Virus record (IMG/VR): IMGVR_UViG_3300045282_000083
Coordinates: 3,751-67,750 of that record
Reading direction: 5' to 3' (one strand)
Length of the DNA stretch: 64,000 nt
Source: a virus
Made by a program: the position numbers and the translations under genes. Below are positions 1 to 64,000 of this stretch, piece by piece (positions within the stretch are counted from its first letter, which is position 1; each line of letters starts with the position of its first letter). Under the pieces are notes generated by a model. That model was not told the origin of the DNA. It did not search any database and saw only the letters and a list, made by a program, of their open reading frames with translations.

Positions 1-49
1 TTTGTCGGCGGCAGAATATCTAACCAATAAACTGCCGGAATTGACGTAA
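1..49 (+). CDS. 3' end of a gene truncated by the window edge, possibly an endonuclease VII-type HNH protein
   Basis: Frame 2 reads LSAAEYLTNKLPELT-stop, resembling the LQAAIDYL C-terminus of the endo VII ORF at 20964. Only 15 codons are visible. Confidence 0.35.
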   Translation, partial: LSAAEYLTNKLPELT

Positions 50-73
50 CGTCAAGAAAGCACAGGTGCTACT

Positions 74-778
74 ATTGCCAAGCAAGAGGAACTCCCCTTT
101 CCAGTAGGGACCACTTATTTCGACGGCCAGACAGCAGACACTACCACTAATACTGCCGTCAATCTTGAGGGCAAGGAATACTACTGCGAAGACTTGTTCT
201 ACGTGCCGGCCACATTCTCGGCGACGAAGACTCTGCGCACGGCGTACCTTAAAAGGATTCGCGTCATGCGCAACGTCGCCACGGTCGGCTTAGCTGGCGG
301 ATTCCTTGTAGAACCGCAGCAAAGCGGAACGGATGGCCGATTCTACCTTGGTCGTATCAACGGATATTCTACAGTCGGCAATACCGGCGCCACGAACAAT
401 CCGTCCTATGGCCTGGATGAATTCCTGCCAGCTGCTGGCGTTGCCGTGAACGATCTGGCCTACGTTACTATCGAGGGGCCATTCCTTGGCAATGCATCGC
501 TGACCGCTGGCGAGGTTCTTGGCACCGGAAATAGCATTGCTGCGGCCACGCCAATCAGCGTGGGAGACTTGCTGATCGCCGCCACAGCCGCTGCCAGCAC
601 GTTCGCCACCACTCAAACATCCACGATGACTGGTGGGCGTATCGCCGGTTTCTCTCTTGGAACTACTGGCGTCACGCTTGGCCTGAACATCATCGCCCGC
701 ATTGGTCGTGCGTTGTCCAACCTGACGACCAATCAGACGACCGGCGTTCCTTTGTTGATGTACTTTACTCACCTGTAA
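74..778 (+). CDS. Virion structural protein (capsid decoration/cement-like), probable ATT start
   Basis: The frame is open from 50. AGGTG (SD-like, 64-68) precedes ATT at 74, giving AKQEELPFPVGTTYFDG. The protein is Thr/Gly/Ala-rich and lies where a post-capsid gene is expected. Confidence 0.6.
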   Translation: MAKQEELPFPVGTTYFDGQTADTTTNTAVNLEGKEYYCEDLFYVPATFSATKTLRTAYLKRIRVMRNVATVGLAGGFLVEPQQSGTDGRFYLGRINGYSTVGNTGATNNPSYGLDEFLPAAGVAVNDLAYVTIEGPFLGNASLTAGEVLGTGNSIAAATPISVGDLLIAATAAASTFATTQTSTMTGGRIAGFSLGTTGVTLGLNIIARIGRALSNLTTNQTTGVPLLMYFTHL

Positions 779-834
779 GCGATCTGGGGGAGTAGCCTGA
801 GAAGGGCGCCCCCTACTCCAACCCCGGAGAAGAT

Positions 835-1548
835 ATGGAAGAAGCTCGTTTTGAGATGCGCTACGGCACTCAGGATTCGGACGTTTTCAATGAGGTTGTC
901 GTTGCCAATCAATACAAACTGCCTGACAAAATCCCGTCCGACAAATTAATCATCGACGTGGGCGCCAACATTGGCTGCTTTGCTGTCGCTTGCCTTTTGC
1001 GAGGAGCAGAATCAGTTATCTGCTTCGAGCCGTGCCAAGACAACTTCACACAGTTGTCAAAAAATCTATCTCCGTGGGAAGGAAAGGTTGCCGCATTCAT
1101 GGCGGCAGTCTGGAGAAGTGACATAGAACAGGAAATTTCCATTTCTACTGTCAACGGCACAGCATCCTGCTCTTGCTTCCCCACTTCTCTCGTTAATCAC
1201 AACGAGTCCCGCGTCAACGCCATTGGCCTTGATGAAGTTATCTCTCAAGCCACGGAAGATGGACGGCGAATCGGCCTGCTCAAAATTGATGCAGAGTACA
1301 GCGAATATCCGATTCTATTCAGTTCCAAAAATCTTGGCTTGGTTGATGAAATCGTTGGTGAGACCCATGAGTGGGGACGTGACGGAATACATACCGATGG
1401 CTATTACAAGCACCCGGTATACAAAAATAACGCAGAGGAAGTTCATCGGTTTCTGCGCGACCAAGGCTTCGAAGTTACCTCCCAGCAAGAGAAGTACGAC
1501 AACCAAACAAACACCCTGTTCTTCGCCAAACGCCCGGAGCAAAAATGA
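835..1548 (+). CDS. FkbM-family SAM-dependent methyltransferase
   Basis: IIDVGANIG motif I, VICFEP and LLKIDAEYSE motifs. Confidence 0.9.
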   Translation: MEEARFEMRYGTQDSDVFNEVVVANQYKLPDKIPSDKLIIDVGANIGCFAVACLLRGAESVICFEPCQDNFTQLSKNLSPWEGKVAAFMAAVWRSDIEQEISISTVNGTASCSCFPTSLVNHNESRVNAIGLDEVISQATEDGRRIGLLKIDAEYSEYPILFSSKNLGLVDEIVGETHEWGRDGIHTDGYYKHPVYKNNAEEVHRFLRDQGFEVTSQQEKYDNQTNTLFFAKRPEQK

Positions 1549-2519
1549 CCCCAGCAAAACTTAATGTGTTCTTTGCCTTCTATCCGTACGGCGGCAACGG
1601 CTCCACTTCCAGTGAGCATCCCAACATCCGTAATTGGTTTGCCAAGACGGTACATCACTGCAAAAACGATTCCCGAATTGGCGAGTTAGTCACCAGGGAT
1701 TTCTCGGACACGCCAATCACCATGACTCGAAATCAGTCGGTACTGATGGCCAGGAAGCTTGGCGCAGACGTTATTGTCATGGTCGATAGCGACCAGCATC
1801 TTGATTTGTACACCGGCGTCGAAGAGGGCGCCAAGGACTTCTTCCCTAGTTCGTTCGACTTTCTCTATGAGAGGAAGCTTAAGGGTCTGGTCACGGCAAT
1901 TGGCGCGCCGTACTGTGGCCCTCCTCCGAGTGAATGCGTGTATATTTTCAAATGGTGCAATGAGGAAACTGGCCATCCGAATGTAGATCACAGGCTGTCT
2001 ATGTACAGCCGAGAAGAGGGTGCTGTATTGGCCGGCATTCAGCCAGCTGCTGCTCTGCCTACCGGATGTATAATGTTCGACATGGCGCTGTTTGACATTA
2101 CTGATCCGAAGAACGAATATCAGGCATTGCTTGCCAAATATGGCGAGCCAAAAATCGCTCGGGCGCTGACCAATCCGTGGTTTTATTACGAGTGGAAAGA
2201 TATCTACTGCGGCGAGAAGGTTTCCACTGAAGACGTAACCGTTAGCAGGGACATGGTTCTTTGCGCCTATGCCAAGCTTGGGTATAACTCGCTGTTCTGC
2301 AACTGGGACGCCTGGGCCGGGCACTGGAAGCCCAAATGCGTTGGCAAGCCGGTTCTGCTTACGTCAGAATCAATTAACGACAAATATCGCGAAGCTGCCT
2401 TCTCTGCCCGCAAGCCGGAGCATAAACTGCGCCTGCTTAAATCAGTCGATACCCATAAAGGCATTTTGCCTAGCAAAACCAACACCCCAGTAAACGACAC
2501 CATCCTGGAGCCTGTATGA
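1545..2519 (+). CDS. GT-A fold glycosyltransferase-like protein
   Basis: TRNQSV...DVIVMVDSD (DxD), PTGCIMFD, STEDV and AGHWK motifs; ATGA-coupled to the methyltransferase. Confidence 0.7.
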   Translation: MTPAKLNVFFAFYPYGGNGSTSSEHPNIRNWFAKTVHHCKNDSRIGELVTRDFSDTPITMTRNQSVLMARKLGADVIVMVDSDQHLDLYTGVEEGAKDFFPSSFDFLYERKLKGLVTAIGAPYCGPPPSECVYIFKWCNEETGHPNVDHRLSMYSREEGAVLAGIQPAAALPTGCIMFDMALFDITDPKNEYQALLAKYGEPKIARALTNPWFYYEWKDIYCGEKVSTEDVTVSRDMVLCAYAKLGYNSLFCNWDAWAGHWKPKCVGKPVLLTSESINDKYREAAFSARKPEHKLRLLKSVDTHKGILPSKTNTPVNDTILEPV

Positions 2520-2788
2520 TTTACATCAATCGCTCAACTGATTTGGAAAAAGATTCGTTTTGGGTCGCCGCAGAACTCAATGAAGAGACTAGGCGATGCC
2601 GGCAATTGTATCTAGGGAAAGACGTGAACGGCGCCATTGCCGCAGCGGTTGCAGCCGGCCTGCCCAAACAAGAAGCCATTAGTATGGCCGAAACTGCTAA
2701 GGCGCGCGAGCAAGTCGTCGATGATGTTCGCGCAGAACCAGATTTCTCATACAAGCCGGCCAAAGGTACGCATCCATTTGGCTATTAA
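2516..2788 (+). CDS. Hypothetical protein
   Basis: ATGA-coupled ORF with a GGAG SD. Confidence 0.6.
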   Translation: MIYINRSTDLEKDSFWVAAELNEETRRCRQLYLGKDVNGAIAAAVAAGLPKQEAISMAETAKAREQVVDDVRAEPDFSYKPAKGTHPFGY

Positions 2789-2797
2789 GGTATAACC

Positions 2798-3499
2798 ATG
2801 GCTCTTAGCACCGCCCTGTCTAACGCTCTAGACGCCTGCCTGCGTGGCACCGGCAACGCCGAAGAATTAATCTCGTCCGTCAACAACGCCAGCGGCAGCC
2901 TGGGCGGGGCTTTGACGGCCACGGCGGCAGAAATCAATGTACTGCATAGTGTGACTCCTGGAACAACCGCTGCGAATAGCGGCCTGGTGGTAGGCGCCGC
3001 CAAGCAGACTGATTCTTTGGCCGTAGCCAATTTGGTTTCAGGAACAACTACCACTCCGGGAGCGGCCACCCAAGCCATCACCACGATTGTCAAGAAGACG
3101 GCTATTGTTGACAATACGGCCACGTCGATCTTCACGGTGACGTGCCCCAACACCACCCAGACGGCGGTTGTCGAAATCATCCTTCTGGCTGCCGTCAACA
3201 ATGCCGGGGCTTTGGATTCTGCCAGAGTGGCTGTTGGCTACATTGTCTTTGACAGAGTGGCCGGGGCAGCATTAGTTGGCACGGCTGCCGCTCTCACAAA
3301 CACAGCCATCGCCACTTCTGGCACGGCAACTTTGACCGCAGCTTATAGCCTAGCTGCCGTAGCAGGAACGGTGACGCAGCCAAATACCATTGACATTCAA
3401 GTCACCCTGGTAAAGACGGGCGGCACCAATCATCAGGTTGTAGCCCTGGCAACCATTATCAATAGCGAAGCGACTGGCATGACCATCGCGGCTGTATAA
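2798..3499 (+). CDS. Virion structural protein (Thr/Ala-rich)
   Basis: Composition and position. Its N-terminal ALSNALDAC/GNAEEL elements also appear in the next ORF. Confidence 0.65.
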   Translation: MALSTALSNALDACLRGTGNAEELISSVNNASGSLGGALTATAAEINVLHSVTPGTTAANSGLVVGAAKQTDSLAVANLVSGTTTTPGAATQAITTIVKKTAIVDNTATSIFTVTCPNTTQTAVVEIILLAAVNNAGALDSARVAVGYIVFDRVAGAALVGTAAALTNTAIATSGTATLTAAYSLAAVAGTVTQPNTIDIQVTLVKTGGTNHQVVALATIINSEATGMTIAAV

Positions 3500-3508
3500 G
3501 GAGTTACC

Positions 3509-3820
3509 ATGGCCCGCACAATGTCCGATGCACTTAAGAACTCTTTGGACCACGCTGTGGGCACCGGGTTTACCGTCAAGCTGTTGGCACTTATTAATTC
3601 AACTCATACCGCTCTGGACGGCCAAACCAGGGATGCAGTTACCAAATTTCTAGATGGAATTGGCGAAATGACTGCCTTTGAGGCTGCTTGCGCTGCCAAT
3701 ACGGCTGCTGCAACATTCCGGAACAACTATGCCATTGTGAACCGACTGGAGCATGAACTCGGAGGCAGGGGTAATGCCGAAGAATTGGTTCTCTGCATAG
3801 CAGACGGCACTGTGACATAA
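3509..3820 (+). CDS. Probable virion protein
   Basis: AAGGAG SD; ALKNSLD and RGNAEEL motifs resemble the preceding gene. Confidence 0.6.
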   Translation: MARTMSDALKNSLDHAVGTGFTVKLLALINSTHTALDGQTRDAVTKFLDGIGEMTAFEAACAANTAAATFRNNYAIVNRLEHELGGRGNAEELVLCIADGTVT

Positions 3821-3828
3821 GGTGAAAT

Positions 3829-4248
3829 ATGGCTCTCGGCACAGCAGGAACGTCACGCTACTACGGACGGCATAAGTTCGTCAATCAAGAGCCTTTGGCT
3901 ATTGCGGCGGCTGGAGCCGATATCAACCACGCCAGCGGATCGGCAGCTGTGGTCACTTTGGTTCCGCCAACTAAAGATTCCGGAGCCGCTGCTGCCGCTC
4001 CAGGCATAGCCTTGGTTAGAATTGATCTTGGCTATCGCGTAGCTCCAACCGCAGGATCAATTCAGGCTTCTGACGGCACATTAACCTGGGGTCCGTTTAC
4101 CATTATTCTTGGCGGATTGCAATCAATCGTATTCGACCCTCCTTTGCTGTTCACTGCCGGAGCCACCGTAACCGTAACCATGGGCGACGGAGGCCAGGCC
4201 AAAGACCTGCTCGCATTGGGATACATCGCTGGCAACGCCACCGTGTGA
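3829..4248 (+). CDS. Probable virion protein (beta-rich)
   Basis: TAAGGTG SD; Ala/Thr/Gly-rich. Confidence 0.6.
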   Translation: MALGTAGTSRYYGRHKFVNQEPLAIAAAGADINHASGSAAVVTLVPPTKDSGAAAAAPGIALVRIDLGYRVAPTAGSIQASDGTLTWGPFTIILGGLQSIVFDPPLLFTAGATVTVTMGDGGQAKDLLALGYIAGNATV

Positions 4249-4256
4249 GGTAAATC

Positions 4257-4535
4257 ATGCCTAGCTCCAGTCTTATAGACGCCCTGATGGGCACCAGCAA
4301 CCAAGTGATCAACGGCACGAGCTTTAACCCGTACCAGCAATCGGCGCTCAATGCGCTGGTGCCGCGTGGCGGCAGACCGAACGTCGGCGCCGCTCCGGCA
4401 GGTGCCGCAGTAGACCCTGGCTTGCCGCCTCCTCGACAGCTTTCCCCAGTGGAATTGCTACTCCAAGATCAGGAAAGGCGCCAGGTAGGCAGCTTCGCCC
4501 CAGGATATCAGCCGCCAGGCCAACCTCCGAGGTGA
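4257..4535 (+). CDS. Hypothetical Pro/Gln-rich protein
   Basis: GAGGT SD; co-oriented ORF. Confidence 0.55.
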   Translation: MPSSSLIDALMGTSNQVINGTSFNPYQQSALNALVPRGGRPNVGAAPAGAAVDPGLPPPRQLSPVELLLQDQERRQVGSFAPGYQPPGQPPR

Positions 4536-4538
4536 ACG

Positions 4539-4844
4539 ATGACTTTTGCAGCCGCTTTGCAACCGTATCTGACCAGGCAAGACGTTGTTTCCAGCATCGA
4601 TCCTGCCCATAAGGGCGATTTGGCGAAACTACAAGATTTGCTGGCTCAGAAAAATTCTCTGCGCCGTCGAATAGCGTTGCGTCTTTTGGAACATAGGGCC
4701 AGTCTTTGGGTTATTGACAACCTGACAGAGATTCCATGGGCCAATAGAAAGACATTCCAAATTGATTGGTCTGCCATACCGTGGCAGGAAATCATTATGG
4801 CGCTATTGAAAGTTCTTTTGATGCTGATGCCGTTCATTCTGTGA
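4539..4844 (+). CDS. Hypothetical protein with hydrophobic C-terminal helix
   Basis: GAGGTG SD; ends IIMALLKVLLMLMPFIL. Confidence 0.6.
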   Translation: MTFAAALQPYLTRQDVVSSIDPAHKGDLAKLQDLLAQKNSLRRRIALRLLEHRASLWVIDNLTEIPWANRKTFQIDWSAIPWQEIIMALLKVLLMLMPFIL

Positions 4845-4851
4845 GATTGCT

Positions 4852-5043
4852 ATGCCAGCAGAATCACAAGCCCAGCGGGCCTACCTGAATGCCAAGTTCG
4901 GGCACGATTGGGTCCGGCAACATCATTTTGACAATGCTGGCAAGCTGCCCGAACACGTTAAGAAGCCAGGGAAAAAGAAAATGTCGGCTAAGTCTCTGGC
5001 CCAGGCCGCAATGAAAAAGGCTGGAAAGGGGTTGCGAGTATGA
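4852..5043 (+). CDS. Small basic protein 1 (C-terminal MKKAGKGLRV)
   Basis: 63 aa, Lys-rich; first of four coupled ORFs. Confidence 0.7.
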   Translation: MPAESQAQRAYLNAKFGHDWVRQHHFDNAGKLPEHVKKPGKKKMSAKSLAQAAMKKAGKGLRV

Positions 5044-5195
5044 AGTGGGGCTCCAATTTAGACGCTAACGTAACTCACGACCAAGATAAGGGCGACCCAC
5101 GCTGGGCCAAGAATCCCAAGGGGAGAAAGAAAAAGTCATCGGCCAAGAAAGCCAAAGACACCATGGCCAAAATTGGGAAAGGACTACGGGCGTGA
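5040..5195 (+). CDS. Small basic protein 2 (C-terminal MAKIGKGLRA), not in the ORF track
   Basis: Manual translation gives MKWGSNLDANV...MAKIGKGLRA (51 aa); ATGA overlap with ORF 1. Confidence 0.7.
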   Translation: MKWGSNLDANVTHDQDKGDPRWAKNPKGRKKKSSAKKAKDTMAKIGKGLRA

Positions 5196-5437
5196 ACAAG
5201 CGCAAGAAACAAGGCAAGAGTGACGCGCAGAGGTGCGACGAGTGGGGCAATAGCGGCCCTCGCCATGTTGCTCCGGAGGAGCGACTCATTGGCACGCAGC
5301 ACGTTGTGCCTGAGCATAAAATTAGCCAGGCCAGTCCACAGAAGGTTGTTAAGCCAAAGGACGGCAACGAGAAGGCCCTGAAGAAAGCCATGAAAGACCA
5401 CCTGGCTAAGATGAACCGTGGGTTGAAGACTTATTAA
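5192..5437 (+). CDS. Small basic protein 3 (C-terminal LAKMNRGLKTY)
   Basis: GTGA overlap with ORF 2. Confidence 0.7.
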   Translation: MNKRKKQGKSDAQRCDEWGNSGPRHVAPEERLIGTQHVVPEHKISQASPQKVVKPKDGNEKALKKAMKDHLAKMNRGLKTY

Positions 5438-5594
5438 ACCGTACAAGATCAAAGTCCCGAAAGAGCATGACGTTCAATCCGAGGACGTTGGGTATAAGGT
5501 GCGCGAGCCAAGGAAGGCCAAGCCCGTCCAGAAGATCAAGTCCGCTGCCAAGGTGAACATGGACAAGATTGGTAAGGGACTCAAAGCGTATTGA
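5433..5594 (+). CDS. Small basic protein 4 (C-terminal MDKIGKGLKAY), probable ATT start, not in the ORF track
   Basis: Manual translation gives KPYKIKVPKEHD...MDKIGKGLKAY; ATT overlaps the previous TAA (ATTAA). Confidence 0.6.
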   Translation: MKPYKIKVPKEHDVQSEDVGYKVREPRKAKPVQKIKSAAKVNMDKIGKGLKAY

Positions 5595-5611
5595 AAGTTC
5601 TGTCCGGGGTG

Positions 5612-5654
5612 ACTTAGCCGGGGAGGGGAGACCCTGTGATCCGGCTAGGTTTTT
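5612..5654 (+). terminator. Intrinsic terminator/attenuator before the terminase genes
   Basis: ACTTAGCCGG...CCGGCTAGGT stem followed by a short T tract. Confidence 0.55.
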
Positions 5655-5659
5655 GAACT

Positions 5660-6046
5660 ATGAGCGACCGACCTACAAGAACTCAGCTGATCATAGCCCG
5701 CACGCTAAAGAAGGCAGAGTTCCCCGACCTCAAAGCAATCCTTTGCCAGGTCGTGAAGAGGATGGGCGGACCCAAGGGCATAGCCAAGATTATGCTCCAG
5801 GAGTTCGAGACAGCCAAGCCTGGCTCAATGCAAAGAGCCATGCTTTTGCAAATGGTCATGCAGGGCGCCAAGTCGGTCAGTGCCAAGGAGAATGCCAGAG
5901 ATATAGGTCTCATCTCGGACGACGATCTTGAAACCGAGATGCTTCGGTTAATCGGAAAGCTACATGGACCCACGTCTGGAACAGATTCTGGCGGAGAGCC
6001 AGCAGCGAACGGGGATAAAGCCCAAGAAGCGGCGTCGGATCAATAA
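5660..6046 (+). CDS. Putative terminase small subunit
   Basis: Small helical protein directly upstream of and overlapping terL; ISDDDLE motif near the C-terminus. Confidence 0.5.
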   Translation: MSDRPTRTQLIIARTLKKAEFPDLKAILCQVVKRMGGPKGIAKIMLQEFETAKPGSMQRAMLLQMVMQGAKSVSAKENARDIGLISDDDLETEMLRLIGKLHGPTSGTDSGGEPAANGDKAQEAASDQ

Positions 6047-7652
6047 CGCCCCGTCCGCAGACGAGATAGCCGACTTGCAAGAGATGGCTATCGAGCAGTT
6101 GAAGCGAAAGATTGACGGGCTGAAGTTATACCAGCCCATGCCAAAGCAGCTGGATTTCCATGAATCGCAAGCCAAAGAGCGTCTCATCCGAGGGGCAAAC
6201 CGTTCCGGCAAAACTACAGCCGCCGCCGTGGAAGTGGCGCGAGCTATTACTGGGAAGGACCCCAGGTATCCCCAAGAAGGCATCGCGTACATAGTGGGAA
6301 AAGACGGCAAGGAAATGGCCAATGTGATGTACAAGCTATTGTTCCGCGCGGGGGCGTATAAGATCATCAGGGACGCAAAGACTGGCGAATGGCGCGCCTG
6401 GAACCCCTCCAACGTCGAGGACTTTCTTAGGAAGAAAGAAACCAAGTTGGCGCCCCCTCTGGTCCCTCCAAGGTACATCAAGAACACAGTTTGGGACAAG
6501 AAGGGCGCGGAGCATCCGGAACTCATCAGGCTGCATAATGGATGGGATGTACATTGCTTCTCGTCCAACTCGCTGCCGCCGCACGGTACGCAGATCGACC
6601 TGGTGTGGTTCGATGAGGAAATCTTAAACCAATCGTGGTACACCGAAATGGCTGCCCGATTGGTGGACAGGGAAGGGTTCTTTGTGTGGTCAGCCACTCC
6701 ACAGGCTGGAACCATAGGTCTGTACGAGTTGCACGAGCGGGCAGAGAAGGAGGCCGCGCTTCTTCCAAAGGATAAAAGGCGTATAGAGGAGTTTGTCGTC
6801 ACCCTAGCGGAGAACTATCACCTCACGGACGAACAGAAGGCGTTGTTTGAAAGCAAGCTGTCGGCCGACGAGATTATGGTCCGCGTCCATGGCGAGTTCG
6901 CGGCCCAGGGATTCAGAGTGTTTCCAGAGATGAGCAAAACGTCTCACCTCTGCAAATACTTTCCGATCCCAGGAGATTGGACCACTTACGTAGCGATTGA
7001 CCCCGGTAGACAAACGTGCGCCGCATTGTTTGTCGCCATACCCCCGAACGGAGAATACGCTTATGCGTTCGACGAACTCTATCTGCACCAGTGCTCAGCT
7101 GAACTCTTTGGGCGAGAAATGGCCAGAAAGTGCAAAGGACGGGCAGTTCAAGCGTTTATCATCGACCATCAGGAAGGCCGGAAAGTTGAAGCGGGTTCGG
7201 GCCGTACGATTGAAGAACAATACAGTGACGCCCTTGACAGGCACCGAGTCGCATGCGCCAGAACCGGCACGGGCTTCACGAACGCGGCGGCGGAACCCCG
7301 TGCGGGCGTCGAAGCGGTGAGAGAATGGCTTCGTCCCAGAGAACAGCAGGGGCCTAGGCTTCGCATACTGGAGGATACGTGCCCATGGTTTCTCTGGGAA
7401 ATGACTCGGTATTGGTTTGAACGCACCAAGGATGGCATCACAGACAAACCCCGTGAAAGAGGTCCTGTACATCTGTGCGCATGCATACGGTACATAGTCC
7501 AGGACCGGCCGACGTATATTCCTCCAGAGGAAAAGAAGCCCCGCCCAAGTATGGCTTATCAGTTCGCAAAGAAGCTGATGAAGTCAGAAGACAAGGGCAG
7601 GGCTCTTAATCTCGGACCAGGCACCCTGACAATTGGAGTAGGATTGCAATGA
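5964..7652 (+). CDS. terL: Terminase large subunit
   Basis: Q motif (PMPKQLDFH), Walker A GANRSGKT, Walker B LVWFDEE, SATP coupling motif and RNase H-like VAIDPG. Confidence 0.93.
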   Translation: MDPRLEQILAESQQRTGIKPKKRRRINNAPSADEIADLQEMAIEQLKRKIDGLKLYQPMPKQLDFHESQAKERLIRGANRSGKTTAAAVEVARAITGKDPRYPQEGIAYIVGKDGKEMANVMYKLLFRAGAYKIIRDAKTGEWRAWNPSNVEDFLRKKETKLAPPLVPPRYIKNTVWDKKGAEHPELIRLHNGWDVHCFSSNSLPPHGTQIDLVWFDEEILNQSWYTEMAARLVDREGFFVWSATPQAGTIGLYELHERAEKEAALLPKDKRRIEEFVVTLAENYHLTDEQKALFESKLSADEIMVRVHGEFAAQGFRVFPEMSKTSHLCKYFPIPGDWTTYVAIDPGRQTCAALFVAIPPNGEYAYAFDELYLHQCSAELFGREMARKCKGRAVQAFIIDHQEGRKVEAGSGRTIEEQYSDALDRHRVACARTGTGFTNAAAEPRAGVEAVREWLRPREQQGPRLRILEDTCPWFLWEMTRYWFERTKDGITDKPRERGPVHLCACIRYIVQDRPTYIPPEEKKPRPSMAYQFAKKLMKSEDKGRALNLGPGTLTIGVGLQ

Positions 7653-8122
7653 TCTTTGACCCATTTGCCGACCTCAACCGCACCGTCCGCGAGCGCTGCG
7701 AAAACGGCTACACTATAGTCGATCTCAGCCAGACCTGCCACGAAGTATACCGGGCCATTCTCGGCGACGGCGCCATGATCCGGAATGTTCCTTGGAGCGC
7801 CCTTCCCGAGGGAGACCAGGAGCGCTGGGAACCCGTAGCACGCATGGCGATGTGCCTCTTTGACCTGCGAGAGGAAGGCTCTGAGATTACCATCTCTGTC
7901 GCCGAAACGGCCAAGAACTTCTATAAGCAGTTCACGGCAATGTCGGACGCTACTGACTACACCAAGCTGCCGGAAATTCACCACATTGCCTGGCAAGCCA
8001 TCGTGCGCCACCTGGGCAACATTGTTGATTCAGACGGCAAGATTGACCTGTCTGAAACTGAGCAACGTATTGTCGAGTGGGCGCGAGCCAAAGTAGGCTC
8101 TACGCAACTCGTTCTTTCTTAA
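7649..8122 (+). CDS. Hypothetical protein
   Basis: ATGA-coupled; two WSALP/YTKLP...W helical units. Confidence 0.65.
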   Translation: MIFDPFADLNRTVRERCENGYTIVDLSQTCHEVYRAILGDGAMIRNVPWSALPEGDQERWEPVARMAMCLFDLREEGSEITISVAETAKNFYKQFTAMSDATDYTKLPEIHHIAWQAIVRHLGNIVDSDGKIDLSETEQRIVEWARAKVGSTQLVLS

Positions 8123-8135
8123 CCTCGGAGGGATT

Positions 8136-8411
8136 ATGTCCACCGCAGTTGCCACTAAACCTGAAGTCAAATCGGAAGTCAAGATGCCGGTCGTCCGTCG
8201 TGGCGACGTGGTTATCTGGTACGAAGGCGGAGTAAGGAACGAAGAGCGTTCGGCTCCAGCCATGGTGCTAAAGGTTCAGCACAACAGCCTGTCTCTCAGG
8301 GTGTTTGGTCTGGAGAACGATCTGCGCTTTGACTGTGTCAAGCATATGGATGATCCTTATGCCAGGGAATACGAACGGGCGACCGAAGGCGGTTGGGACG
8401 TGAGGAAATAA
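8136..8411 (+). CDS. Hypothetical protein (SH3-like RRGDVVIW start)
   Basis: GGAGG SD. Confidence 0.65.
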   Translation: MSTAVATKPEVKSEVKMPVVRRGDVVIWYEGGVRNEERSAPAMVLKVQHNSLSLRVFGLENDLRFDCVKHMDDPYAREYERATEGGWDVRK

Positions 8412-8552
8412 ATGGACAAGAAACGCAGACGCCATGTGATTTGTGACATTCCACAAGGCGTTAAAGTGCTCAAGGCTTCAGAGACTACTCCCAAGGACGC
8501 CGTAGAGGCCAATAAGCTTCTCCGCAAATCTCTTGGTCTGCCGGAGAAATAA
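8412..8552 (+). CDS. Small hypothetical protein, not in the ORF track
   Basis: 46-aa ORF exactly filling the gap, TAATG-coupled to the portal. Confidence 0.5.
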   Translation: MDKKRRRHVICDIPQGVKVLKASETTPKDAVEANKLLRKSLGLPEK

Positions 8553-10789
8553 TGGATAGCCCTTTCCGCAAGCTTACTCAGCAGTGGCTGGCGAAAGTCA
8601 AGGCTGCTAAGGACCAGAAGAAGGAGTTCTCGCGCGACGGCGAAGAATGCCTCAAATTCTTTCGTGGACCGTACGATTTCATGTATGGCCTGAAAGAGGG
8701 CGTTCCTCAGTCTGGAGACTTCATCTTCGTCGGCGAGCCTGGACATATGCCCAGGCCATCCGTCGCCATGACGCTGAATAAGGTTGCGGAATGCGTCCAG
8801 ATTTTCGGTCCTACGCTATATCATAGGAATCCGATCCGGAAAGTCAATCCGCGCATGCTGCCGTCTCTGCCTCCAGAGGCGTTCGGTGATCCGAACGACC
8901 CGAACGTGCAGCAGATGGTACAGCAGATGATGGGCCAAGTCCAACAACAGCGGGGCAGGGACCAAACTCGTGCGTCCCTGCTCCAATGGTATCAGGACAT
9001 GACGCCCACCGCGACCGATCTGAAGACCGAGTCGCGCCAGGCGATTGACGAAGCGCTGATTTTCGGCATGGGGGTTTTGTGGCCACAAGTCTGGCAACCG
9101 CCAGCCTTTCCAGGCAGAATTGTTGCCAGCTGCTTCGATAGCGTTATCCACTTGCTTATCGACTCCGACATGGAGCATAGGAAAAAAGCCAAGTGGGTTG
9201 GTAAGATTTGCACTATTCCGGTCTGGGAATTTGAAGCTAAATTCCGCCTTCCTCCAGGAACTGTCAAAGGCACAGCTGAGAGCTATAGCCAGAGGGAGTT
9301 TCTGGAATCGGAAGGCGGATATGGGGAGATGGCCCGTAGACAAGGAAAGTCCAATGACCTGATTACGTATTACGAAATCTACAGCAAGATGGGGATGGGG
9401 ACTTTGCTGTCAGGTTCGGTTGGCACAGCTGCAAGTTACAGCTACAACGCCGACATAGACCCCGAGAACAAACAGATTGACAGGTTTGGGCAGTATTGCT
9501 ACCTGGTAGTTTGCAAAGAACTAGACTACCCAGCTAACCTGCCCAAGGAAATTTGGAACGACGAGCAGGCCATTAGGCAGGCAGTTCAATGGCCTGTTCC
9601 ATACTGGGCCGACGACGCTTGGCCGTTTGCTGAACTCGTGATTCATGACGTGCCCAATCAGGTGTGGCCGATGAGCCACTTCAAGCCTGCCATGGGCGAA
9701 TTGAAGTTCCTCAACTGGGCAGCGTCCTTCCTGGCCACACGTATGAAGAAGTCGGCCAGAGACTTGCTTGTAATCGACAAGGCCGCTTCCGAGGAAATGC
9801 GTAGGGCTTTGCTCTCCGGAGAGGACTTTGAATTAGTTGAGTTAAGCAAGTCGCACAATAAGACCATCAAGGAGGTCGTCGAGGTCCTGCAATTTCCTAA
9901 CGTCAATGGCGACGTGTTTAAAGTCATTGAATGGGTGACGCATCTGTTTGAGCAGCGCACCGGGCTTAGCGAGTTGATGTACGGCGAGTCAGCCCATCAG
10001 TACCGCTCCGCCGAAGAAGCCAACGTCAAGGGCCAGCAGCTGCATACGCGCACGGACGACATGGTCAATAAGACCGAAGACTGGATGAGCCAAGTAGCCC
10101 GCATGGAGGCGCTGTGCGCTCGTTGGGAGTTGGACCCTCAGAAGGACATTGCGCCAATCGGCGGGCCTGTTTATGCCCAATGGTGGCAGCAATTCATCAC
10201 TCCGAGCGATCCTACGGAAATTCTCCATCAGATCGAATATCGCATAGAGGCCAACTCAGCTAGGAAGCCAAACCGTGACAAGGACATGGCGGATGCTGAT
10301 TCGGCTATGCAGCAGCTGTTCCCTGTTCTCGTAGAAATAGCCAAGAGCGGCCAGACCGGCCCAGCTAATGCGTTGATTACCAAGTGGGCGGAATCCCACC
10401 AGTGGGACGCCTCTCAATTCATTCTGCCTGGACCGCCACCACCTCCGCCTCCGCCGCCAGATAAGCCCAAGATCAGCGTGGCGGTTGACTTCGCTACGCT
10501 TGATCCTGGAACCAAGCAGGCCATCTGGCAGCTTGCTGGCGTTCAAGCTCCTCCCCAAGAGCCGGCAGCAGATAATCAGGCCCAGCAGGCTCAAGAAATG
10601 GCCTTGGAGCAACAAAAACATGCCATGGAGATGCAGGCTCAGCAAGTAAAGGTGGAGCAGGAACGTCAGTACATGGCTCATAAGGAAGCCCATCATCAGC
10701 AAACTCTTCGTCATGCTCAGGAGAAACACAAGAACGACCTGAAGCTTGCCGAAGAGAAAGCCAAGCAAAAACCCCAGGGAAGCAAATGA
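8552..10789 (+). CDS. Portal protein (P22-like podovirus type)
   Basis: 745 aa after terL; ALIFGMG, EQRTGLSELMYG...SAEEA motifs; Gln-rich C-terminal coiled coil. Confidence 0.85.
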   Translation: MDSPFRKLTQQWLAKVKAAKDQKKEFSRDGEECLKFFRGPYDFMYGLKEGVPQSGDFIFVGEPGHMPRPSVAMTLNKVAECVQIFGPTLYHRNPIRKVNPRMLPSLPPEAFGDPNDPNVQQMVQQMMGQVQQQRGRDQTRASLLQWYQDMTPTATDLKTESRQAIDEALIFGMGVLWPQVWQPPAFPGRIVASCFDSVIHLLIDSDMEHRKKAKWVGKICTIPVWEFEAKFRLPPGTVKGTAESYSQREFLESEGGYGEMARRQGKSNDLITYYEIYSKMGMGTLLSGSVGTAASYSYNADIDPENKQIDRFGQYCYLVVCKELDYPANLPKEIWNDEQAIRQAVQWPVPYWADDAWPFAELVIHDVPNQVWPMSHFKPAMGELKFLNWAASFLATRMKKSARDLLVIDKAASEEMRRALLSGEDFELVELSKSHNKTIKEVVEVLQFPNVNGDVFKVIEWVTHLFEQRTGLSELMYGESAHQYRSAEEANVKGQQLHTRTDDMVNKTEDWMSQVARMEALCARWELDPQKDIAPIGGPVYAQWWQQFITPSDPTEILHQIEYRIEANSARKPNRDKDMADADSAMQQLFPVLVEIAKSGQTGPANALITKWAESHQWDASQFILPGPPPPPPPPPDKPKISVAVDFATLDPGTKQAIWQLAGVQAPPQEPAADNQAQQAQEMALEQQKHAMEMQAQQVKVEQERQYMAHKEAHHQQTLRHAQEKHKNDLKLAEEKAKQKPQGSK

Positions 10790-11370
10790 AACAGCGCATA
10801 ATCTACTCATCCTCCGGAGAGAGGACATACGAAATCAACGACAGAGTTGTCACGGAGGAATATTTCCACTCCGTCACTCAAGGCCAAGATGAGGCCAAGC
10901 TTAAGGATATGCTCAAGTCTGGTGTCCCTCCCCAGGGAGTCAGCGATTGTACCTTCATGAGAGACACGGCTAATGGACGACAATTCCAAGGACAAGAACA
11001 CATTGGCAATCAGTACCGAGCCGTCGCTGAGGAGCACGGACAGAATGTCACTGGAAAGAAATACATATCCGGCTTGGCCAGGTTCCCTGGCGATCCAGAA
11101 GCCTGGGTTGAAGGTCGGGGAGATGTTCAGAAGCTGGTCGAAAGTCGCGGATGGGGCTGCGAGGGCACGGTGAACGTCAAGAAGCGAGAGCTTCTTAATC
11201 CCCCAGAGCCAGGGCCAGAAGTTGCTCCGGATTTGCTAGAGAAATACACGAACGTCATAGCTGATGCCCAGCCTATGCCACACCTAGTGGACAGGGAAGA
11301 CTTGAAGGAGCAGGTCAAAGAACGTATCAAGCCCAAACATCGTCCCAAAGGCGTTACTAAAGCAGACTAA
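10786..11370 (+). CDS. Hypothetical protein following the portal
   Basis: ATGA-coupled; GLARFPGDPEAWV motif. Confidence 0.7.
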   Translation: MKQRIIYSSSGERTYEINDRVVTEEYFHSVTQGQDEAKLKDMLKSGVPPQGVSDCTFMRDTANGRQFQGQEHIGNQYRAVAEEHGQNVTGKKYISGLARFPGDPEAWVEGRGDVQKLVESRGWGCEGTVNVKKRELLNPPEPGPEVAPDLLEKYTNVIADAQPMPHLVDREDLKEQVKERIKPKHRPKGVTKAD

Positions 11371-12875
11371 TGCCATTCGCTCCATCAAATGGCCTGTATA
11401 GCCACATGGTCCACGCTCTAGGAGGATGGAGCGAGGCTCAGGAGGTGATTGACGCCATTAACGGCGCCGGATCGGGCACCGTGTCTAGCGTTGCTTTAGC
11501 GTTGCCAGTTAGCGTTTTTGTTGTGTCTGGTTCTCCGGTTACAACCACTGGCACTTTAACCGGATCGTTCGCCACACAGACGGCTAACACAGTGTTTGCC
11601 GGCCCATCGTCTGGTGGAGTGGCAACACCGGCGTTTCGATCATTGGTCTCAGCTGACTTTTCCGGTTTAGTAGTCAGCAGTTTCAATACCAGAACTGGCG
11701 CCGTAACCTTGACCTCTGGGGACGTAACCACTGCCCTGGGAGATGCGAACATTGCCTATACTGACGTAATCAATACATTTGCTGTTCGACAAATAATACA
11801 GTCGTCAACAGCAGCAACAACGTTACTTGTAAAAAACACAGCATCAGCTTCGCCATATGTTGCTGAGTTTCATGCAAAAGATGACAGCCCATATATATTT
11901 GCTGCTTTCAATGACACACTCTCATCGACAACGCCTGCGTTCGCGTATTTTGTGTGGAATACTGGAACTTTCTCGTCTGGTACTCCAGATGCACACGAGA
12001 TGCGGTTTTTCACGAATGGATTCTTAAGCGACCGCATGATAATTACCTCAAATGGAATAGTTGGCATTGGAGTCACTGTCGCTGCCGCTGGCGCCGGCAG
12101 CACATTAGATGATACTCAGCTTCAAGTTCACCAAACAAGGGTACATCAGGCATATGTATTGTCGAAGCACGCCATTAACGATGATCCTTATATAATGGCT
12201 GCTTTCAATGACACATTCTCATCGACAACGCCTGCGTTCGCGTATTTTGTGTGGAATTCTGGAACTTTTGAGCAGGGGACAAACGCCAATTCCGACATGA
12301 CGTTCTATACAAATGGTTTCTCTAACAACAGAATGGTCATTACTAAGGGCGGATTAGTTGGAATTGGTACTAATATAGCAGCGCTTGGGGGCGCCAATAC
12401 AGTTGACTCGACGCTCCAGGTCCGCGCCTTTTCGACTTCTACAATCGGAGTTATCGTCCAAGGTCGGGCTTCTCAAACGGCTGTCTTGCTGCAATTAAAG
12501 GGCGAGTCGTCTGTACAAACGCGAGAGCAAGTAGACTTGGATAGTGCTTGGGTGGATTCAACTGATGCCACCAGGAAGTCAAGATTTTTGCTTCGGGTGT
12601 GGGACACGGCAGCCCGCGAAGTGTTGCGCGGAGAAGCCAGCGGCACGGCCCCAGCAATCGGTTTTCTTGGCTCGGCTGCCGCTGTGCAGCAAGCCAGCGG
12701 GGCCAACCTCACCAACAACGTCGTTGCCAGCGGCACTACGGACCAGATCGACGATTTCACTAACTTGGTGGTCTACGCCACGGACGCCCAGGCCATCCAC
12801 AACGATATTTATCAATTAGCCAGGAAAGTCAAACAGATCAACGATGCTCTCAGGCTTTATGGACTATTGACCTAA
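11370..12875 (+). CDS. Tail fibre/spike protein with an internal ~99-aa duplication
   Basis: GTVSSVAL and SFNTRTGAVTL fibre motifs, RMIITSNGIVGIG-type beta repeats, C-terminal INDALRLYGLL. Confidence 0.8.
   Translation: MPFAPSNGLYSHMVHALGGWSEAQEVIDAINGAGSGTVSSVALALPVSVFVVSGSPVTTTGTLTGSFATQTANTVFAGPSSGGVATPAFRSLVSADFSGLVVSSFNTRTGAVTLTSGDVTTALGDANIAYTDVINTFAVRQIIQSSTAATTLLVKNTASASPYVAEFHAKDDSPYIFAAFNDTLSSTTPAFAYFVWNTGTFSSGTPDAHEMRFFTNGFLSDRMIITSNGIVGIGVTVAAAGAGSTLDDTQLQVHQTRVHQAYVLSKHAINDDPYIMAAFNDTFSSTTPAFAYFVWNSGTFEQGTNANSDMTFYTNGFSNNRMVITKGGLVGIGTNIAALGGANTVDSTLQVRAFSTSTIGVIVQGRASQTAVLLQLKGESSVQTREQVDLDSAWVDSTDATRKSRFLLRVWDTAAREVLRGEASGTAPAIGFLGSAAAVQQASGANLTNNVVASGTTDQIDDFTNLVVYATDAQAIHNDIYQLARKVKQINDALRLYGLLT
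11901..12268 (+). repeat. 71-bp direct repeat (11901-11971 and 12198-12268), 2 mismatches
   Basis: Read directly from the sequence; offset 297 nt. Confidence 0.9.
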
Positions 12876-12885
12876 AGGAGACAAG

Positions 12886-13185
12886 ATGGCTGTCAACAAT
12901 GCGGCAAAAATTAGCAATTTTCTATCTGGTTGCGTGGCTAATGCCGCCATGATCAAACAGGCTAGGGATACCGCTAAGATACTGGCGGAAGAATTAGCAA
13001 GTGACGCGGTCCTTGCCGCAATTGCCGATACGGATTGCGTCGGAGCTAATTCTCACCTGACGCGCACCATAGTTTTGAACTACCTTCAGGGAATCCAGCC
13101 GCCCTTGGAGGCGATGCTAACCAATGGCGCTGTGGCCACCATAAATCGCATGCCAAATCTAATGGCTATGCTTAGCGGCAGTTAA
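12886..13185 (+). CDS. Hypothetical protein (possible fibre chaperone)
   Basis: AAAGGAG SD; follows the fibre gene. Confidence 0.6.
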   Translation: MAVNNAAKISNFLSGCVANAAMIKQARDTAKILAEELASDAVLAAIADTDCVGANSHLTRTIVLNYLQGIQPPLEAMLTNGAVATINRMPNLMAMLSGS

Positions 13186-13194
13186 AGGGAAACA

Positions 13195-13482
13195 ATGGCT
13201 GAAATCTTCACTAATGACGCCACGGACGCTCTTGCTGGCGACATAAACTCGTCCGCCACTACTATTGGTGTGGTGTCCGGAACCCAGTTCCCAGCCACCG
13301 GCAATTTCCGTATACGGATTGATAATGAAATCATGACCGTTACGGCGGTGTCTGGCCTGAACTGGACCGTTACCAGGGCATCTGAATCGCTGATGGGCCA
13401 ACAGGTGGCGTCATCTCATTCCAATGGCACTATCATTTACGGCGTCCTTACGGCTGGAGCCCTAATAGCGAGGTACGGATAA
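13195..13482 (+). CDS. Small tail-associated beta protein
   Basis: LAGDINSSATTI...FPATG...IDNEIM...VTRA pattern typical of phage tail appendage domains. Confidence 0.7.
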   Translation: MAEIFTNDATDALAGDINSSATTIGVVSGTQFPATGNFRIRIDNEIMTVTAVSGLNWTVTRASESLMGQQVASSHSNGTIIYGVLTAGALIARYG

Positions 13483-13706
13483 TGCCTCTGGCGACATTCG
13501 AGACGTTCCCTCCATCCATACCGCCAGTCAACTTCCCAGCCATGCTAGGCCAGGCGGCTTGTAGACCGGGAGCCATGATCCTAGGCAGGGCCTCGGTGAA
13601 ACTACTTACAATATACACTCCATACCGCGTTCCGGACGAAAGCGGCAACCCGGCCAACGTGGCGCTGACAGCAGCCACTCCGGCCCGAATTGTGGAGGAA
13701 GTATAA
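13482..13706 (+). CDS. Pro-rich small protein
   Basis: TAATG-coupled; C-terminus weakly resembles the 19953 ORF. Confidence 0.5.
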   Translation: MPLATFETFPPSIPPVNFPAMLGQAACRPGAMILGRASVKLLTIYTPYRVPDESGNPANVALTAATPARIVEEV

Positions 13707-13774
13707 TACCCTGGCCTGGCGCGCAGCCATGCCGAAGTGGGCGGGGCCAGGGTACAAAATACCAGTTTGTTATC

Positions 13775-13802
13775 TTGACTTTTTCGATGGATTTGATAGA
13801 AT
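13775..13802 (+). promoter_or_regulatory. sigma70-like promoter, probably giving a leaderless mRNA
   Basis: TTGACT-16-TAGAAT with only 6 nt between the -10 and the ATG at 13809; no SD. Confidence 0.65.
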
Positions 13803-13808
13803 AAGACC

Positions 13809-14963
13809 ATGAGGATAAGGCTTACAACGTACCAGGACGCCGTAGATCACCTTGTTGATTACATTGGTGGTGATGAGGGGGACCAGACCGTCCGCTTCGC
13901 CCGCCGCGCCGTCCAGGATGCGTACAACCGTTTTGCGGGGTTACACAATTGGTCGTATTTGTATCGCCGTGGCCGTATCACTACGAACGCTCAGCAGACA
14001 GTGGGGACTGTACAGTATACAAACGCTACTCGTACTGTCACTTTGACGGGAAACACTTGGCCGAGTTGGGTCCTCCAGGCGGTAGTAGTGATCAACAATG
14101 TCCCATTCCAGATAGCCAGCAACCCGACGCCGACAACTATTACGCTGACACAGGAGGCGAATCCTAATCAGGACGTAGTGGCTGGAACTTTGTACACTCT
14201 CTACCAGGATGCTTATTCAACTCCGATTGACTTTGTGTCCTGCGACGAAGTTCTGAACGTAAATTTCGGCTTGCGCATGACCTTTGAGCACCCGGCGCAG
14301 TGGCTGGTAATGCAGCGAATCTATCGTGGGCCAGCTACGCCACGTATATACTCAATAATAGGCAGCACTGCTTACATGGGCACTATGTCCATGAGGTTCT
14401 ATCCGCCGCCTGACGTTGTGTACTTCATGGATTTCGTGTACAAGAAGCGCCCAAGACCGTTAAGCATTGTCAACTATTCCACCGGCACAGCCGGAATGAC
14501 GAGCGGATTGACAACAATCACGGGCAGCGGCACTCTCTGGACCCAGGCGATGGTCGGCTCAACTATCCGATTCTCAGCAGTAGGTAATAGCGTCGTTCCG
14601 ACCGGGCCTTCTGGAGAGAATCCGTTTGATATTGAGCGAGTAATTACCTCTGTCCAGAGCAATCTTCAGCTGACAGTGGACACCGATCCGGTCCAGACGG
14701 CAAGCGGGCTCACCTACTCCATCAGCGATCCTGTAGATATCGAAGAAGGGTCAATGCTGTCCTTCTTCTGGAGAGTATGCGAGAAGCAGATGCGGCGGGT
14801 CAAACGCATGGACCCGGTGCAAGGCGAAGAGGAAGCATATAGTCTGGCTATGCAAGAGGCAATGGAAGCTGACAATCGGAGCACGATGAGGCAGGCTGTG
14901 GGCGCTGGCGGATATCCACGCCGTCTACGTGATTTTCCGGGCGGACCCGATATGGGGGTTTAG
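13809..14963 (+). CDS. Head-tail adaptor (tail tubular protein A-like) with inserted beta domains
   Basis: N-terminal helical hairpin with HNWSYL, PIDF and RFYPPPD motifs, C-terminal helices. Confidence 0.7.
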   Translation: MRIRLTTYQDAVDHLVDYIGGDEGDQTVRFARRAVQDAYNRFAGLHNWSYLYRRGRITTNAQQTVGTVQYTNATRTVTLTGNTWPSWVLQAVVVINNVPFQIASNPTPTTITLTQEANPNQDVVAGTLYTLYQDAYSTPIDFVSCDEVLNVNFGLRMTFEHPAQWLVMQRIYRGPATPRIYSIIGSTAYMGTMSMRFYPPPDVVYFMDFVYKKRPRPLSIVNYSTGTAGMTSGLTTITGSGTLWTQAMVGSTIRFSAVGNSVVPTGPSGENPFDIERVITSVQSNLQLTVDTDPVQTASGLTYSISDPVDIEEGSMLSFFWRVCEKQMRRVKRMDPVQGEEEAYSLAMQEAMEADNRSTMRQAVGAGGYPRRLRDFPGGPDMGV

Positions 14964-14985
14964 GTGGTCCAGACATGGGTATATA

Positions 14986-15399
14986 ATGGAACCAGTCCTT
15001 GATAAAAAGCTGTGGAAGCAATGCAAGAACCTTGTGGTTGGGATGCCGCGCAAGCCTGCCGTGCTTCCCAATCGCGTCGGTGCTATGGTGGGCTTGGAGA
15101 AGGACCCATACGACGTGACCATCGTCACCCTGGTTGACGGCGACCATGTGAAGATCAAGTACAACATGGACTTCACGGAAGTTGATACAGAGATGCATTG
15201 CCCGGATTTCGTAGAGGGCATCTGGATTGACGCTAATACGCCCATGAAGGAATGGCCGTTTTATCTGTACCGCGCCGCGCATGAGTACCGTGACATGTGC
15301 CAAGACCAATTGTCCTACGAAGTGGCGAAGGTGCGCGCCCAGAAGGGCGAGCGAGAACTGCGCATGGACGCCTGGAACGACCAAGGAAAGGCTCTGTAA
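14986..15399 (+). CDS. Zincin-like family paralog A (metal ligands degenerate)
   Basis: VDGD..MDF..IWID..LYRAAHEY; aligns with the 15924 ORF. Confidence 0.6.
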   Translation: MEPVLDKKLWKQCKNLVVGMPRKPAVLPNRVGAMVGLEKDPYDVTIVTLVDGDHVKIKYNMDFTEVDTEMHCPDFVEGIWIDANTPMKEWPFYLYRAAHEYRDMCQDQLSYEVAKVRAQKGERELRMDAWNDQGKAL

Positions 15400-15584
15400 T
15401 GCCCCTCCCCGTCGCAAAGCCATCCACCGTGATCTACGATTTTCCTGGCCTAAGCGATATTCCCAGGTCAGCTGTCAATCAAGTTCCAGGCACGGCCGAG
15501 GAGCAGATCAACACCTGCTCAGTTATTGAGGGCGAACTGCTCGTTCGTCGTGGTATCCGCGAGGTTGCTTTCGAGGACATCTAA
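15399..15584 (+). CDS. Small protein resembling the N-terminus of podovirus nozzle proteins
   Basis: YDFPGL...PG.A..Q.N...GELLVRRG; TAATG coupling on both sides. Confidence 0.5.
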   Translation: MPLPVAKPSTVIYDFPGLSDIPRSAVNQVPGTAEEQINTCSVIEGELLVRRGIREVAFEDI

Positions 15585-15781
15585 TGTGTGTGTGCTGGTT
15601 TGACGGCGAATCCCGCGTGGCTTGCGACGGCTCGCCATGGACCAAAGATCGTGAGGCCAGGGAACGCTTTTGTCGCAGTCGATGGGTGGTTGAGAATGGC
15701 CGAAAGATCAGGAATCCTAACCGACAGCGGGCAATCGCGGAAGCTCAGATGACAATGTTGGGCGAGGGCTATGGCCAATAA
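15584..15781 (+). CDS. Hypothetical protein
   Basis: TAATG-coupled; GAGG SD. Confidence 0.45.
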   Translation: MCVCWFDGESRVACDGSPWTKDREARERFCRSRWVVENGRKIRNPNRQRAIAEAQMTMLGEGYGQ

Positions 15782-15784
15782 CAT

Positions 15785-15931
15785 ATGAAATTACCTATAA
15801 CAGCCATTGGATCGCATCCGGAACTGGTCAAGCGCGTTCTCAAGCTTGAGCGTGCTCTGAATGAAATAGCCAAGTGGAAACCCAAACCAGACAAGGCTGC
15901 CCAGATTGCCAAAGAGGCCCTCAATGGCTGA
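15785..15931 (+). CDS. Small hypothetical protein, not in the ORF track
   Basis: 48 aa, LERALNEIA...AQIAKEAL coiled-coil pattern. Confidence 0.45.
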   Translation: MKLPITAIGSHPELVKRVLKLERALNEIAKWKPKPDKAAQIAKEALNG

Positions 15932-16373
15932 GCTAGATCATGATCTCCTAATGCACGTGAAGGCCCTGCTTAAGGGACGGGAGCATCGCCCGAGCAAGGT
16001 TCCGTTCTTCCTAGGAGCGTTAGGTGGACTGGACGCTGACGACCCAGGAGAGCCGACCAACGTATTTATCGTGGACGGAGACAAAATGCGTCTCGAACAC
16101 GATATGGACTTCGTGGCCGGTAATAATTCCGAGGAACAGCCGTCGTGGGTTAAAGACCTTAATGGTGGAGATTGTGGTGCCCTATACCTGGACGACAGAA
16201 CTACGCCGGATCAATGGGTTCCTAACCTCTACCACGAAGCGAGAGAATATCATTTGATGTGTGATGGTAAAGAGTACGAGCAAGCCCACGAACAGGCCAA
16301 TGCCGAAGAGAAACTGGTGCGTCAGCATATTGGCAGGGAAAGCGGCAAAGTCTACACCGTGGAGCAGTCATGA
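15924..16373 (+). CDS. Zincin-like family paralog B (HExxE...H intact)
   Basis: VDGD..MDF..LYLD..LYHEAREY..YEQAH. Confidence 0.6.
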   Translation: MAELDHDLLMHVKALLKGREHRPSKVPFFLGALGGLDADDPGEPTNVFIVDGDKMRLEHDMDFVAGNNSEEQPSWVKDLNGGDCGALYLDDRTTPDQWVPNLYHEAREYHLMCDGKEYEQAHEQANAEEKLVRQHIGRESGKVYTVEQS

Positions 16374-16648
16374 AAGACCTCAAAATACGCAAGGATGGCA
16401 GAGAAGGCACATTGAGCTATCGAGAGTGCCGAATAACACTGGTCAATACTAAGCATATAGAGGATGGCCAAAAATGGGAGGATGTTGAGCTAGGCGGCTT
16501 TATGATCTTCCCAAACCTATCGGACGAGATTAACGGATTCATATACCAAGGCCCATGCCACACTCTTACTCCGCCCGTGATACCTCAAGACTGGTATCAC
16601 AACATGCGAATTGAAATGGTTAAGGAGGCCGGCTTTGAGTTGGCTTGA
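16370..16648 (+). CDS. Hypothetical protein
   Basis: ATGA-coupled. Confidence 0.55.
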   Translation: MKDLKIRKDGREGTLSYRECRITLVNTKHIEDGQKWEDVELGGFMIFPNLSDEINGFIYQGPCHTLTPPVIPQDWYHNMRIEMVKEAGFELA

Positions 16649-18023
16649 CGATATTCGCGCGATGCTCGGCCAGGCCCAGGCTCCGCTGCGGCAGGGAGCC
16701 GAGGCCGTCGTCCAGAACGCTGTCCAGCCTGCCTTTGAGACGGGCATGAACGCCTTGGGGGCTTCTGGGAACCTGGCCCGTGGCAGCGGTATGACCCTCG
16801 GCAGGCTCATTCAAGGAGACCAGGCCGGCGCCCAGGATATTGCCAGGCGCGCTTTCACCGGCATGGTTGACCCTAGCCAGCATATTTCCGGCCAAGAAGC
16901 CGTTGGCGGCAATGCCATCCTGTCAGACATTGCGACTGACCCATTGGCCATGGGCGGGATCATGCGACTTGGCCAATCTGGCGGCAGCGCTCTGATGCGC
17001 CGACTGGGTAGCTCGGGCGTGGAGAACGTGGCGCCATCCTCAGCCAGTTCGTTGCGCAGTCCTGGTCTGTCCACATACTCCCAAGACGCAGCTGGCAATT
17101 TCCAGGTAGCTCGTCCTGGTGGCCCAGCTAGCAACTGGACGCCGCAGAATATGTCGTCTGCTGCGCTCGGAGAAGCCGAAGGGTGGACTGGAAGACCTCT
17201 TAGCAACATACAACAATCCCCCGTAGCCACTCGACTACAGCGTCCAGCCTCCAGTGTCGGCTTACAGCCTTACGAAGCTAATTTTGAGCGTCAAGGCAAC
17301 GCTCTTGAACCATCTCTACAAAGACTGCTTGGTAGCGAATCGACACGCACTGGATTATTTATGGGCGAGAGGGCTGGCCCTCTCAGTTCGGTTAATGCCA
17401 ATGCTCCTGCTTCTTTAAGAGGATTTAATGTAGTTCACGATGTTGGAACAGACTTGGGACGGCCATCTTACGGCGCTGCCAACCGCCCTCTGAATCGACA
17501 GTCGGTAGAAGCCCTCAACGAATTTGTAGAATCCGGCAATAGGGGCCAATACTTTCCATCAGCTGGTCCAAGGGGAACAATATTTTTAAGCGAAGTCGCG
17601 CCTGATTCGACACTTGGCCACGAAGCCAACCATGCCATAACTAACGTCGCCAGAAGAACGGGGCAAATTAATCTGCTGCCAACCGCCCAAGGCAGACTGG
17701 CCGCGAGAATGCAAGAGGCAAGCAGCCCACTTGTGAATGGCCTGGGCGGACTATTAGAGGAATCTCAATCTCAGGGCATCAGTCAAGGCAGAGGATTTCT
17801 GCGCAACTTGCAAGGCCAATTGAATTTTGCGATGAATCCCCATCCCGCATATATAGACTACGCTTCGTCTCCTGGACTGTATAGATATGGGTTGCAATCC
17901 ATGAGCCCTGGCTCTCCAACAGCAGGGCAGATATACGAAGGCGCTCCCGCCCTGCTTAAAATGTTATACGCCGGCGGAGTCGGCGCCGGCGCGGCTGGTA
18001 TCGGTGCTATAGGAGGTCAATAA
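16635..18023 (+). CDS. Probable ejection/internal virion protein with a HExxH metallopeptidase-like motif
   Basis: AAGGAGG SD before TTG at 16635; Gly/Ala/Gln-rich; LGHEANHAI; hydrophobic Gly-rich C-terminus. Confidence 0.6.
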   Translation: MSWLDDIRAMLGQAQAPLRQGAEAVVQNAVQPAFETGMNALGASGNLARGSGMTLGRLIQGDQAGAQDIARRAFTGMVDPSQHISGQEAVGGNAILSDIATDPLAMGGIMRLGQSGGSALMRRLGSSGVENVAPSSASSLRSPGLSTYSQDAAGNFQVARPGGPASNWTPQNMSSAALGEAEGWTGRPLSNIQQSPVATRLQRPASSVGLQPYEANFERQGNALEPSLQRLLGSESTRTGLFMGERAGPLSSVNANAPASLRGFNVVHDVGTDLGRPSYGAANRPLNRQSVEALNEFVESGNRGQYFPSAGPRGTIFLSEVAPDSTLGHEANHAITNVARRTGQINLLPTAQGRLAARMQEASSPLVNGLGGLLEESQSQGISQGRGFLRNLQGQLNFAMNPHPAYIDYASSPGLYRYGLQSMSPGSPTAGQIYEGAPALLKMLYAGGVGAGAAGIGAIGGQ

Positions 18024-18541
18024 TGCCAGGATATGCTGGATTGGTTCCGCTGAACAGCGCGATATCTAAGGTGGTAGTTTCCAAGAACGCTAGTTCGGTT
18101 CCGACCGACGCCGACGCCCTGCCGACGTACAGGATTTACTCAGTCAGCGGCTTTCTACTCTCGGGCAGCCTGGGGCTGCTAGACAGCACCGCAATTACCG
18201 GGGCCACGAACGCCAGCCCTACGGTCATTACTTCGGTTGGACACGGTCTGGACACCGGAGTAAAGGTAACGATTGCCAATGTCGGCGGCAATACTGGAGC
18301 CAATGGAACGTGGGACATAACCAAGATAGACTCCAACAGATTCTCCATTGCCGTGGATACGTCAGCGGGCAGCGCATACACCAGTGGCGGAACGTGGCAT
18401 TCGACTGGATTGTATAACTTTACCATCACCCCAACCATTGGCCTGAATTTCCTTAGCGGCAGTATTTACTCCGTAGCAGTGTACTGCAAAATCAGCACCG
18501 TGGTAAACATACTTGAGGAGTTCGAGTTCCAAGTCACATGA
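18023..18541 (+). CDS. Tail structural protein with an FCCH-like beta domain
   Basis: ITGATNASPTVITSVGHGL...VGGNTGANGTW domain, also present in the 23645 ORF. Confidence 0.7.
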   Translation: MPGYAGLVPLNSAISKVVVSKNASSVPTDADALPTYRIYSVSGFLLSGSLGLLDSTAITGATNASPTVITSVGHGLDTGVKVTIANVGGNTGANGTWDITKIDSNRFSIAVDTSAGSAYTSGGTWHSTGLYNFTITPTIGLNFLSGSIYSVAVYCKISTVVNILEEFEFQVT

Positions 18542-18665
18542 AAATCACCACGTACATTTGCCGGGACAAAGGAATCTGGCGCACAGTAAGCGATTATTTT
18601 GATTTCCTAGTGGACGTTGGATTCCAAGCAATGGACTTCGTCTTCGATCCGGATGGATATGAAGA

Positions 18666-18854
18666 ATGGACGCCAAGAAGTCGGTAGAGCAATTGTTGGA
18701 AATGTACGAGACGCGCCTGCGGTTCGTTGACGTGTATGATGCCCTGGTGGAGAAGTTGACTGTGTTTGTTGAGGAGGCGATTCAGGAGGAGCGCTCGAAA
18801 GCCGCGACTCCCGAGACTCCTACTGAGAAATATTGGAACGGTTTTGGTTCATGA
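18666..18854 (+). CDS. Small hypothetical protein
   Basis: Coupled ORF. An additional 49-aa ORF at 18538-18687 lies upstream. Confidence 0.45.
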   Translation: MDAKKSVEQLLEMYETRLRFVDVYDALVEKLTVFVEEAIQEERSKAATPETPTEKYWNGFGS

Positions 18855-19267
18855 GCTATCTCGGCAGGTTCCAAACTGGGCAGTCGGTTCCCCTGTACCT
18901 ACGGTGCCAGGACACTACCCACGCCCCGCTTCTGCCAGACCGACCGCCGCTGGCCAGGATATTCAGCGGCACGACTCTGATTGATCAGCATTTGCTTCCG
19001 ATTGAGGACCGCTACGTTGTCACAGGCCAATTCAGACTTCCTTTGTTTCTTGGACGCTTATACGCATCAGGCCGCTACAAAGTCGTCTACTCCTATAACA
19101 TCGGAAGCTTCCACGGACTCTCTGAAGACTGCTTTGACATCGTGGATGGAGGAGATATACGCGGAGCCTGTATCTCCGCCTACTTCTACGAGCGGCCTGA
19201 AGCCAATTACGTGGTTCAATCACTGGAGAACGGGTCTATAATTAAAGGGCGCAATCCAACCGTATGA
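18851..19267 (+). CDS. Probable tail structural protein (Ig-like)
   Basis: ATGA-coupled start MSYLGRFQTGQSVPL; beta-rich. Confidence 0.6.
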   Translation: MSYLGRFQTGQSVPLYLRCQDTTHAPLLPDRPPLARIFSGTTLIDQHLLPIEDRYVVTGQFRLPLFLGRLYASGRYKVVYSYNIGSFHGLSEDCFDIVDGGDIRGACISAYFYERPEANYVVQSLENGSIIKGRNPTV

Positions 19268-19467
19268 AAGACCTCAAAGCACTAGCTGCTGTGTATGAAG
19301 CCGAGTGTGATAGAGAATGGATGTTCTTCGAGGAGCATGCTGAAGAGTTGGAAAGCAAGATTGAAGGCATCAATGACGACATGGTAATCCGAGCCATAAC
19401 CCTGGTAATAGTACAAGCTTACGTTAAAGGCATGAATCGAACATTCGAGGAGTTGGATGAGAGGTAA
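19264..19467 (+). CDS. Small acidic hypothetical protein
   Basis: ATGA-coupled. Confidence 0.5.
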   Translation: MKDLKALAAVYEAECDREWMFFEEHAEELESKIEGINDDMVIRAITLVIVQAYVKGMNRTFEELDER

Positions 19468-19951
19468 CGTTATCATCCGTGGAGTTGGCCTGCTAGCCTG
19501 CTGGAACCCAGACGGCAGCATTTCTTGGCGGCATCCGTTCAAAAACGGCGTCACCAATCCCGGCCTGGATTACCTTGGCGCAGCCGGGTTCAGCAATGGC
19601 GCGCAGATTGCAGCCTGGTACGCCAGCCTGATCGACCAGGTTGGATTCTCCTCCCTGAACATAAACGACACTATGTCCAGCCACGCCGGCTGGGCAGAAT
19701 TCACCGGCTTTAGCGGCGCTCGGCCCCAGTGGGTTAACGCCGAAGCCGGCCAACAAGTAGCCAGCAACGGCAGCTTCAGCTTCCCTATTACCGTCAATGG
19801 CATTGTCCATGGCATGTTCATTACTAGCTCGGTGACAAAAGGCGGTACTACCGGAACCTTGTGGGCGACAGCTGAATTGCCATCCAACTCGGTAGTTAGT
19901 GTAGGCCAGGTAGTTACAGGAACATACGCCATCCAGTTCTCTGGAGGGTAA
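19457..19951 (+). CDS. Tail structural protein
   Basis: NGVTNPG...DTMSSHAGWAEF...KGGTTGTLW pattern of phage tail proteins. Confidence 0.7.
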   Translation: MRGNVIIRGVGLLACWNPDGSISWRHPFKNGVTNPGLDYLGAAGFSNGAQIAAWYASLIDQVGFSSLNINDTMSSHAGWAEFTGFSGARPQWVNAEAGQQVASNGSFSFPITVNGIVHGMFITSSVTKGGTTGTLWATAELPSNSVVSVGQVVTGTYAIQFSGG

Positions 19952-19952
19952 T

Positions 19953-20165
19953 ATGGAAATGATTCCTGGGCCACCAATGCCGTGGGCTCCGTGGTTTAAG
20001 ATCAAATATAGGTTCAATGAGTTCTCTGGGTTCAGCGTAGCCCCTCCTGCTCCGGAGAATTTTTTGCCCGCTATCGTGCAGCACGTATCTGTGAAATCTG
20101 AGTTCTCTGCCAATCCTGGTGTTCTTGCTTCGGGCAGGCGCCCGGAGCGGCCAGAAATTCCTTGA
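19953..20165 (+). CDS. Small Pro-rich tether-like protein (GPPxPxAPWF plus NPGVLASGRRPERP)
   Basis: Shares both motifs with the C-terminal part of 22320-23645. Confidence 0.7.
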   Translation: MEMIPGPPMPWAPWFKIKYRFNEFSGFSVAPPAPENFLPAIVQHVSVKSEFSANPGVLASGRRPERPEIP

Positions 20166-20180
20166 AAGGAACCGCTCCCC

Positions 20181-20930
20181 ATGTCCACTCTCGTTTTGCC
20201 CGCCTGGCCGAAAAGCCAACCGCGTACGTTCAAGCCGCTCGCCAACCTGCGCTACGGCAACGAAATCAAAAGCTACAGCCGCTCCGATTTGGCTGCCATT
20301 ATGGCGGCAGACGGCAAACGTCGAACGTCAGAATCGCTGCGCAATAGTGCTACGACCGGCACCTGGACGGAACTGTTGTTCCGGAACAAAGGCGACTTCA
20401 CCGCCATGTCCACGACTGGCTCGGAAACGTCGTTCCTGTCTGGGCAGAACCAGCAGCCGACTATTCCAGCCCTATTCTTCGACCAGGTTCCGCTCCGCGC
20501 CATCGGCATCCTGGCCCGTGGCATTCTGACCACGACCACTGGCACGCCCACATTCACCTTCCAGGCTCGCCTTGGCAGCACCATCGGCGTCTCGACTCTT
20601 TCCGGCACGTCCGTTGGCGTCTCGGCAGCCATCACCTCCACAACGGGTGTGACCAACGTGTGGTGGGAAATGCGGCTGGACCTGGTTTGTACGGTTGCCG
20701 GTCAGGGCTCGGGCAACGCCACCCTTTCGGGCGCCGGGTACGTCATGAGCCCAGCAGGCTTCGCCACGCCGTTCGTCTATCCTCTGGAGCCCACGACGCC
20801 AAACACGGCAACGTGGACAGCAACGCTGGATGACTCGGTGACTCAGTACCTGAATCTTTCCGCTACGCTCCAGGCCACTGGCGCCCCAGCGCTCACATGC
20901 AAACAGCTACTTGTTTTCGGTTTCAATTAG
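20181..20930 (+). CDS. Thr-rich virion protein with a basic N-terminal extension
   Basis: Sharp compositional switch at ESLRN/SATTGTW. Confidence 0.7.
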   Translation: MSTLVLPAWPKSQPRTFKPLANLRYGNEIKSYSRSDLAAIMAADGKRRTSESLRNSATTGTWTELLFRNKGDFTAMSTTGSETSFLSGQNQQPTIPALFFDQVPLRAIGILARGILTTTTGTPTFTFQARLGSTIGVSTLSGTSVGVSAAITSTTGVTNVWWEMRLDLVCTVAGQGSGNATLSGAGYVMSPAGFATPFVYPLEPTTPNTATWTATLDDSVTQYLNLSATLQATGAPALTCKQLLVFGFN

Positions 20931-20963
20931 TGTATAATATGTGCAAGTGGCCGAAAAAGCCAC

Positions 20964-21566
20964 TTGCACAGTAACATGAAAAAAGCAGTTAACACTTGTG
21001 GGCATCCCGACAGGCCGCACTGCGGACGTGGCATGTGTCGAAGCTGCTACACCGTACAATGGCATAAGGCCCATCCAGAATTAATCAGAAAGTTAAAATA
21101 CAATGATTATCGAAGGATGCGCAAGCGGCTTTCCAAAGACGCCGACAAATTGAAAGCGTTCAAGGAAAAGGGTCGCCTCCAATCAGCCGCGTGGAGAGAA
21201 AATAATAAGGAGAAATACTTGGAGTGCGCCCGCAAGCTTCAGAATAAGCTTTACCACAATCCTGACGGTAAATTAAAGCGTAAAATTCGTGGGTACAAAC
21301 TTAAACAGTTTGGGATGACCCACGAAGATTATGAAGCAATGCTGGCTTCTCAAAACGGCGTCTGTGCCACCTGCAAGAAGCCAGAAAAAGTTAGGCAAGG
21401 CTATGGCTTAAAACACTTGGCCATTGATCACGACCATCAGACTGGCAGAGTGAGAGGCTTGCTTTGCCAAAATTGCAATCTGATGATTGGCCACAGCCAC
21501 GACAGTATAGAATTGTTGCAAGCCGCCATCGACTATCTGAAAAGCAAATGTCATGAGCAGCCTTAA
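20964..21566 (+). CDS. Endonuclease VII-type HNH (homing) endonuclease
   Basis: QNGVCATC, LAIDHDH, VRGLLCQNCN, AIDYL; N-terminal Cys/His cluster; upstream TATAAT at 20933. Confidence 0.9.
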   Translation: MHSNMKKAVNTCGHPDRPHCGRGMCRSCYTVQWHKAHPELIRKLKYNDYRRMRKRLSKDADKLKAFKEKGRLQSAAWRENNKEKYLECARKLQNKLYHNPDGKLKRKIRGYKLKQFGMTHEDYEAMLASQNGVCATCKKPEKVRQGYGLKHLAIDHDHQTGRVRGLLCQNCNLMIGHSHDSIELLQAAIDYLKSKCHEQP

Positions 21567-22320
21567 AACGGTGCCACAACCGCTTCTGCATTTTCGTGCT
21601 TTTTGTTTGGATTGCAAGAAGTTCCACGATGCAGAGGTGGAATGTGGCACCCCAATGATACGGGAAATGGAAAGCTGGCAATACAAACATGCCGGTCATG
21701 AGGTGGAATTCAATTCCCGCTATAGGAAGGTTCCACGAGACATTGACGATTCCCTCTTCGAAGCCAAAGGTGAGGCGCCGTGGTGGCTTAATCCCCATTT
21801 CCATGGCTTTACAGAGAACACCAACTTCCAGTTCTCCTTCAATGCGTCAATCAATTTGACGTATACGTCTCTAAACAGTCTGGCTACGGACGCCAACCTC
21901 CTAGCTGGGGCATCAAGCTTAGTCGTTGATAATGGCCCCACAGCTGCCAATCTGGAGATCGGCATTAAGGCGTTGGTCAAGAACAATGGTTCGTCAAACC
22001 CAACGGCTGGCAAAGAAATTGATTTGTATACTTACGACGCTATTGATGACATCCCAACGTATCCAGACACAATTGCCGGCACAGACGCTCTCAAAACTAT
22101 CACCACTGCCAATATCTTAACGTCTGGATTCAGGCTAATGGCGTCATTATTTGTGGCTGCCACTCAGAACCAAGTCAACCCAATGGCATCGGTTGCCCTG
22201 TCGCAATTGTATGGAGTTATGCCACGGTATTGGGGCGTATTCGTTGTGCATAATAGTGGACAAGCTCTGAATGCCAGCGGCAACCAATGCACCTATAAGG
22301 GCGTATACGTGGCTGGTTAA
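21553..22320 (+). CDS. Virion protein with an N-terminal Zn-finger-like extension
   Basis: CLDC..H...KHAGH leader, then a Thr/Asn-rich SLATDANLLAG...PRYWGVFV structural domain. Confidence 0.65.
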   Translation: MSSLKTVPQPLLHFRAFCLDCKKFHDAEVECGTPMIREMESWQYKHAGHEVEFNSRYRKVPRDIDDSLFEAKGEAPWWLNPHFHGFTENTNFQFSFNASINLTYTSLNSLATDANLLAGASSLVVDNGPTAANLEIGIKALVKNNGSSNPTAGKEIDLYTYDAIDDIPTYPDTIAGTDALKTITTANILTSGFRLMASLFVAATQNQVNPMASVALSQLYGVMPRYWGVFVVHNSGQALNASGNQCTYKGVYVAG

Positions 22321-23645
22321 TGAAACCGCTGTTCCCCTTTATCCTGAACGTCGGCAGCCCACAGGCTAAAGGTCTGCTATTCTGGGGTCCGGGCGGACCT
22401 GGCAGCGGCAACATGTTCGATTTCTCTGGCCGTCAGGATAACGGTCAGCTGAATGGCACTGTTCCTACAACCGGCTTCTGGGTGCCCGGAGTTGACAATG
22501 GCAAAACCGCCGTTCAGTTTGATGGCGGCACCATTTTTGTCAGCCTCACTAAATCAGACACGCTCCCAGTATCGTCTGCCGTCTCTGTGTCGTGTTGGGT
22601 CAAAACGTCCAACATTGCCAATTACAACTATCTTATTGCCAAATGGGGCGTAGCCAACGGCACCGATACCTTCCAGCTTCGTATTGATCAAACCACCGGA
22701 TTCGTTTATTGGACAGTATCGTCTAATGGAAACTACCAGCCAGCTAATGACCTCAACGGCACCACTAGCGTTGCCGATGGAAAGTGGCATCTTATCACCG
22801 CCACTTACGATGGCACCACATCCAATGTCTATGTGGACGGATTATTGCAGTCCTCCTTGGCCGTGGCTGGCGCCCTATTTGCCACTGCCAGCTTCGTTCG
22901 TCTTGGGGGCCTATCGGACGGCAACCTAACTGCTAACTGGCTTAACGGCCAGATGGACGATCCCAGGATTTATAATTACGCCCTGTCGGCCAAAACTATT
23001 GCCGACATGTACAAACCGGCAACGCGATGGACGCTAAGGACAAACAGAAGGCGGCTGTTCACTTCGAAGTCAATTCCGGCAATCGTCGTCATGCCGGAAG
23101 TTCGTACCGGCGTGCCAAGGCCAGGGTCTCCATGGTTCCAACTCCGCGCTTTGACTTCGAACCAGATTGCTCCAATCATTATCCCGGCAGACAACTCGTC
23201 GCCCAGCCAGGCTACGATCACCGGCCCTCCGCGACCAGGCTCGCCATGGTTTCGACTTCAGCCACAACAGAATATCGTCACCATCGCGGCAGCAGCACCG
23301 CCAGCCGCCGAACGAACTCCGTCTCCCCAAATGTTCGTTGGCCCTCCTTTGCCAGGCGCTCCGTGGTTCGTATTGATGCAGCAACAGGGGATTGTCGTAA
23401 GGGACACGCCCCCTCCAATAAAACCTCAGCCAAATCAGCCGGACAAGAGTTTCAGTGGACCTCCCTTGCCAGGGGCGCCGTGGTTTGTTTTACGTGCCCA
23501 GCAAAGTATAGACCTCACTAGGGCGCCTATACCGGATTTCAACATCGTGCAAAAAGTCATTTGTAGCTCACGAGCGACCTTCAACTCGGGTGTATTAGCA
23601 ACCGGCAGACGACCTGAACGACCTGGTATAGGTGCGGATCAATAA
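22320..23645 (+). CDS. LamG/concanavalin A-like lectin domain tail protein with four PWF repeats
   Basis: SVSCWVK, DGKWHLITATYDG, YVDG, GQMDDPRIYNYALS; Pro-rich repeat tail. Confidence 0.88.
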   Translation: MKPLFPFILNVGSPQAKGLLFWGPGGPGSGNMFDFSGRQDNGQLNGTVPTTGFWVPGVDNGKTAVQFDGGTIFVSLTKSDTLPVSSAVSVSCWVKTSNIANYNYLIAKWGVANGTDTFQLRIDQTTGFVYWTVSSNGNYQPANDLNGTTSVADGKWHLITATYDGTTSNVYVDGLLQSSLAVAGALFATASFVRLGGLSDGNLTANWLNGQMDDPRIYNYALSAKTIADMYKPATRWTLRTNRRRLFTSKSIPAIVVMPEVRTGVPRPGSPWFQLRALTSNQIAPIIIPADNSSPSQATITGPPRPGSPWFRLQPQQNIVTIAAAAPPAAERTPSPQMFVGPPLPGAPWFVLMQQQGIVVRDTPPPIKPQPNQPDKSFSGPPLPGAPWFVLRAQQSIDLTRAPIPDFNIVQKVICSSRATFNSGVLATGRRPERPGIGADQ

Positions 23646-25930
23646 TGGATAGCTATCTAGAAACTCCTGAAGGTCTTTTGCTCGTCGTTGACGGCTTCGA
23701 TCCTATGTTGCTCTGGGACGGGCAGTCTGCGCAAATGGTTCCGGCCGGCGTAGCTCCTCCTCCCGACCCAACTACCATGTCTCTCTCCGGCTCTGGAGTA
23801 GGCGGCATCGTAGGCACATACAATGCCTACGTTAGATTTGTTGATAACCTGGGCTTCTTTTCCAACCTATCCGGCATCTCCCCAGATTTCACCGCATTAA
23901 GCTCTGGAACTAACGGCAACATAACCGATGCCAGTTTTGCGGCGCCAATCCAAATCACATCGGCTGGCCACGGGCTCCTCACTGGAGCAATCGTTAAGGT
24001 TTCTGGAGTCGGCGGGAATACAGCTGCAAACGGCTTATGGACTATTACAGTTACTGGCGCCAACACCTTCACCTTGGACGGCTCGTCCGGAAACAGTACA
24101 TATACTGGCTCTGGAACATGGAATGCAGGTATTTCAACTATCACATACAACGGAGTCCCAACAACCACCGACCCCAAAGTAGTCCGCAGGCAGATTCTTC
24201 GTAATACCGATGGTGAGGAAATCACGTATTATGTTGACGTTGATACGACCGACCTATCATCGACTACCTTCTCTTCGACCCGCACGGACGCGGAACTTAT
24301 TGTCCAAGAAAGCCAAGCCATCCTGGACTCGGACGGCTTGCCGTTGGCCAATCTACACAGCGTCCCGCCAACTACCAAAACCTCCCTGGCGGCGGTATTG
24401 GGACGAGTGTTTCTTGGGGGTCAATACGACGAAACCAGAGGCGCAGTCGTCGTCACCACGGGGAGTAACATTGTCCAAGGCATTGGAACAGATTGGGTGT
24501 CTGGGCTGGCAGGACGTGTTCTATACGTTGTTGGCGCGGTTAATAACTATACTATAAGTAGCGTTGACGTATTGCTCCAGCAGATAACTCTAACTTCGTC
24601 TTACACGGATGCCAGCGACGAGTTCGGGGTGTACGCTATTCGCCCTCAGCCGGCCGAAAGACGCCTAGTTTACTACACTCCTCCTGGGCAGCCTGAATCT
24701 TTCCCACCAACGCAGGCGTTGTCTATTCAAGAGGATGACGACGAAATCACCGGCCTGATGGCGCGCGGAGCGTTCTTGTACGTGCTTGAGCGGCGTCATA
24801 TTTACAAGATAACCTTCCAGGATGACCCAGCTAAAGACGGAGGTGTGTTCCTGGCAGCAAATAGGGGCTGCATTAACAACCGCTGCTGGCAGCTAGTGGA
24901 CGGCGATGCGTACATGCTCGACGAATATGGTATACATAAGTTTACATCAGGTGTGCCTGAGCCATTATCAGACGATATCCAAGAAATCTTTAGGCCAGGA
25001 AGCCTGTACAAATTCAACATCAACTGGACCGCCAGTCGCCACTTCTTTGCTGTCACAAGTAGACCTTATGAGATTATCAGGTGGTTCGTCGCCCTTGAGG
25101 GGGACTACCTGCCACGCCATTGTATCGCCTACCACTATAGACTTAAGCGGTGGTGGTTGGAACGATACCCATTCGCAGTAGGGGCTGGCGTATCGGGCCA
25201 TATCAACAACATCCCGGTCACGTTCCTCCTTGGAGAAGGAACAAAGGTCTACGCAATGTGGCAAGGAACAACCGACGTAGCTAATCCAGAACTTGGAACG
25301 ATTAGAGGAACGGTAACGTCTTCTGGCATAATCACCCTGACTGACAGCACGGCGTCGTTCTGCACATCAGGCAAGGGGAGTGTAATTAACTCCCCGGTGG
25401 TTATCTTTGATGGCACGGGCAGAGACCAAGTGCGCCGCGTGGTCTCTGCCACGGCCACCACTTTGACCATGGACATGCCATGGACTGAGTCTTTGGATAT
25501 CACAAGTACATATCAGGTAGGCGGCGTGGTATGGAATTGGAGGTCAACTTGGATGAGGCTAACCGCCGTGGATAAGAACCAAGAAAGGCAGATTGAAATA
25601 CTCTTTGAGCCGACGATTAAGCCGGCCCAAATGGACTTCTCGCTCACCTATGACTTTGCCAAGCCAGAACTCACACAGGGACGCATGTCTTCTTCCCAAG
25701 GAGGAGGAGTTAGAAGCGACGTTAATAAGCCCAACCGAATCATCGACCTGACCAAGGCCGACAGCGTTGTCCAGATTCGCACCCCTGGCCATCGCCAGCG
25801 GTTCACAGATGGCAGGCGCTACGTGCAAATTGCTCTCGGAGGAGCCTCCAATGAGGATTTGGTGGCTGTCTTTGAGATGATCCTGGAGGGCTTAGGCAAT
25901 GTGGCAACCGTCTCGCAATCTCAGCAATGA
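23645..25930 (+). CDS. Tail nozzle/DNA stabilisation protein (P22 gp10/tubular protein B-like)
   Basis: 761 aa; propeller-like RLVYY..PGQPESF, DEITGL, RGCIN, PLSDDIQ motifs; inserted beta domains. Confidence 0.75.
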   Translation: MDSYLETPEGLLLVVDGFDPMLLWDGQSAQMVPAGVAPPPDPTTMSLSGSGVGGIVGTYNAYVRFVDNLGFFSNLSGISPDFTALSSGTNGNITDASFAAPIQITSAGHGLLTGAIVKVSGVGGNTAANGLWTITVTGANTFTLDGSSGNSTYTGSGTWNAGISTITYNGVPTTTDPKVVRRQILRNTDGEEITYYVDVDTTDLSSTTFSSTRTDAELIVQESQAILDSDGLPLANLHSVPPTTKTSLAAVLGRVFLGGQYDETRGAVVVTTGSNIVQGIGTDWVSGLAGRVLYVVGAVNNYTISSVDVLLQQITLTSSYTDASDEFGVYAIRPQPAERRLVYYTPPGQPESFPPTQALSIQEDDDEITGLMARGAFLYVLERRHIYKITFQDDPAKDGGVFLAANRGCINNRCWQLVDGDAYMLDEYGIHKFTSGVPEPLSDDIQEIFRPGSLYKFNINWTASRHFFAVTSRPYEIIRWFVALEGDYLPRHCIAYHYRLKRWWLERYPFAVGAGVSGHINNIPVTFLLGEGTKVYAMWQGTTDVANPELGTIRGTVTSSGIITLTDSTASFCTSGKGSVINSPVVIFDGTGRDQVRRVVSATATTLTMDMPWTESLDITSTYQVGGVVWNWRSTWMRLTAVDKNQERQIEILFEPTIKPAQMDFSLTYDFAKPELTQGRMSSSQGGGVRSDVNKPNRIIDLTKADSVVQIRTPGHRQRFTDGRRYVQIALGGASNEDLVAVFEMILEGLGNVATVSQSQQ

Positions 25931-26129
25931 ATTTGTCTTCCGAGCGACCTCGGATGTATATACTGTCAAAGAGGTAGACTGCGATATCGGCGGCAGAGCG
26001 TTCAAGGTGTGCGGCAAGAACGTAGTCTACCATGTCAGAGTTAATCCCGACGAATGCGAATGTATGGGTTTCCTGAAGTACGGAACCTGTCGGCATCTTA
26101 AGGGCGTATTGGAGGCGCTGTACGAATAA
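25899..26129 (+). CDS. SWIM-type zinc finger protein
   Basis: YHV...CECMGF...CRH; GGAGG SD upstream. Confidence 0.7.
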   Translation: MWQPSRNLSNEFVFRATSDVYTVKEVDCDIGGRAFKVCGKNVVYHVRVNPDECECMGFLKYGTCRHLKGVLEALYE

Positions 26130-26356
26130 TGCTGTTCAATGTTCAAACCTGTTGGTGTGGCCAAAGAGTAATTGCTATTGGTTTGTGTCGCGATCACTAT
26201 CTGGACGCATTTACACCGTCTGGTAATCCCGAGTGGGCAAACATCAAAACCGCTAGAGAGCGCTGGAAGGTGGAATTAGAACGCACGAAGGACAAGACGG
26301 CCAAAAGCGCCAATGAATACGGCAAGCTGTACGACCGTCCGGAGGAGCACTACTAA
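26129..26356 (+). CDS. Small Cys-containing hypothetical protein
   Basis: CWC...GLCRDHY; TAATG-coupled. Confidence 0.55.
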   Translation: MLFNVQTCWCGQRVIAIGLCRDHYLDAFTPSGNPEWANIKTARERWKVELERTKDKTAKSANEYGKLYDRPEEHY

Positions 26357-26706
26357 TGGCTTTCATGTGGGATCAGCGGGAGCGACTGCTACGCGACGAC
26401 GACTGGACTGCGCCAGCCTTGGCTGAAGAGTTGTATTGCATGTTTGGACCCCAAGTGCCAAACAATACCGAGGCCCCGGTTAACGTCAGCCTGCCCACCG
26501 GCAGCCAGGTTCCGCCGTTTCAGATAAGCAACGCACCGCTTGATAATATTCCGATGTTCGATTTCCATCATGCGGACGGCACGCCTGGCGGGAATATCTT
26601 CTTCTCTGGCGGCAATTTCTTCTTCCAGGGTCCAGGGAGCCAACCATCGTTAATGGGTGGTGGTGGCGGGGGTGGCGGTGGCCCCACAGTTCCGGTGTGG
26701 GGGTAG
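26356..26706 (+). CDS. Tail-tip/needle-like protein ending in poly-Gly
   Basis: TAATG-coupled; ends GGGGGGGGPTVPVWG. Confidence 0.65.
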   Translation: MAFMWDQRERLLRDDDWTAPALAEELYCMFGPQVPNNTEAPVNVSLPTGSQVPPFQISNAPLDNIPMFDFHHADGTPGGNIFFSGGNFFFQGPGSQPSLMGGGGGGGGGPTVPVWG

Positions 26707-27154
26707 CAACGGAGGTTTTACGGCTTTCCCTTCTGGTACGCCGATCATTGGCAACACTCTGACAGATGCTGTATTTGATGTTTTCCCTGAATATTTCACC
26801 GGACCAATAACTGGACAGCCGTTTAACGCCGGAGCCGATGCGCAGAATTACGTCCTAGGTTCTTTGGCTTTTACGTTCGGCCACACTTTAGACAAGCCGG
26901 CTGGCTGGACCAATGATGTAACCGATTTTAGCGGGGTGTCTGGTGGCAACCAAGTCCGTACGCCAAGGATGGCAGACGGATCATCCGGACCAATATTCGC
27001 CAGCCCTTCCGATGCCCTGGATGCTGCCAACGCTGCCATTACAGCCATATTGGCAGCTGCAAGCACCATTAAGTACGGATCGATTATCCGGTTATTTGAT
27101 GATGGCATGGGTGGACACGGGTACGTTTTTGGTTTAGCCCATGGAATCCCGTAA
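26657..27154 (+). CDS. Structural-type ORF with no convincing start, possible +1 frameshift extension of 26356
   Basis: Protein-like sequence begins only at the G5 run beside the upstream TAG. Confidence 0.5.
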   Translation: MVVAGVAVAPQFRCGGSNGGFTAFPSGTPIIGNTLTDAVFDVFPEYFTGPITGQPFNAGADAQNYVLGSLAFTFGHTLDKPAGWTNDVTDFSGVSGGNQVRTPRMADGSSGPIFASPSDALDAANAAITAILAAASTIKYGSIIRLFDDGMGGHGYVFGLAHGIP

Positions 27155-27190
27155 AATTATATTGACAAAACCTTCTGGATATGGTAGAGT
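27153..27190 (+). promoter_or_regulatory. sigma70-like promoter for the ejection protein genes
   Basis: AAAATTATA-TTGACA-17-TAGAGT; the 15-mer is identical to 63391-63405. Confidence 0.75.
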
Positions 27191-27208
27191 GGTATTCGAG
27201 GTGAATCA

Positions 27209-27904
27209 ATGCCAGGTTTCTATACAAACACGCTGGGCAACACCGGCATAGCCGGAACCGAGACGAACCGTGGTGGCGCCCTGGGCATTACGTCCCAGAT
27301 GCGCAGCTACGACCCCACTGAACTGTCGCAAGCCCAACTCATGGAAGCCCAGCGGGCGCAGATGCCCGAACAACTTGGCATCCAAAAAGAGCTTGCCCAG
27401 AACCAACTCCAGCAAACAGCTGACAAATCCGCAAGATTCAATGCGGTTATGGGGGCTCTGAGCGGCCAACTTGGCAAGCTAAACGGAGGAGTGTATACTG
27501 CTGGTGGACAAAACACCGCACCTCCGCCTATTACAGCTGGCCCAGTGTACAACTCCCAGCAAATGCAGCAGATGCAGAATCAAAATGCTGCTCAGCTTCA
27601 ACAGGGGGCTGCTGGGCAGGATGCCAGGACCTCTGCCAGCTTGGCAGGCAGGGGCTTTGGGGCCAATAGTCCGTTAGCCATGGCCCTGCAAAGCGCCAAT
27701 CAGGCCAATACCAGGGGCCAAGTGGCCGGGACGAACACCCAGCTTGGATTGAGTGCGGCCCAGGCCAATGCTGGACAATTGCTCAATAGTCAACAGGCAC
27801 TCAGTAATCAGTGGGCCACTGGCAACCAATTGGATATACAGCGTAGGACGCCCCTAATCCAACAGCAGACAGCAATTCTACAAGCTCTCGCCGGTTTAGT
27901 ATAA
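27209..27904 (+). CDS. Ejection/DNA pilot protein (Gln/Ala-rich)
   Basis: SLAGRGFGANS motif and Gln-rich coiled coils typical of podovirus ejection proteins. Confidence 0.7.
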   Translation: MPGFYTNTLGNTGIAGTETNRGGALGITSQMRSYDPTELSQAQLMEAQRAQMPEQLGIQKELAQNQLQQTADKSARFNAVMGALSGQLGKLNGGVYTAGGQNTAPPPITAGPVYNSQQMQQMQNQNAAQLQQGAAGQDARTSASLAGRGFGANSPLAMALQSANQANTRGQVAGTNTQLGLSAAQANAGQLLNSQQALSNQWATGNQLDIQRRTPLIQQQTAILQALAGLV

Positions 27905-27916
27905 GGATGTATATTA

Positions 27917-28507
27917 ATGGAGTATGTTGAAAGCCATGTAGCGCCTATTGGCAAGAGATTTGGGCGCCTAACAGTTCAAGGCGTCAAATTCTCGGTATCA
28001 AGCGGATCGCAATCTCATTCTCATGTTGTGGTTTTATGTGACTGTGGGACATATAGAGCATATCCAATTAGCTCTCTCGTCAGGGGCCGATGCACCAGTT
28101 GCGGCTGCTTACGTGGAAAACACCCCAATGTAGCACAATGGAAGCACGGTGGGCGAGGCACGCAGCTTTATTGCCTTTGGAATAGCATGAGGCAGCGATG
28201 CAATAATTCAAATGCAAAACAGTATAGCAACTATGGTGGCAGGGGTATAAAAGTTTGTGATGCGTGGAATGATTTTGCTGTCTTTCGCGACTGGATGACT
28301 GCATCCGGTTATCATCCTGGCCTTACTCTTGATAGAATTAATCCGGACAAAGGCTACTCTCCAGATAATTGCCAATTACTCACGCGGGCAGACAATGGCC
28401 GCAAGGCACACACTGACCGCGAAGCCAAACTCGCCTCCAAAGACCACCTAATCGACTCTTTAGCGATAGCTCTGGTTTCAGTATTGGGGGCAACAAAATG
28501 TTACTAG
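27917..28507 (+). CDS. HNH homing endonuclease
   Basis: GKRFGRL, CDCG, SCGC, YGGRGIKVC..W, LTLDRIN, GYSPDNC. Confidence 0.9.
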   Translation: MEYVESHVAPIGKRFGRLTVQGVKFSVSSGSQSHSHVVVLCDCGTYRAYPISSLVRGRCTSCGCLRGKHPNVAQWKHGGRGTQLYCLWNSMRQRCNNSNAKQYSNYGGRGIKVCDAWNDFAVFRDWMTASGYHPGLTLDRINPDKGYSPDNCQLLTRADNGRKAHTDREAKLASKDHLIDSLAIALVSVLGATKCY

Positions 28508-28773
28508 TCGCTGCTCTGATTTTTCTACTTTTGGGGGTAATTTACATGTTAGCAGAAGTACAGTCTCTGAAGGACCAGGTCGCCGTCAGTGTTGCTGCGG
28601 AAGCTGCGGCTATTGCCAAGGTTGGCGCCCTGACGACCCAGGTCACTGATTTGACCGCTCAGCTTGCCGCCGCAGTGGCGAGCGCGATTACCGCTGAAGA
28701 CAAAGCGGCCATCGTCCAGGCCACGACCGACCTGAAAACGTCGAGCGATGCTCTGACGCCAGTGGTTGCGTAA
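28498..28773 (+). CDS. Small coiled-coil protein with a possible N-terminal membrane anchor
   Basis: Hydrophobic N-terminus and Ala-rich heptads; the start could instead be the second Met. Confidence 0.6.
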   Translation: MLLVAALIFLLLGVIYMLAEVQSLKDQVAVSVAAEAAAIAKVGALTTQVTDLTAQLAAAVASAITAEDKAAIVQATTDLKTSSDALTPVVA

Positions 28774-28798
28774 ACTAACTTAACCCCGGAGCAATACA

Positions 28799-29158
28799 AT
28801 GGAAAATTTTGCCGATGTAACTTCAGAAGACCTTCTCCGAAGTCGTGTCACACTTCTGGAGTGCGAAGTTAAGAGCCTGCGCGCACTGGTTGGCGCCCTT
28901 CCAAAAGCAGCTATGCCGTTCGAACCTGGAAATTTGGCCTTCCCTCCTGGAGATAATATTCCTAAGCGGTCAAACCAAGACTATAATGTCGGTCTGACAT
29001 TCGCTGGAACCAAGGACGGGGAGGCCATTCCTTATCGCGTGGTGAAGAACGATACGTACGCTCCACTGGTTGCCGGGCAGGAATTTGGCGGCGGAATCGT
29101 GGACACCAAGCTGACGGTGGTGTGCGAGCCAAACAATCTGTGCTATGTAGAGTTGTAA
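28799..29158 (+). CDS. Hypothetical protein
   Basis: GGAG SD. Confidence 0.6.
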   Translation: MENFADVTSEDLLRSRVTLLECEVKSLRALVGALPKAAMPFEPGNLAFPPGDNIPKRSNQDYNVGLTFAGTKDGEAIPYRVVKNDTYAPLVAGQEFGGGIVDTKLTVVCEPNNLCYVEL

Positions 29159-29159
29159 C

Positions 29160-30422
29160 ATGGCCGACATAGATGAACTTCAGAATCCGGAACTGTCCCC
29201 CCAGGGCCTAGCCCTGCTTAGGCAAATACGCGCCTCTAGAGGCCAGGCCGCGCCATCGGCTTTACAACTGCAAGCCCAGAATGTCACCCCTGGGGCCGCT
29301 CCTGCTCCGCCTGGGTGGAGAGACGTTCCCCAAGCTGGACAAACCCCTCCTCCTCCTCCAGGAGGCAGCTACACATCAAACCCGATTGGCGGCGGCATGC
29401 TTTCCGGAGCAGGTAGGGACGCCCTTATGGGCACCTCTCAGGCTACGCAGGCTCAGGACCCTCTCGCAGCCCTCCAGGAGCAAATGGGGGTAATAGAAAG
29501 GCTGTCAGGACGCGAGCAGCAGACTCCACAAATAGGCACCGTGCTTGATCCAGGGTCTCCGACATATGGACTGTTGGGCTTGGGCGGTCGCATGGTTGGC
29601 CCACAAGTGGCTCCCAGCCTTCGACCATTTGAAACCGACGTTCTCCAAGGCCAACAAGCCCTGGCAGCCAATAGGCAGCGCCCAACCGAAGCTTTGCTTG
29701 GCAGGCTTGGTGAAATGGGCCGGCAGGCAACGGCCCGTGGCAATCTGGCTCTGGAGGAAATGCGCCTGCGCGGCACTGGCGATCTTCCCGGCCAGCTACA
29801 AGTCAATCAATCGCAAATTGAGGCCAACAAACTGTCCACGCAGCAAGATTTGCAGCTGGCCAATGATTACAGAACATTCATGAACGACCCGGCCAATGGC
29901 CGCAACCGGGCTGAAAGACAGCGAGCCTGGGACGCTAGCAACATGCCAACTCCTGGATATGCTGGCGGGGCTCAGGCCCCCGAAGAGGGAGGTACTCCAC
30001 GGTCCAGAACCAGGCCATCAACAGAAACGACGCCAGAGTCTACAATACAATCGGCCTACGGCGACGTTGAGACTCGTTATGCCCCAGAGACTAATGGCCG
30101 GAGGGGGCCTATCCCGGCCGGAGACGCCACAAACAACGCCATAACCGAGATGGTGACACGTCTTAATCAAGACCCGCAATTCATTGGACAAAACCGGCGC
30201 GGCGTCATGGACTTCCTGACCTCTAAGTTTGGCCAGCTGGCCATGCAGGGCTGGGCCGAACAAGCCGCCAACAGCGGACTTAATGGACTAGTGTCCACTG
30301 CTCACGGCAGGGCCTTGCGGTCTTTGAATCCATCAGGATTTTCCAGGCTGCCCACCGAAGAGGAAATACGGACTGGGGTCGGGAGGCGGATCAATACGCC
30401 ATCTTTCCTTGGCCCGCAGTGA
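29160..30422 (+). CDS. Probable ejection/internal virion protein
   Basis: Low-complexity Gln/Pro/Gly/Ala ORF between ejection-type genes. Confidence 0.6.
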   Translation: MADIDELQNPELSPQGLALLRQIRASRGQAAPSALQLQAQNVTPGAAPAPPGWRDVPQAGQTPPPPPGGSYTSNPIGGGMLSGAGRDALMGTSQATQAQDPLAALQEQMGVIERLSGREQQTPQIGTVLDPGSPTYGLLGLGGRMVGPQVAPSLRPFETDVLQGQQALAANRQRPTEALLGRLGEMGRQATARGNLALEEMRLRGTGDLPGQLQVNQSQIEANKLSTQQDLQLANDYRTFMNDPANGRNRAERQRAWDASNMPTPGYAGGAQAPEEGGTPRSRTRPSTETTPESTIQSAYGDVETRYAPETNGRRGPIPAGDATNNAITEMVTRLNQDPQFIGQNRRGVMDFLTSKFGQLAMQGWAEQAANSGLNGLVSTAHGRALRSLNPSGFSRLPTEEEIRTGVGRRINTPSFLGPQ

Positions 30423-30425
30423 TTT

Positions 30426-30626
30426 ATGGGATACCGAATCTGGATTGTCGAGGACCCTCAAGGCAAACTGTGGCAGTTAACCACGGAGACAGCCGCCATT
30501 GAGGAGGCGTTGTACGTCTGGAAGTCGCCGAGATACAACCCGCAAGGCATTCCTTGGGAACGAATCGAACTTTTGCCTGAGCAGTTTCCGACAGGATTAA
30601 GGCAAATATTCGCCGAATCCCCTTGA
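30426..30626 (+). CDS. Small hypothetical protein
   Basis: Co-oriented ORF whose stop lies in the next -35 box. Confidence 0.5.
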   Translation: MGYRIWIVEDPQGKLWQLTTETAAIEEALYVWKSPRYNPQGIPWERIELLPEQFPTGLRQIFAESP

Positions 30627-30650
30627 CGATTTTCGGAAAATCCATATACT
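30623..30650 (+). promoter_or_regulatory. sigma70-like promoter with an operator-like palindrome in the spacer
   Basis: TTGACG-16-TATACT; GATTTTC-G-GAAAATC at 30628-30642. Confidence 0.75.
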
Positions 30651-30656
30651 GACACG

Positions 30657-30935
30657 TAGCCCCAGACTGGCAGACCGGGTTTGAAAGTCGTAACGCCACC
30701 CACAGCCGAGGCCATCAGGTACAGCGACAAGAGCGGGCAGTCTTAGCAGCCACGATATGCTCTCCCAGACTCCGGTCGTGGCGACCGACACCCAGCAATG
30801 GGTTTGCTAGGCGTTGTGTACGGATGCAAGCCGGGTGAACAACGTTAAAAAACCACTCTCGGCAGGGCGGACACCTCACGATAACGGGGACGACCCAACG
30901 CATCTGACTCCTGCACGGAGTCGGTGCGTTTCCTT
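30657..30935 (+). ncRNA. Unclassified structured non-coding RNA (~280 nt)
   Basis: Own promoter, no ORF of 60 aa or more on the transcribed strand, nested long-range helices, a GCAA tetraloop, pseudoknot candidates and a terminal hairpin. Confidence 0.65.
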
Positions 30936-30968
30936 CTCCTCCAAGGACCTGTACTCAGGTCAGCAGTC

Positions 30969-31250
30969 ATGAACCTGTCTGAAGCTGATCAATGGTTCTC
31001 AACAGTAGTATCCCATAGTAAGTCTACCAGGGATCATTGGATTACCAGTGTCTTCCCTGATCCTGGTACACCCTACTGGGTGTTCAGGATAACCTATGGT
31101 AAGAAGAAGCCGAAAGCAGTATTCAGACTGGTCAGGTCAGATGAAGTATCAGTAGATACCATCTGTGATGTAGCTACCAAGCTGACCAATGACCTACGGT
31201 GCCCTGCACACCTGAAAGCGTCAGATTGTCAGGTTCCACTACTGGACTAA
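30969..31250 (+). CDS. Hypothetical ORF in a CG-depleted tract
   Basis: ATG at 30969 with an AGGT SD-like element; anomalous dinucleotide composition. Confidence 0.4.
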   Translation: MNLSEADQWFSTVVSHSKSTRDHWITSVFPDPGTPYWVFRITYGKKKPKAVFRLVRSDEVSVDTICDVATKLTNDLRCPAHLKASDCQVPLLD

Positions 31251-31287
31251 CGGCAGCCTGCCGTGTACCTATATACGCTGGATAGCT

Positions 31288-34200
31288 ATGGTCTTCGATC
31301 CTAACAATCCGTTCGCCATTCAGGACCCTTTCAGTGTCTTTGGGCGCCAGCAAACAGCGGCGACGCAACAGACGATGCCTCCTCTTACGCATGAGGAGGA
31401 AAAGAGCCTGATGGACAAGATAGGAGCAGCTGGCTTGGGTGGGCTTTCCTTCATTGGAGGGATACTCAACAAGCCAGGCCGCGTGGTCAGGGGTCTGCTC
31501 GGCGGCACCCCACGAGAGGCGCTTAATGTCATTCCATTCTCTGACGCACTTGGTATCACTCGCCCGGAAGACGAAGTTCGCGGACAAGACCTCCTTGGGG
31601 CTAAGGATGCGCCCTTCTTTTCCCCAGAGGGCATTGCTGGATTCGGTCTTGACGTGGCAACGGACCCCCTTACGTACCTGTCTTTTGGTGGCCATGCTCT
31701 GTCTAAATTGGGACAAGCCGCTAAGCGGGCGTCAGTATTGCCAGAGACTGTTGCAGGTCGGGTGGCTGGTGTGGCGGGCTCTGACGCTTACCGTTTGGCC
31801 AAAGCAGCGAATCCGGCAGAATACGCCGCCAACCCCATCTTCGCCGCAGCGGACGTGGCCGGACAGAAACTTGGTGGACATATTGGAGTGGGCCTTCCTG
31901 GTGGTGGTAACGCTGCCACTATGGACCTTGGACCTCTCGGACGTGCGCTTGGACAAGGAGTTTCTACAGCCGCCTCATTCGTACCTGGGGGATCAGCTGC
32001 ACTTGACATCGCTGGACGCGGGCTGGGAGCCGCCAAGGGTCTATATAACCGGACAATTCCCCCATTGTTCGAAGCAGCTGTAATGGGAAGGCAGACCCCC
32101 AACGTCCAGGAGGCCGCACGGGGCATAACTGGGGCCATTCCTGGTGTCGAAGCCGGAGCCAGGGAGATGGGGATGGGCCTGGCCAAGCGGGCGGTAGAAA
32201 ACAGCCTGGCAGACGAAGCCGGCGGCAAGCTGATTCGCCACCTACAGGAACTGCCGCACGTCGATCCGTTTACAGCTGCTAGGGAAATCGGGAACTTTTC
32301 GCCGGAACAAGTCAACGCGGCGAAACAAATCGCCGACGAAATGTCTGGCACCTACCAGGATTTCCTCAAGAGGAGAGTAGCCGGGGGCCGCGAAGCACCA
32401 CTTTTAACTCCTCAAGAGCTAAGAAGTGGAGCCGGAGAGGGAACTCAGTTAGGCTACGCTTACCGCCAGAAGACGGAGCTAGAACCGCCCACGTTCCGGG
32501 ACTACATGCGTACGAAGTCGCCTTCGTTGGAAGGCGACGAGTTCCGGAAGGGCTGGACTGAAGGGCTGACGACCCATTCATTGAACACCATGGCCAAGGA
32601 GGACTTGTCCCTCGGTAAGAATGCCAACCTTTGGAATGATCCTGCTAAAATGGACGCATTCTCCAAGCTTAACCCCACGGAGCAGGTTAAGCAGGTCATT
32701 CTGGATAAATACCTGGGCGGTCAGAAGCTGGAAACGGAGATGACTCAGCTTCAGAAGGCCATCTCAGCCGATGAGGCGGCGCACAACATGGTTGTGACGC
32801 AGCCAGAGTTAGGTGAACAGCTTCTTGCTAAACAGGCCGAATATGCTGCGGTCAAGCGCCAGGCTGCGGCCCTTGCGGACATGAAGGTCAACAACTCCCT
32901 GCCTCAATTCCTCAATCATCCGATCAAGGACTTCGTGAAAAAAGTCACGATGGAGGAGATTAACTTCCTGAAACAGGACGGGATGTATACGGCCCTGGCT
33001 AAGTCTGCCGTGGCGCCGGGTGAAGGAACCATGCCAATCATGGAAGGTCTGGGCAAAGCCTGGAACCCCACGGAAACGGCAGGAGAAAGCATTACCGACC
33101 AAGCAGGCAAGCTGGTAGGCCACGAAGCCCCCCAAGGTGCGCAGGTGCAGATGGCCAAAGCCCTTGGTACGACAGTGGACAAGTTGTCCGAATTTCACGT
33201 CCCACAAGAGGTGGTGAACGATCTTAATGGCCTGTCCCGAGCGCGCAGCTACGCCGGCATTAATGACCTTGTGAAGATTTTCGACTCAGTTACCAACCTG
33301 ACTAAAGCCGGGCAAACCATGTTTCCGGCCACGGTCGTTCGAAACGCTTCTCAGGACATGTTTAACAAGGTTGTTTATGGCATGTTCGACCCGGCGTTTA
33401 GCAAGCTGGACCCACGGCGCTATACGCAGCCGATGGCAGAGTGGTACAAGATCGCCAACGGCGGCACGGTAGACGGCCTGGCTGAAAAGCTGGCGAAAGC
33501 CGGCGCCAACGGTTTTGCCGGTCTGAATGACGTTCAGGCGGCGGATAAGCTGCGCCAGATTCATGCCGCTTGGGACGTAAGTCGAAGTGGAGCAAAGCGG
33601 ACTGCGGTGGGTGCAGAGGAAATCATCGGCACGGCGAAGGCTCAAACCGGCCTGGAAAGCCTTATGCCCACTTCGGAGCAAGCTAATCCTTTGTATGCTT
33701 ACGGAAAGGGATTCAAAGAAGGCAGCTTTGCCCCCTCGGCTATACCCAAAGTGGCTGGAGTTGCTGGCCAGACAGAGGACGTATTCGCGCCAGTGAAGGC
33801 TGCCAGGTCAGCTAGTAGCGCGAGCGATAGCCTAATGAGGGGCAGTTCTTGGTATTCTAAGCTGCTCCAAGGGCACTCAGAAGAGAGCGCGTTCAAGGAG
33901 ATGATGAAGGCCCATTATGACTTTAGCAATATGTCTGGATTCGAGAAAGGAGTGATGAGAAGGGTTCTGCCCTTCTACAACTGGGCACGCCAGAACGTCC
34001 CGGCAGTTACCAAAGAGATAGCGGAGCTACCAGGAGGCGCCTTGGCAAACGCAGTCAAAGCCACGGTAGCCATGAAGGGCGAGCATCCCGGCTTTATCCC
34101 AGGGTACATCGGCGAGGGCGTTGCCGCCCCCATTGGGGAGGAGCAGGATGGAAAACAGCGATTTCTTACCCATCTGGGTCTTGGTTTCGAGGACCTTGGC

Positions 34201-34653
34201 CAACTTGCTGGTCCAGGTGGACCTCTTGGAATGCTCAATCCTCTCATCAAAGCGCCAATTGAGCAGGCTACTGGAAAACAACTGTTCACCGGAAGGGACA
34301 TTAGAGACCTTCATTCACGGCTTGGGGATTTGACAGGAGCGCCGCTTCCAGCCGTTGAGAATGCGCTTCTAAATTCGCCCGCAGGGCGCGTGATATCGAC
34401 TGCTGGGACGCTTGCGGACCCAAGGAAGACAGCGCTTGATAAAGCAGTGAATTTGATGACCGGAGCACGTCTATCTGATGTTGACGTAGCCTCTGCGCGC
34501 AAATCAGCGATTCTGGATTATATTCGGGAAGCTCTACGTGGTCCAGGGATATCTCGTTTTGAGGATATAGCGGTTCGTCGAGATCAGATTCCTCAATTAT
34601 CTCCGATGGAGCAGCAGCTGTTTCGCTTGTACCGGACTCAACAGGGTCGTTGA
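31288..34653 (+). CDS. Large ejection protein (LPD38-like C-terminal region)
   Basis: 1121 aa; DVATDPLTYL, HYDF...FEK.VMRRVLPFYNW, LNPLIKAPIEQATGKQLFTGRDI. Confidence 0.8.
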   Translation: MVFDPNNPFAIQDPFSVFGRQQTAATQQTMPPLTHEEEKSLMDKIGAAGLGGLSFIGGILNKPGRVVRGLLGGTPREALNVIPFSDALGITRPEDEVRGQDLLGAKDAPFFSPEGIAGFGLDVATDPLTYLSFGGHALSKLGQAAKRASVLPETVAGRVAGVAGSDAYRLAKAANPAEYAANPIFAAADVAGQKLGGHIGVGLPGGGNAATMDLGPLGRALGQGVSTAASFVPGGSAALDIAGRGLGAAKGLYNRTIPPLFEAAVMGRQTPNVQEAARGITGAIPGVEAGAREMGMGLAKRAVENSLADEAGGKLIRHLQELPHVDPFTAAREIGNFSPEQVNAAKQIADEMSGTYQDFLKRRVAGGREAPLLTPQELRSGAGEGTQLGYAYRQKTELEPPTFRDYMRTKSPSLEGDEFRKGWTEGLTTHSLNTMAKEDLSLGKNANLWNDPAKMDAFSKLNPTEQVKQVILDKYLGGQKLETEMTQLQKAISADEAAHNMVVTQPELGEQLLAKQAEYAAVKRQAAALADMKVNNSLPQFLNHPIKDFVKKVTMEEINFLKQDGMYTALAKSAVAPGEGTMPIMEGLGKAWNPTETAGESITDQAGKLVGHEAPQGAQVQMAKALGTTVDKLSEFHVPQEVVNDLNGLSRARSYAGINDLVKIFDSVTNLTKAGQTMFPATVVRNASQDMFNKVVYGMFDPAFSKLDPRRYTQPMAEWYKIANGGTVDGLAEKLAKAGANGFAGLNDVQAADKLRQIHAAWDVSRSGAKRTAVGAEEIIGTAKAQTGLESLMPTSEQANPLYAYGKGFKEGSFAPSAIPKVAGVAGQTEDVFAPVKAARSASSASDSLMRGSSWYSKLLQGHSEESAFKEMMKAHYDFSNMSGFEKGVMRRVLPFYNWARQNVPAVTKEIAELPGGALANAVKATVAMKGEHPGFIPGYIGEGVAAPIGEEQDGKQRFLTHLGLGFEDLGQLAGPGGPLGMLNPLIKAPIEQATGKQLFTGRDIRDLHSRLGDLTGAPLPAVENALLNSPAGRVISTAGTLADPRKTALDKAVNLMTGARLSDVDVASARKSAILDYIREALRGPGISRFEDIAVRRDQIPQLSPMEQQLFRLYRTQQGR

Positions 34654-34786
34654 CGCATTTCTGAACGGCCTTGTGAATAAGACCGTGGATTCTGCTCCAA
34701 CAACTCCACCTCCTCGGACCACCTGTCAGGATGGAGTATTCGCCAAATGCCACTTGGGATAGGTCTTCAATTTCTTCGTTGCTCAT
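34301..34786 (-). CDS. Hypothetical protein overlapping the ejection gene antisense by 353 nt
   Basis: GGAG SD before ATG 34786; last ORF of the minus-strand arm. Confidence 0.45.
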   Translation of the reverse strand: MSNEEIEDLSQVAFGEYSILTGGPRRWSCWSRIHGLIHKAVQKCVNDPVESGTSETAAAPSEIIEESDLDEPLYPQNEISLDHVELPEYNPESLICAQRLRQHQIDVLRSSNSLLYQALSSLGPQASQQSISRALRANLEAHSQRLEAALLSNPQAVNEGL

Positions 34787-34925
34787 TGCTGCTCCATGAT
34801 TAGTTTCTTGGCCCTGACGAATGCCAGGTAGTGCTTGCCTGGTATTGACCAATCATTTCTATCATTATACAGATGTTTAAGGAAGTCAGCACAAGCCATC
34901 GCTAACTTCGAGATTTCTTTGTCGG

Positions 34926-35321
34926 TCATGACCGGCTCCGGCGTCGTGGTTGCGGAACGTGGGGCGGCTGAGGGTCATCGTAAGCCGAGCGCTCGTTCAC
35001 ATCCCTCCCCCCAATGGTGGTCCAGTTGCCCTTTCCGTCCGTGGACTGGATAATGTGGCTCCAGGTGAGCTTAGTGCTCTCCACCATGGCCTCGGTAAGG
35101 GTCTCGAACGATAGAGTTTTGCTGTCGCCAACGATCTTGGCGTTGACCTTCTTCGCTGGCAAGGGCTTCTGTTGCCCTAAGAACCCAAGGGCATCAGCCT
35201 CCATTTCCCGCCAGAAGGCGGCTTCAATGGTCTGGCGGCGAGCCTCTTCGTTGGGAAACGTCTGATTGGCAAAATGCTCCCTCATGTTGGCCATGGTAAG
35301 ACGTTCGGTTTGTGCAGGCAT
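34926..35321 (-). CDS. Hypothetical protein
   Basis: GGAG SD. Confidence 0.6.
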   Translation of the reverse strand: MPAQTERLTMANMREHFANQTFPNEEARRQTIEAAFWREMEADALGFLGQQKPLPAKKVNAKIVGDSKTLSFETLTEAMVESTKLTWSHIIQSTDGKGNWTTIGGRDVNERSAYDDPQPPHVPQPRRRSRS

Positions 35322-35484
35322 AATTCACTCTCCAAATAACGGGTTAAGAAATTGAAACATTTTCCTGTACGTATCGTTGCACTTGATCCAGGCCACGGCG
35401 TCAAAGGTTATTGCTGTTCGCTGCCAACTTGGCCCATACAGCACATCGCAAAGGCTGTAAGCAGCATGTTCTGCTAGAGTATAT

Positions 35485-36114
35485 TTACTCAATTGTCACC
35501 TCATAAAAGCCTTCGGAAAGCGGCACGGCCCACGTCGGTGGTGCCACTCTGATTTCAAGCGTGCCGGTTTCGGTTGTAGTCGCCCCCTCACCGATAACAA
35601 ACTCCCCGCCATTAATTCTTCCCATTAGTGTTCCGTATCCAATAAGACCGCCAAAGGTGGATGGCGCACCTTTTGGTCCAGTAAGATACTGTCCAGGAGT
35701 CTGCGGGAAGTGATCAATGGTTCCGGTTGCACGAATGTTTACCTTTCGATACTGCTTTCCTATAGACTTCCAGCCATCCTCCAGCCGCAGCTTGACAGTC
35801 TTTTTGCCGGGCTGTACGTGGAATTTCACTATCTGGTTAAACGGGATGTCAGCCTTGCCCAACACGCTCACCCCAGATAGCTTAACATCCTTCATTAGGC
35901 CCTTGAGATCACCACCTGGCGTGGTGATGACCACTGGATAGCCAATCAGCTTCTTGTTCTCCACGACGGATTTATCCACCTTCATCTCCGCAATGTCCAT
36001 CAAGGGCACTTTCAACTCCCCGTACTTCGTGGCTAGCGTGAATACGGCCTCCTTCTCCACTTGGAACATAAGTGAACTACCGTCCAGCAACATAAGACAA
36101 ATCGTTATCAGCAT
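35485..36114 (-). CDS. Hypothetical protein with a lectin-like C-terminal domain
   Basis: AAGGAG SD; own promoter at 36141-36169; ATGTID...GP.G...GTLMGRI..FVIGE resembles PA-IL-like domains. Confidence 0.55.
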   Translation of the reverse strand: MLITICLMLLDGSSLMFQVEKEAVFTLATKYGELKVPLMDIAEMKVDKSVVENKKLIGYPVVITTPGGDLKGLMKDVKLSGVSVLGKADIPFNQIVKFHVQPGKKTVKLRLEDGWKSIGKQYRKVNIRATGTIDHFPQTPGQYLTGPKGAPSTFGGLIGYGTLMGRINGGEFVIGEGATTTETGTLEIRVAPPTWAVPLSEGFYEVTIE

Positions 36115-36820
36115 GGCTTTCTCCTTTTGGCGATGGAAAAAGCCTAGCACATATTTTCCGTCTTGTCAAGTTCTTCATGAGAATTTTCTGGACCATGTTG
36201 GCAGTCCAAGGTTTGCCCGACCGTGAAGACCAGCCACGTTCGTTAAGCTTCTCGGCGATGCGATAGTGGGGCAGCAGGTTCATGGCGATAATCTGCTCCA
36301 ATATGGCCATTTCCTTCTCGTCAGTCACTAGAATCCCGCCTTGCCACTTGGTGCCATACGGAGCTATGCCACCACAAACGCCAGTTTGTGCCTTCTTGGC
36401 CTCCAGAGCCGACTTGGTTCGCTCTCGGATCATGCCCCGTTCCAACTCAGCAATAGCTGAGAAGATATGGAACATTGCTTTTCCGTAAGGGGAGGACATA
36501 TCAATGTGCTCCCGGAGTGAGATAAGGTGAATCTTGTTCTTGCACCAATTGTCTATTGTGACCACTGCATCGCACATGGACCGGAACAAGCGGTCGATTT
36601 TCACGACCACTACCGTGTCATCGGGGCGTAGCATGGCAGTCATCTTGCTACCAGCTGGGCGTTCGTCAAGCGCTATGCTGCCGCTCACACCGTCGTCAGT
36701 GTGCCATTGGAACCTGCCCCCAGTGGCGCTGTGTTGCATCCAATCGTCCAGCTGTTTGTTTTGGGCCGCGACCCCAAGGTCTTGCTTGTCAGTAGAGACT
36801 CGGACATAGAGGTGCAACAT
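36077..36820 (-). CDS. Serine recombinase (resolvase domain plus short recombinase-type C-terminus)
   Basis: YVRVSTDKQ, DDGVSG, RPAG, KIDRLFRS, AELERGMIRERT, GGIAPYG, IAEKLNERG..W. Confidence 0.92.
   Translation of the reverse strand: MLHLYVRVSTDKQDLGVAAQNKQLDDWMQHSATGGRFQWHTDDGVSGSIALDERPAGSKMTAMLRPDDTVVVVKIDRLFRSMCDAVVTIDNWCKNKIHLISLREHIDMSSPYGKAMFHIFSAIAELERGMIRERTKSALEAKKAQTGVCGGIAPYGTKWQGGILVTDEKEMAILEQIIAMNLLPHYRIAEKLNERGWSSRSGKPWTANMVQKILMKNLTRRKICARLFPSPKGESHADNDLSYVAGR
36141..36169 (-). promoter_or_regulatory. sigma70-like promoter
   Basis: TTGACA-17-TAGGCT. Confidence 0.6.
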
Positions 36821-37114
36821 ATCCCTAGCTCCAAGAGTTCTTGTGCGTGCATCCAAACCCAATCGCCATCCACTGGCACACTCCGCATTAGTTTGCCACA
36901 AATACATACGGATAAGTCATGGTTCTTGCTGGCGTCCCAACTCTCACCAAATCGCCGTCGCATGTGTTCGATACCTGCTGTGCAGGGCATTGGTTCTCCA
37001 GTATAGCCAAAATTTTGGCGTGCCATCTAGACCATTGTAATCCGTGCCATAGGTCGTCTTCGTAAACCAGTAAGTAAAGCTTATTTGCCAATAGGCGCGC
37101 TCTCTGCCTGTTGT

Positions 37115-37534
37115 TCATTTGTTCCCTCTGATCTCCAAAGACGTTTGGCACTCGCTACCGAAGCCCTCGGCCGCATAGACCGCTTCGTAAGCCCGGTTCA
37201 GCATCCTGGTAGATTCCGCTAATGCCGATACATACCGATTGTTCAATCCGGCCCGCTGGGCTGCGGTGGCAATGAGAAGCAATGCCGACGCTCGCCCCAA
37301 ATCCCCCGCCGCGTCCATCATGGCATTATGCATGGCTGCTCGTGCCCCGAAGTCCGCGTTGGGCATGGAATTATACCAATCCTCCAGGGAATAGAGATAG
37401 CTCTTAATTCCCTGCAAGCGCTCCTGAGCCATCTGCACTGGCGAGCGTAATTGCACTTGATGCTCTGTGCGCATGTGCCCGACAATGTCGGCTGACACTG
37501 GGCTGGGGCAGATTCTAATCTCTAATTCGGTCAT
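37115..37534 (-). CDS. Hypothetical protein
   Basis: GGAGG SD; overlapping chain of early ORFs. Confidence 0.55.
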   Translation of the reverse strand: MTELEIRICPSPVSADIVGHMRTEHQVQLRSPVQMAQERLQGIKSYLYSLEDWYNSMPNADFGARAAMHNAMMDAAGDLGRASALLLIATAAQRAGLNNRYVSALAESTRMLNRAYEAVYAAEGFGSECQTSLEIRGNK

Positions 37535-38171
37535 TTAATGCCTCCGTGATTGCCTTGTTGAGTCGGTCGCGCCACCTGTTTCGCAAGCGAATATCAGGGA
37601 TGCTGGACCGGGTTGTCGTTCGGTAAAGAATACGCCATAGCGTCTGTACGGTATTTTCAACCAAATAGTCCACGTCGATCATAATGGCCTCCTGATACAA
37701 TCCTCTGCTCTGGATACCATTTTTCTCCAAACGAGACTTCTGTTTGCAGGCTGCCAAAGCGAGGCTGTTCCCCAAACCACATTAATCATCTCTATCAACG
37801 CCGCATACGCCGCGTTGTAGATGTCAGATTCTGTCATAATTGCCTCTCGATTAGTTGTCTACAACGACATTCAAGTCTTTCGTATAGATTGAGTCTGGAG
37901 ATTCCGCCTAAATCCATATACCAATTCGCCCATCCATTGTGGGTAAGTCCCACCAGCTGGCTCAGTGCATCTTCACAAACCTTTGATATCCACTTGGCCT
38001 GTTCGTATTCGTTCATAATTGTCCCTCAATTAGACGTTTGGCGCGATCCCTGATTGCGTACCAAGCAGTATTTATGTCTCTCGCGGTCCAGTCAACCGTT
38101 GGCCCATGCAGGGTGATCAGTAGATAGTTGGCCGCTTCACCAGCAACAGCTAGGAGTTGTCCGTGTCCCAT
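37515..38171 (-). other. Chain of four coupled 52-60 aa ORFs (starts 38171, 38016, 37837, 37682), at least partly paralogous
   Basis: Manual translation; three junctions end in ATTATGA. Confidence 0.55.
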
Positions 38172-38907
38172 TATCCCACCTTATGCAATGTTCTGCGTAC
38201 TTATCGACTCCGCCAGGAGTAATCCCTGGCCCAGTGTTGACTTCTAATACAAATAATCCGCCCCACTTGGAACGAACTATATCCACAGCCCCAAAGTCCA
38301 GCCCAAGAGACTCGATAGCCTTCTTGGCCAGATGGTCTAGCCAGGAGAACGGGGATTCGCATTCCACTAGCACCCAGCCCCTATTTTCGCTCCAAATGTT
38401 TGGGTCGTTCTCCACGCCCCGCTTGCGTCGTTTTCTCTGCACGCGAATGACTTCGCCACGGAAAACGTGGACACGGTATTCCTCAAACTTCCGTATCCAT
38501 TGGATGGAATAATCGTACCATTGGGCGTGATAAGGCGGACTTTCTCCTTTTGACACAATGATCGGCCCGTCACTTGCCGCGTGCCGAGTCATTTTTCTGA
38601 ACACACGCTTATAATCGGTCACTTCGTCCCACGGATTCCAGATGTTAAGCTTAGGGATTCTGACACCTTTCTCCTCCATGGTAATCAGCGCCCCCAGCTT
38701 ATGGGAAGCCAACTTGACAGCTTCCCAGCTGTTCAGGGATGTTCCTTGGCAAGGATACTGACTGCCATAACGGACAAACCGTGCGCCAGGACGGCCACGT
38801 GCCCGTCCGCGTGGCTTGCAGAACGATCCTTGCAATTCTGTAATCTTTGCCGCCAAAGCCCTAGCTGACGTGGCAGAGCAATTGGCATAGAGCACGAAGT
38901 CAATCAT
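38137..38907 (-). CDS. ATP-grasp ligase (RimK-like)
   Basis: LNS..AV..ASHK, EYRVHVF, LGLDFGAVDIV, VLEVNTGPG. Confidence 0.9.
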   Translation of the reverse strand: MIDFVLYANCSATSARALAAKITELQGSFCKPRGRARGRPGARFVRYGSQYPCQGTSLNSWEAVKLASHKLGALITMEEKGVRIPKLNIWNPWDEVTDYKRVFRKMTRHAASDGPIIVSKGESPPYHAQWYDYSIQWIRKFEEYRVHVFRGEVIRVQRKRRKRGVENDPNIWSENRGWVLVECESPFSWLDHLAKKAIESLGLDFGAVDIVRSKWGGLFVLEVNTGPGITPGGVDKYAEHCIRWDNGTRTTPSCCW

Positions 38908-39282
38908 CTAAGAACCACGTAATTAGTGTCATCTTGAACGTAGAAGCAGCCGGTGTCTAATAGAATCTTTTGGATTCTACCGTGAAAAACGTCATAACTG
39001 TCGTCAAAATTGCAGCCCATTCGGGTCATTTTGCTCATAATACCGCAAACATAGCATAATTCATCCATACTCACCTCCCGATTAGTTGCGGCGGGCCAAA
39101 GTCATCCATGACGCCGGCCCAGCACATCAAACCGCAGAGACAACCTCAAGCTGGTCGTTGTAGCGGCACCCTTGGTCAAGCAGAGTGCGCCTGGCTCTCG
39201 TCATCCACGTGAACCATTGGGGAACAGCGTACACTCCGAGAAGGTTTTCCAGGGAGTCAGCAGCGTATCTGGCCAGACACAT
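38904..39282 (-). other. Two small ORFs (39282-39127 and 39068-38904) sharing LLDxGCxY
   Basis: Manual translation; both have GGAG-type SDs. Confidence 0.55.
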
Positions 39283-39284
39283 AA

Positions 39285-39899
39285 TCACTCCTTGGCATGA
39301 CGTTCGATGATTTTCTCAAGGACTTCAATGTCCTCCGCCGAGACCTTGTCAGGAACCGTATCTGTTGACCCCAGCACAACTTCCAATTCCTCCATTCTAC
39401 GATCTACTTCCTCCGGTGGCAACTCATTTCCGGTGTCCCAGCAGTACATGCAGGTCGGTTCTTCATCGGGCAAGGGTGGCCAGTCCACAAGCAAATGGTC
39501 GCACTTGCCGCAGGTATATTTGTCGCTAACGAGCATTGTCACCCCTTTTTTGAGTAACGCCTTTATTAGGCGCTTGGATTCCTTCTTGGAATGTCCATCG
39601 CTACGCAGGATGGACAGCATGTGTTGTTTCAACTCCCTATCCTTCACGTATTTCTTCTGGAGTCCACTTTTGCATATGCCGCACAGACAATTCGCGGCAT
39701 GGTGTTGTCGCTTGCCCGTAGAGGCGATAGTTTTCGTAGCGTGACTCACTTCTAATCCTCCGGGTTCTGTCTGCGAAAACGAACCGTTCCAAGCGGCGAC
39801 GGACTCTTCTTCTCCTGGCTGCAATTTCCGCCGCCGAAAGAAGTAGCTCGAAAACTTCTTGGACCACATTAAACCTCCAAGGGAACCATGTATTCCCAT
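39285..39899 (-). CDS. Hypothetical Cys-rich (zinc ribbon) protein; start uncertain
   Basis: H..NCLCGIC, CGKC and CMYC clusters. Confidence 0.5.
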   Translation of the reverse strand: MGIHGSLGGLMWSKKFSSYFFRRRKLQPGEEESVAAWNGSFSQTEPGGLEVSHATKTIASTGKRQHHAANCLCGICKSGLQKKYVKDRELKQHMLSILRSDGHSKKESKRLIKALLKKGVTMLVSDKYTCGKCDHLLVDWPPLPDEEPTCMYCWDTGNELPPEEVDRRMEELEVVLGSTDTVPDKVSAEDIEVLEKIIERHAKE

Positions 39900-40159
39900 A
39901 AATAGCTGTTCTTGTCAAAGGCACACCGATAGGAATGCCTCCTCTTGCCCCATTTGCAGAACTTCATGCCAGCGACAACTTTGACAATGGCCGCTCCGTC
40001 TTTGAAGCCGTTCCAAAATCCTTTAATTAGCCTACCTTGGCGAACGCTGTATATCTTTTTGGTTCGCCTCTTGCCGCCACGGTCTAGCCGGATTGCTTTG
40101 TTGTCCACCAGCGCCAGTAACCTTACTTCCTTGTAAGGAGCCAACTCATTGAGCTTCAT
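39869..40159 (-). CDS. Hypothetical basic protein
   Basis: AAGGAG SD. Confidence 0.6.
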   Translation of the reverse strand: MKLNELAPYKEVRLLALVDNKAIRLDRGGKRRTKKIYSVRQGRLIKGFWNGFKDGAAIVKVVAGMKFCKWGKRRHSYRCAFDKNSYLWEYMVPLEV

Positions 40160-40167
40160 AACACTCC

Positions 40168-40560
40168 TTAGAAAGGAACCTCAGGCTGCACGTTCCCACC
40201 TCTGGCAATGACGTTCTCCACATCTCTCCGGAACATGGTGAACGTATTGTCGCTGTCAATCGCTTCCCTGTCGGTGATTTCGTCCGCCTCCTTCTCGGGT
40301 TTCAGCGTTACGCCAATGTACACGCCAAACCGGAAAGCGCTGGCTGGCAGGAGATAGCCATTCTCAGGAATGCCTTTCATGGCATAAACCAGGGCGTGAG
40401 TTTTGCCATTGTACCTTGACCGGCCAAGCCATTTGCATTCGATTTTGGTTCCTTTCCGCAGACTGACCGCCCTACTCCGTTGGTCAACGACCGTCGTGTC
40501 TTTGATTACGGTAGCGTGTACGGTCCTTCCACGCTTGATGTCTTTGTCGTGCAATTGCAT
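40168..40560 (-). CDS. Hypothetical protein
   Basis: AGGAGG SD; ends EVPF. Confidence 0.65.
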   Translation of the reverse strand: MQLHDKDIKRGRTVHATVIKDTTVVDQRSRAVSLRKGTKIECKWLGRSRYNGKTHALVYAMKGIPENGYLLPASAFRFGVYIGVTLKPEKEADEITDREAIDSDNTFTMFRRDVENVIARGGNVQPEVPF

Positions 40561-40630
40561 ATTATCCTCCTATGTCCGCTGGGTTAGGCCATCGCCGTCC
40601 GGCTGGTGGGCACAGCCGGTCAGCGAGGGT

Positions 40631-41629
40631 CTACATCACGAGTTTAGCGAATTCGGCAGACACTTCAAGCAGGGTTGGCTCACTGATTTTGTCCTTGATC
40701 TGCTGAAGAGTGCCACGAAACGTGTCCGCAGACAGTGCATTAGCCTTATTCCGAGCCGCAATGACCTTTTCCCGAAGTATCCTCCGGTTAAGTGCCCGTG
40801 CGGTGGCGTTGTCGCAAAACAACTCGCCTTGCAAATCGTCCCTTGGTCCGTCATCGTTGGCGGGCAATTCATCGGCCTGACACCCTAATTCCTCTACGTC
40901 GTTTTTGCCGTAGTTGGTGGCCGTTTGGGACTTTTTTGTTTCCTGTTCGTAATACTCCTTCCAGGAAGCCGCACAGTGCGCGTCACGCAAGTAGGTGCTG
41001 CGGTCCTCGCAGCCTACTGCGCGGTGCACGTTGTTGTAATACGTGGCATGGCTGACACGGCCATCATAGCCGGTGTAAATCTTGGTCCCCCAGGGCTTGT
41101 ACGTGTCGTTGGAGTACCAAATGCCGTCGTCCCATGTGCCCTGCTTCTCATTGATGATAGTGGTTTTGCCTTGACCATCCATGATGACCAGCTTGGAGTG
41201 GCCGATGTAGTCAGAGATAAACTCCCTGATAGCGGCGTTGCGGTGAAAATTCCTGGGCAGAATCTTCAGCATCGTGTCCACGAATACCCGCGTATCGCTC
41301 TTGTTCTTGTCATTGGCATACGCACATCGGCCAATGATGCCGTTGTGGGCCAAGGCCAACTGGCCATGCTGAGGAATTAGGAATGGATGGCAGTTGTCCA
41401 AATCCGTGGTGCCATGCGTGGCGATACGGGCGTGGAAGACCACGGGCACACGGAGATTGCGGAACCAACTCCAATTCTGGCGGAACTCCTCCGCTTTCAT
41501 GCCCTTCATGATCTGAAGCTTGCCCTCCGCTGGCCACATGGCTCCCCAGCCGTCCTTGTTCCTGTCCATGGCAGCCGCAAGATGATTCTTGGGGATATTG
41601 CCCTCCGGGGAGTAAATGATTATGCACAT
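40631..41629 (-). CDS. Class II (Ntn) glutamine amidotransferase
   Basis: N-terminal MC, NKDGWG, HARIATHG, HPF, HNGII, SDTR, WYSN. Confidence 0.92.
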   Translation of the reverse strand: MCIIIYSPEGNIPKNHLAAAMDRNKDGWGAMWPAEGKLQIMKGMKAEEFRQNWSWFRNLRVPVVFHARIATHGTTDLDNCHPFLIPQHGQLALAHNGIIGRCAYANDKNKSDTRVFVDTMLKILPRNFHRNAAIREFISDYIGHSKLVIMDGQGKTTIINEKQGTWDDGIWYSNDTYKPWGTKIYTGYDGRVSHATYYNNVHRAVGCEDRSTYLRDAHCAASWKEYYEQETKKSQTATNYGKNDVEELGCQADELPANDDGPRDDLQGELFCDNATARALNRRILREKVIAARNKANALSADTFRGTLQQIKDKISEPTLLEVSAEFAKLVM

Positions 41630-42480
41630 GACGGAACCTCCTGGTCTTCGAGATGCTGGAGCACACGCAACTCCAAAAGATACTTCGTGAGATTAGGATA
41701 CGTGGTGGAATGGCGACCGACGTAGTTCGCAAAAGCCGAGTCAAGCTTACCTGGCTTGTGCAGCTTGGTGGAGATAACTTCTTTGTAATCCACGTTCCGC
41801 GTGAACTCTACCGCCGCAATCACTGCTTCGATGGCTTTCCTGACACGGTCCTCCCGCATGTTTCCCCGGAAGATGCGAACTTCCAGGGTATTGGCGGTGA
41901 TGTTTGTAGCAATGTAGCGAGTGTCCTGGTAGCCAATCGTGTGAAAGGTGGCTGCCTTCACGTCCACCTGCCGTGCCCATTGCCCGCATGTTTCCTTGTC
42001 TCGCTGGGACAGCCGTTGGAATAACGCCCCGTTGATAAGCTTGGCGAACCAATACAGGTGCTTCCTACGCAATTGCCTCCTGGCAATCTGGCCGGCATTG
42101 ATATTCCTGCGAATTTGGATACCTTCGAAAGCTGGCCAGGAAACGTGGATATGCAATCCACATCGGCCGGACGTATGGGAAGTATACCCCATCTTCCGTA
42201 GCTCGTCAATAAGCTTGAAGAACGCCCCAACAGGTGTTTTCTTGGGGCGTTGCTGAAGCCACAGCTTTCGGGAGATTGGTTGAGTAACCAACTCCCAGCC
42301 ATATGAACTCAAGCTGCCATCGTGCTTGGCAAAGCACCACTTGGGTTGCTTGAGAACCCCTAGACCGTCACATTTCCCTTGGCTGTCCTTAGCTTCCACT
42401 TCTAGCTCAATCCCCAGCCAATACGAATCTTTCCCAAAGAAACGTATGCTGGGTTTGTAGTCATGTTCATGCTGACGCAT
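41620..42480 (-). CDS. Putative amidoligase (glutamine synthetase-like COOH-NH2 ligase)
   Basis: GIELEVE, HDGSL, WELVTQP, CGLHIH, RY, TLEVRIFRG. Confidence 0.9.
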   Translation of the reverse strand: MRQHEHDYKPSIRFFGKDSYWLGIELEVEAKDSQGKCDGLGVLKQPKWCFAKHDGSLSSYGWELVTQPISRKLWLQQRPKKTPVGAFFKLIDELRKMGYTSHTSGRCGLHIHVSWPAFEGIQIRRNINAGQIARRQLRRKHLYWFAKLINGALFQRLSQRDKETCGQWARQVDVKAATFHTIGYQDTRYIATNITANTLEVRIFRGNMREDRVRKAIEAVIAAVEFTRNVDYKEVISTKLHKPGKLDSAFANYVGRHSTTYPNLTKYLLELRVLQHLEDQEVPSCA

Positions 42481-42573
42481 GACTAAACCCTCGCAACATA
42501 GGCCAGCCAACCCGGCCACAGGCGAGGGGCTGGTGGGACAGCCGCTCACATGGGGTCGAAATCGAACCAAACA

Positions 42574-42601
42574 AACATACCACAAAAACGCGGGAAGTCA
42601 A
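42574..42601 (-). promoter_or_regulatory. Early promoter driving the amidoligase operon
   Basis: TTGACT-16-TATGTT with extended TG; near-duplicate of 44210-44237. Confidence 0.75.
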
Positions 42602-44209
42602 ATCAAATTATCCTTCTCCCCCGTAGTCTCGCAATATGCTGTCAAAGTGATCCGGATTAGGCCGCTGGACGAGGACGTTGTACAATGTCTCACCGTCCTT
42701 GAGACGGATGGCGGTGATTTTCCCATAGACGATGCTGCCGTCAGCCATTTCGACCGGGATAATGTCCCCTACTTGCATTTGTTGCCCCCCTTGGAACGCC
42801 ATTTGATTGCTTCAGCTTCTAGGAACCTGCGATGGAACTTCCGCAGCCAGTTTTCCATGCCGTTTCGATTCAGGCGCCGCGTGGAGATATGCTCCAATAC
42901 GCTGGCGACGGTCTGATCGGACAGCGGATTCTTGGGGTCGCTCGGCGTGAAGTCTGTTGATGCATAGACAACAGCTGGACCAACATAGCTGCTACGGCTT
43001 CTAACGCCATTGCTGGCCAAGTCTGAAGCTTTCCTTGTACCCCCTGGATAGCCGGTCAGCACAATGTGCATTGTCTGCTGGCTGGCTTCGTCCAATTGTC
43101 CAGACGGATAGGCCATGGATAACGAAAACGATGGCCCATTTTCATACGGACGCATACGTATCATCCGCGTTTTCATCGCGTACTCTCCTTTAAGCAGGCG
43201 AACAGCAAAAACGCACACACTAAGAACGCGACCAGATAGTCCACGTACAATTCTCCTTGCCCGGCACTGGGCGTGATGCCCCACGTTCACCATGGGACAT
43301 CACCCAAGGTCGCAACAAGCGCCCCTGGCTCCAGGGTGCATCAAAACCATTCCAAAATGGATTGTTCTTCCAGTCCTTGGTATTCCACGTATTCCGCGTT
43401 GGTAACTGGCAGCCCTTCTGTGAATATTCCAGAGGCCAACGCATCCTCCCCGCAGCCGTGGCAAAGGTAAATCGGGTACTTGCTGTCCACGGTCAGGTTG
43501 GTGAACGGCCGGACATTGTGACGCCGGCAACGTCCGTGGCAAGCTGGACAGTGGGCATCAGAGCATTCACAAGTCATGACTATACCTCCGACGTAGGTTC
43601 AGGAATGTGCTTAATCCATTTGCAATCCTTAACGTACAGGAAATCTTCCCCTGTACCCATGATTTCGCAAGTGTCGTTTTCTTCCCAGAGCACGACCTGA
43701 AGCCGGTTGCTCCACTTGTCCTTGACCCACCAGTAGCCAACTTTGTCAGGCATGTTCCCTCCTCGCGGGGTAAATGGTCCACAGAGCGATGTTAAGCAGA
43801 CAGAACGCCAGGAAATCGAACGTCCCCGATGCTATCGTATGAAACGTGCCGATGAGCAGCAAGGCGACAGACAAGGCTTGCATAGCGCCTCCTTAATGCA
43901 CTGGCCATACTCCCGGTGGGCCGGGAGAGTAGCGAAAGCATTACTAGGGCAGGCAGATCGTGGCCGGATTGAGCCACACTTTTGTCAATTCGGCTGCCAT
44001 TTTGTTAAGCTCGTCCGCCTCCTTGGCAAAAAAACCAGGATCGTTGCCACGTCCGATTGCAGCGTCACTGACATCCTCCTTGACTTGGGCAAACACCTCC
44101 ACGGACAAGTTGCGGAACTTGCTTATAAGTTCCAGGAGTTCAGAGGACAGAGATTGGGCTTTTTTTGCAAGGCTCATAATAGCTCCAAAGAAAAGTTTCC
44201 GAACGAACA

Positions 44210-44237
44210 AACATACCACAAAATCCGCGAAAGTCAA
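44210..44237 (-). promoter_or_regulatory. Early promoter
   Basis: TTGACT-16-TATGTT with an AT-rich UP region. Confidence 0.75.
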
Positions 44238-45648
44238 GAAAATTTTTCAGTGTACAGCCATCGTCCTTGGCCAATGGAGTTCCAGCGGCATAACACCGCA
44301 TGGAACTCTTCCTCCGCACGCAAGCACACTTCGCCCGTGCCTGTGCGTCCTGTTGGGATGTGCAGCCAATTAAAGGCAAATAGTCTTCTCATGTTCATGC
44401 CTTTCTGTTCACCTTCCGGTCTATATCGGCAAACCACATTGACCGTTTAATGCGCTTGCACAAGTGCCTAATCATGTCCTTGCCCCACGGATAGAGAGGG
44501 CTAAATTGTAGGCACTGTTGTTTAATGGCCTTGCGCACCTGGGGGTCCAAGCCTTCATAGTGGCTCAAGGCGCACAAAATAGTGCATATGTCTTTGTCGT
44601 TTAGACTGATCTTGTAGTCCATGTCACGTTCCTGCCTTTCTGGGAACCAGCTGTTCGCTGTACCCCCAAACGTAATTGCCGTTCTCCAGGCGTATACCGT
44701 ATTGCTTGCGCCCCTTCCATTCGCTAATCTGCTTGACGTTGCCACGTACAGAGAATTCCTTGGCATAGAGACCACGGAACCACACGGGGGCGTTGAGAGC
44801 GAACTCGCTCTTTAGCGGCCGGCCAGGGTAGCAGCCTAGCCAAAGCAGGTAATTACGGTATTCCAGCGCCTCAGCAGGCCCAAAACGCTGGCGAATATCG
44901 TATAGCTGTTGGGATAACAGCCAGCGTGTGCCGGGCCGGCTTATCCACGTTGCCGCCCATGTAGAAAACAGTTTGTCCTTGGGGGCATAGCGCCCTATTA
45001 TAGCTTCACCCATATGTCCTCCGTCTGGCGCGGGGCGCCACCCAAGCGCACTTGGATGGCACCACGAGTCACAACGAGTGGTCGTGCGGAACAACTTCGA
45101 ACCTATCAGCATCCCATACGTAGGGATAATATGGCGACCCATCTGGCTCTAGAATGTACGACGCTTTGGTTATTTTGGTCGGACTAATGGCATAATCCGT
45201 GCCACGTTCTACTTGGACTGCCACAGTATAAACACGGCCAACTGTCAGCCCTGCTGATTGGTGGCCACGGATGCACTTGACCTTAAGATACCTGGTCATT
45301 ATCAACCTCCTCTATGAATGAGTAAATCGCCGCAACGGCAATACATACGATGATTGTCACGGATACCAACGGTTCCATGATTCGCCCCTTATTCCCAAAT
45401 TGGTGTAGCGTGGCAGAACGCCTGCAACGCTGGATGTCCTGTTGGATTGACAATATCTTTGGCAATCTTCTCCGCATGCCTGGCACTAACTATGCCTTGT
45501 ACGGCACTGTCCAGATAGAACAAGGGTATCTGATGGTACATAGTGCCATGGATATCCTTGCTCTCCACTGAAGCGTAAATGGCGTACTTCATTGTCCCTC
45601 CGGGTTATGCACTCTCCGCAAGGCCGGGTCCCCCGGCCAAGCAGAGAA

Positions 45649-45677
45649 AGCATAGCACGCTTTCTTGGTTTTGTCAA
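45649..45677 (-). promoter_or_regulatory. Early promoter
   Basis: TTGACA-17-TATGCT with extended TG. Confidence 0.75.
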
Positions 45678-47216
45678 GCAAACACTTTGGCCGCTTGTGG
45701 CGTAGTTACGGTGAAGCTCGTCGCCTTAGGGAAATATCGCGCCAGGCTGACAAGCTTCCGCCCCACATAGCCTTCCGAGGCGTGGGTGGTGTAAATGGCG
45801 GTCTTTCCAATGTTGACCGAAATACCGAACGACCGGCCCAATCCGTAGGGCAGCCGCACGTCGCGACCCTTGGGCGTTTTGACACGGGGCGTTTTGACGC
45901 GAGTGAACATACGTACCTCCTTCAGGGTTAGAGCCGGGGCGTATGGGGAGCGTCCAATCTCCCCAAGCACCACGTACCTAATCCTTTGGAACGAAGATAC
46001 ACCCCGTGCCAACATTCACAGCGACCAATGGTCGCGGAATAGCAGGACTTTTAGGGGGGCGGAGTAAGCAATACCACTCAGTGCCAATCCTAACCCTGCC
46101 GTTAGGACGCCACCCGTGCCTCATGGCACGCCCCATAGTTTTTACATAATCCGTACGCCCTCCTTTCGGCCAAGGATACACATCGTCAAGCGTCAGGCCG
46201 CTTGCTAGGGCATTAGCCCTAGTGTCCGGCTGGTGGTGGCGGGGTGTCCGAACCCCATCGCCACTAGTCGCAACACGGAATTACTGGCGGGGTTAGGGCG
46301 TACCATTGCCCTGTATAGAATACCCCATTGAGCCTACAGCACACCACTACAGCTATCCCGTCTTGCGGTTCGCACTGATTACGCACTGGATTCCATGCGT
46401 AGCGGGTAAACCAGGTTAGCATACTCCCTCCGGGATAATTGGCGGTGATACAGCCAGTGCACTAAACCACTGGCCACGGTTATTATGCCACACTACGCCC
46501 AACCAGTAGCTATCCTGGTGTGGGACCATGTACAACGTCCACGGATTGTCATTCATAGCACGTACCCTCCAAGAGCACAATAAGCTCCTAACTCCGATCC
46601 GGCACTGGGCGTGATGCCGGGTGGGGCGTGGATCAAACACGCATCCTACTGCCCGGCATCGCACCTAGGGTCGCAATCACTCCCAGTAAACGCCACCTAA
46701 CGCACCACGTACTTTGACCAGGCCAAGGGAACGCATGGCCTCATCGCGGGCCTTGCGGCGTTCACGCTGTTTGGCTAGACGCTCAAGCCTCTTGGCCACG
46801 TCGGCGGTCAGGCCGGGCACGCACCCTGCCTCAAGCATGGCATACTCCGTAGCGGACAATCGTTCACTCATGGCGATACTCCGTGGGTTCTGTGCTGGCC
46901 CTATGGCCGTATCCGGCCAAGGGGCGAGAACAGGGCATCCTTGCCCCGCACGGAGTTAGTTCATCACCGTATCGCATACCGATGCATGCGGCGTGGCACC
47001 TTCCACTGTCCACCCACTAATAGCGGCCTCTTGCATGGCCTCTGCGGCCGACACATAGTACAGCGTAACCCACTGTCGGCCAATGAAGCCAAAGAGGCGG
47101 TACTTGAGGTATGGGTGCCATGGTGCCGGGCCTAGTTTCACTGTATGCATAGCTGTACTCCGTGGTATACTGCACTGGCCATCACCCCAGTGGGCTGGGG
47201 TGGTAGCCATGGCAGG

Positions 47217-47627
47217 CTACTTGGCGGCGACAAGCTGCTTGCCATTCTGGCTGGCCTTGTACGCTGCCTCTTCCGCGTCACGCTTGGCCTTCTGTGCCCG
47301 CAGGATGGCCTGCACTTCCGGTGTGCCAGTGGCAGCCGCTACGCTGGCTTCGCTGCCCTTCTCCAGGCCCTTCGACGCCTCTGCCTGGCTCTCCGTGGGC
47401 AACTCCTTGCTGCCGACCAAGGTGATGTTCAGGCCGACCTGGCACGTCACGGGCACGCCGTCCACGGTGATCTGCACTTTCTGGCTCAGGTTCCAGCCCA
47501 GGCTGTCCGTGGCGAACTGCCGTGGCGACAGGGTGAAGTCCTGCCCTGCGATACGCACGATGACGTTGGTGGCCTTGGCGGTGAACTGCTTGCGGCTGAC
47601 GGGGCACGTGGTCTTGGTGAAGCTCAT
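47217..47627 (-). CDS. Early protein with a compact beta domain (KTTCPVSR...GWNL...QVGLNITLVGSK)
   Basis: GGAG SD; strongly GC3-biased codons; function unknown. Confidence 0.75.
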   Translation of the reverse strand: MSFTKTTCPVSRKQFTAKATNVIVRIAGQDFTLSPRQFATDSLGWNLSQKVQITVDGVPVTCQVGLNITLVGSKELPTESQAEASKGLEKGSEASVAAATGTPEVQAILRAQKAKRDAEEAAYKASQNGKQLVAAK

Positions 47628-47917
47628 ACTACTCTCCGTTAGGGTACTGGTGCACTGGCTGTAGGGCTGGTGGGCCAGCCCAGCGGCCATGGCACTAGCG
47701 TGCCTCTTCCATGCGGCTGGCAAGGTCGTCATGGAACTCCTGGTCGGCACGCTTGGCGTAGACCTTGTCAAGCGATACGTACCGTGCCAGGCGTTCAGCC
47801 GGTGTGGGGCTAGGCACATTGTGCTTGATGGTGTACAGCGTGGTGGTGATCTTCACGGCATATCTCCGTCCGGCAACCGGCCGGGTCAGGTCGGGCCGAA
47901 TTTCGGCCGACACCGGA

Positions 47918-47945
47918 AGCATAGCACACTTTTTTTGCCTGTCAA
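47918..47945 (-). promoter_or_regulatory. First early promoter
   Basis: TTGACA-16-TATGCT with an upstream A tract. Confidence 0.75.
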
Positions 47946-48554
47946 ATTTTTTTTGTGATGCTCAGTATATCGCGCGGGCGCGCGCAAAAGGTCAAAGAAA
48001 AGTGAACAATCGTCCAGAGTCAAGGAGCAACCGCGCGGGTGCGCGTGATCCATAGGCTGCTGTGCACCGGCATCCAGTCACCGTACGCAAATCCTGTGCC
48101 AAAAGCCACAGAAGAGCATGGTACTGTAGGTGTATGTACCCTCCAGATAGGGGAGAGAGACGTGGTCAGCTATGCCCGCAGGGTGCTGCTGCCCCACCAC
48201 CTGCTGATGCAACCCTTACTATCCCATCCCATTGGCATGGTATTTGCGTGGGTGCCTATTGGGTCGATGCGGAAATGGTGGTTTCGGGCTGACGCAAAAC
48301 GTGGTGTACTATGGAGGGGGTAAGGATGGGGGTAGGGGGCACCGGGGCAGGCCCCCCTAAGCGGCCGGAGGTGGTACTCATATGGCGTCCGCAGGATTTC
48401 ATGCCATGGGGGTTTCGCGAAATGACGGGTATTGGTATGCAGCCCATAAGCCACCAGATCGCCTAGAATCGATCCGGATGTACCTGGGAACCATAAGAGC
48501 CACCCATGTGATTGAATGGCTCCTACGGCTTTTGGAGGGCTTCTGAGGGTATTG
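47946..48554. other. Largest apparently non-coding interval; candidate genome end/packaging region
   Basis: No credible ORF; G-run cluster at 48313-48358; immediately upstream of the first early promoter. Confidence 0.45.
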
Positions 48555-49013
48555 TTAACAAATGTTAAGGGTTTCCAGTGACTCTAGGGCGTTCTGGGGT
48601 ACAAACCATGCTTCCTCCCTGCCGCCATGGCTAGCCAGCCACTCTGACTTTTGAGCATCTTTGCCCATGATCCAGCCGACTATCCGGAAGGTGTTTTCGG
48701 ATTCCTGTACGACTAGGACGTAGGGCGAGTCTGGGTTGTCGTCTTTCCGGATGATTAAATCGTGCCAAGGCTGGGAGCGGCCACGTATCTCCAGGTTGCG
48801 CAGGTCTGGCTGGCTTCTGAATGTGTTAACAGTTGCCATGTATGGTAGGCATAAGCCCTTGGCGGCGGCGAATTCGGCTTTGGCTCCAATATCATGGACC
48901 CTCTGAGAGTTGCCCTCCTGGCAGCCGTGTTTGTTGGCCAGATGCGGTTGGTTCCTGGCTTTTGCCAAAGTAAATGCCGCGTCCATTTCTTCGGGGGTTA
49001 AAGTCACTAGCAT
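48555..49013 (-). CDS. PD-(D/E)XK-like nuclease-fold protein
   Basis: GAKAEFAAAK, PD..LEIR, YVLV, IVGW pattern. Confidence 0.55.
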   Translation of the reverse strand: MLVTLTPEEMDAAFTLAKARNQPHLANKHGCQEGNSQRVHDIGAKAEFAAAKGLCLPYMATVNTFRSQPDLRNLEIRGRSQPWHDLIIRKDDNPDSPYVLVVQESENTFRIVGWIMGKDAQKSEWLASHGGREEAWFVPQNALESLETLNIC

Positions 49014-49595
49014 CACACTATCTCCTTGAGAGCCTTCAAAACTGCTTCTTGGTTTCCGTACATTATTATCGACTTGATAACCTTTAGCATGCTGCAAGCC
49101 TTGCTGCCGCCTCCACCTGCACCGCAGATGCACATGGCTGCGCCACCTATGCCTGGCTTGTGGTACATATTGCATGCCTCTCGCAGGGCATGCCAGTCTT
49201 CAAACAGCCGCTTCTTCTCTTTCTCGTCTAGTTCCCACATCAGTACGGCCTCACTTGTAATTCTTCGTACAGCTTGTCGGCTTCTTTGTCTCGAAAGACG
49301 TGAATTGTTTTGTCTACCATCTTGACCTGGGCTCCTTCGTCGAGCCACTTGATCCAAATGATATGGCGCAGGTTCATGGTGACTTCGTCGTAATGCTCGT
49401 CGGTTAGGGTTATGAAGTCCATAACGCCCCCTGAACGTAGCCAAGGCCGTCCCTAACGCAGCCTTGAGACAATAGAATGCGAGCGCACCTGTCGCGAGTG
49501 GAGAAGTATACGTAGCTACTAACCTCTACTAGTCCCAAGGCTTGGTAAAGTCCGCAGGCGGCGAAATGTGCCAAGCATGCTTCTCTAGGAGTCAT
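49013..49595 (-). other. Three small coupled hypothetical ORFs (starts 49595, 49422, 49240)
   Basis: Overlapping start/stop chain. Confidence 0.5.
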
Positions 49596-49611
49596 TAGTG
49601 CTCCATTAGAA

Positions 49612-50031
49612 CTAGTGTTCTAATATCCATTGGGCCATCTGCCACCTGTCTATCTTGGCGTGCCGGAACTTCCCAGCGGTGGACAGATTGTGCTTCACGT
49701 CCGCCTTTTTAACTTCCACTGCAATCCCGCCGTGCCTTTTTACTCTCAAGAGGTATTCGAGGTATGGCTCGTTGCGCTTCCTTGTCAGGACCACCACGGC
49801 GCTGACTACCTCTAGAGGAAAGCCTTCATTGATCAGATCAGTCTTGGTTATGTGTGGGCAGTCTTCTAATACGTCGTGCAGCCAGGCGACGGCTTCGTAT
49901 TCCTCTCCCAGGTGACGTACTAGTCCGGCGACGGCTTCAGGATGTGTGATGTAAGACTCTCCGCCCCAGCGCAGTTGCCCGAGATGTGCTTTGGTTGCAA
50001 AAGCCGAAGCGGAGAGTGGGGGTGCGCTCAT
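49612..50031 (-). CDS. HD-domain hydrolase, RelA/SpoT small alarmone hydrolase-like
   Basis: AHLGQLR..GESYITHP, AWLHDVLED, VKKAD..HN. Confidence 0.85.
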   Translation of the reverse strand: MSAPPLSASAFATKAHLGQLRWGGESYITHPEAVAGLVRHLGEEYEAVAWLHDVLEDCPHITKTDLINEGFPLEVVSAVVVLTRKRNEPYLEYLLRVKRHGGIAVEVKKADVKHNLSTAGKFRHAKIDRWQMAQWILEH

Positions 50032-50197
50032 TGTATTTTCTTGGCCTCTATCTTCCAAAACCATCTTTCGAATGGAGGCACTCCAATGTGCTTCCATATG
50101 AGCATTCCAGGAGAATTGCTCTTCAAGATGAATTCCTTGGCTTTTTCAATGGACGAGAATAGGCCCTTGGAAGTTTTGTACCCGGTGGAGTGGTAAG

Positions 50198-50515
50198 TTA
50201 GCTCGTAGACCGTTTTACCGGCAAGCCCATTGACCTGGCTTTCTTTATCAGGTCCTTGTAGTTCGGGCCTTCCGGGAACACCAGAACCAGGTCTGGCATT
50301 TGGTTTAGCGCCGCCGTTATATTGGAACAGGCTGTTATTAGAACGTTTCTTCGTCTTGCCCATTGGTCTGCGTGGTATGCCACGCCCTCGCTGCCGTCAT
50401 GAATGATTTCAGTTATTGGCGTGCGATCATGTAGCTTCTTCAATGCCAACCGGACTTCCCGTTTAAGAGTCGGCAGGAACGTCTGATGCACATGACCGCA
50501 CACCAATACTCTCAT
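50198..50515 (-). CDS. SLOG/YspA-like (DUF2493-like) protein
   Basis: MRVLVCG, IIHDG..G...A..WA, PDLVLVFP. Confidence 0.65.
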   Translation of the reverse strand: MRVLVCGHVHQTFLPTLKREVRLALKKLHDRTPITEIIHDGSEGVAYHADQWARRRNVLITACSNITAALNQMPDLVLVFPEGPNYKDLIKKARSMGLPVKRSTS

Positions 50516-50776
50516 TTACGCAACCTTCGTCATGAGGTTAATCCCGAAGTCGGCCGTCAGGTACTCGCCGGCCTGGGTGAACCAGATGCACGTGACCACG
50601 TCGCCATCGGGATAGATGTACCCAACCTTCATTCGCGGGCTGTTGCCCACCGTCACGTTGTCGCCCAGGGAGAACTTGATGTTGTTCCGGTTGGCCTGGG
50701 TCTGACGGGTTTTGCCCTTCCGGACAATGCCGTTGCCAAAAGCGGGCTTCTGAGACAGAACAGCGGTAAGACTCAT
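50516..50776 (-). CDS. YodC/DUF2158-like small protein
   Basis: FSLGDNV..SPRMKV..VTCIWF; GGAGG SD; promoter TTGACT-16-TAGGAT at 50806-50833. Confidence 0.65.
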   Translation of the reverse strand: MSLTAVLSQKPAFGNGIVRKGKTRQTQANRNNIKFSLGDNVTVGNSPRMKVGYIYPDGDVVTCIWFTQAGEYLTADFGINLMTKVA

Positions 50777-50943
50777 GGTCTTCCTCCGAGGTTGGCCTAT
50801 CCTTTATCCTAGCAACTTACCAGGAAAAGTCAAGGCGGAAAAATTGGTGGGCCTAGGTCGCCATTTATTCCCCGGCCAGGGCGACTCCACGGCTGCCGGG
50901 CAAGATGTTCCCATGTCAACCCACCTGGGGAACCAGCGGTCGC

Positions 50944-51333
50944 TCATTGATTCGCTCGGCCGTGTAGGTGCGGCCGGTTTTGATTGTACCACATCTTGGC
51001 TGCCAAGGCATGCCCAATGTAAAGGTTATGCTTATACCCAAGGTCCATTATCCTGATGACCGCGTCGGCCAGTTCTTCTTCTAGTGCAGAAAAGTCTGGT
51101 ATTTTCTTGCTGGGCAGCTTGCCGTCCCTGACAGCCTCGCTGGCTTCGCTGACTTCGCTGTGTATGCGAAGTAGCTGGGTATTAATGTCCATGCCGGTAA
51201 AGCCGTGATTCGTTGCTGTTGTATGTGCGGCAAGAGACATGCGTTGCCACGAGTCCACGAAGTCCGGCTCGTCTCCGGGGTCCAATGTTGGTAGGCATGG
51301 GAACGAACACGTTGCTGGTTTATCTTCAAACAT
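50944..51333 (-). CDS. MazG-like nucleotide pyrophosphohydrolase
   Basis: IHSEVSEASEA, EEELADAVIRIMDL, KMWYNQNR. Confidence 0.85.
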   Translation of the reverse strand: MFEDKPATCSFPCLPTLDPGDEPDFVDSWQRMSLAAHTTATNHGFTGMDINTQLLRIHSEVSEASEAVRDGKLPSKKIPDFSALEEELADAVIRIMDLGYKHNLYIGHALAAKMWYNQNRPHLHGRANQ

Positions 51334-52535
51334 GCTTGGGTCTCCCAGGGCCATTGATGATACTGCGGTTCTGCCGCATTTCCTTTATCCTGTGCGTTCC
51401 CATGTAGTATTGCCAGGAGTCGGTCACGACCCTTTCCAGGGCTTCCTTTGGTTCGGGCTCCGGTATGGGGCCGGCAAACCATCGCCAATCGTTCAGGGTT
51501 CCGTCACGCTTAACGTCATCAGGGTGCAGTCCATTGACGGTTCTAACCAGCCTGACAACCCTTGGCCACCTGCCTGGGCTCTGGACGAAATACCATCCAG
51601 GTTCAACCGGCCTTCGAGTTGTGTACCGAAAAGGGAACTTCACCTCCGGGAAGGATGACCGTGGAGATACAGGGGCCTCTGGTGTATAGAATGCTTTTGA
51701 GTAACACTTCTCTACATGCTTGCTCACTGTTTGCTCCACACACAAATTTCCAAGCGTCCACTGGGCTCCATCGAAACCAGCCGTTCCACTTGTGGTACTC
51801 TATGGCTCTGGCCATATTCTGTTCCTCATGGTAATCAGGGACGAAATCAATTTATCCGCCCGCTCTTTTGTTAGAATATCAAGTCCAACCGGGTTTGTCA
51901 ACTGGCTTCCTGACAAAATCACAGAAAATTGATGCCGGGTGGCATTGCTCATCGGGGTGGTCAGGTCCACATCCACGAAGTCTGCCGGAGCGTACTTAAC
52001 GCGATCATGAGGTTTCTGCGACGTTTGCGTCTCTCGTTCATAGTCTTCTCGTCTTTTGGCGAGTCTCTGAGGTGGCCAGTCTTCTTCCTCTCCTCTTCGG
52101 AGCCATTCCATGAGCGCTTCTGGGTCTCCGTTCTCGACTTGCGCTTCGAGTTCATTCTCGTCATCCTCATTAGCCACGATTATCCAGGGCACGCCGTCTT
52201 CTGGTTCAACGAACGCCGCGTTTTGATTTCTGATCCTGTCTATCTCGGCGTCGGAGAATATCAGGAATACTCCTTCCAAAACATCCTCATCGACTGTTGT
52301 TAGCTTCATCATCCCACATCCACCTCCTTGCCTCCCATTCTGTTTCGCTAAGCCTGGCTTGCCCGCCGCCTAAGTCTTCCCAATTTTCGTTCTTCCAGGC
52401 GTAGTGTTTTAACCAATATGCTCGACATGGAATGCAAATCCTATAAAAATATTGATGGAGACCGTGCGACCAATCGCTTGTTCTGATTCTGCGTTTGGTT
52501 TCCCTGCCGCAATCATAGCAATGCAATACTGTCAC
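51326..52535 (-). other. Four hypothetical ORFs (52535, 52312, 51815 and the 51326 ORF)
   Basis: Overlapping co-oriented chain. Confidence 0.5.
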
Positions 52536-52879
52536 GCCAGCATCCTTTCGATCTTATCCCAATCGTCCGGAGACCAAAGGGCCACAGTGTTGCCCGCTGC
52601 CGCGAAAGCGAACAGCCAGTCATACTGATCCTTAGTCGGTTCCTTCCCAGGCATCTTCAACTCCACGACCATCGTCTTCGTCCCACGGAGCAATATCAGG
52701 TCCGGAAAGCCCTTCCCAGCCCCCTGATACGGGGTAATCCACCGGCGATTGATCATCATCCCAGGGAGGAAGTGGACAATCTTCCACCCCTTCTTCTGGG
52801 CAGCTTGTATCACTTCCTTGGTGAACTGGCGTTCCCCATATTTTCTTGGCGAGCCACGCCGTGATCTCAAGCGTGCCAT
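52532..52879 (-). CDS. VRR-NUC domain nuclease
   Basis: GFPDLIL, VELK, PTKDQ..W, WSPDDW. Confidence 0.85.
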   Translation of the reverse strand: MARLRSRRGSPRKYGERQFTKEVIQAAQKKGWKIVHFLPGMMINRRWITPYQGAGKGFPDLILLRGTKTMVVELKMPGKEPTKDQYDWLFAFAAAGNTVALWSPDDWDKIERMLA

Positions 52880-53608
52880 TACGTAGTCCGCCTGGTAAGC
52901 GTTCGCTCAATGTCCTCGCGTCTTGCTCTGAGGTATTCATTGATTGTGTTGTTGGCCATTCTTGCCCAGGTGCTTTGTAGTGCTCTGGTGGTCTCACTTG
53001 GCTCAGGGGTAGCCACTGTACTTCCCTGTCCCAAAACAGGACTTGGATCGACCGGACCCTCCTCTGGAGGATTATTATAAAGTCTACAGTCAACCACTGT
53101 TCTTCCATCTCTTCTTTCCACTGGCAAGACTCTGCCTTCGAAATCTGTCCATCTGGCTGAAGGTCCGACGTACCAATCTGGAAAGTCAATGTTTTCAAAG
53201 CGATTCATTCCATGGCTACAATTGCTTCCGACGAAGGAGCAGACTCCGACTTTTTTCCACGCTCCTTCAACGAGATGTTCATAAAACGCTATCATGCTTC
53301 GCCTCCATACACCTGAGCATTTTCATTAGGCTGAGGATGCTATCGGCCAAATGCGACACCGCTGTATCGTACGTGTACTGCTCCTCAAACAGAGCGGACG
53401 CGCCGTACTCGCTTAGTATTGTTTTTTGTAGGCTCTGCATTCTGCGAACCAAGTCTAAAGCTGACAGGAGACATTTGTTCCGGAACGATTCGATCCGAGC
53501 TATCTCCTGGACACACTCTTTCATCAGGTCGATACCATCCGGGAACTTCTCCGTGGAAGACTCGGTTTTTGCATCGTCCTTCATGGGCCAGCCTCCTGCA
53601 CTGTCCAC
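52879..53608 (-). other. Two hypothetical ORFs (53295 and the 53279 ORF)
   Basis: GGAGG SDs; coupled. Confidence 0.55.
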
Positions 53609-53713
53609 AAACCGTCCTGTGCAAGTTAAACAGAACCACTTGCTTGGCTAATTCAGGCTCGTGTTTGTCCACCATCAGGAAAAGCTTGCACAGTCTCCAG
53701 CATACGGGGCACA

Positions 53714-55186
53714 CTACCATTGCTTCCTCCGACAGAAGTTCGGATACACTTGTGCAACCGGCAAATCCCAATTGCATTCCGGCCAGGGGCGGACATTCAC
53801 TGGAGATCGTCCCAGAGTTCTCTGTGCAACCCAGAAGGCTTGGTTGAAATTCCTTCCGGTAGCCCCGCATTTAAACAATGCTGCGGTCCAATGCCTTTGG
53901 TCGTCAGACATTCGATTTTTTCGCTTAACGGCTTGGCCCACCATTTGAACCAGTCGTCCATCGACCATGCGGACAGGTCTGACCGAGTCAGAGTGTGTGT
54001 GTCCACAATGAGGGCACGTCGGTCCTCGCCGTCTGATTCCGCCACACTGTGGACAAGATATGTCTTCATTTATTTTCCCTTCTTGTAACGCCTTTTGCCT
54101 TTCCTTTTGCAACGCTCTGTCGCTAAAGTCCAGCGTCCACTCGTAGTCGTCGTTGGGCGACCCGTGACGCCACCATGTTCCCGAATGGTCTTGAAGAATC
54201 GCGTCATGCTTACCTTCGTACGCGCGTAGGATTCTTCCAACCATCTGTATAAATGTGCTGTACGCTCCGCACACTTGGACCATGATGCCGTAGGATAGCC
54301 ATGGCCAATCAATGCCTTCCCGAAGGACTCCAAAGCTAGAGACAACTCGGATATCGCCTGACTCGCTGCCTTCCCTGATTCTATTGCGTTCCGCTTCGGG
54401 GGTTTTTCCGTCGATGTGCGCTGCATTGATGCCCCTCCGGATGAATTCATCAACAAGCCATCGGCTCTCTGGTACTCCTGGAGCCCACAATACCGTTGGC
54501 CTCTCCACCCCTCCATGCCGCATCCAGGCATCAAATATATCGGCGAACACAGTACATTGCATGACACGTTTGACCATGCCGTCATAGACGTACTCTCCAA
54601 GGGAGTTCATGCGCACCCCATCCATATCCGGCTCGGGAGCGGAGAACACGGTGCAGGGAACCAGTGCACCGTGCTCCCGCCCTTCCGCCTTCGTGCCGGC
54701 TATGATGAGTTCGTCGTACTTCTCAGACATTCTAACCGGAGTGGCGGTCAGTCCTATAACCGCCACGTCCGGGTTTAGTTGCCGAATCTTCTCCGTGACA
54801 GCGTCGAAATCCCTGTTATGGGCTTCGTCGATCAGAATCATTCCGAAATTCGGCAGCGCCAGCCGTCCATTGGCTATCCTTGCACGCACCGTCTGCGTGC
54901 TCATAATGAGCATCGAATGGAATGGGTTAAACCCATGCTCAGCTGAGATATATCCGTAGTTGATCCCAGCCGCCGTGAAGCGGTCGCCGGTCTGCTTGGT
55001 TAGCAGGCGGCGGTTGGTAAGAAGGCCCGTCCGTGAGCCCTTCTCCAGAGAGTATAACGACAACCCCTCCAGTACCTTGCCCTTGCCCATTCCGGTAGGG
55101 GCCTGGATGCAGATTCTCTTGACCCCGTTCTTGAGGAACTCTATGGCCCTGTTAATCCCAAATCTCTGCCAAGGCCACAGGTTCAT
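53714..55186 (-). CDS. Superfamily 2 DEAH helicase (RadD/UvsW-like) with C-terminal zinc finger
   Basis: APTGMGK, LIDEAH, GLTATP, EGIDWP, QMVGRILR, CPQC...CPHCG. Confidence 0.92.
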   Translation of the reverse strand: MNLWPWQRFGINRAIEFLKNGVKRICIQAPTGMGKGKVLEGLSLYSLEKGSRTGLLTNRRLLTKQTGDRFTAAGINYGYISAEHGFNPFHSMLIMSTQTVRARIANGRLALPNFGMILIDEAHNRDFDAVTEKIRQLNPDVAVIGLTATPVRMSEKYDELIIAGTKAEGREHGALVPCTVFSAPEPDMDGVRMNSLGEYVYDGMVKRVMQCTVFADIFDAWMRHGGVERPTVLWAPGVPESRWLVDEFIRRGINAAHIDGKTPEAERNRIREGSESGDIRVVSSFGVLREGIDWPWLSYGIMVQVCGAYSTFIQMVGRILRAYEGKHDAILQDHSGTWWRHGSPNDDYEWTLDFSDRALQKERQKALQEGKINEDISCPQCGGIRRRGPTCPHCGHTHSDSVRPVRMVDGRLVQMVGQAVKRKNRMSDDQRHWTAALFKCGATGRNFNQAFWVAQRTLGRSPVNVRPWPECNWDLPVAQVYPNFCRRKQW

Positions 55187-55440
55187 TTCTGTTTTCTCTT
55201 AGCCAACTTCTCGCGTTCCCGTTTGGCTCCGACGTTTTTTCCGAGACGCCAATCAAGTTTGGCTATTTGTTCTTCTGGAGTTGGTTTTGCTTTCCTAATA
55301 CGCATTCCACTCCCTCCGGAGGCCACAGTCTGGGCATATAACCACGCCGACCAATTTTGTCATGCCCTCTCTCATCACTTCTGCGTTTCTATGATCGCAT
55401 TTTTCTGTTTTGTTGTCTGTAACTTTATCGCCATCATCTT

Positions 55441-56070
55441 TCATAGCAACTCCACAACTTCGTTGATCTTACTAAGCTCTGGCATTAGTTTCTCGTAGTA
55501 CCCGATATTATCCAGAGCGCGTACCATGTGCACTAGCGCAGACCTGGCTTTTCTGATCGGGTTGGTTTTGTCTACCTCTCTGTTTGGGCCTGCCGGCTCC
55601 TCTGTCTCCACTCCCGGTAATTCTCGTACGTGGAGTTCCTTATGTTTTCTGAACGAAGCCACGGTATAAACCCGAACATTACACAGTCTCGCGATATCTG
55701 AGTCTGGGAGGGCTGAGATCGTAGGGTCAAGTAGGCATCGTGATAATATCGTCCGAATCGACTCTGCGTCTCTGCGGTAGCCATGACAATGGTTGACGCC
55801 CAGAGAGGCAAGGAAAGCCGCCCGATAATCTCCGTCGTATATATCGGCGTTGATCGTCGTACGATTACATTTACGGGCCGCTCCCACTCTGGCGAATCCA
55901 TCGTATAGCCAGTATTTCTCTGTGTCATTAATGATGCTCACAGGTGGAAGTTCGGTCCCCGCCCTCATTTCGGCCGAGAGATAGCGGAGGTATTCGCTGT
56001 CCACTGGCCGATGCTGAAGGCGAGGATCACGAACTATCTGGTCAATACGGATCGTCTTGATCATGATCAT
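55441..56070 (-). CDS. ParB/Srx-like domain protein
   Basis: LPPVSI, LYDGFARVGA, NHCHG, SDIARLC HTH-like segment. Confidence 0.75.
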   Translation of the reverse strand: MIMIKTIRIDQIVRDPRLQHRPVDSEYLRYLSAEMRAGTELPPVSIINDTEKYWLYDGFARVGAARKCNRTTINADIYDGDYRAAFLASLGVNHCHGYRRDAESIRTILSRCLLDPTISALPDSDIARLCNVRVYTVASFRKHKELHVRELPGVETEEPAGPNREVDKTNPIRKARSALVHMVRALDNIGYYEKLMPELSKINEVVELL

Positions 56071-56139
56071 GTTGGGTGAAGTACAGAATCAAGAAGACCA
56101 ACAGAAACAAGAAGCCCAATTGTATAAGAGTTAATGCGA

Positions 56140-56883
56140 TTAGAATGGCACGTCCTCCGGCTGGTTAATCACCTTTTCCTGCAACTCAGCAATGGCGCTG
56201 CTAGCCGCGCCTTCCGTCAACTGCTTGGGGTCCTTGATGCCGAACCGTTCCGCCAAGTAGTTGACCAGCTTGGCTTCCTCCCAGTTCAGCTTCTTGCTGA
56301 ACTCGGCAATGAGTTCCAATTGTGAATTCTTCACTGGAACTGGGGGAGTGAGATTTAATCCCGAGCGGTTGGCCTCAATGAATAGGCTATGAGCAGTTGC
56401 AGCAACTGACTCATTGAATCCTTCCACGCCCGCATCCTTCCATATCTTGAGGGCCGCTCGGGCAGCAAGTCCCATGGTATAAACCAATCTGTCCCATTGA
56501 TCTTTACCTGCTCCTGGCGGAGTTGTGGTAGCTGGCGCCGTCCTGGCTTGGGCCGTAACTTGTCCTTGGCCCACCAACTCCACAGTGGTAAACTTGCTCT
56601 TGCCGTCCTCGCGCTTGGTGAATCGTAATTGGGCACCTGGCTTGAGTAGCGAGTAGCTTCCGTTGCCGTTACGGTCTCCAATCACGCCGATCTTCTTCAA
56701 CTCCCCCTCCAGAGGAAGCGGAAGAAAAACCTTGGAGACGTTGCCTTCGAAGTTGCCAGCCACAACTACTTGATCCTGCTTCGGCCTGCCATCCGGCCAG
56801 GTGCCCTGCCCAGGGGCCAGGGAGACTTGGGCCAAGGTGCAGTTGACTGGTACGTTAGTTTGCAGTTGAATGTACGAAGCCAT
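56140..56883 (-). CDS. Putative single-stranded DNA binding/annealing protein
   Basis: SSB-like C-terminal EDVPF; KQLTEGAASSAIAEL helical domain; next to the helicase. Confidence 0.55.
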   Translation of the reverse strand: MASYIQLQTNVPVNCTLAQVSLAPGQGTWPDGRPKQDQVVVAGNFEGNVSKVFLPLPLEGELKKIGVIGDRNGNGSYSLLKPGAQLRFTKREDGKSKFTTVELVGQGQVTAQARTAPATTTPPGAGKDQWDRLVYTMGLAARAALKIWKDAGVEGFNESVAATAHSLFIEANRSGLNLTPPVPVKNSQLELIAEFSKKLNWEEAKLVNYLAERFGIKDPKQLTEGAASSAIAELQEKVINQPEDVPF

Positions 56884-56903
56884 TTGGTTCCTCCGAGTGT
56901 AAT

Positions 56904-56934
56904 AAAAGCCGGGGGCTCGCCAAAACCCCCGGCC
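56904..56934 (-). terminator. Intrinsic terminator/attenuator in the leader of the SSB-like gene
   Basis: GCCGGGGG...CCCCCGGC stem followed by TTTTATT. Confidence 0.65.
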
Positions 56935-56993
56935 GCAGGGCTTCAACCGACGAGGTTGAAATTTGTTGAGCCTTCATCTCAACGGATTCGAGT

Positions 56994-57305
56994 CTAACGT
57001 ATCGAAAGAAGAAATGCAACCATCTGATTGACAGATTCTTGGTTTTTTTTATCTGCACGCTGGAGTATATAGCACTCACGTTTAAGTACAAGGCTCATCA
57101 AAAAAGTATTGAACTCTGCCGACTGCTGTGCTTGGTGATGACAAGTCCTGCACAGAGAAATCAGATTCCACGGCACGTCCATACGGCTCCCACCTCCGAA
57201 ACCTCGGGTAGTCAGATGATGCGGGTCGCTCGGCGGCGGGCTCCCGCAGTTCTCGCAAGGCTGGTGCCGGAACCACGTCATCACATTGTTGTCTTCGTAT
57301 CTCAT
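56994..57305 (-). CDS. HNH-type nuclease (DUF968-like)
   Basis: PCENCG, DPHHL, NLISLCRTCH. Confidence 0.75.
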   Translation of the reverse strand: MRYEDNNVMTWFRHQPCENCGSPPPSDPHHLTTRGFGGGSRMDVPWNLISLCRTCHHQAQQSAEFNTFLMSLVLKRECYILQRADKKNQESVNQMVAFLLSIR

Positions 57306-57595
57306 TGTGAACCGCCCTCCTTATGTCGTCCCATTCAATTGCGCCGTGGGCGTTGCCAAAATCGGGCGTTCCGCGCCTAATAGTCATAAGCCAGTCTGCG
57401 GCCACGCACTCCAATCTAAACAATTCTTCTGGGTTCATATCTTGGCATCCTCCGGGTGAAAAACGGCGTAACCGTTTCGGAAACGCCAACTCATCAAATC
57501 TATCTTATCATTTGATCCGGGCGGAAAGCAAGTGGGAAGCGGCGGAATTGGCCGATGTTTATTTAGGCACGAACCTAACGGTCGGCCGCGCTTCT

Positions 57596-58366
57596 TCACA
57601 CAACTTTCCCGCTGACTATCCGCTTGTTCGACATGAGAAAGTCCTTGCTCCGATCCACTTCGACTATCGCGAATCCCAGGTTCCATTTGTTTATTAGTCT
57701 CCAGTGAGGGGATAGGTCGCAGGCGCAACCTACGGTCCAGGTTGCCGCTATATAGCCCAGCAGTGTGCGTTCGTGGTGCTCCGAAGTGCGATGACAGTGA
57801 CCCATGACGCAGCAATCGCCAGCTTGGCTGTACAGCCAGCGCGCTGGACTGACTCCACCTCCTCCAGAGCCGCCGAATTCATGCCCATGAATAGTAGGCA
57901 GCTTGCCGAGTTTAATGATCGTGCCGCTGGGAAACCATTCCACTCTGGCGTCTTTCATCTTCAAAAAGGACGACAGGTTCATCCCTTCCAAGCCCTCCAG
58001 GGCGTCGGCTTTGTTGTCGATGTACTTCTCAAGCCTCTGCTCGTGATTGCCCTCTTTGTAAAGAATTCGCGCTTTCGGGAAAGTCTCCCTTACATGTCGA
58101 AGAAACGAAATTCCCATGCTGATTTCGTCGCGATACTTTATCGCTGAATTGTGGCGTTCGTGCCGCGAGATTTGCGCAGAATCCAATATGTCGCCATTCA
58201 GCAGGATGCCAATGGCGCCCATGCGCTTGGCCGTCCTCAGGGCAAGATTGATTGTGTTTTCGTCGTGATGGGGGAGGTGGGTGTCGGCTAGGATCAGCCA
58301 GACGCCAGGGTTGTTGATTTCCACTATTTTGTGCGGTACTGCCAGAGATTTAGGCAGTGGGGTCAT
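57596..58366 (-). CDS. Calcineurin-like metallophosphoesterase
   Basis: DTH, NGDILD, GNHE, HGH, GHCHR. Confidence 0.9.
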   Translation of the reverse strand: MTPLPKSLAVPHKIVEINNPGVWLILADTHLPHHDENTINLALRTAKRMGAIGILLNGDILDSAQISRHERHNSAIKYRDEISMGISFLRHVRETFPKARILYKEGNHEQRLEKYIDNKADALEGLEGMNLSSFLKMKDARVEWFPSGTIIKLGKLPTIHGHEFGGSGGGGVSPARWLYSQAGDCCVMGHCHRTSEHHERTLLGYIAATWTVGCACDLSPHWRLINKWNLGFAIVEVDRSKDFLMSNKRIVSGKVV

Positions 58367-58512
58367 AGGGTTTCCTTTTCCGCAGTTTGTCCAAGCAATC
58401 CTTGCAGGTCACTTCCTTGAGTTTGAACGTAAACTGTACTGTCTCCGCTGTGCCGCAAATAGATTCTGCGGCACAACGGGGCTTGCGACAGTAATGGATT
58501 AACGGGGGTTTC

Positions 58513-59088
58513 TTAGCCATTGAGGTTGAATGGCGCCTTGTATCCCAGCGATTCTTTTCTGCTCTCTTCTTCGTTCCATTCGCGGAACTTAATCAAGGCA
58601 ATGATGCTGTACGCCGCCAAATCCAGCAGGCTATCTTCGACGCCTTCGTTTCTAAGCTTGCCGTTCAAACAATAGGCGTCAATGCGCTTGACTTTGTCTC
58701 TGGCGCGAAGCCACGCGCCTTTCCAGGCCGGGATACCAATGGCTTCCGACGCCGAGATGTTGGCGAATACGTCTTCATTGCTGCCGTAGTCTGCGGCCTT
58801 GCGCAGATGAAGCTCTTTAATCTCCTCAAGAATGTTGATGAATTTAACCGTTCCGTACGGAACTTTTTGGCCATCCCGAATGAATGTCACATTGGTTCCA
58901 TAATTCGGCTGATCTTCGATGGGCACATTGGCCACCGGCGGCCCGCTTTCGTCGCAAGCCTGATCGCGCCACATCTGATGGCCATGGTCTGGGTTGGTAC
59001 AAAACGTTCCGGCGCGCTTGCGAATTTCTTGCGCCTTTTTCTTGCTGGCAACGTATCCTTGATAAGACTGACCCGCCAAATCATTCAT
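58513..59088 (-). CDS. DUF1599-like (nucleotide modification associated) protein
   Basis: KAADYG, FAN, DKVKRI, EGVEDSLLDLAAY. Confidence 0.75.
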   Translation of the reverse strand: MNDLAGQSYQGYVASKKKAQEIRKRAGTFCTNPDHGHQMWRDQACDESGPPVANVPIEDQPNYGTNVTFIRDGQKVPYGTVKFINILEEIKELHLRKAADYGSNEDVFANISASEAIGIPAWKGAWLRARDKVKRIDAYCLNGKLRNEGVEDSLLDLAAYSIIALIKFREWNEEESRKESLGYKAPFNLNG

Positions 59089-59471
59089 ACTGCCACCGCC
59101 TCTCTAATGTGAGATTCCATGGGTCCAAGAATGTCATTGTCAATCCACTCGACAAGGACTTCCAAATTGTAAAACACGAAGATGCCGTGCTCCATAGCGA
59201 AGTTGTACTCTTCCCGCGCGCCTTTAGAACGCTCCCAGCCGTCCAAGAGAAACACCGCATCGCAGCGACGTATCATTTCCAGATCGCCCGCAATGAACTC
59301 GTCGTGGGTAAGCGCTCCTCCCCAATGCGCCGTGTTCTTGTGCGGACAAATCGCCGCCGCCCTGGTTGTTTTCCAAATCTCCAAAGCCGCCGCTTCGGCT
59401 TTGGCGATGTTCAGCTGTACTTCGTATTCGGTTGGTGCCGAATACGGACCCGCAACGTAAATTAGCTTCAT
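59085..59471 (-). CDS. Nucleoside 2-deoxyribosyltransferase-like (DUF4406/DUF1937-like) protein
   Basis: IYVAGPYS, CPH, RCDAVFLLDGWERSKGAREE. Confidence 0.8.
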   Translation of the reverse strand: MKLIYVAGPYSAPTEYEVQLNIAKAEAAALEIWKTTRAAAICPHKNTAHWGGALTHDEFIAGDLEMIRRCDAVFLLDGWERSKGAREEYNFAMEHGIFVFYNLEVLVEWIDNDILGPMESHIREAVAV

Positions 59472-59746
59472 TCTTCCTCCGAGAGATAGGATTCCTTCAC
59501 ACGATCAACGATCTTATCAAATCCGTACACCATGCACACGGCAAGAATGTTCACTAACGGGTCGAAAGTCGAGTTGATGTAGAAGGCGTGCGCCATGTCC
59601 TTAAGCGCGTACATTGCGCTATTGAAGACTTCCGGTTCATCCTTGGACAATCGGATCATGTTTTGAAACAAATCTTCAAACACCTGGTCATTGCTGGCCG
59701 CAATCGCCGCGTTCTCTACGCTGGCCATATTTTCTTCAAACGTCAT
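59468..59746 (-). CDS. Hypothetical acidic protein
   Basis: AGGAGG SD. Confidence 0.6.
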   Translation of the reverse strand: MTFEENMASVENAAIAASNDQVFEDLFQNMIRLSKDEPEVFNSAMYALKDMAHAFYINSTFDPLVNILAVCMVYGFDKIVDRVKESYLSEEE

Positions 59747-60004
59747 TTAGCCTCCTAGGCACAACCACAGTGCCGTTCCGAGACAGGCCCCCAGAGCAGT
59801 GGATAGCGTTATCCAAGCCCTACTCCGGAAGTCCTTATGCTCTACAAAACAATGATGCCACATGAAACCAAGTGCGTACAGCCCAACTAGAGTGGTGACT
59901 GCCCCAACCATCTTGCGATCTCCGCAAGCTTGGATGTGCCAAGTCTGTAGAAGATCGTAGGCCAGGCCCTGGAGGAAAATCGCTATGCATTGCCTCCACA
60001 GCAT
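59747..60004 (-). CDS. Small membrane protein (about 3 TM helices)
   Basis: Three hydrophobic segments. Confidence 0.6.
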   Translation of the reverse strand: MLWRQCIAIFLQGLAYDLLQTWHIQACGDRKMVGAVTTLVGLYALGFMWHHCFVEHKDFRSRAWITLSTALGACLGTALWLCLGG

Positions 60005-60053
60005 GGCCTACCTCTTTTGTATGGATTTGCTCAACAGAGTCAAGCAGATTTGA

Positions 60054-60266
60054 TCATTTTTTGCAACAATCTTTCCCGGTTTTGCAAGTGCAATTTGGGC
60101 AGAAGCATTCTCCGCCAGAGGTGCAGTCGCAAACTCCATTGGCGCAATTGCAGGACAGGGCGCACGGCGTGGCGTGATTAACAGCCATGGTGGCTCCTGC
60201 CAAGATGGCCAGGCCGATAAAACAGCCGAGGAAAAGAAACGCACAATCGGTCAGAATGGTTTTCAT
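60054..60266 (-). CDS. Signal/anchor plus metallothionein-like Cys-rich peptide
   Basis: 11 Cys in the last 36 residues (CxC repeats, CC end); GGAG SD. Confidence 0.7.
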   Translation of the reverse strand: MKTILTDCAFLFLGCFIGLAILAGATMAVNHATPCALSCNCANGVCDCTSGGECFCPNCTCKTGKDCCKK

Positions 60267-60280
60267 ATTTTCTCCAGGGC

Positions 60281-60321
60281 AAAAAGAAAGCCCGGCAACC
60301 TTGGCAGGCAGCCGGGCAAAA
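60281..60321 (-). terminator. Intrinsic terminator
   Basis: GCCCGGC stem pair followed by TTTCTTTTT on the minus strand. Confidence 0.7.
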
Positions 60322-60330
60322 TGAATCAGA

Positions 60331-60621
60331 TTATGGATGCGGATAGGCGCAGTTAAAATACGCCGTCAAGGCGGCTAGCAACGCGGTCGGATTGCTGATA
60401 CCGGCCACGATAAGAGGCAACACCTGAAATAGGCACGGCCAATTAATGATGCCGCCAAACTCAAGCACAACGGTTTCCACGCCGCGAACCAATTCCAGGA
60501 CTCTTTGTTGCGACAAGTTGTCAATCGCGGCCATCTGGCTGTCGAAGCTGGCCTTGAGATTGTCCGGAACGCTGCCACGGATTTGTTGGAGCAAGATTGC
60601 GGTGGATGTGAAATTCTGCAT
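60331..60621 (-). CDS. Hypothetical protein with hydrophobic C-terminus
   Basis: AAGGAG SD. Confidence 0.6.
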   Translation of the reverse strand: MQNFTSTAILLQQIRGSVPDNLKASFDSQMAAIDNLSQQRVLELVRGVETVVLEFGGIINWPCLFQVLPLIVAGISNPTALLAALTAYFNCAYPHP

Positions 60622-60640
60622 AGATTTCTCCTTGAAAGTT

Positions 60641-62080
60641 TTATCGACGTAGGCGGAATAAACCCTGCCTCTGATTAGGCACTTCGTAGGTCTGTACTTC
60701 GTACGACTGCACTGAGCAAGCCCCATTGGCACAGGCGCCGCTGGTCGGCATGGTTGTCACGGTTGGCACTGTGGTCGGAACAACCGTAGGAACAACCTTA
60801 GCGACCTTGGCAGTTGGCCGATGGCTGATAGTGCCGGTTAGTGTCTGGGCAGGAATAGTGCCGACAAACGTCTGCCCTAATCCGGTGATGGTGATTTGCT
60901 GAGCCGGAAACCGTAGGGTAACATCGCTAGATACGCCGGCTGGCTGGACTGTCTCAACCGATGCCTGAATATCTACTGGCTTCTGGTCAGCATTGGCTAT
61001 AGCTTGGGCAGCTGCTTCTGCCAACGCCTGAGTTGCGTATCCGGATGTATTGCCAACGACAACTTGGCCCTCATAGAGAAAGAACACGGACCCAAGAGGT
61101 GGCGGAGGAGGTGGTGGAGGTGGAGGGGGCGGGGGAGGAGGACCGGCCGGAGGGAATGCGCTGATGACGCTCGCAGGGATTGTGTTACCCCCCATGCTGA
61201 CCCACGTCGCCGCCTGAGTGGTAATGTGCCTTCCGTGCGAATCGTAGCCGGTTTTAGGATCGAACTGCACGGGAGAAAATACCACGAAGTAAGACGGCTC
61301 CACGCTGGCCACAAAGCTTTGCGATACTTCGGCCCAGCCGCCCCACGTCCACAAAGTGTAGTTTCCATCCTTGGTGATATCAGTAATCGTGGTGTAGTGA
61401 CCGTTGTTTGGGTTGGGCCTCATAGGCTGGAGATAGCTTTGTCCGCTCTCGAAATTGCTGATAAAAGCATCGGGAACAGACCACGCCAATTGGAGGCAAT
61501 AGAATTGGTCCAAGCAATATTGGACAAGCTGAACGTCGTTGGGATCAACGTCCATTGACGACACAGCGACTGCCGATTTATTGCCGGCCACGCCCACGGT
61601 GAAACACCCGTTCGGTCCAACCTCCATGTCTTCGTCCATGCCATTATCGCCGCCAGAGATTTGCAGATACTGTTTGAGAATCTGCTGATCTGTATACATG
61701 ATTTCGGGGCGGGTGCCTTGGGCATAACTCAATGCGCCAATAGTATGCGCCGCCATAGCCAGTCCGCAGTCTCCATACTGATCGTTGGCATACATCGGCA
61801 TTGCCACTTTGCGGTTGTTAGTGCCATCGACAGGCAGGACTGTCAGCGGCGCGCCACGGTTGGCGAGCACGGCTTTGCGCAACTGGACCGTGCCGCGCAA
61901 TGAATCTCGCTTAGTGAAATAGGCGAATCCGCCAGTCTTTGGGAGCGGAACCTTTCTTACAGTGGCGGTTTTGCCGGGGGGATCAGCTTTTTCAGGCTGT
62001 CCAGTCAACACAAGCGGCGTCAAAACGAGCAGGATGCCACCAAGAGCCGTGGCGCCCAGACCGATAACGAAACGTTTCAT
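60641..62080 (-). CDS. Secreted papain-like cysteine peptidase (candidate lysis enzyme)
   Basis: Signal/TM segment, NDQYGDC, NGHY, TWG motifs; Pro15 linker. Confidence 0.7.
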   Translation of the reverse strand: MKRFVIGLGATALGGILLVLTPLVLTGQPEKADPPGKTATVRKVPLPKTGGFAYFTKRDSLRGTVQLRKAVLANRGAPLTVLPVDGTNNRKVAMPMYANDQYGDCGLAMAAHTIGALSYAQGTRPEIMYTDQQILKQYLQISGGDNGMDEDMEVGPNGCFTVGVAGNKSAVAVSSMDVDPNDVQLVQYCLDQFYCLQLAWSVPDAFISNFESGQSYLQPMRPNPNNGHYTTITDITKDGNYTLWTWGGWAEVSQSFVASVEPSYFVVFSPVQFDPKTGYDSHGRHITTQAATWVSMGGNTIPASVISAFPPAGPPPPPPPPPPPPPPPLGSVFFLYEGQVVVGNTSGYATQALAEAAAQAIANADQKPVDIQASVETVQPAGVSSDVTLRFPAQQITITGLGQTFVGTIPAQTLTGTISHRPTAKVAKVVPTVVPTTVPTVTTMPTSGACANGACSVQSYEVQTYEVPNQRQGLFRLRR

Positions 62081-62089
62081 GAAATCTCC

Positions 62090-62197
62090 TTAAGACCTGG
62101 CGATTAGTGCGCCAATAAAATGCAACACGGCCTGGGCAACAAAGAATCCCATGCCAAAAAACAATCCAAACAGAAAGTCCTCTATGGCTTTTGCCAT
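62090..62197 (-). CDS. 35-aa hydrophobic peptide, not in the ORF track
   Basis: AGGAG SD; MAKAIEDFLFGLFFGMGFFVAQAVLHFIGALIARS. Confidence 0.6.
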   Translation of the reverse strand: MAKAIEDFLFGLFFGMGFFVAQAVLHFIGALIARS

Positions 62198-62205
62198 GAT
62201 ATCTC

Positions 62206-62638
62206 CTAGGTTTGCAAAGCAAGTTGCCAACTGTTAACGACAAACTGGCCATCGGCAAGCTTTTCGCCTGTCAGCGCCACTAGCTGGTCTGAATCAATAA
62301 CAGGTGCCATGGCCTTCCTCTGCTCTGGTGTCAGAACCAGGAAGAAGGTGGCTCCTGTGCGCGTCGTCGCCTTTACCGATACGTCCTTGAATGGCGCGGT
62401 TAGGACGGCCGTTATTCTATTTTTGCCCATGTCTGCTGGTCCCAGTGGCCGGTGGTTGCAACACGTTGCTATACAGGGCGACTTCGTGAGCCTGTAGAAC
62501 CCGGTCGCCTGGACAGATATTTACGTGATCGCCGCAGAAATCGGCGAAATAAAAGCCCCCCGCGAGGGTTTCGCCAACCGGAACTACGCCGCCGTAATTC
62601 CATGTGTCTGGGGGCAACGGACCTTTTTTCCAAGCCAT
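62206..62638 (-). other. Two small hypothetical ORFs (62638 and 62430)
   Basis: Overlapping chain; AAGGAG SD on the first. Confidence 0.55.
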
Positions 62639-62760
62639 GACTTACTCCTTGTGATGAGTGCGATGCATGCGCCAGCCTCTCATACACCTGCTGCAAATTT
62701 TGTGGCTAGACAGCATTACTCGCCTGCCACAATTGATACAGATTCCTCGACGGTCTGGGA

Positions 62761-62982
62761 TTAGATCTTCCGTTTTTTTTCGTCTTCTCCTCCCTGGAAG
62801 AGGCCCCTGGCGTACGACTCCTTGGCAGTAGCTGCCACCAGAGCGTCCTTCATGGAGTTGGTCGCCACCTCAACTTTGGTGATTAATGCGTGACTTCGAA
62901 TAGTCACAATCAAGTTGCTGAGGGCAATGATAGTGGCCGGCAATGCGCCGATCAGCGCCAGAATGATTGTCGTTGCATCCAT
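62761..62982 (-). CDS. Holin-like single-TM protein
   Basis: N-terminal TM helix, amphipathic helix and basic C-terminus. Confidence 0.55.
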   Translation of the reverse strand: MDATTIILALIGALPATIIALSNLIVTIRSHALITKVEVATNSMKDALVAATAKESYARGLFQGGEDEKKRKI

Positions 62983-62994
62983 GTTTCCTCCTGG

Positions 62995-63291
62995 TTAGCG
63001 CCCAAAAATCCGGTAGCCCAATCGTGGCGTCAGCGGCTGCCACGCCGGAACGTCCCTCTGGAGCCATCGACTGCCTTGATAGTTGTAATACGTATACGGA
63101 ACGTAATAGGTACTTGGCACGTAATATGTGCTGGGCACATAATAGGTGCTTGGTGCGTAATAATCGTAATACTGATACGTCACCGGATTGCCGTATACCG
63201 GGGAGCTAACGGGCTGGTTGCGCCAAAATCGGTGCTGCGCCATAGCCACTGTGGGGAGAAACAATAGGCAGGCCGCGATAATCCACTTCAT
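62995..63291 (-). CDS. Secreted Tyr-rich peptide with YYxPST repeats
   Basis: Signal peptide ending AMA; 18-bp tandem unit; ends RIFGR. Confidence 0.7.
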   Translation of the reverse strand: MKWIIAACLLFLPTVAMAQHRFWRNQPVSSPVYGNPVTYQYYDYYAPSTYYVPSTYYVPSTYYVPYTYYNYQGSRWLQRDVPAWQPLTPRLGYRIFGR

Positions 63292-63329
63292 AATTCACCT
63301 TTTCTCTTGAATTACGGTCCATTTGTCCC

Positions 63330-63429
63330 ATTCTACCAGACTTGACCCCCAAAAGTCAACTTATTTTTGGGAAAAATCTCGAAAATGTCGAAAATTATAT
63401 TGACACCGATACTATAAACATGGTATTCT
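63330..63429. promoter_or_regulatory. Divergent promoter pair (lysis-like block versus capsid operon)
   Basis: Minus strand TTGACT-18-TAGAAT (63359-63330); plus strand TTGACA-18-TATTCT (63400-63429). Confidence 0.75.
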
Positions 63430-63466
63430 GTCTACCTGGTCGATTATTCACTCCCGGAACCAAAAT

Positions 63467-64000
63467 ATGCGATTCGCGAAAGACATCTTTGTTTATAGCC
63501 CCGACGAGCCGACAGGCGGAACCCCTGCCGCTGTTCCAGCGTCTACGCCCTCCGTTACGCCCGCAGCGCCGGCGCAGCCGGAGCCGACTCCGGCTGCGTC
63601 TCCTCAAGCCTCCACTTCGGCTGGCGGCGCGCCCGCTGGGGTGTCTCCCCCAGCGGCGCCAGCTTCTTGGTTGGAGTCGTTCAACAAGGAAGGCTTCCAG
63701 GAAAAGGACGAGGCGAAGGCAAGACAGCAACTCTTGCAGTCTTACCGAGACGCCGAGCGCCTCAAGCCTCTCGCTCCCGCCCTTTCCGCCTATCAGCAGC
63801 ACGCCCAAGAATTCCACAAATGGCTGGAATCCCAGCAGAAGCAACCCCCGGCTCAGGCTGATTGGACCGCCTCTCTGGGCTGGAACCCGCCTCAGTGGGA
63901 TAACTCCTGGCAGCAGCAGTTGACTACGGATGCTCAGGGCAATATTGTTCCTGTTCCTGGCGCTCCTGCTGACCTGGTGCACAAGTATCAAGCATACACC
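63467..64000 (+). CDS. Capsid scaffolding-like protein, 5' part (runs off the window; not in the ORF track)
   Basis: 178 open codons: MRFAKDIFVYSPDEPTGG, a Pro/Ala-rich linker, then a helical region with WNPPQW; first gene after the late promoter. Confidence 0.7.
   Translation, partial: MRFAKDIFVYSPDEPTGGTPAAVPASTPSVTPAAPAQPEPTPAASPQASTSAGGAPAGVSPPAAPASWLESFNKEGFQEKDEAKARQQLLQSYRDAERLKPLAPALSAYQQHAQEFHKWLESQQKQPPAQADWTASLGWNPPQWDNSWQQQLTTDAQGNIVPVPGAPADLVHKYQAYT

Follow-up and report, generated by a model that had tools for sequence, protein, structure and literature searches.

In phage lambda, the protein Q binds between the -35 and -10 promoter elements. According to Sy et al., the lambdoid promoter PR' is active constitutively and its transcripts are terminated a short way behind it, at tR', which gives rise to lambda 6S RNA and to the precursor of StxS (PMC7547250). 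In Stx phages this precursor of 258 nt is processed to 74 nt, and StxS can act as a regulatory RNA (PMC7547250). IsrK of Gifsy-1 was presented in the same work as a further promoter-proximal terminated leader RNA (PMC7547250). In these known leaders, the body of the RNA is largely free of sequence constraints. Another known arrangement is that of morons, which are units of transcription in their own right that have been inserted among the structural genes of phages and for which a deviant GC content is given as a hallmark (PMC3594210).

Here, we analysed a non-coding gap in the structural-gene block of a phage. The design of this gap is most readily understood as a known one, of which it would be a new, orphan case: a short RNA terminated close to its promoter and equipped with signals of the moron type. 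According to our main reading, to which we assign a probability of about one in two, the gap would consist of a lineage-specific promoter, an untranslated leader and a terminator or attenuator, situated in a variable slot of this block. An earlier sequence-only reading of the same DNA had seen in it a stand-alone, structured RNA of a new class with an operator-bearing promoter; its observation is literally correct but over-read.

The window, i.e. the whole stretch of DNA analysed, 64,000 nt long, represents bases 3751-67750 of a 67,750-bp IMG/VR record rated as 100% complete. The sole public sequencing run containing the stretch is a DNA run with a soil metagenome label, from the probable source sample; no RNA run is listed. 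Genes are located on the + strand up to 34653 and on the minus strand from approximately 34.7 kb on. The + strand block contains genes for the large terminase, portal and tail-like proteins, an endonuclease VII-like gene and an HNH endonuclease, and the minus-strand block those for a helicase and a serine recombinase. The features relevant for the analysis are as follows:

5964-7652, + strand: large terminase
8552-10789, + strand: portal
29160-30422, + strand: gene p420
30426-30626, + strand: p66, gene of a small conserved protein, directly upstream of the gap
30623-30650, + strand: predicted sigma-70-type promoter, with TTGACG at 30623-30628, a 16-nt spacer and TATACT at 30645-30650
30628-30642: palindrome GATTTTC-G-GAAAATC, perfect 7-1-7, filling the promoter spacer; candidate operator
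30627-30968: non-coding gap of about 342-343 nt between p66 and p93
30657-30896, + strand: body of the putative transcript, not translated, about 240 nt, GC 57-61%
30897-30930, + strand: hairpin with a 14-bp stem, a single bulge and a loop of 5 nt, resembling a terminator or attenuator
30931-30942, + strand: pyrimidine-rich tail TCCTTCTCCTCC, directly 3' of the hairpin
30969-31250, + strand: p93, an ORFan downstream of the gap
31288-34653, + strand: p1121, conserved large protein (1121 aa) of the structural block, used as synteny anchor

The gap is placed near the 3' end of the + strand block, with p93 and p1121 as the only block genes still to follow downstream, and every gene neighbouring it is encoded on the + strand. 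GC content amounted to 57-61% in the gap body and to 45-48% in p93, versus 51-56% in 31 out of 32 2-kb windows. The skew profile revealed no GC-skew turn at the gap, which was also free of reported tandem repeats.

The region had been described as devoid of ORFs of 60 aa or more. This holds for the + strand, where a 52-aa ORF with a TTG start lies within the gap, but not for the minus strand, on which the following longer ORFs overlap the region:

30715-30903, minus strand: ORF of 62 aa, codon score -0.10
30597-30791, minus strand: ORF of 64 aa, codon score -0.06
minus strand, overlapping the region: ORFs of 90 aa and 91 aa, codon scores +0.03 and -0.08, respectively

The codon-usage score was trained on 25 long genes of the phage, the training genes themselves ranging from 0.07 to 0.26, and p420, p119 and p91 scored 0.14-0.26. 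With this score, no coding signal was obtained in any of the six frames of 30630-30960. Furthermore, the 62-aa ORF was without a homolog and was not a called protein in a large collection in which p66, p93 and p1121 are all called. Since codon scores are at or below about zero and this ORF has neither homolog nor protein call, the stretch 30627-30968 is genuinely non-coding. It could be argued that the 62-aa ORF, read from 30903 to 30715, is nevertheless a small minus-strand protein gene, as an SD-like AGGAG stands four bases ahead of its ATG, within the hairpin arm as read on the minus strand. However, this AGGAG arises simply from the palindromic nature of the hairpin arms, the ORF has no Pfam or PADLOC match in addition to its negative codon score, its neighbours are all on the + strand, and no minus-strand promoter-like site with at least 9/12 consensus positions occurs within 29500-32000. 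We therefore regard such a gene as very improbable.

Both the TTGACG-16-TATACT promoter and the perfect 7-1-7 palindrome in its spacer, as described in the sequence-only reading, are present at 30623-30650 and 30628-30642, correspondingly. The promoter agrees with the consensus in 10 out of 12 positions under sigma-70 rules, which were assumed here to apply to the host. The TGA stop codon of p66 (30624-30626) falls within the -35 hexamer. Counting both strands, the window contains 15 promoter-like sites with at least 10/12 positions, as compared with 5.0±2.2 (maximum 9) in 30 dinucleotide shuffles of the window. Two intergenic sites on the minus strand, 47945 and 45677, precede genes and have in common TTGACA and an extended -10. 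Given this three-fold excess of consensus sites, together with the position of sites 47945 and 45677 before genes, the phage clearly appears to make use of host-type promoters. The site at 30623 is probably a working promoter of this type, with a plausible transcript start near 30657. It is, though, without the TG of the extended -10 found in the early promoters 47945 and 45677, and its spacer is 16 nt long. It should be added that the two latter promoters also carry a 5' GC hairpin.

As regards the palindrome, perfect palindromes with 7-nt arms 0-3 nt apart numbered 19 in the window versus approximately 15.6 expected, and a search of the window allowing up to 3 mismatches detected no second copy beyond chance. 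Its placement in the promoter spacer alone is suggestive and makes it a candidate operator.

The long hairpin said to close the unit was likewise found at 30897-30930. Folded on its own, it reached -21.1 kcal/mol with a z-score of -5.06, which was matched by none of 200 shuffles, and it was flagged as terminator-like, the T-rich tail being present on the + strand only. Together with the last two Ts of the stem, the tail reads TTTCCTTCT, an interrupted U-tract weaker than that of a textbook intrinsic terminator. Downstream of p93, the only hairpin is a short one of 5 bp that lacks a T-run. The region 30940-31290, corresponding to the p93 RNA, was unusually structured (fold z -3.90). In view of the serine recombinase gene, the hairpin was also considered as a recombination site; this was rejected because the inverted repeat is single-copy in the window, where no second copy was detected.

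As a non-coding stretch lies between a credible promoter and a terminator-like hairpin on the same + strand, the region may plausibly give rise to a transcript of about 275-285 nt, either discrete or a leader. In the leader reading that we propose, the host-type promoter overlapping the p66 stop would start an untranslated RNA, which some 240 nt further on would fold into the highly stable hairpin, with a U/C-rich tail behind it. Some of the transcripts would end at approximately 30931-30940 and give rise to the short RNA, while the remaining ones would read through into p93 and p1121, p93 being the likely first gene reached. A dimeric DNA-binding protein, when bound to the spacer palindrome, would shut the promoter, and the RNA body would need no specific fold. 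What we infer from the sequence is firing of the promoter, the positions of both transcript ends, termination of only part of the transcripts and the function of the palindrome as an operator. Counterpoints to the leader reading are the interruption of the U-tract, the 16-nt spacer and the missing TG of an extended -10. Moreover, should transcripts of the late operon arrive from upstream, termination at this position would deprive p1121 of expression as well, unless it is partial or relieved by antitermination.

This predicted arrangement is similar to lambda PR'-tR' in having a host-type promoter, an untranslated RNA of about 200-280 nt and a hairpin terminator ahead of same-strand genes, the likeness being one at sequence level. 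As in PR', a candidate protein-binding site is located within the promoter, here in the form of the spacer palindrome. Unlike in the lambda Q system, no Q-family domain was found, with 0 matches each for PF06530, PF03589 and PF06323 in the 67,750-bp record (a search that a divergent analogue may have escaped), and the unit stands ahead of just the final two block genes and not of the whole late region. Membership in the lambda Q system was rejected on these two grounds. The Q gene usually lies immediately upstream of its promoter; the gene at this position here, p66, has no assigned family. The unit further differs from the lambdoid leaders by the lack of sequence or Rfam similarity to them and by its interrupted U-tract. 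With morons it shares the location between structural-block genes, the absence from relatives, the deviant GC content and what appear to be its own promoter and terminator-like hairpin. In classic morons, promoter and terminator flank a protein gene, whereas here the hairpin precedes the sole candidate cargo, p93, and the 240 nt between promoter and hairpin encode nothing.

To place the gap among relatives, p1121 was used. Its homologs comprised 40 proteins at E <= 0.001, the query's own record included, and the closest relatives (P0002-P0004, on contigs of 18-67 kb) showed 51-52% identity; for P0005, on a contig of 65 kb, it was 47%. An 18-sequence p1121 profile led to 111 loci, 25 from IMG/VR, 80 from metagenomes and 6 in MAGs. 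The protein had no match in Pfam, PHROG or PDB sequences, and none was obtained by tblastn against phages or in a single-protein scan of IMG/VR. Among the 111 p1121-bearing loci, neither nhmmer nor blastn identified a homolog of the gap, the best hit being a 21-nt match (E 0.008-0.023) in locus L023, outside the slot. The gap had no blastn match in 50,697 phage records or 72,556 plasmids, and an exact 22-mer scan of IMG/VR with it returned 0 hits. Similarly, p66, p93 and p420 had no tblastn match in the 111 loci; p66 was absent from four related virus records when searched as a profile, and was not found in the IMG/VR scan.

The small conserved protein p66 (codon score +0.086) has one clear homolog, P0043 (62 aa, 53% identity, E 3.2e-11), and its AF2 model had a pLDDT of 76.4; no family was assigned to it in Pfam, PHROG or PADLOC. 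Its role as an operator-binding or RNA-polymerase-binding protein was considered and rejected, as Foldseek returned no PDB match at E <= 0.001; weak hits, to T7 Gp2 (E 0.91) and YkzG (E 2.1, TM 0.56/0.69), were not significant. As for p93 (codon score +0.010), it matched only itself among 5.8 billion clusters, and its AF2 single-sequence model had a pLDDT of 54.7.

In most relatives, genes are densely packed ahead of the p1121 homolog. This is also the case in L061, the p1121 homolog of which shows 58% identity over the N-terminal 160 aa (52% in the best segment). An ORF-free stretch of at least 200 nt within 3 kb upstream was present in 8 of the 91 loci having at least 700 nt upstream, the longest measuring 293 nt; the rule applied (no + strand ORF of at least 50 aa) is rough, as it splits the gap studied here at the 52-aa TTG ORF and missed the gap of L047. 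From one phage to the next, different and mutually dissimilar small genes occupy the slot that separates the p420-like gene from the p1121 homolog. Taken together, these data point at p66, the gap and p93 as a lineage-specific insertion in a variable slot.

The closest relative with upstream DNA, L047, has a strongly structured non-coding gap in the same slot. Smith-Waterman comparison of the two gaps yielded scores of 19 and 20 versus shuffle means of 20.0 and 20.8. One might go further and propose an RNA-only moron, that is, a stand-alone ncRNA of about 280 nt belonging to no described RNA family and driven by a repressor-controlled host-type promoter, with the slot, including the L047 gap, serving as a landing site for regulatory RNAs; we hold this to be decidedly doubtful.

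In another reading, the gap would be a non-functional spacer of leftover or decaying foreign DNA in a hypervariable slot, whose signals would be fortuitous or relics of a lost moron. The different small genes in the slot of each relative, the absence of p66, p93 and the gap from the 111 loci, the atypical composition and a body with neither fold nor coding signal are all consistent with it. On the other hand, the phage is otherwise densely packed with genes on the + strand, and the gap contains no protein remnants of the slot proteins of L047 and L061, which when searched by tblastn against 29100-31400 for traces of decayed genes gave a best E of 0.006 inside p420. Besides, the occurrence of a 10/12 promoter and a hairpin with a z-score of about -5, in the right order and on the right strand of one 343-nt gap, is unlikely by chance. 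We consider a non-functional spacer unlikely, and return to the leader reading, in which the body of the RNA need not adopt any particular fold.

For this body, the sequence-only reading had listed nested helices and suggested a pseudoknot. All helix-arm pairs it had listed could be located (8/8), as could the ACCCA-GCAA-TGGGT hairpin at 30790. However, folding energies and helix counts were at chance level. The minimum free energy of the 281-nt unit (30655-30935) was -99.1 kcal/mol with a z-score of -0.88, 39 out of 200 shuffles being equally stable; the minus strand of the same unit gave z -0.89, and the ensemble frequency of the minimum free energy structure was 0.0004. The nested helices alone accounted for -43.0 kcal/mol, and a fold forced to include them reached -91.5 versus -99.1 kcal/mol without constraint. 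Exact inverted repeats in 30657-30935 were counted against 500 shuffles, with 49 5-mers (39.2±7.9 in the shuffles), 16 6-mers (9.9±3.9) and two 7-mers (2.4±1.9). As these counts are at chance, nested or crossing sets of 4- to 7-bp helices can be obtained from almost any sequence of similar size, and the claimed nested helices and pseudoknot are what chance gives. In 120-nt windows across the body (30620-30899), z-scores ranged from +1.23 to -0.81 and thus stayed within the background of 47 sense-strand windows from coding regions of this phage (mean -0.31, sd 1.18); only windows with the closing hairpin reached -1.9 to -2.5. The lesson is that hand-picked helices of 4 to 7 bp in 280 nt at 58% GC do not amount to evidence for structure.

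These results bear upon the possibility that the gap encodes a specifically folded, stand-alone ncRNA of about 280 nt that would represent a new class and function in trans, in packaging or in regulation. In its favour, a promoter followed by a terminator-like hairpin is more in keeping with a discrete transcript than with an operon junction, the GC content is elevated (57-61%), there is no coding signal, and a Y-shaped element at 30744-30811 had a z-score of -1.90, with 8 out of 200 shuffles as stable. Not belonging to any Rfam family, such an RNA would be new. Against it stand the z-score and ensemble frequency of the whole unit, body windows equal to the coding background, helix-arm counts at chance and the lack of a homolog in the 111 loci, the four virus records and the phage and plasmid collections. 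A covariance model (R1; 279 positions, 80 pairs), based on a single sequence in the fold constrained to the listed helices and weak for this reason, had the gap itself as its sole match in the window plus 99 loci, and no match in 12 further loci or in the four related virus records. A specifically folded ncRNA is, in our opinion, rather unlikely.

Among the families in the Rfam library are large or structured RNAs associated with phages, such as phi29 pRNA, GOLLD, ROOL, group I introns and tmRNA- or tRNA-like RNAs. The unit resembles them as a phage-borne non-coding stretch and differs from them in having no match at the gathering threshold: with Rfam 15, 0 matches at gathering thresholds were found in the whole 64-kb window. 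A permissive search of 30400-31300 (E <= 10) retrieved only an s2m fragment with E 9.9 and 14.2 bits versus a gathering threshold of 50, which is a chance-level match. No tRNA or tmRNA genes (0) were predicted by ARAGORN. The unit is not explained by any Rfam family, and for declaring a new phage RNA class a single orphan sequence is insufficient. Other candidates that were rejected are a retron, for which no reverse transcriptase domain was found, and a defence or toxin-antitoxin unit, with no PADLOC match for the neighbour genes.

The function favoured by the sequence-only reading was that of a replication pre-primer similar to ColE1 RNA II, with a packaging or regulatory RNA as other options. 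In ColE1, RNA II is a sigma-70-driven untranslated RNA of a few hundred nucleotides that acts as a primer located at the origin and is accompanied by the antisense RNA I, which overlaps it and has a promoter of its own on the other strand. RNA II forms a lasting hybrid with the DNA, and RNase H cuts this hybrid so that DNA synthesis can be primed. What the gap has in common with RNA II, or with a packaging RNA like phi29 pRNA, is the general picture of an RNA that is predicted to start at a promoter, remains untranslated and measures a few hundred nucleotides. In contrast to ColE1, the RNA would have about half the length of RNA II, no antisense promoter was seen in 29500-32000, and there was no Rfam match to RNAI, to RNAI/RNAII-type RNAs, to pRNA or to any other family. 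The gap is situated inside the structural block and not in a replication region, adjoining no replication-type gene identified, the only such gene being the helicase, far off on the minus strand; and it exhibits neither a GC-skew turn nor a folding signal. Neither the pre-primer nor the packaging RNA withstood these comparisons, and both are scarcely credible as explanations of the locus.

The leader reading concerns an uncultivated soil phage lineage without characterised relatives, and its value is limited, with one orphan sequence and no defined fold seen. Promoters terminated just downstream have been pointed out by Sy et al. as an under-explored source of regulatory RNAs (PMC7547250). If transcribed as proposed, the gap would represent a further case of a phage promoter terminated just downstream and yielding a short RNA.

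The strong folding signal in this part of the phage lies not in the non-coding gap at 30623-30935 (+), which had been read from sequence as a structured RNA, but immediately downstream of it, in the stretch 30940-31290 (+) that covers the small gene p93. Minimum folding energy of this stretch gave z of -3.90 against shuffled sequence, with none of 100 shuffles being as good, and three overlapping 120-nt windows there scored between -3.2 and -3.6, a level of -3 or below being reached by only 1 of 47 background windows. The GC content of the stretch is 45-48%, the codon score of p93 is about zero, and a search for homologs of p93 found none, leaving it as an ORFan. A small gene of foreign origin with a structured mRNA could account for the p93 stretch, or part of it could be an RNA element.

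The following gene, p1121 (31288-34653, +), is the last one of the plus-strand structural block and served as an anchor for comparison with related loci. Its search returned 40 proteins at E ≤ 0.001, the phage's own record counted in; family members are 1000-1400 aa long, and 49 columns were invariant in the alignment of 18 sequences. No match to the family was found in Pfam, PHROG or PDB sequences. Six homologs are located on contigs binned into MAGs, labelled as Hyphomicrobiales, Actinomycetota, Isosphaeraceae, Gemmataceae, Chloroflexota and Planctomycetaceae.

Upstream of p1121 homologs is a variable slot, which holds different small genes in each relative. In L047, the closest relative with upstream DNA available (its p1121 homolog is 64% identical across the N-terminal 160 aa), the corresponding slot includes a gap of about 540 nt (L047:1150-1690) whose sole ORFs are of 55 and 80 aa. 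This gap also folds strongly (z -4.87; 0 of 100 shuffles as good); promoter-like hexamers occur in it, as does a GC hairpin between an A-run and a T-run. A CyaR-like match on its minus strand was weak (E 0.64, far under gathering), and no sequence similarity was seen between this gap and the non-coding gap of the window.

On the upstream side of the window's non-coding gap, p66 (30426-30626, +) was modelled with AF2 at pLDDT of 76.4 as a predicted beta-beta-alpha-beta-beta fold, with no significant match in PDB. Its top rows there, all non-significant, include small RNA-polymerase-binding proteins, T7 Gp2 (E 0.91) and YkzG (TM 0.56/0.69, E 2.1), a likeness that may serve as a lead only.

Two direct repeats and one recombinase gene were found elsewhere in the window:

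11889-11971 and 12186-12268, 83-nt direct repeat, copies 94% identical, within the 501-aa gene 11370-12875
42570-42612 and 44206-44248, 43-nt A-rich direct repeat, copies 77% identical and 1.6 kb apart, minus-strand block
36077-36907 (-), 276-aa ORF with Resolvase (serine recombinase) domain, E 7.8e-36

The 83-nt repeat is an internal duplication in a protein of the structural block, and the A-rich one is possibly a regulatory site present in two copies. The 276-aa protein may act as integrase, invertase or resolvase; a tyrosine integrase domain was looked for in the phage and not found.

Further promoter-like sites were as follows:

63114-63143 (+), with a perfect 7-3-7 palindrome (63125-63141) overlapping spacer and -10
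63359 (-) and 63400 (+), divergent pair within 63330-63429, each 10/12 against the sigma-70 consensus
47945-47918 (-), TTGACA, 16- or 17-nt spacer, TG-extended TATGCT
45677-45649 (-), TTGACA, 16- or 17-nt spacer, TG-extended TATGCT

The first of these is a second promoter-like site with a palindrome, in addition to the one at the non-coding gap, and the divergent pair is placed in an AT-rich intergenic region. Downstream of each of the two minus-strand TTGACA sites come a GC-rich hairpin and, after it, a Shine-Dalgarno sequence with start codon; both sites are probably early host-type promoters of the phage.
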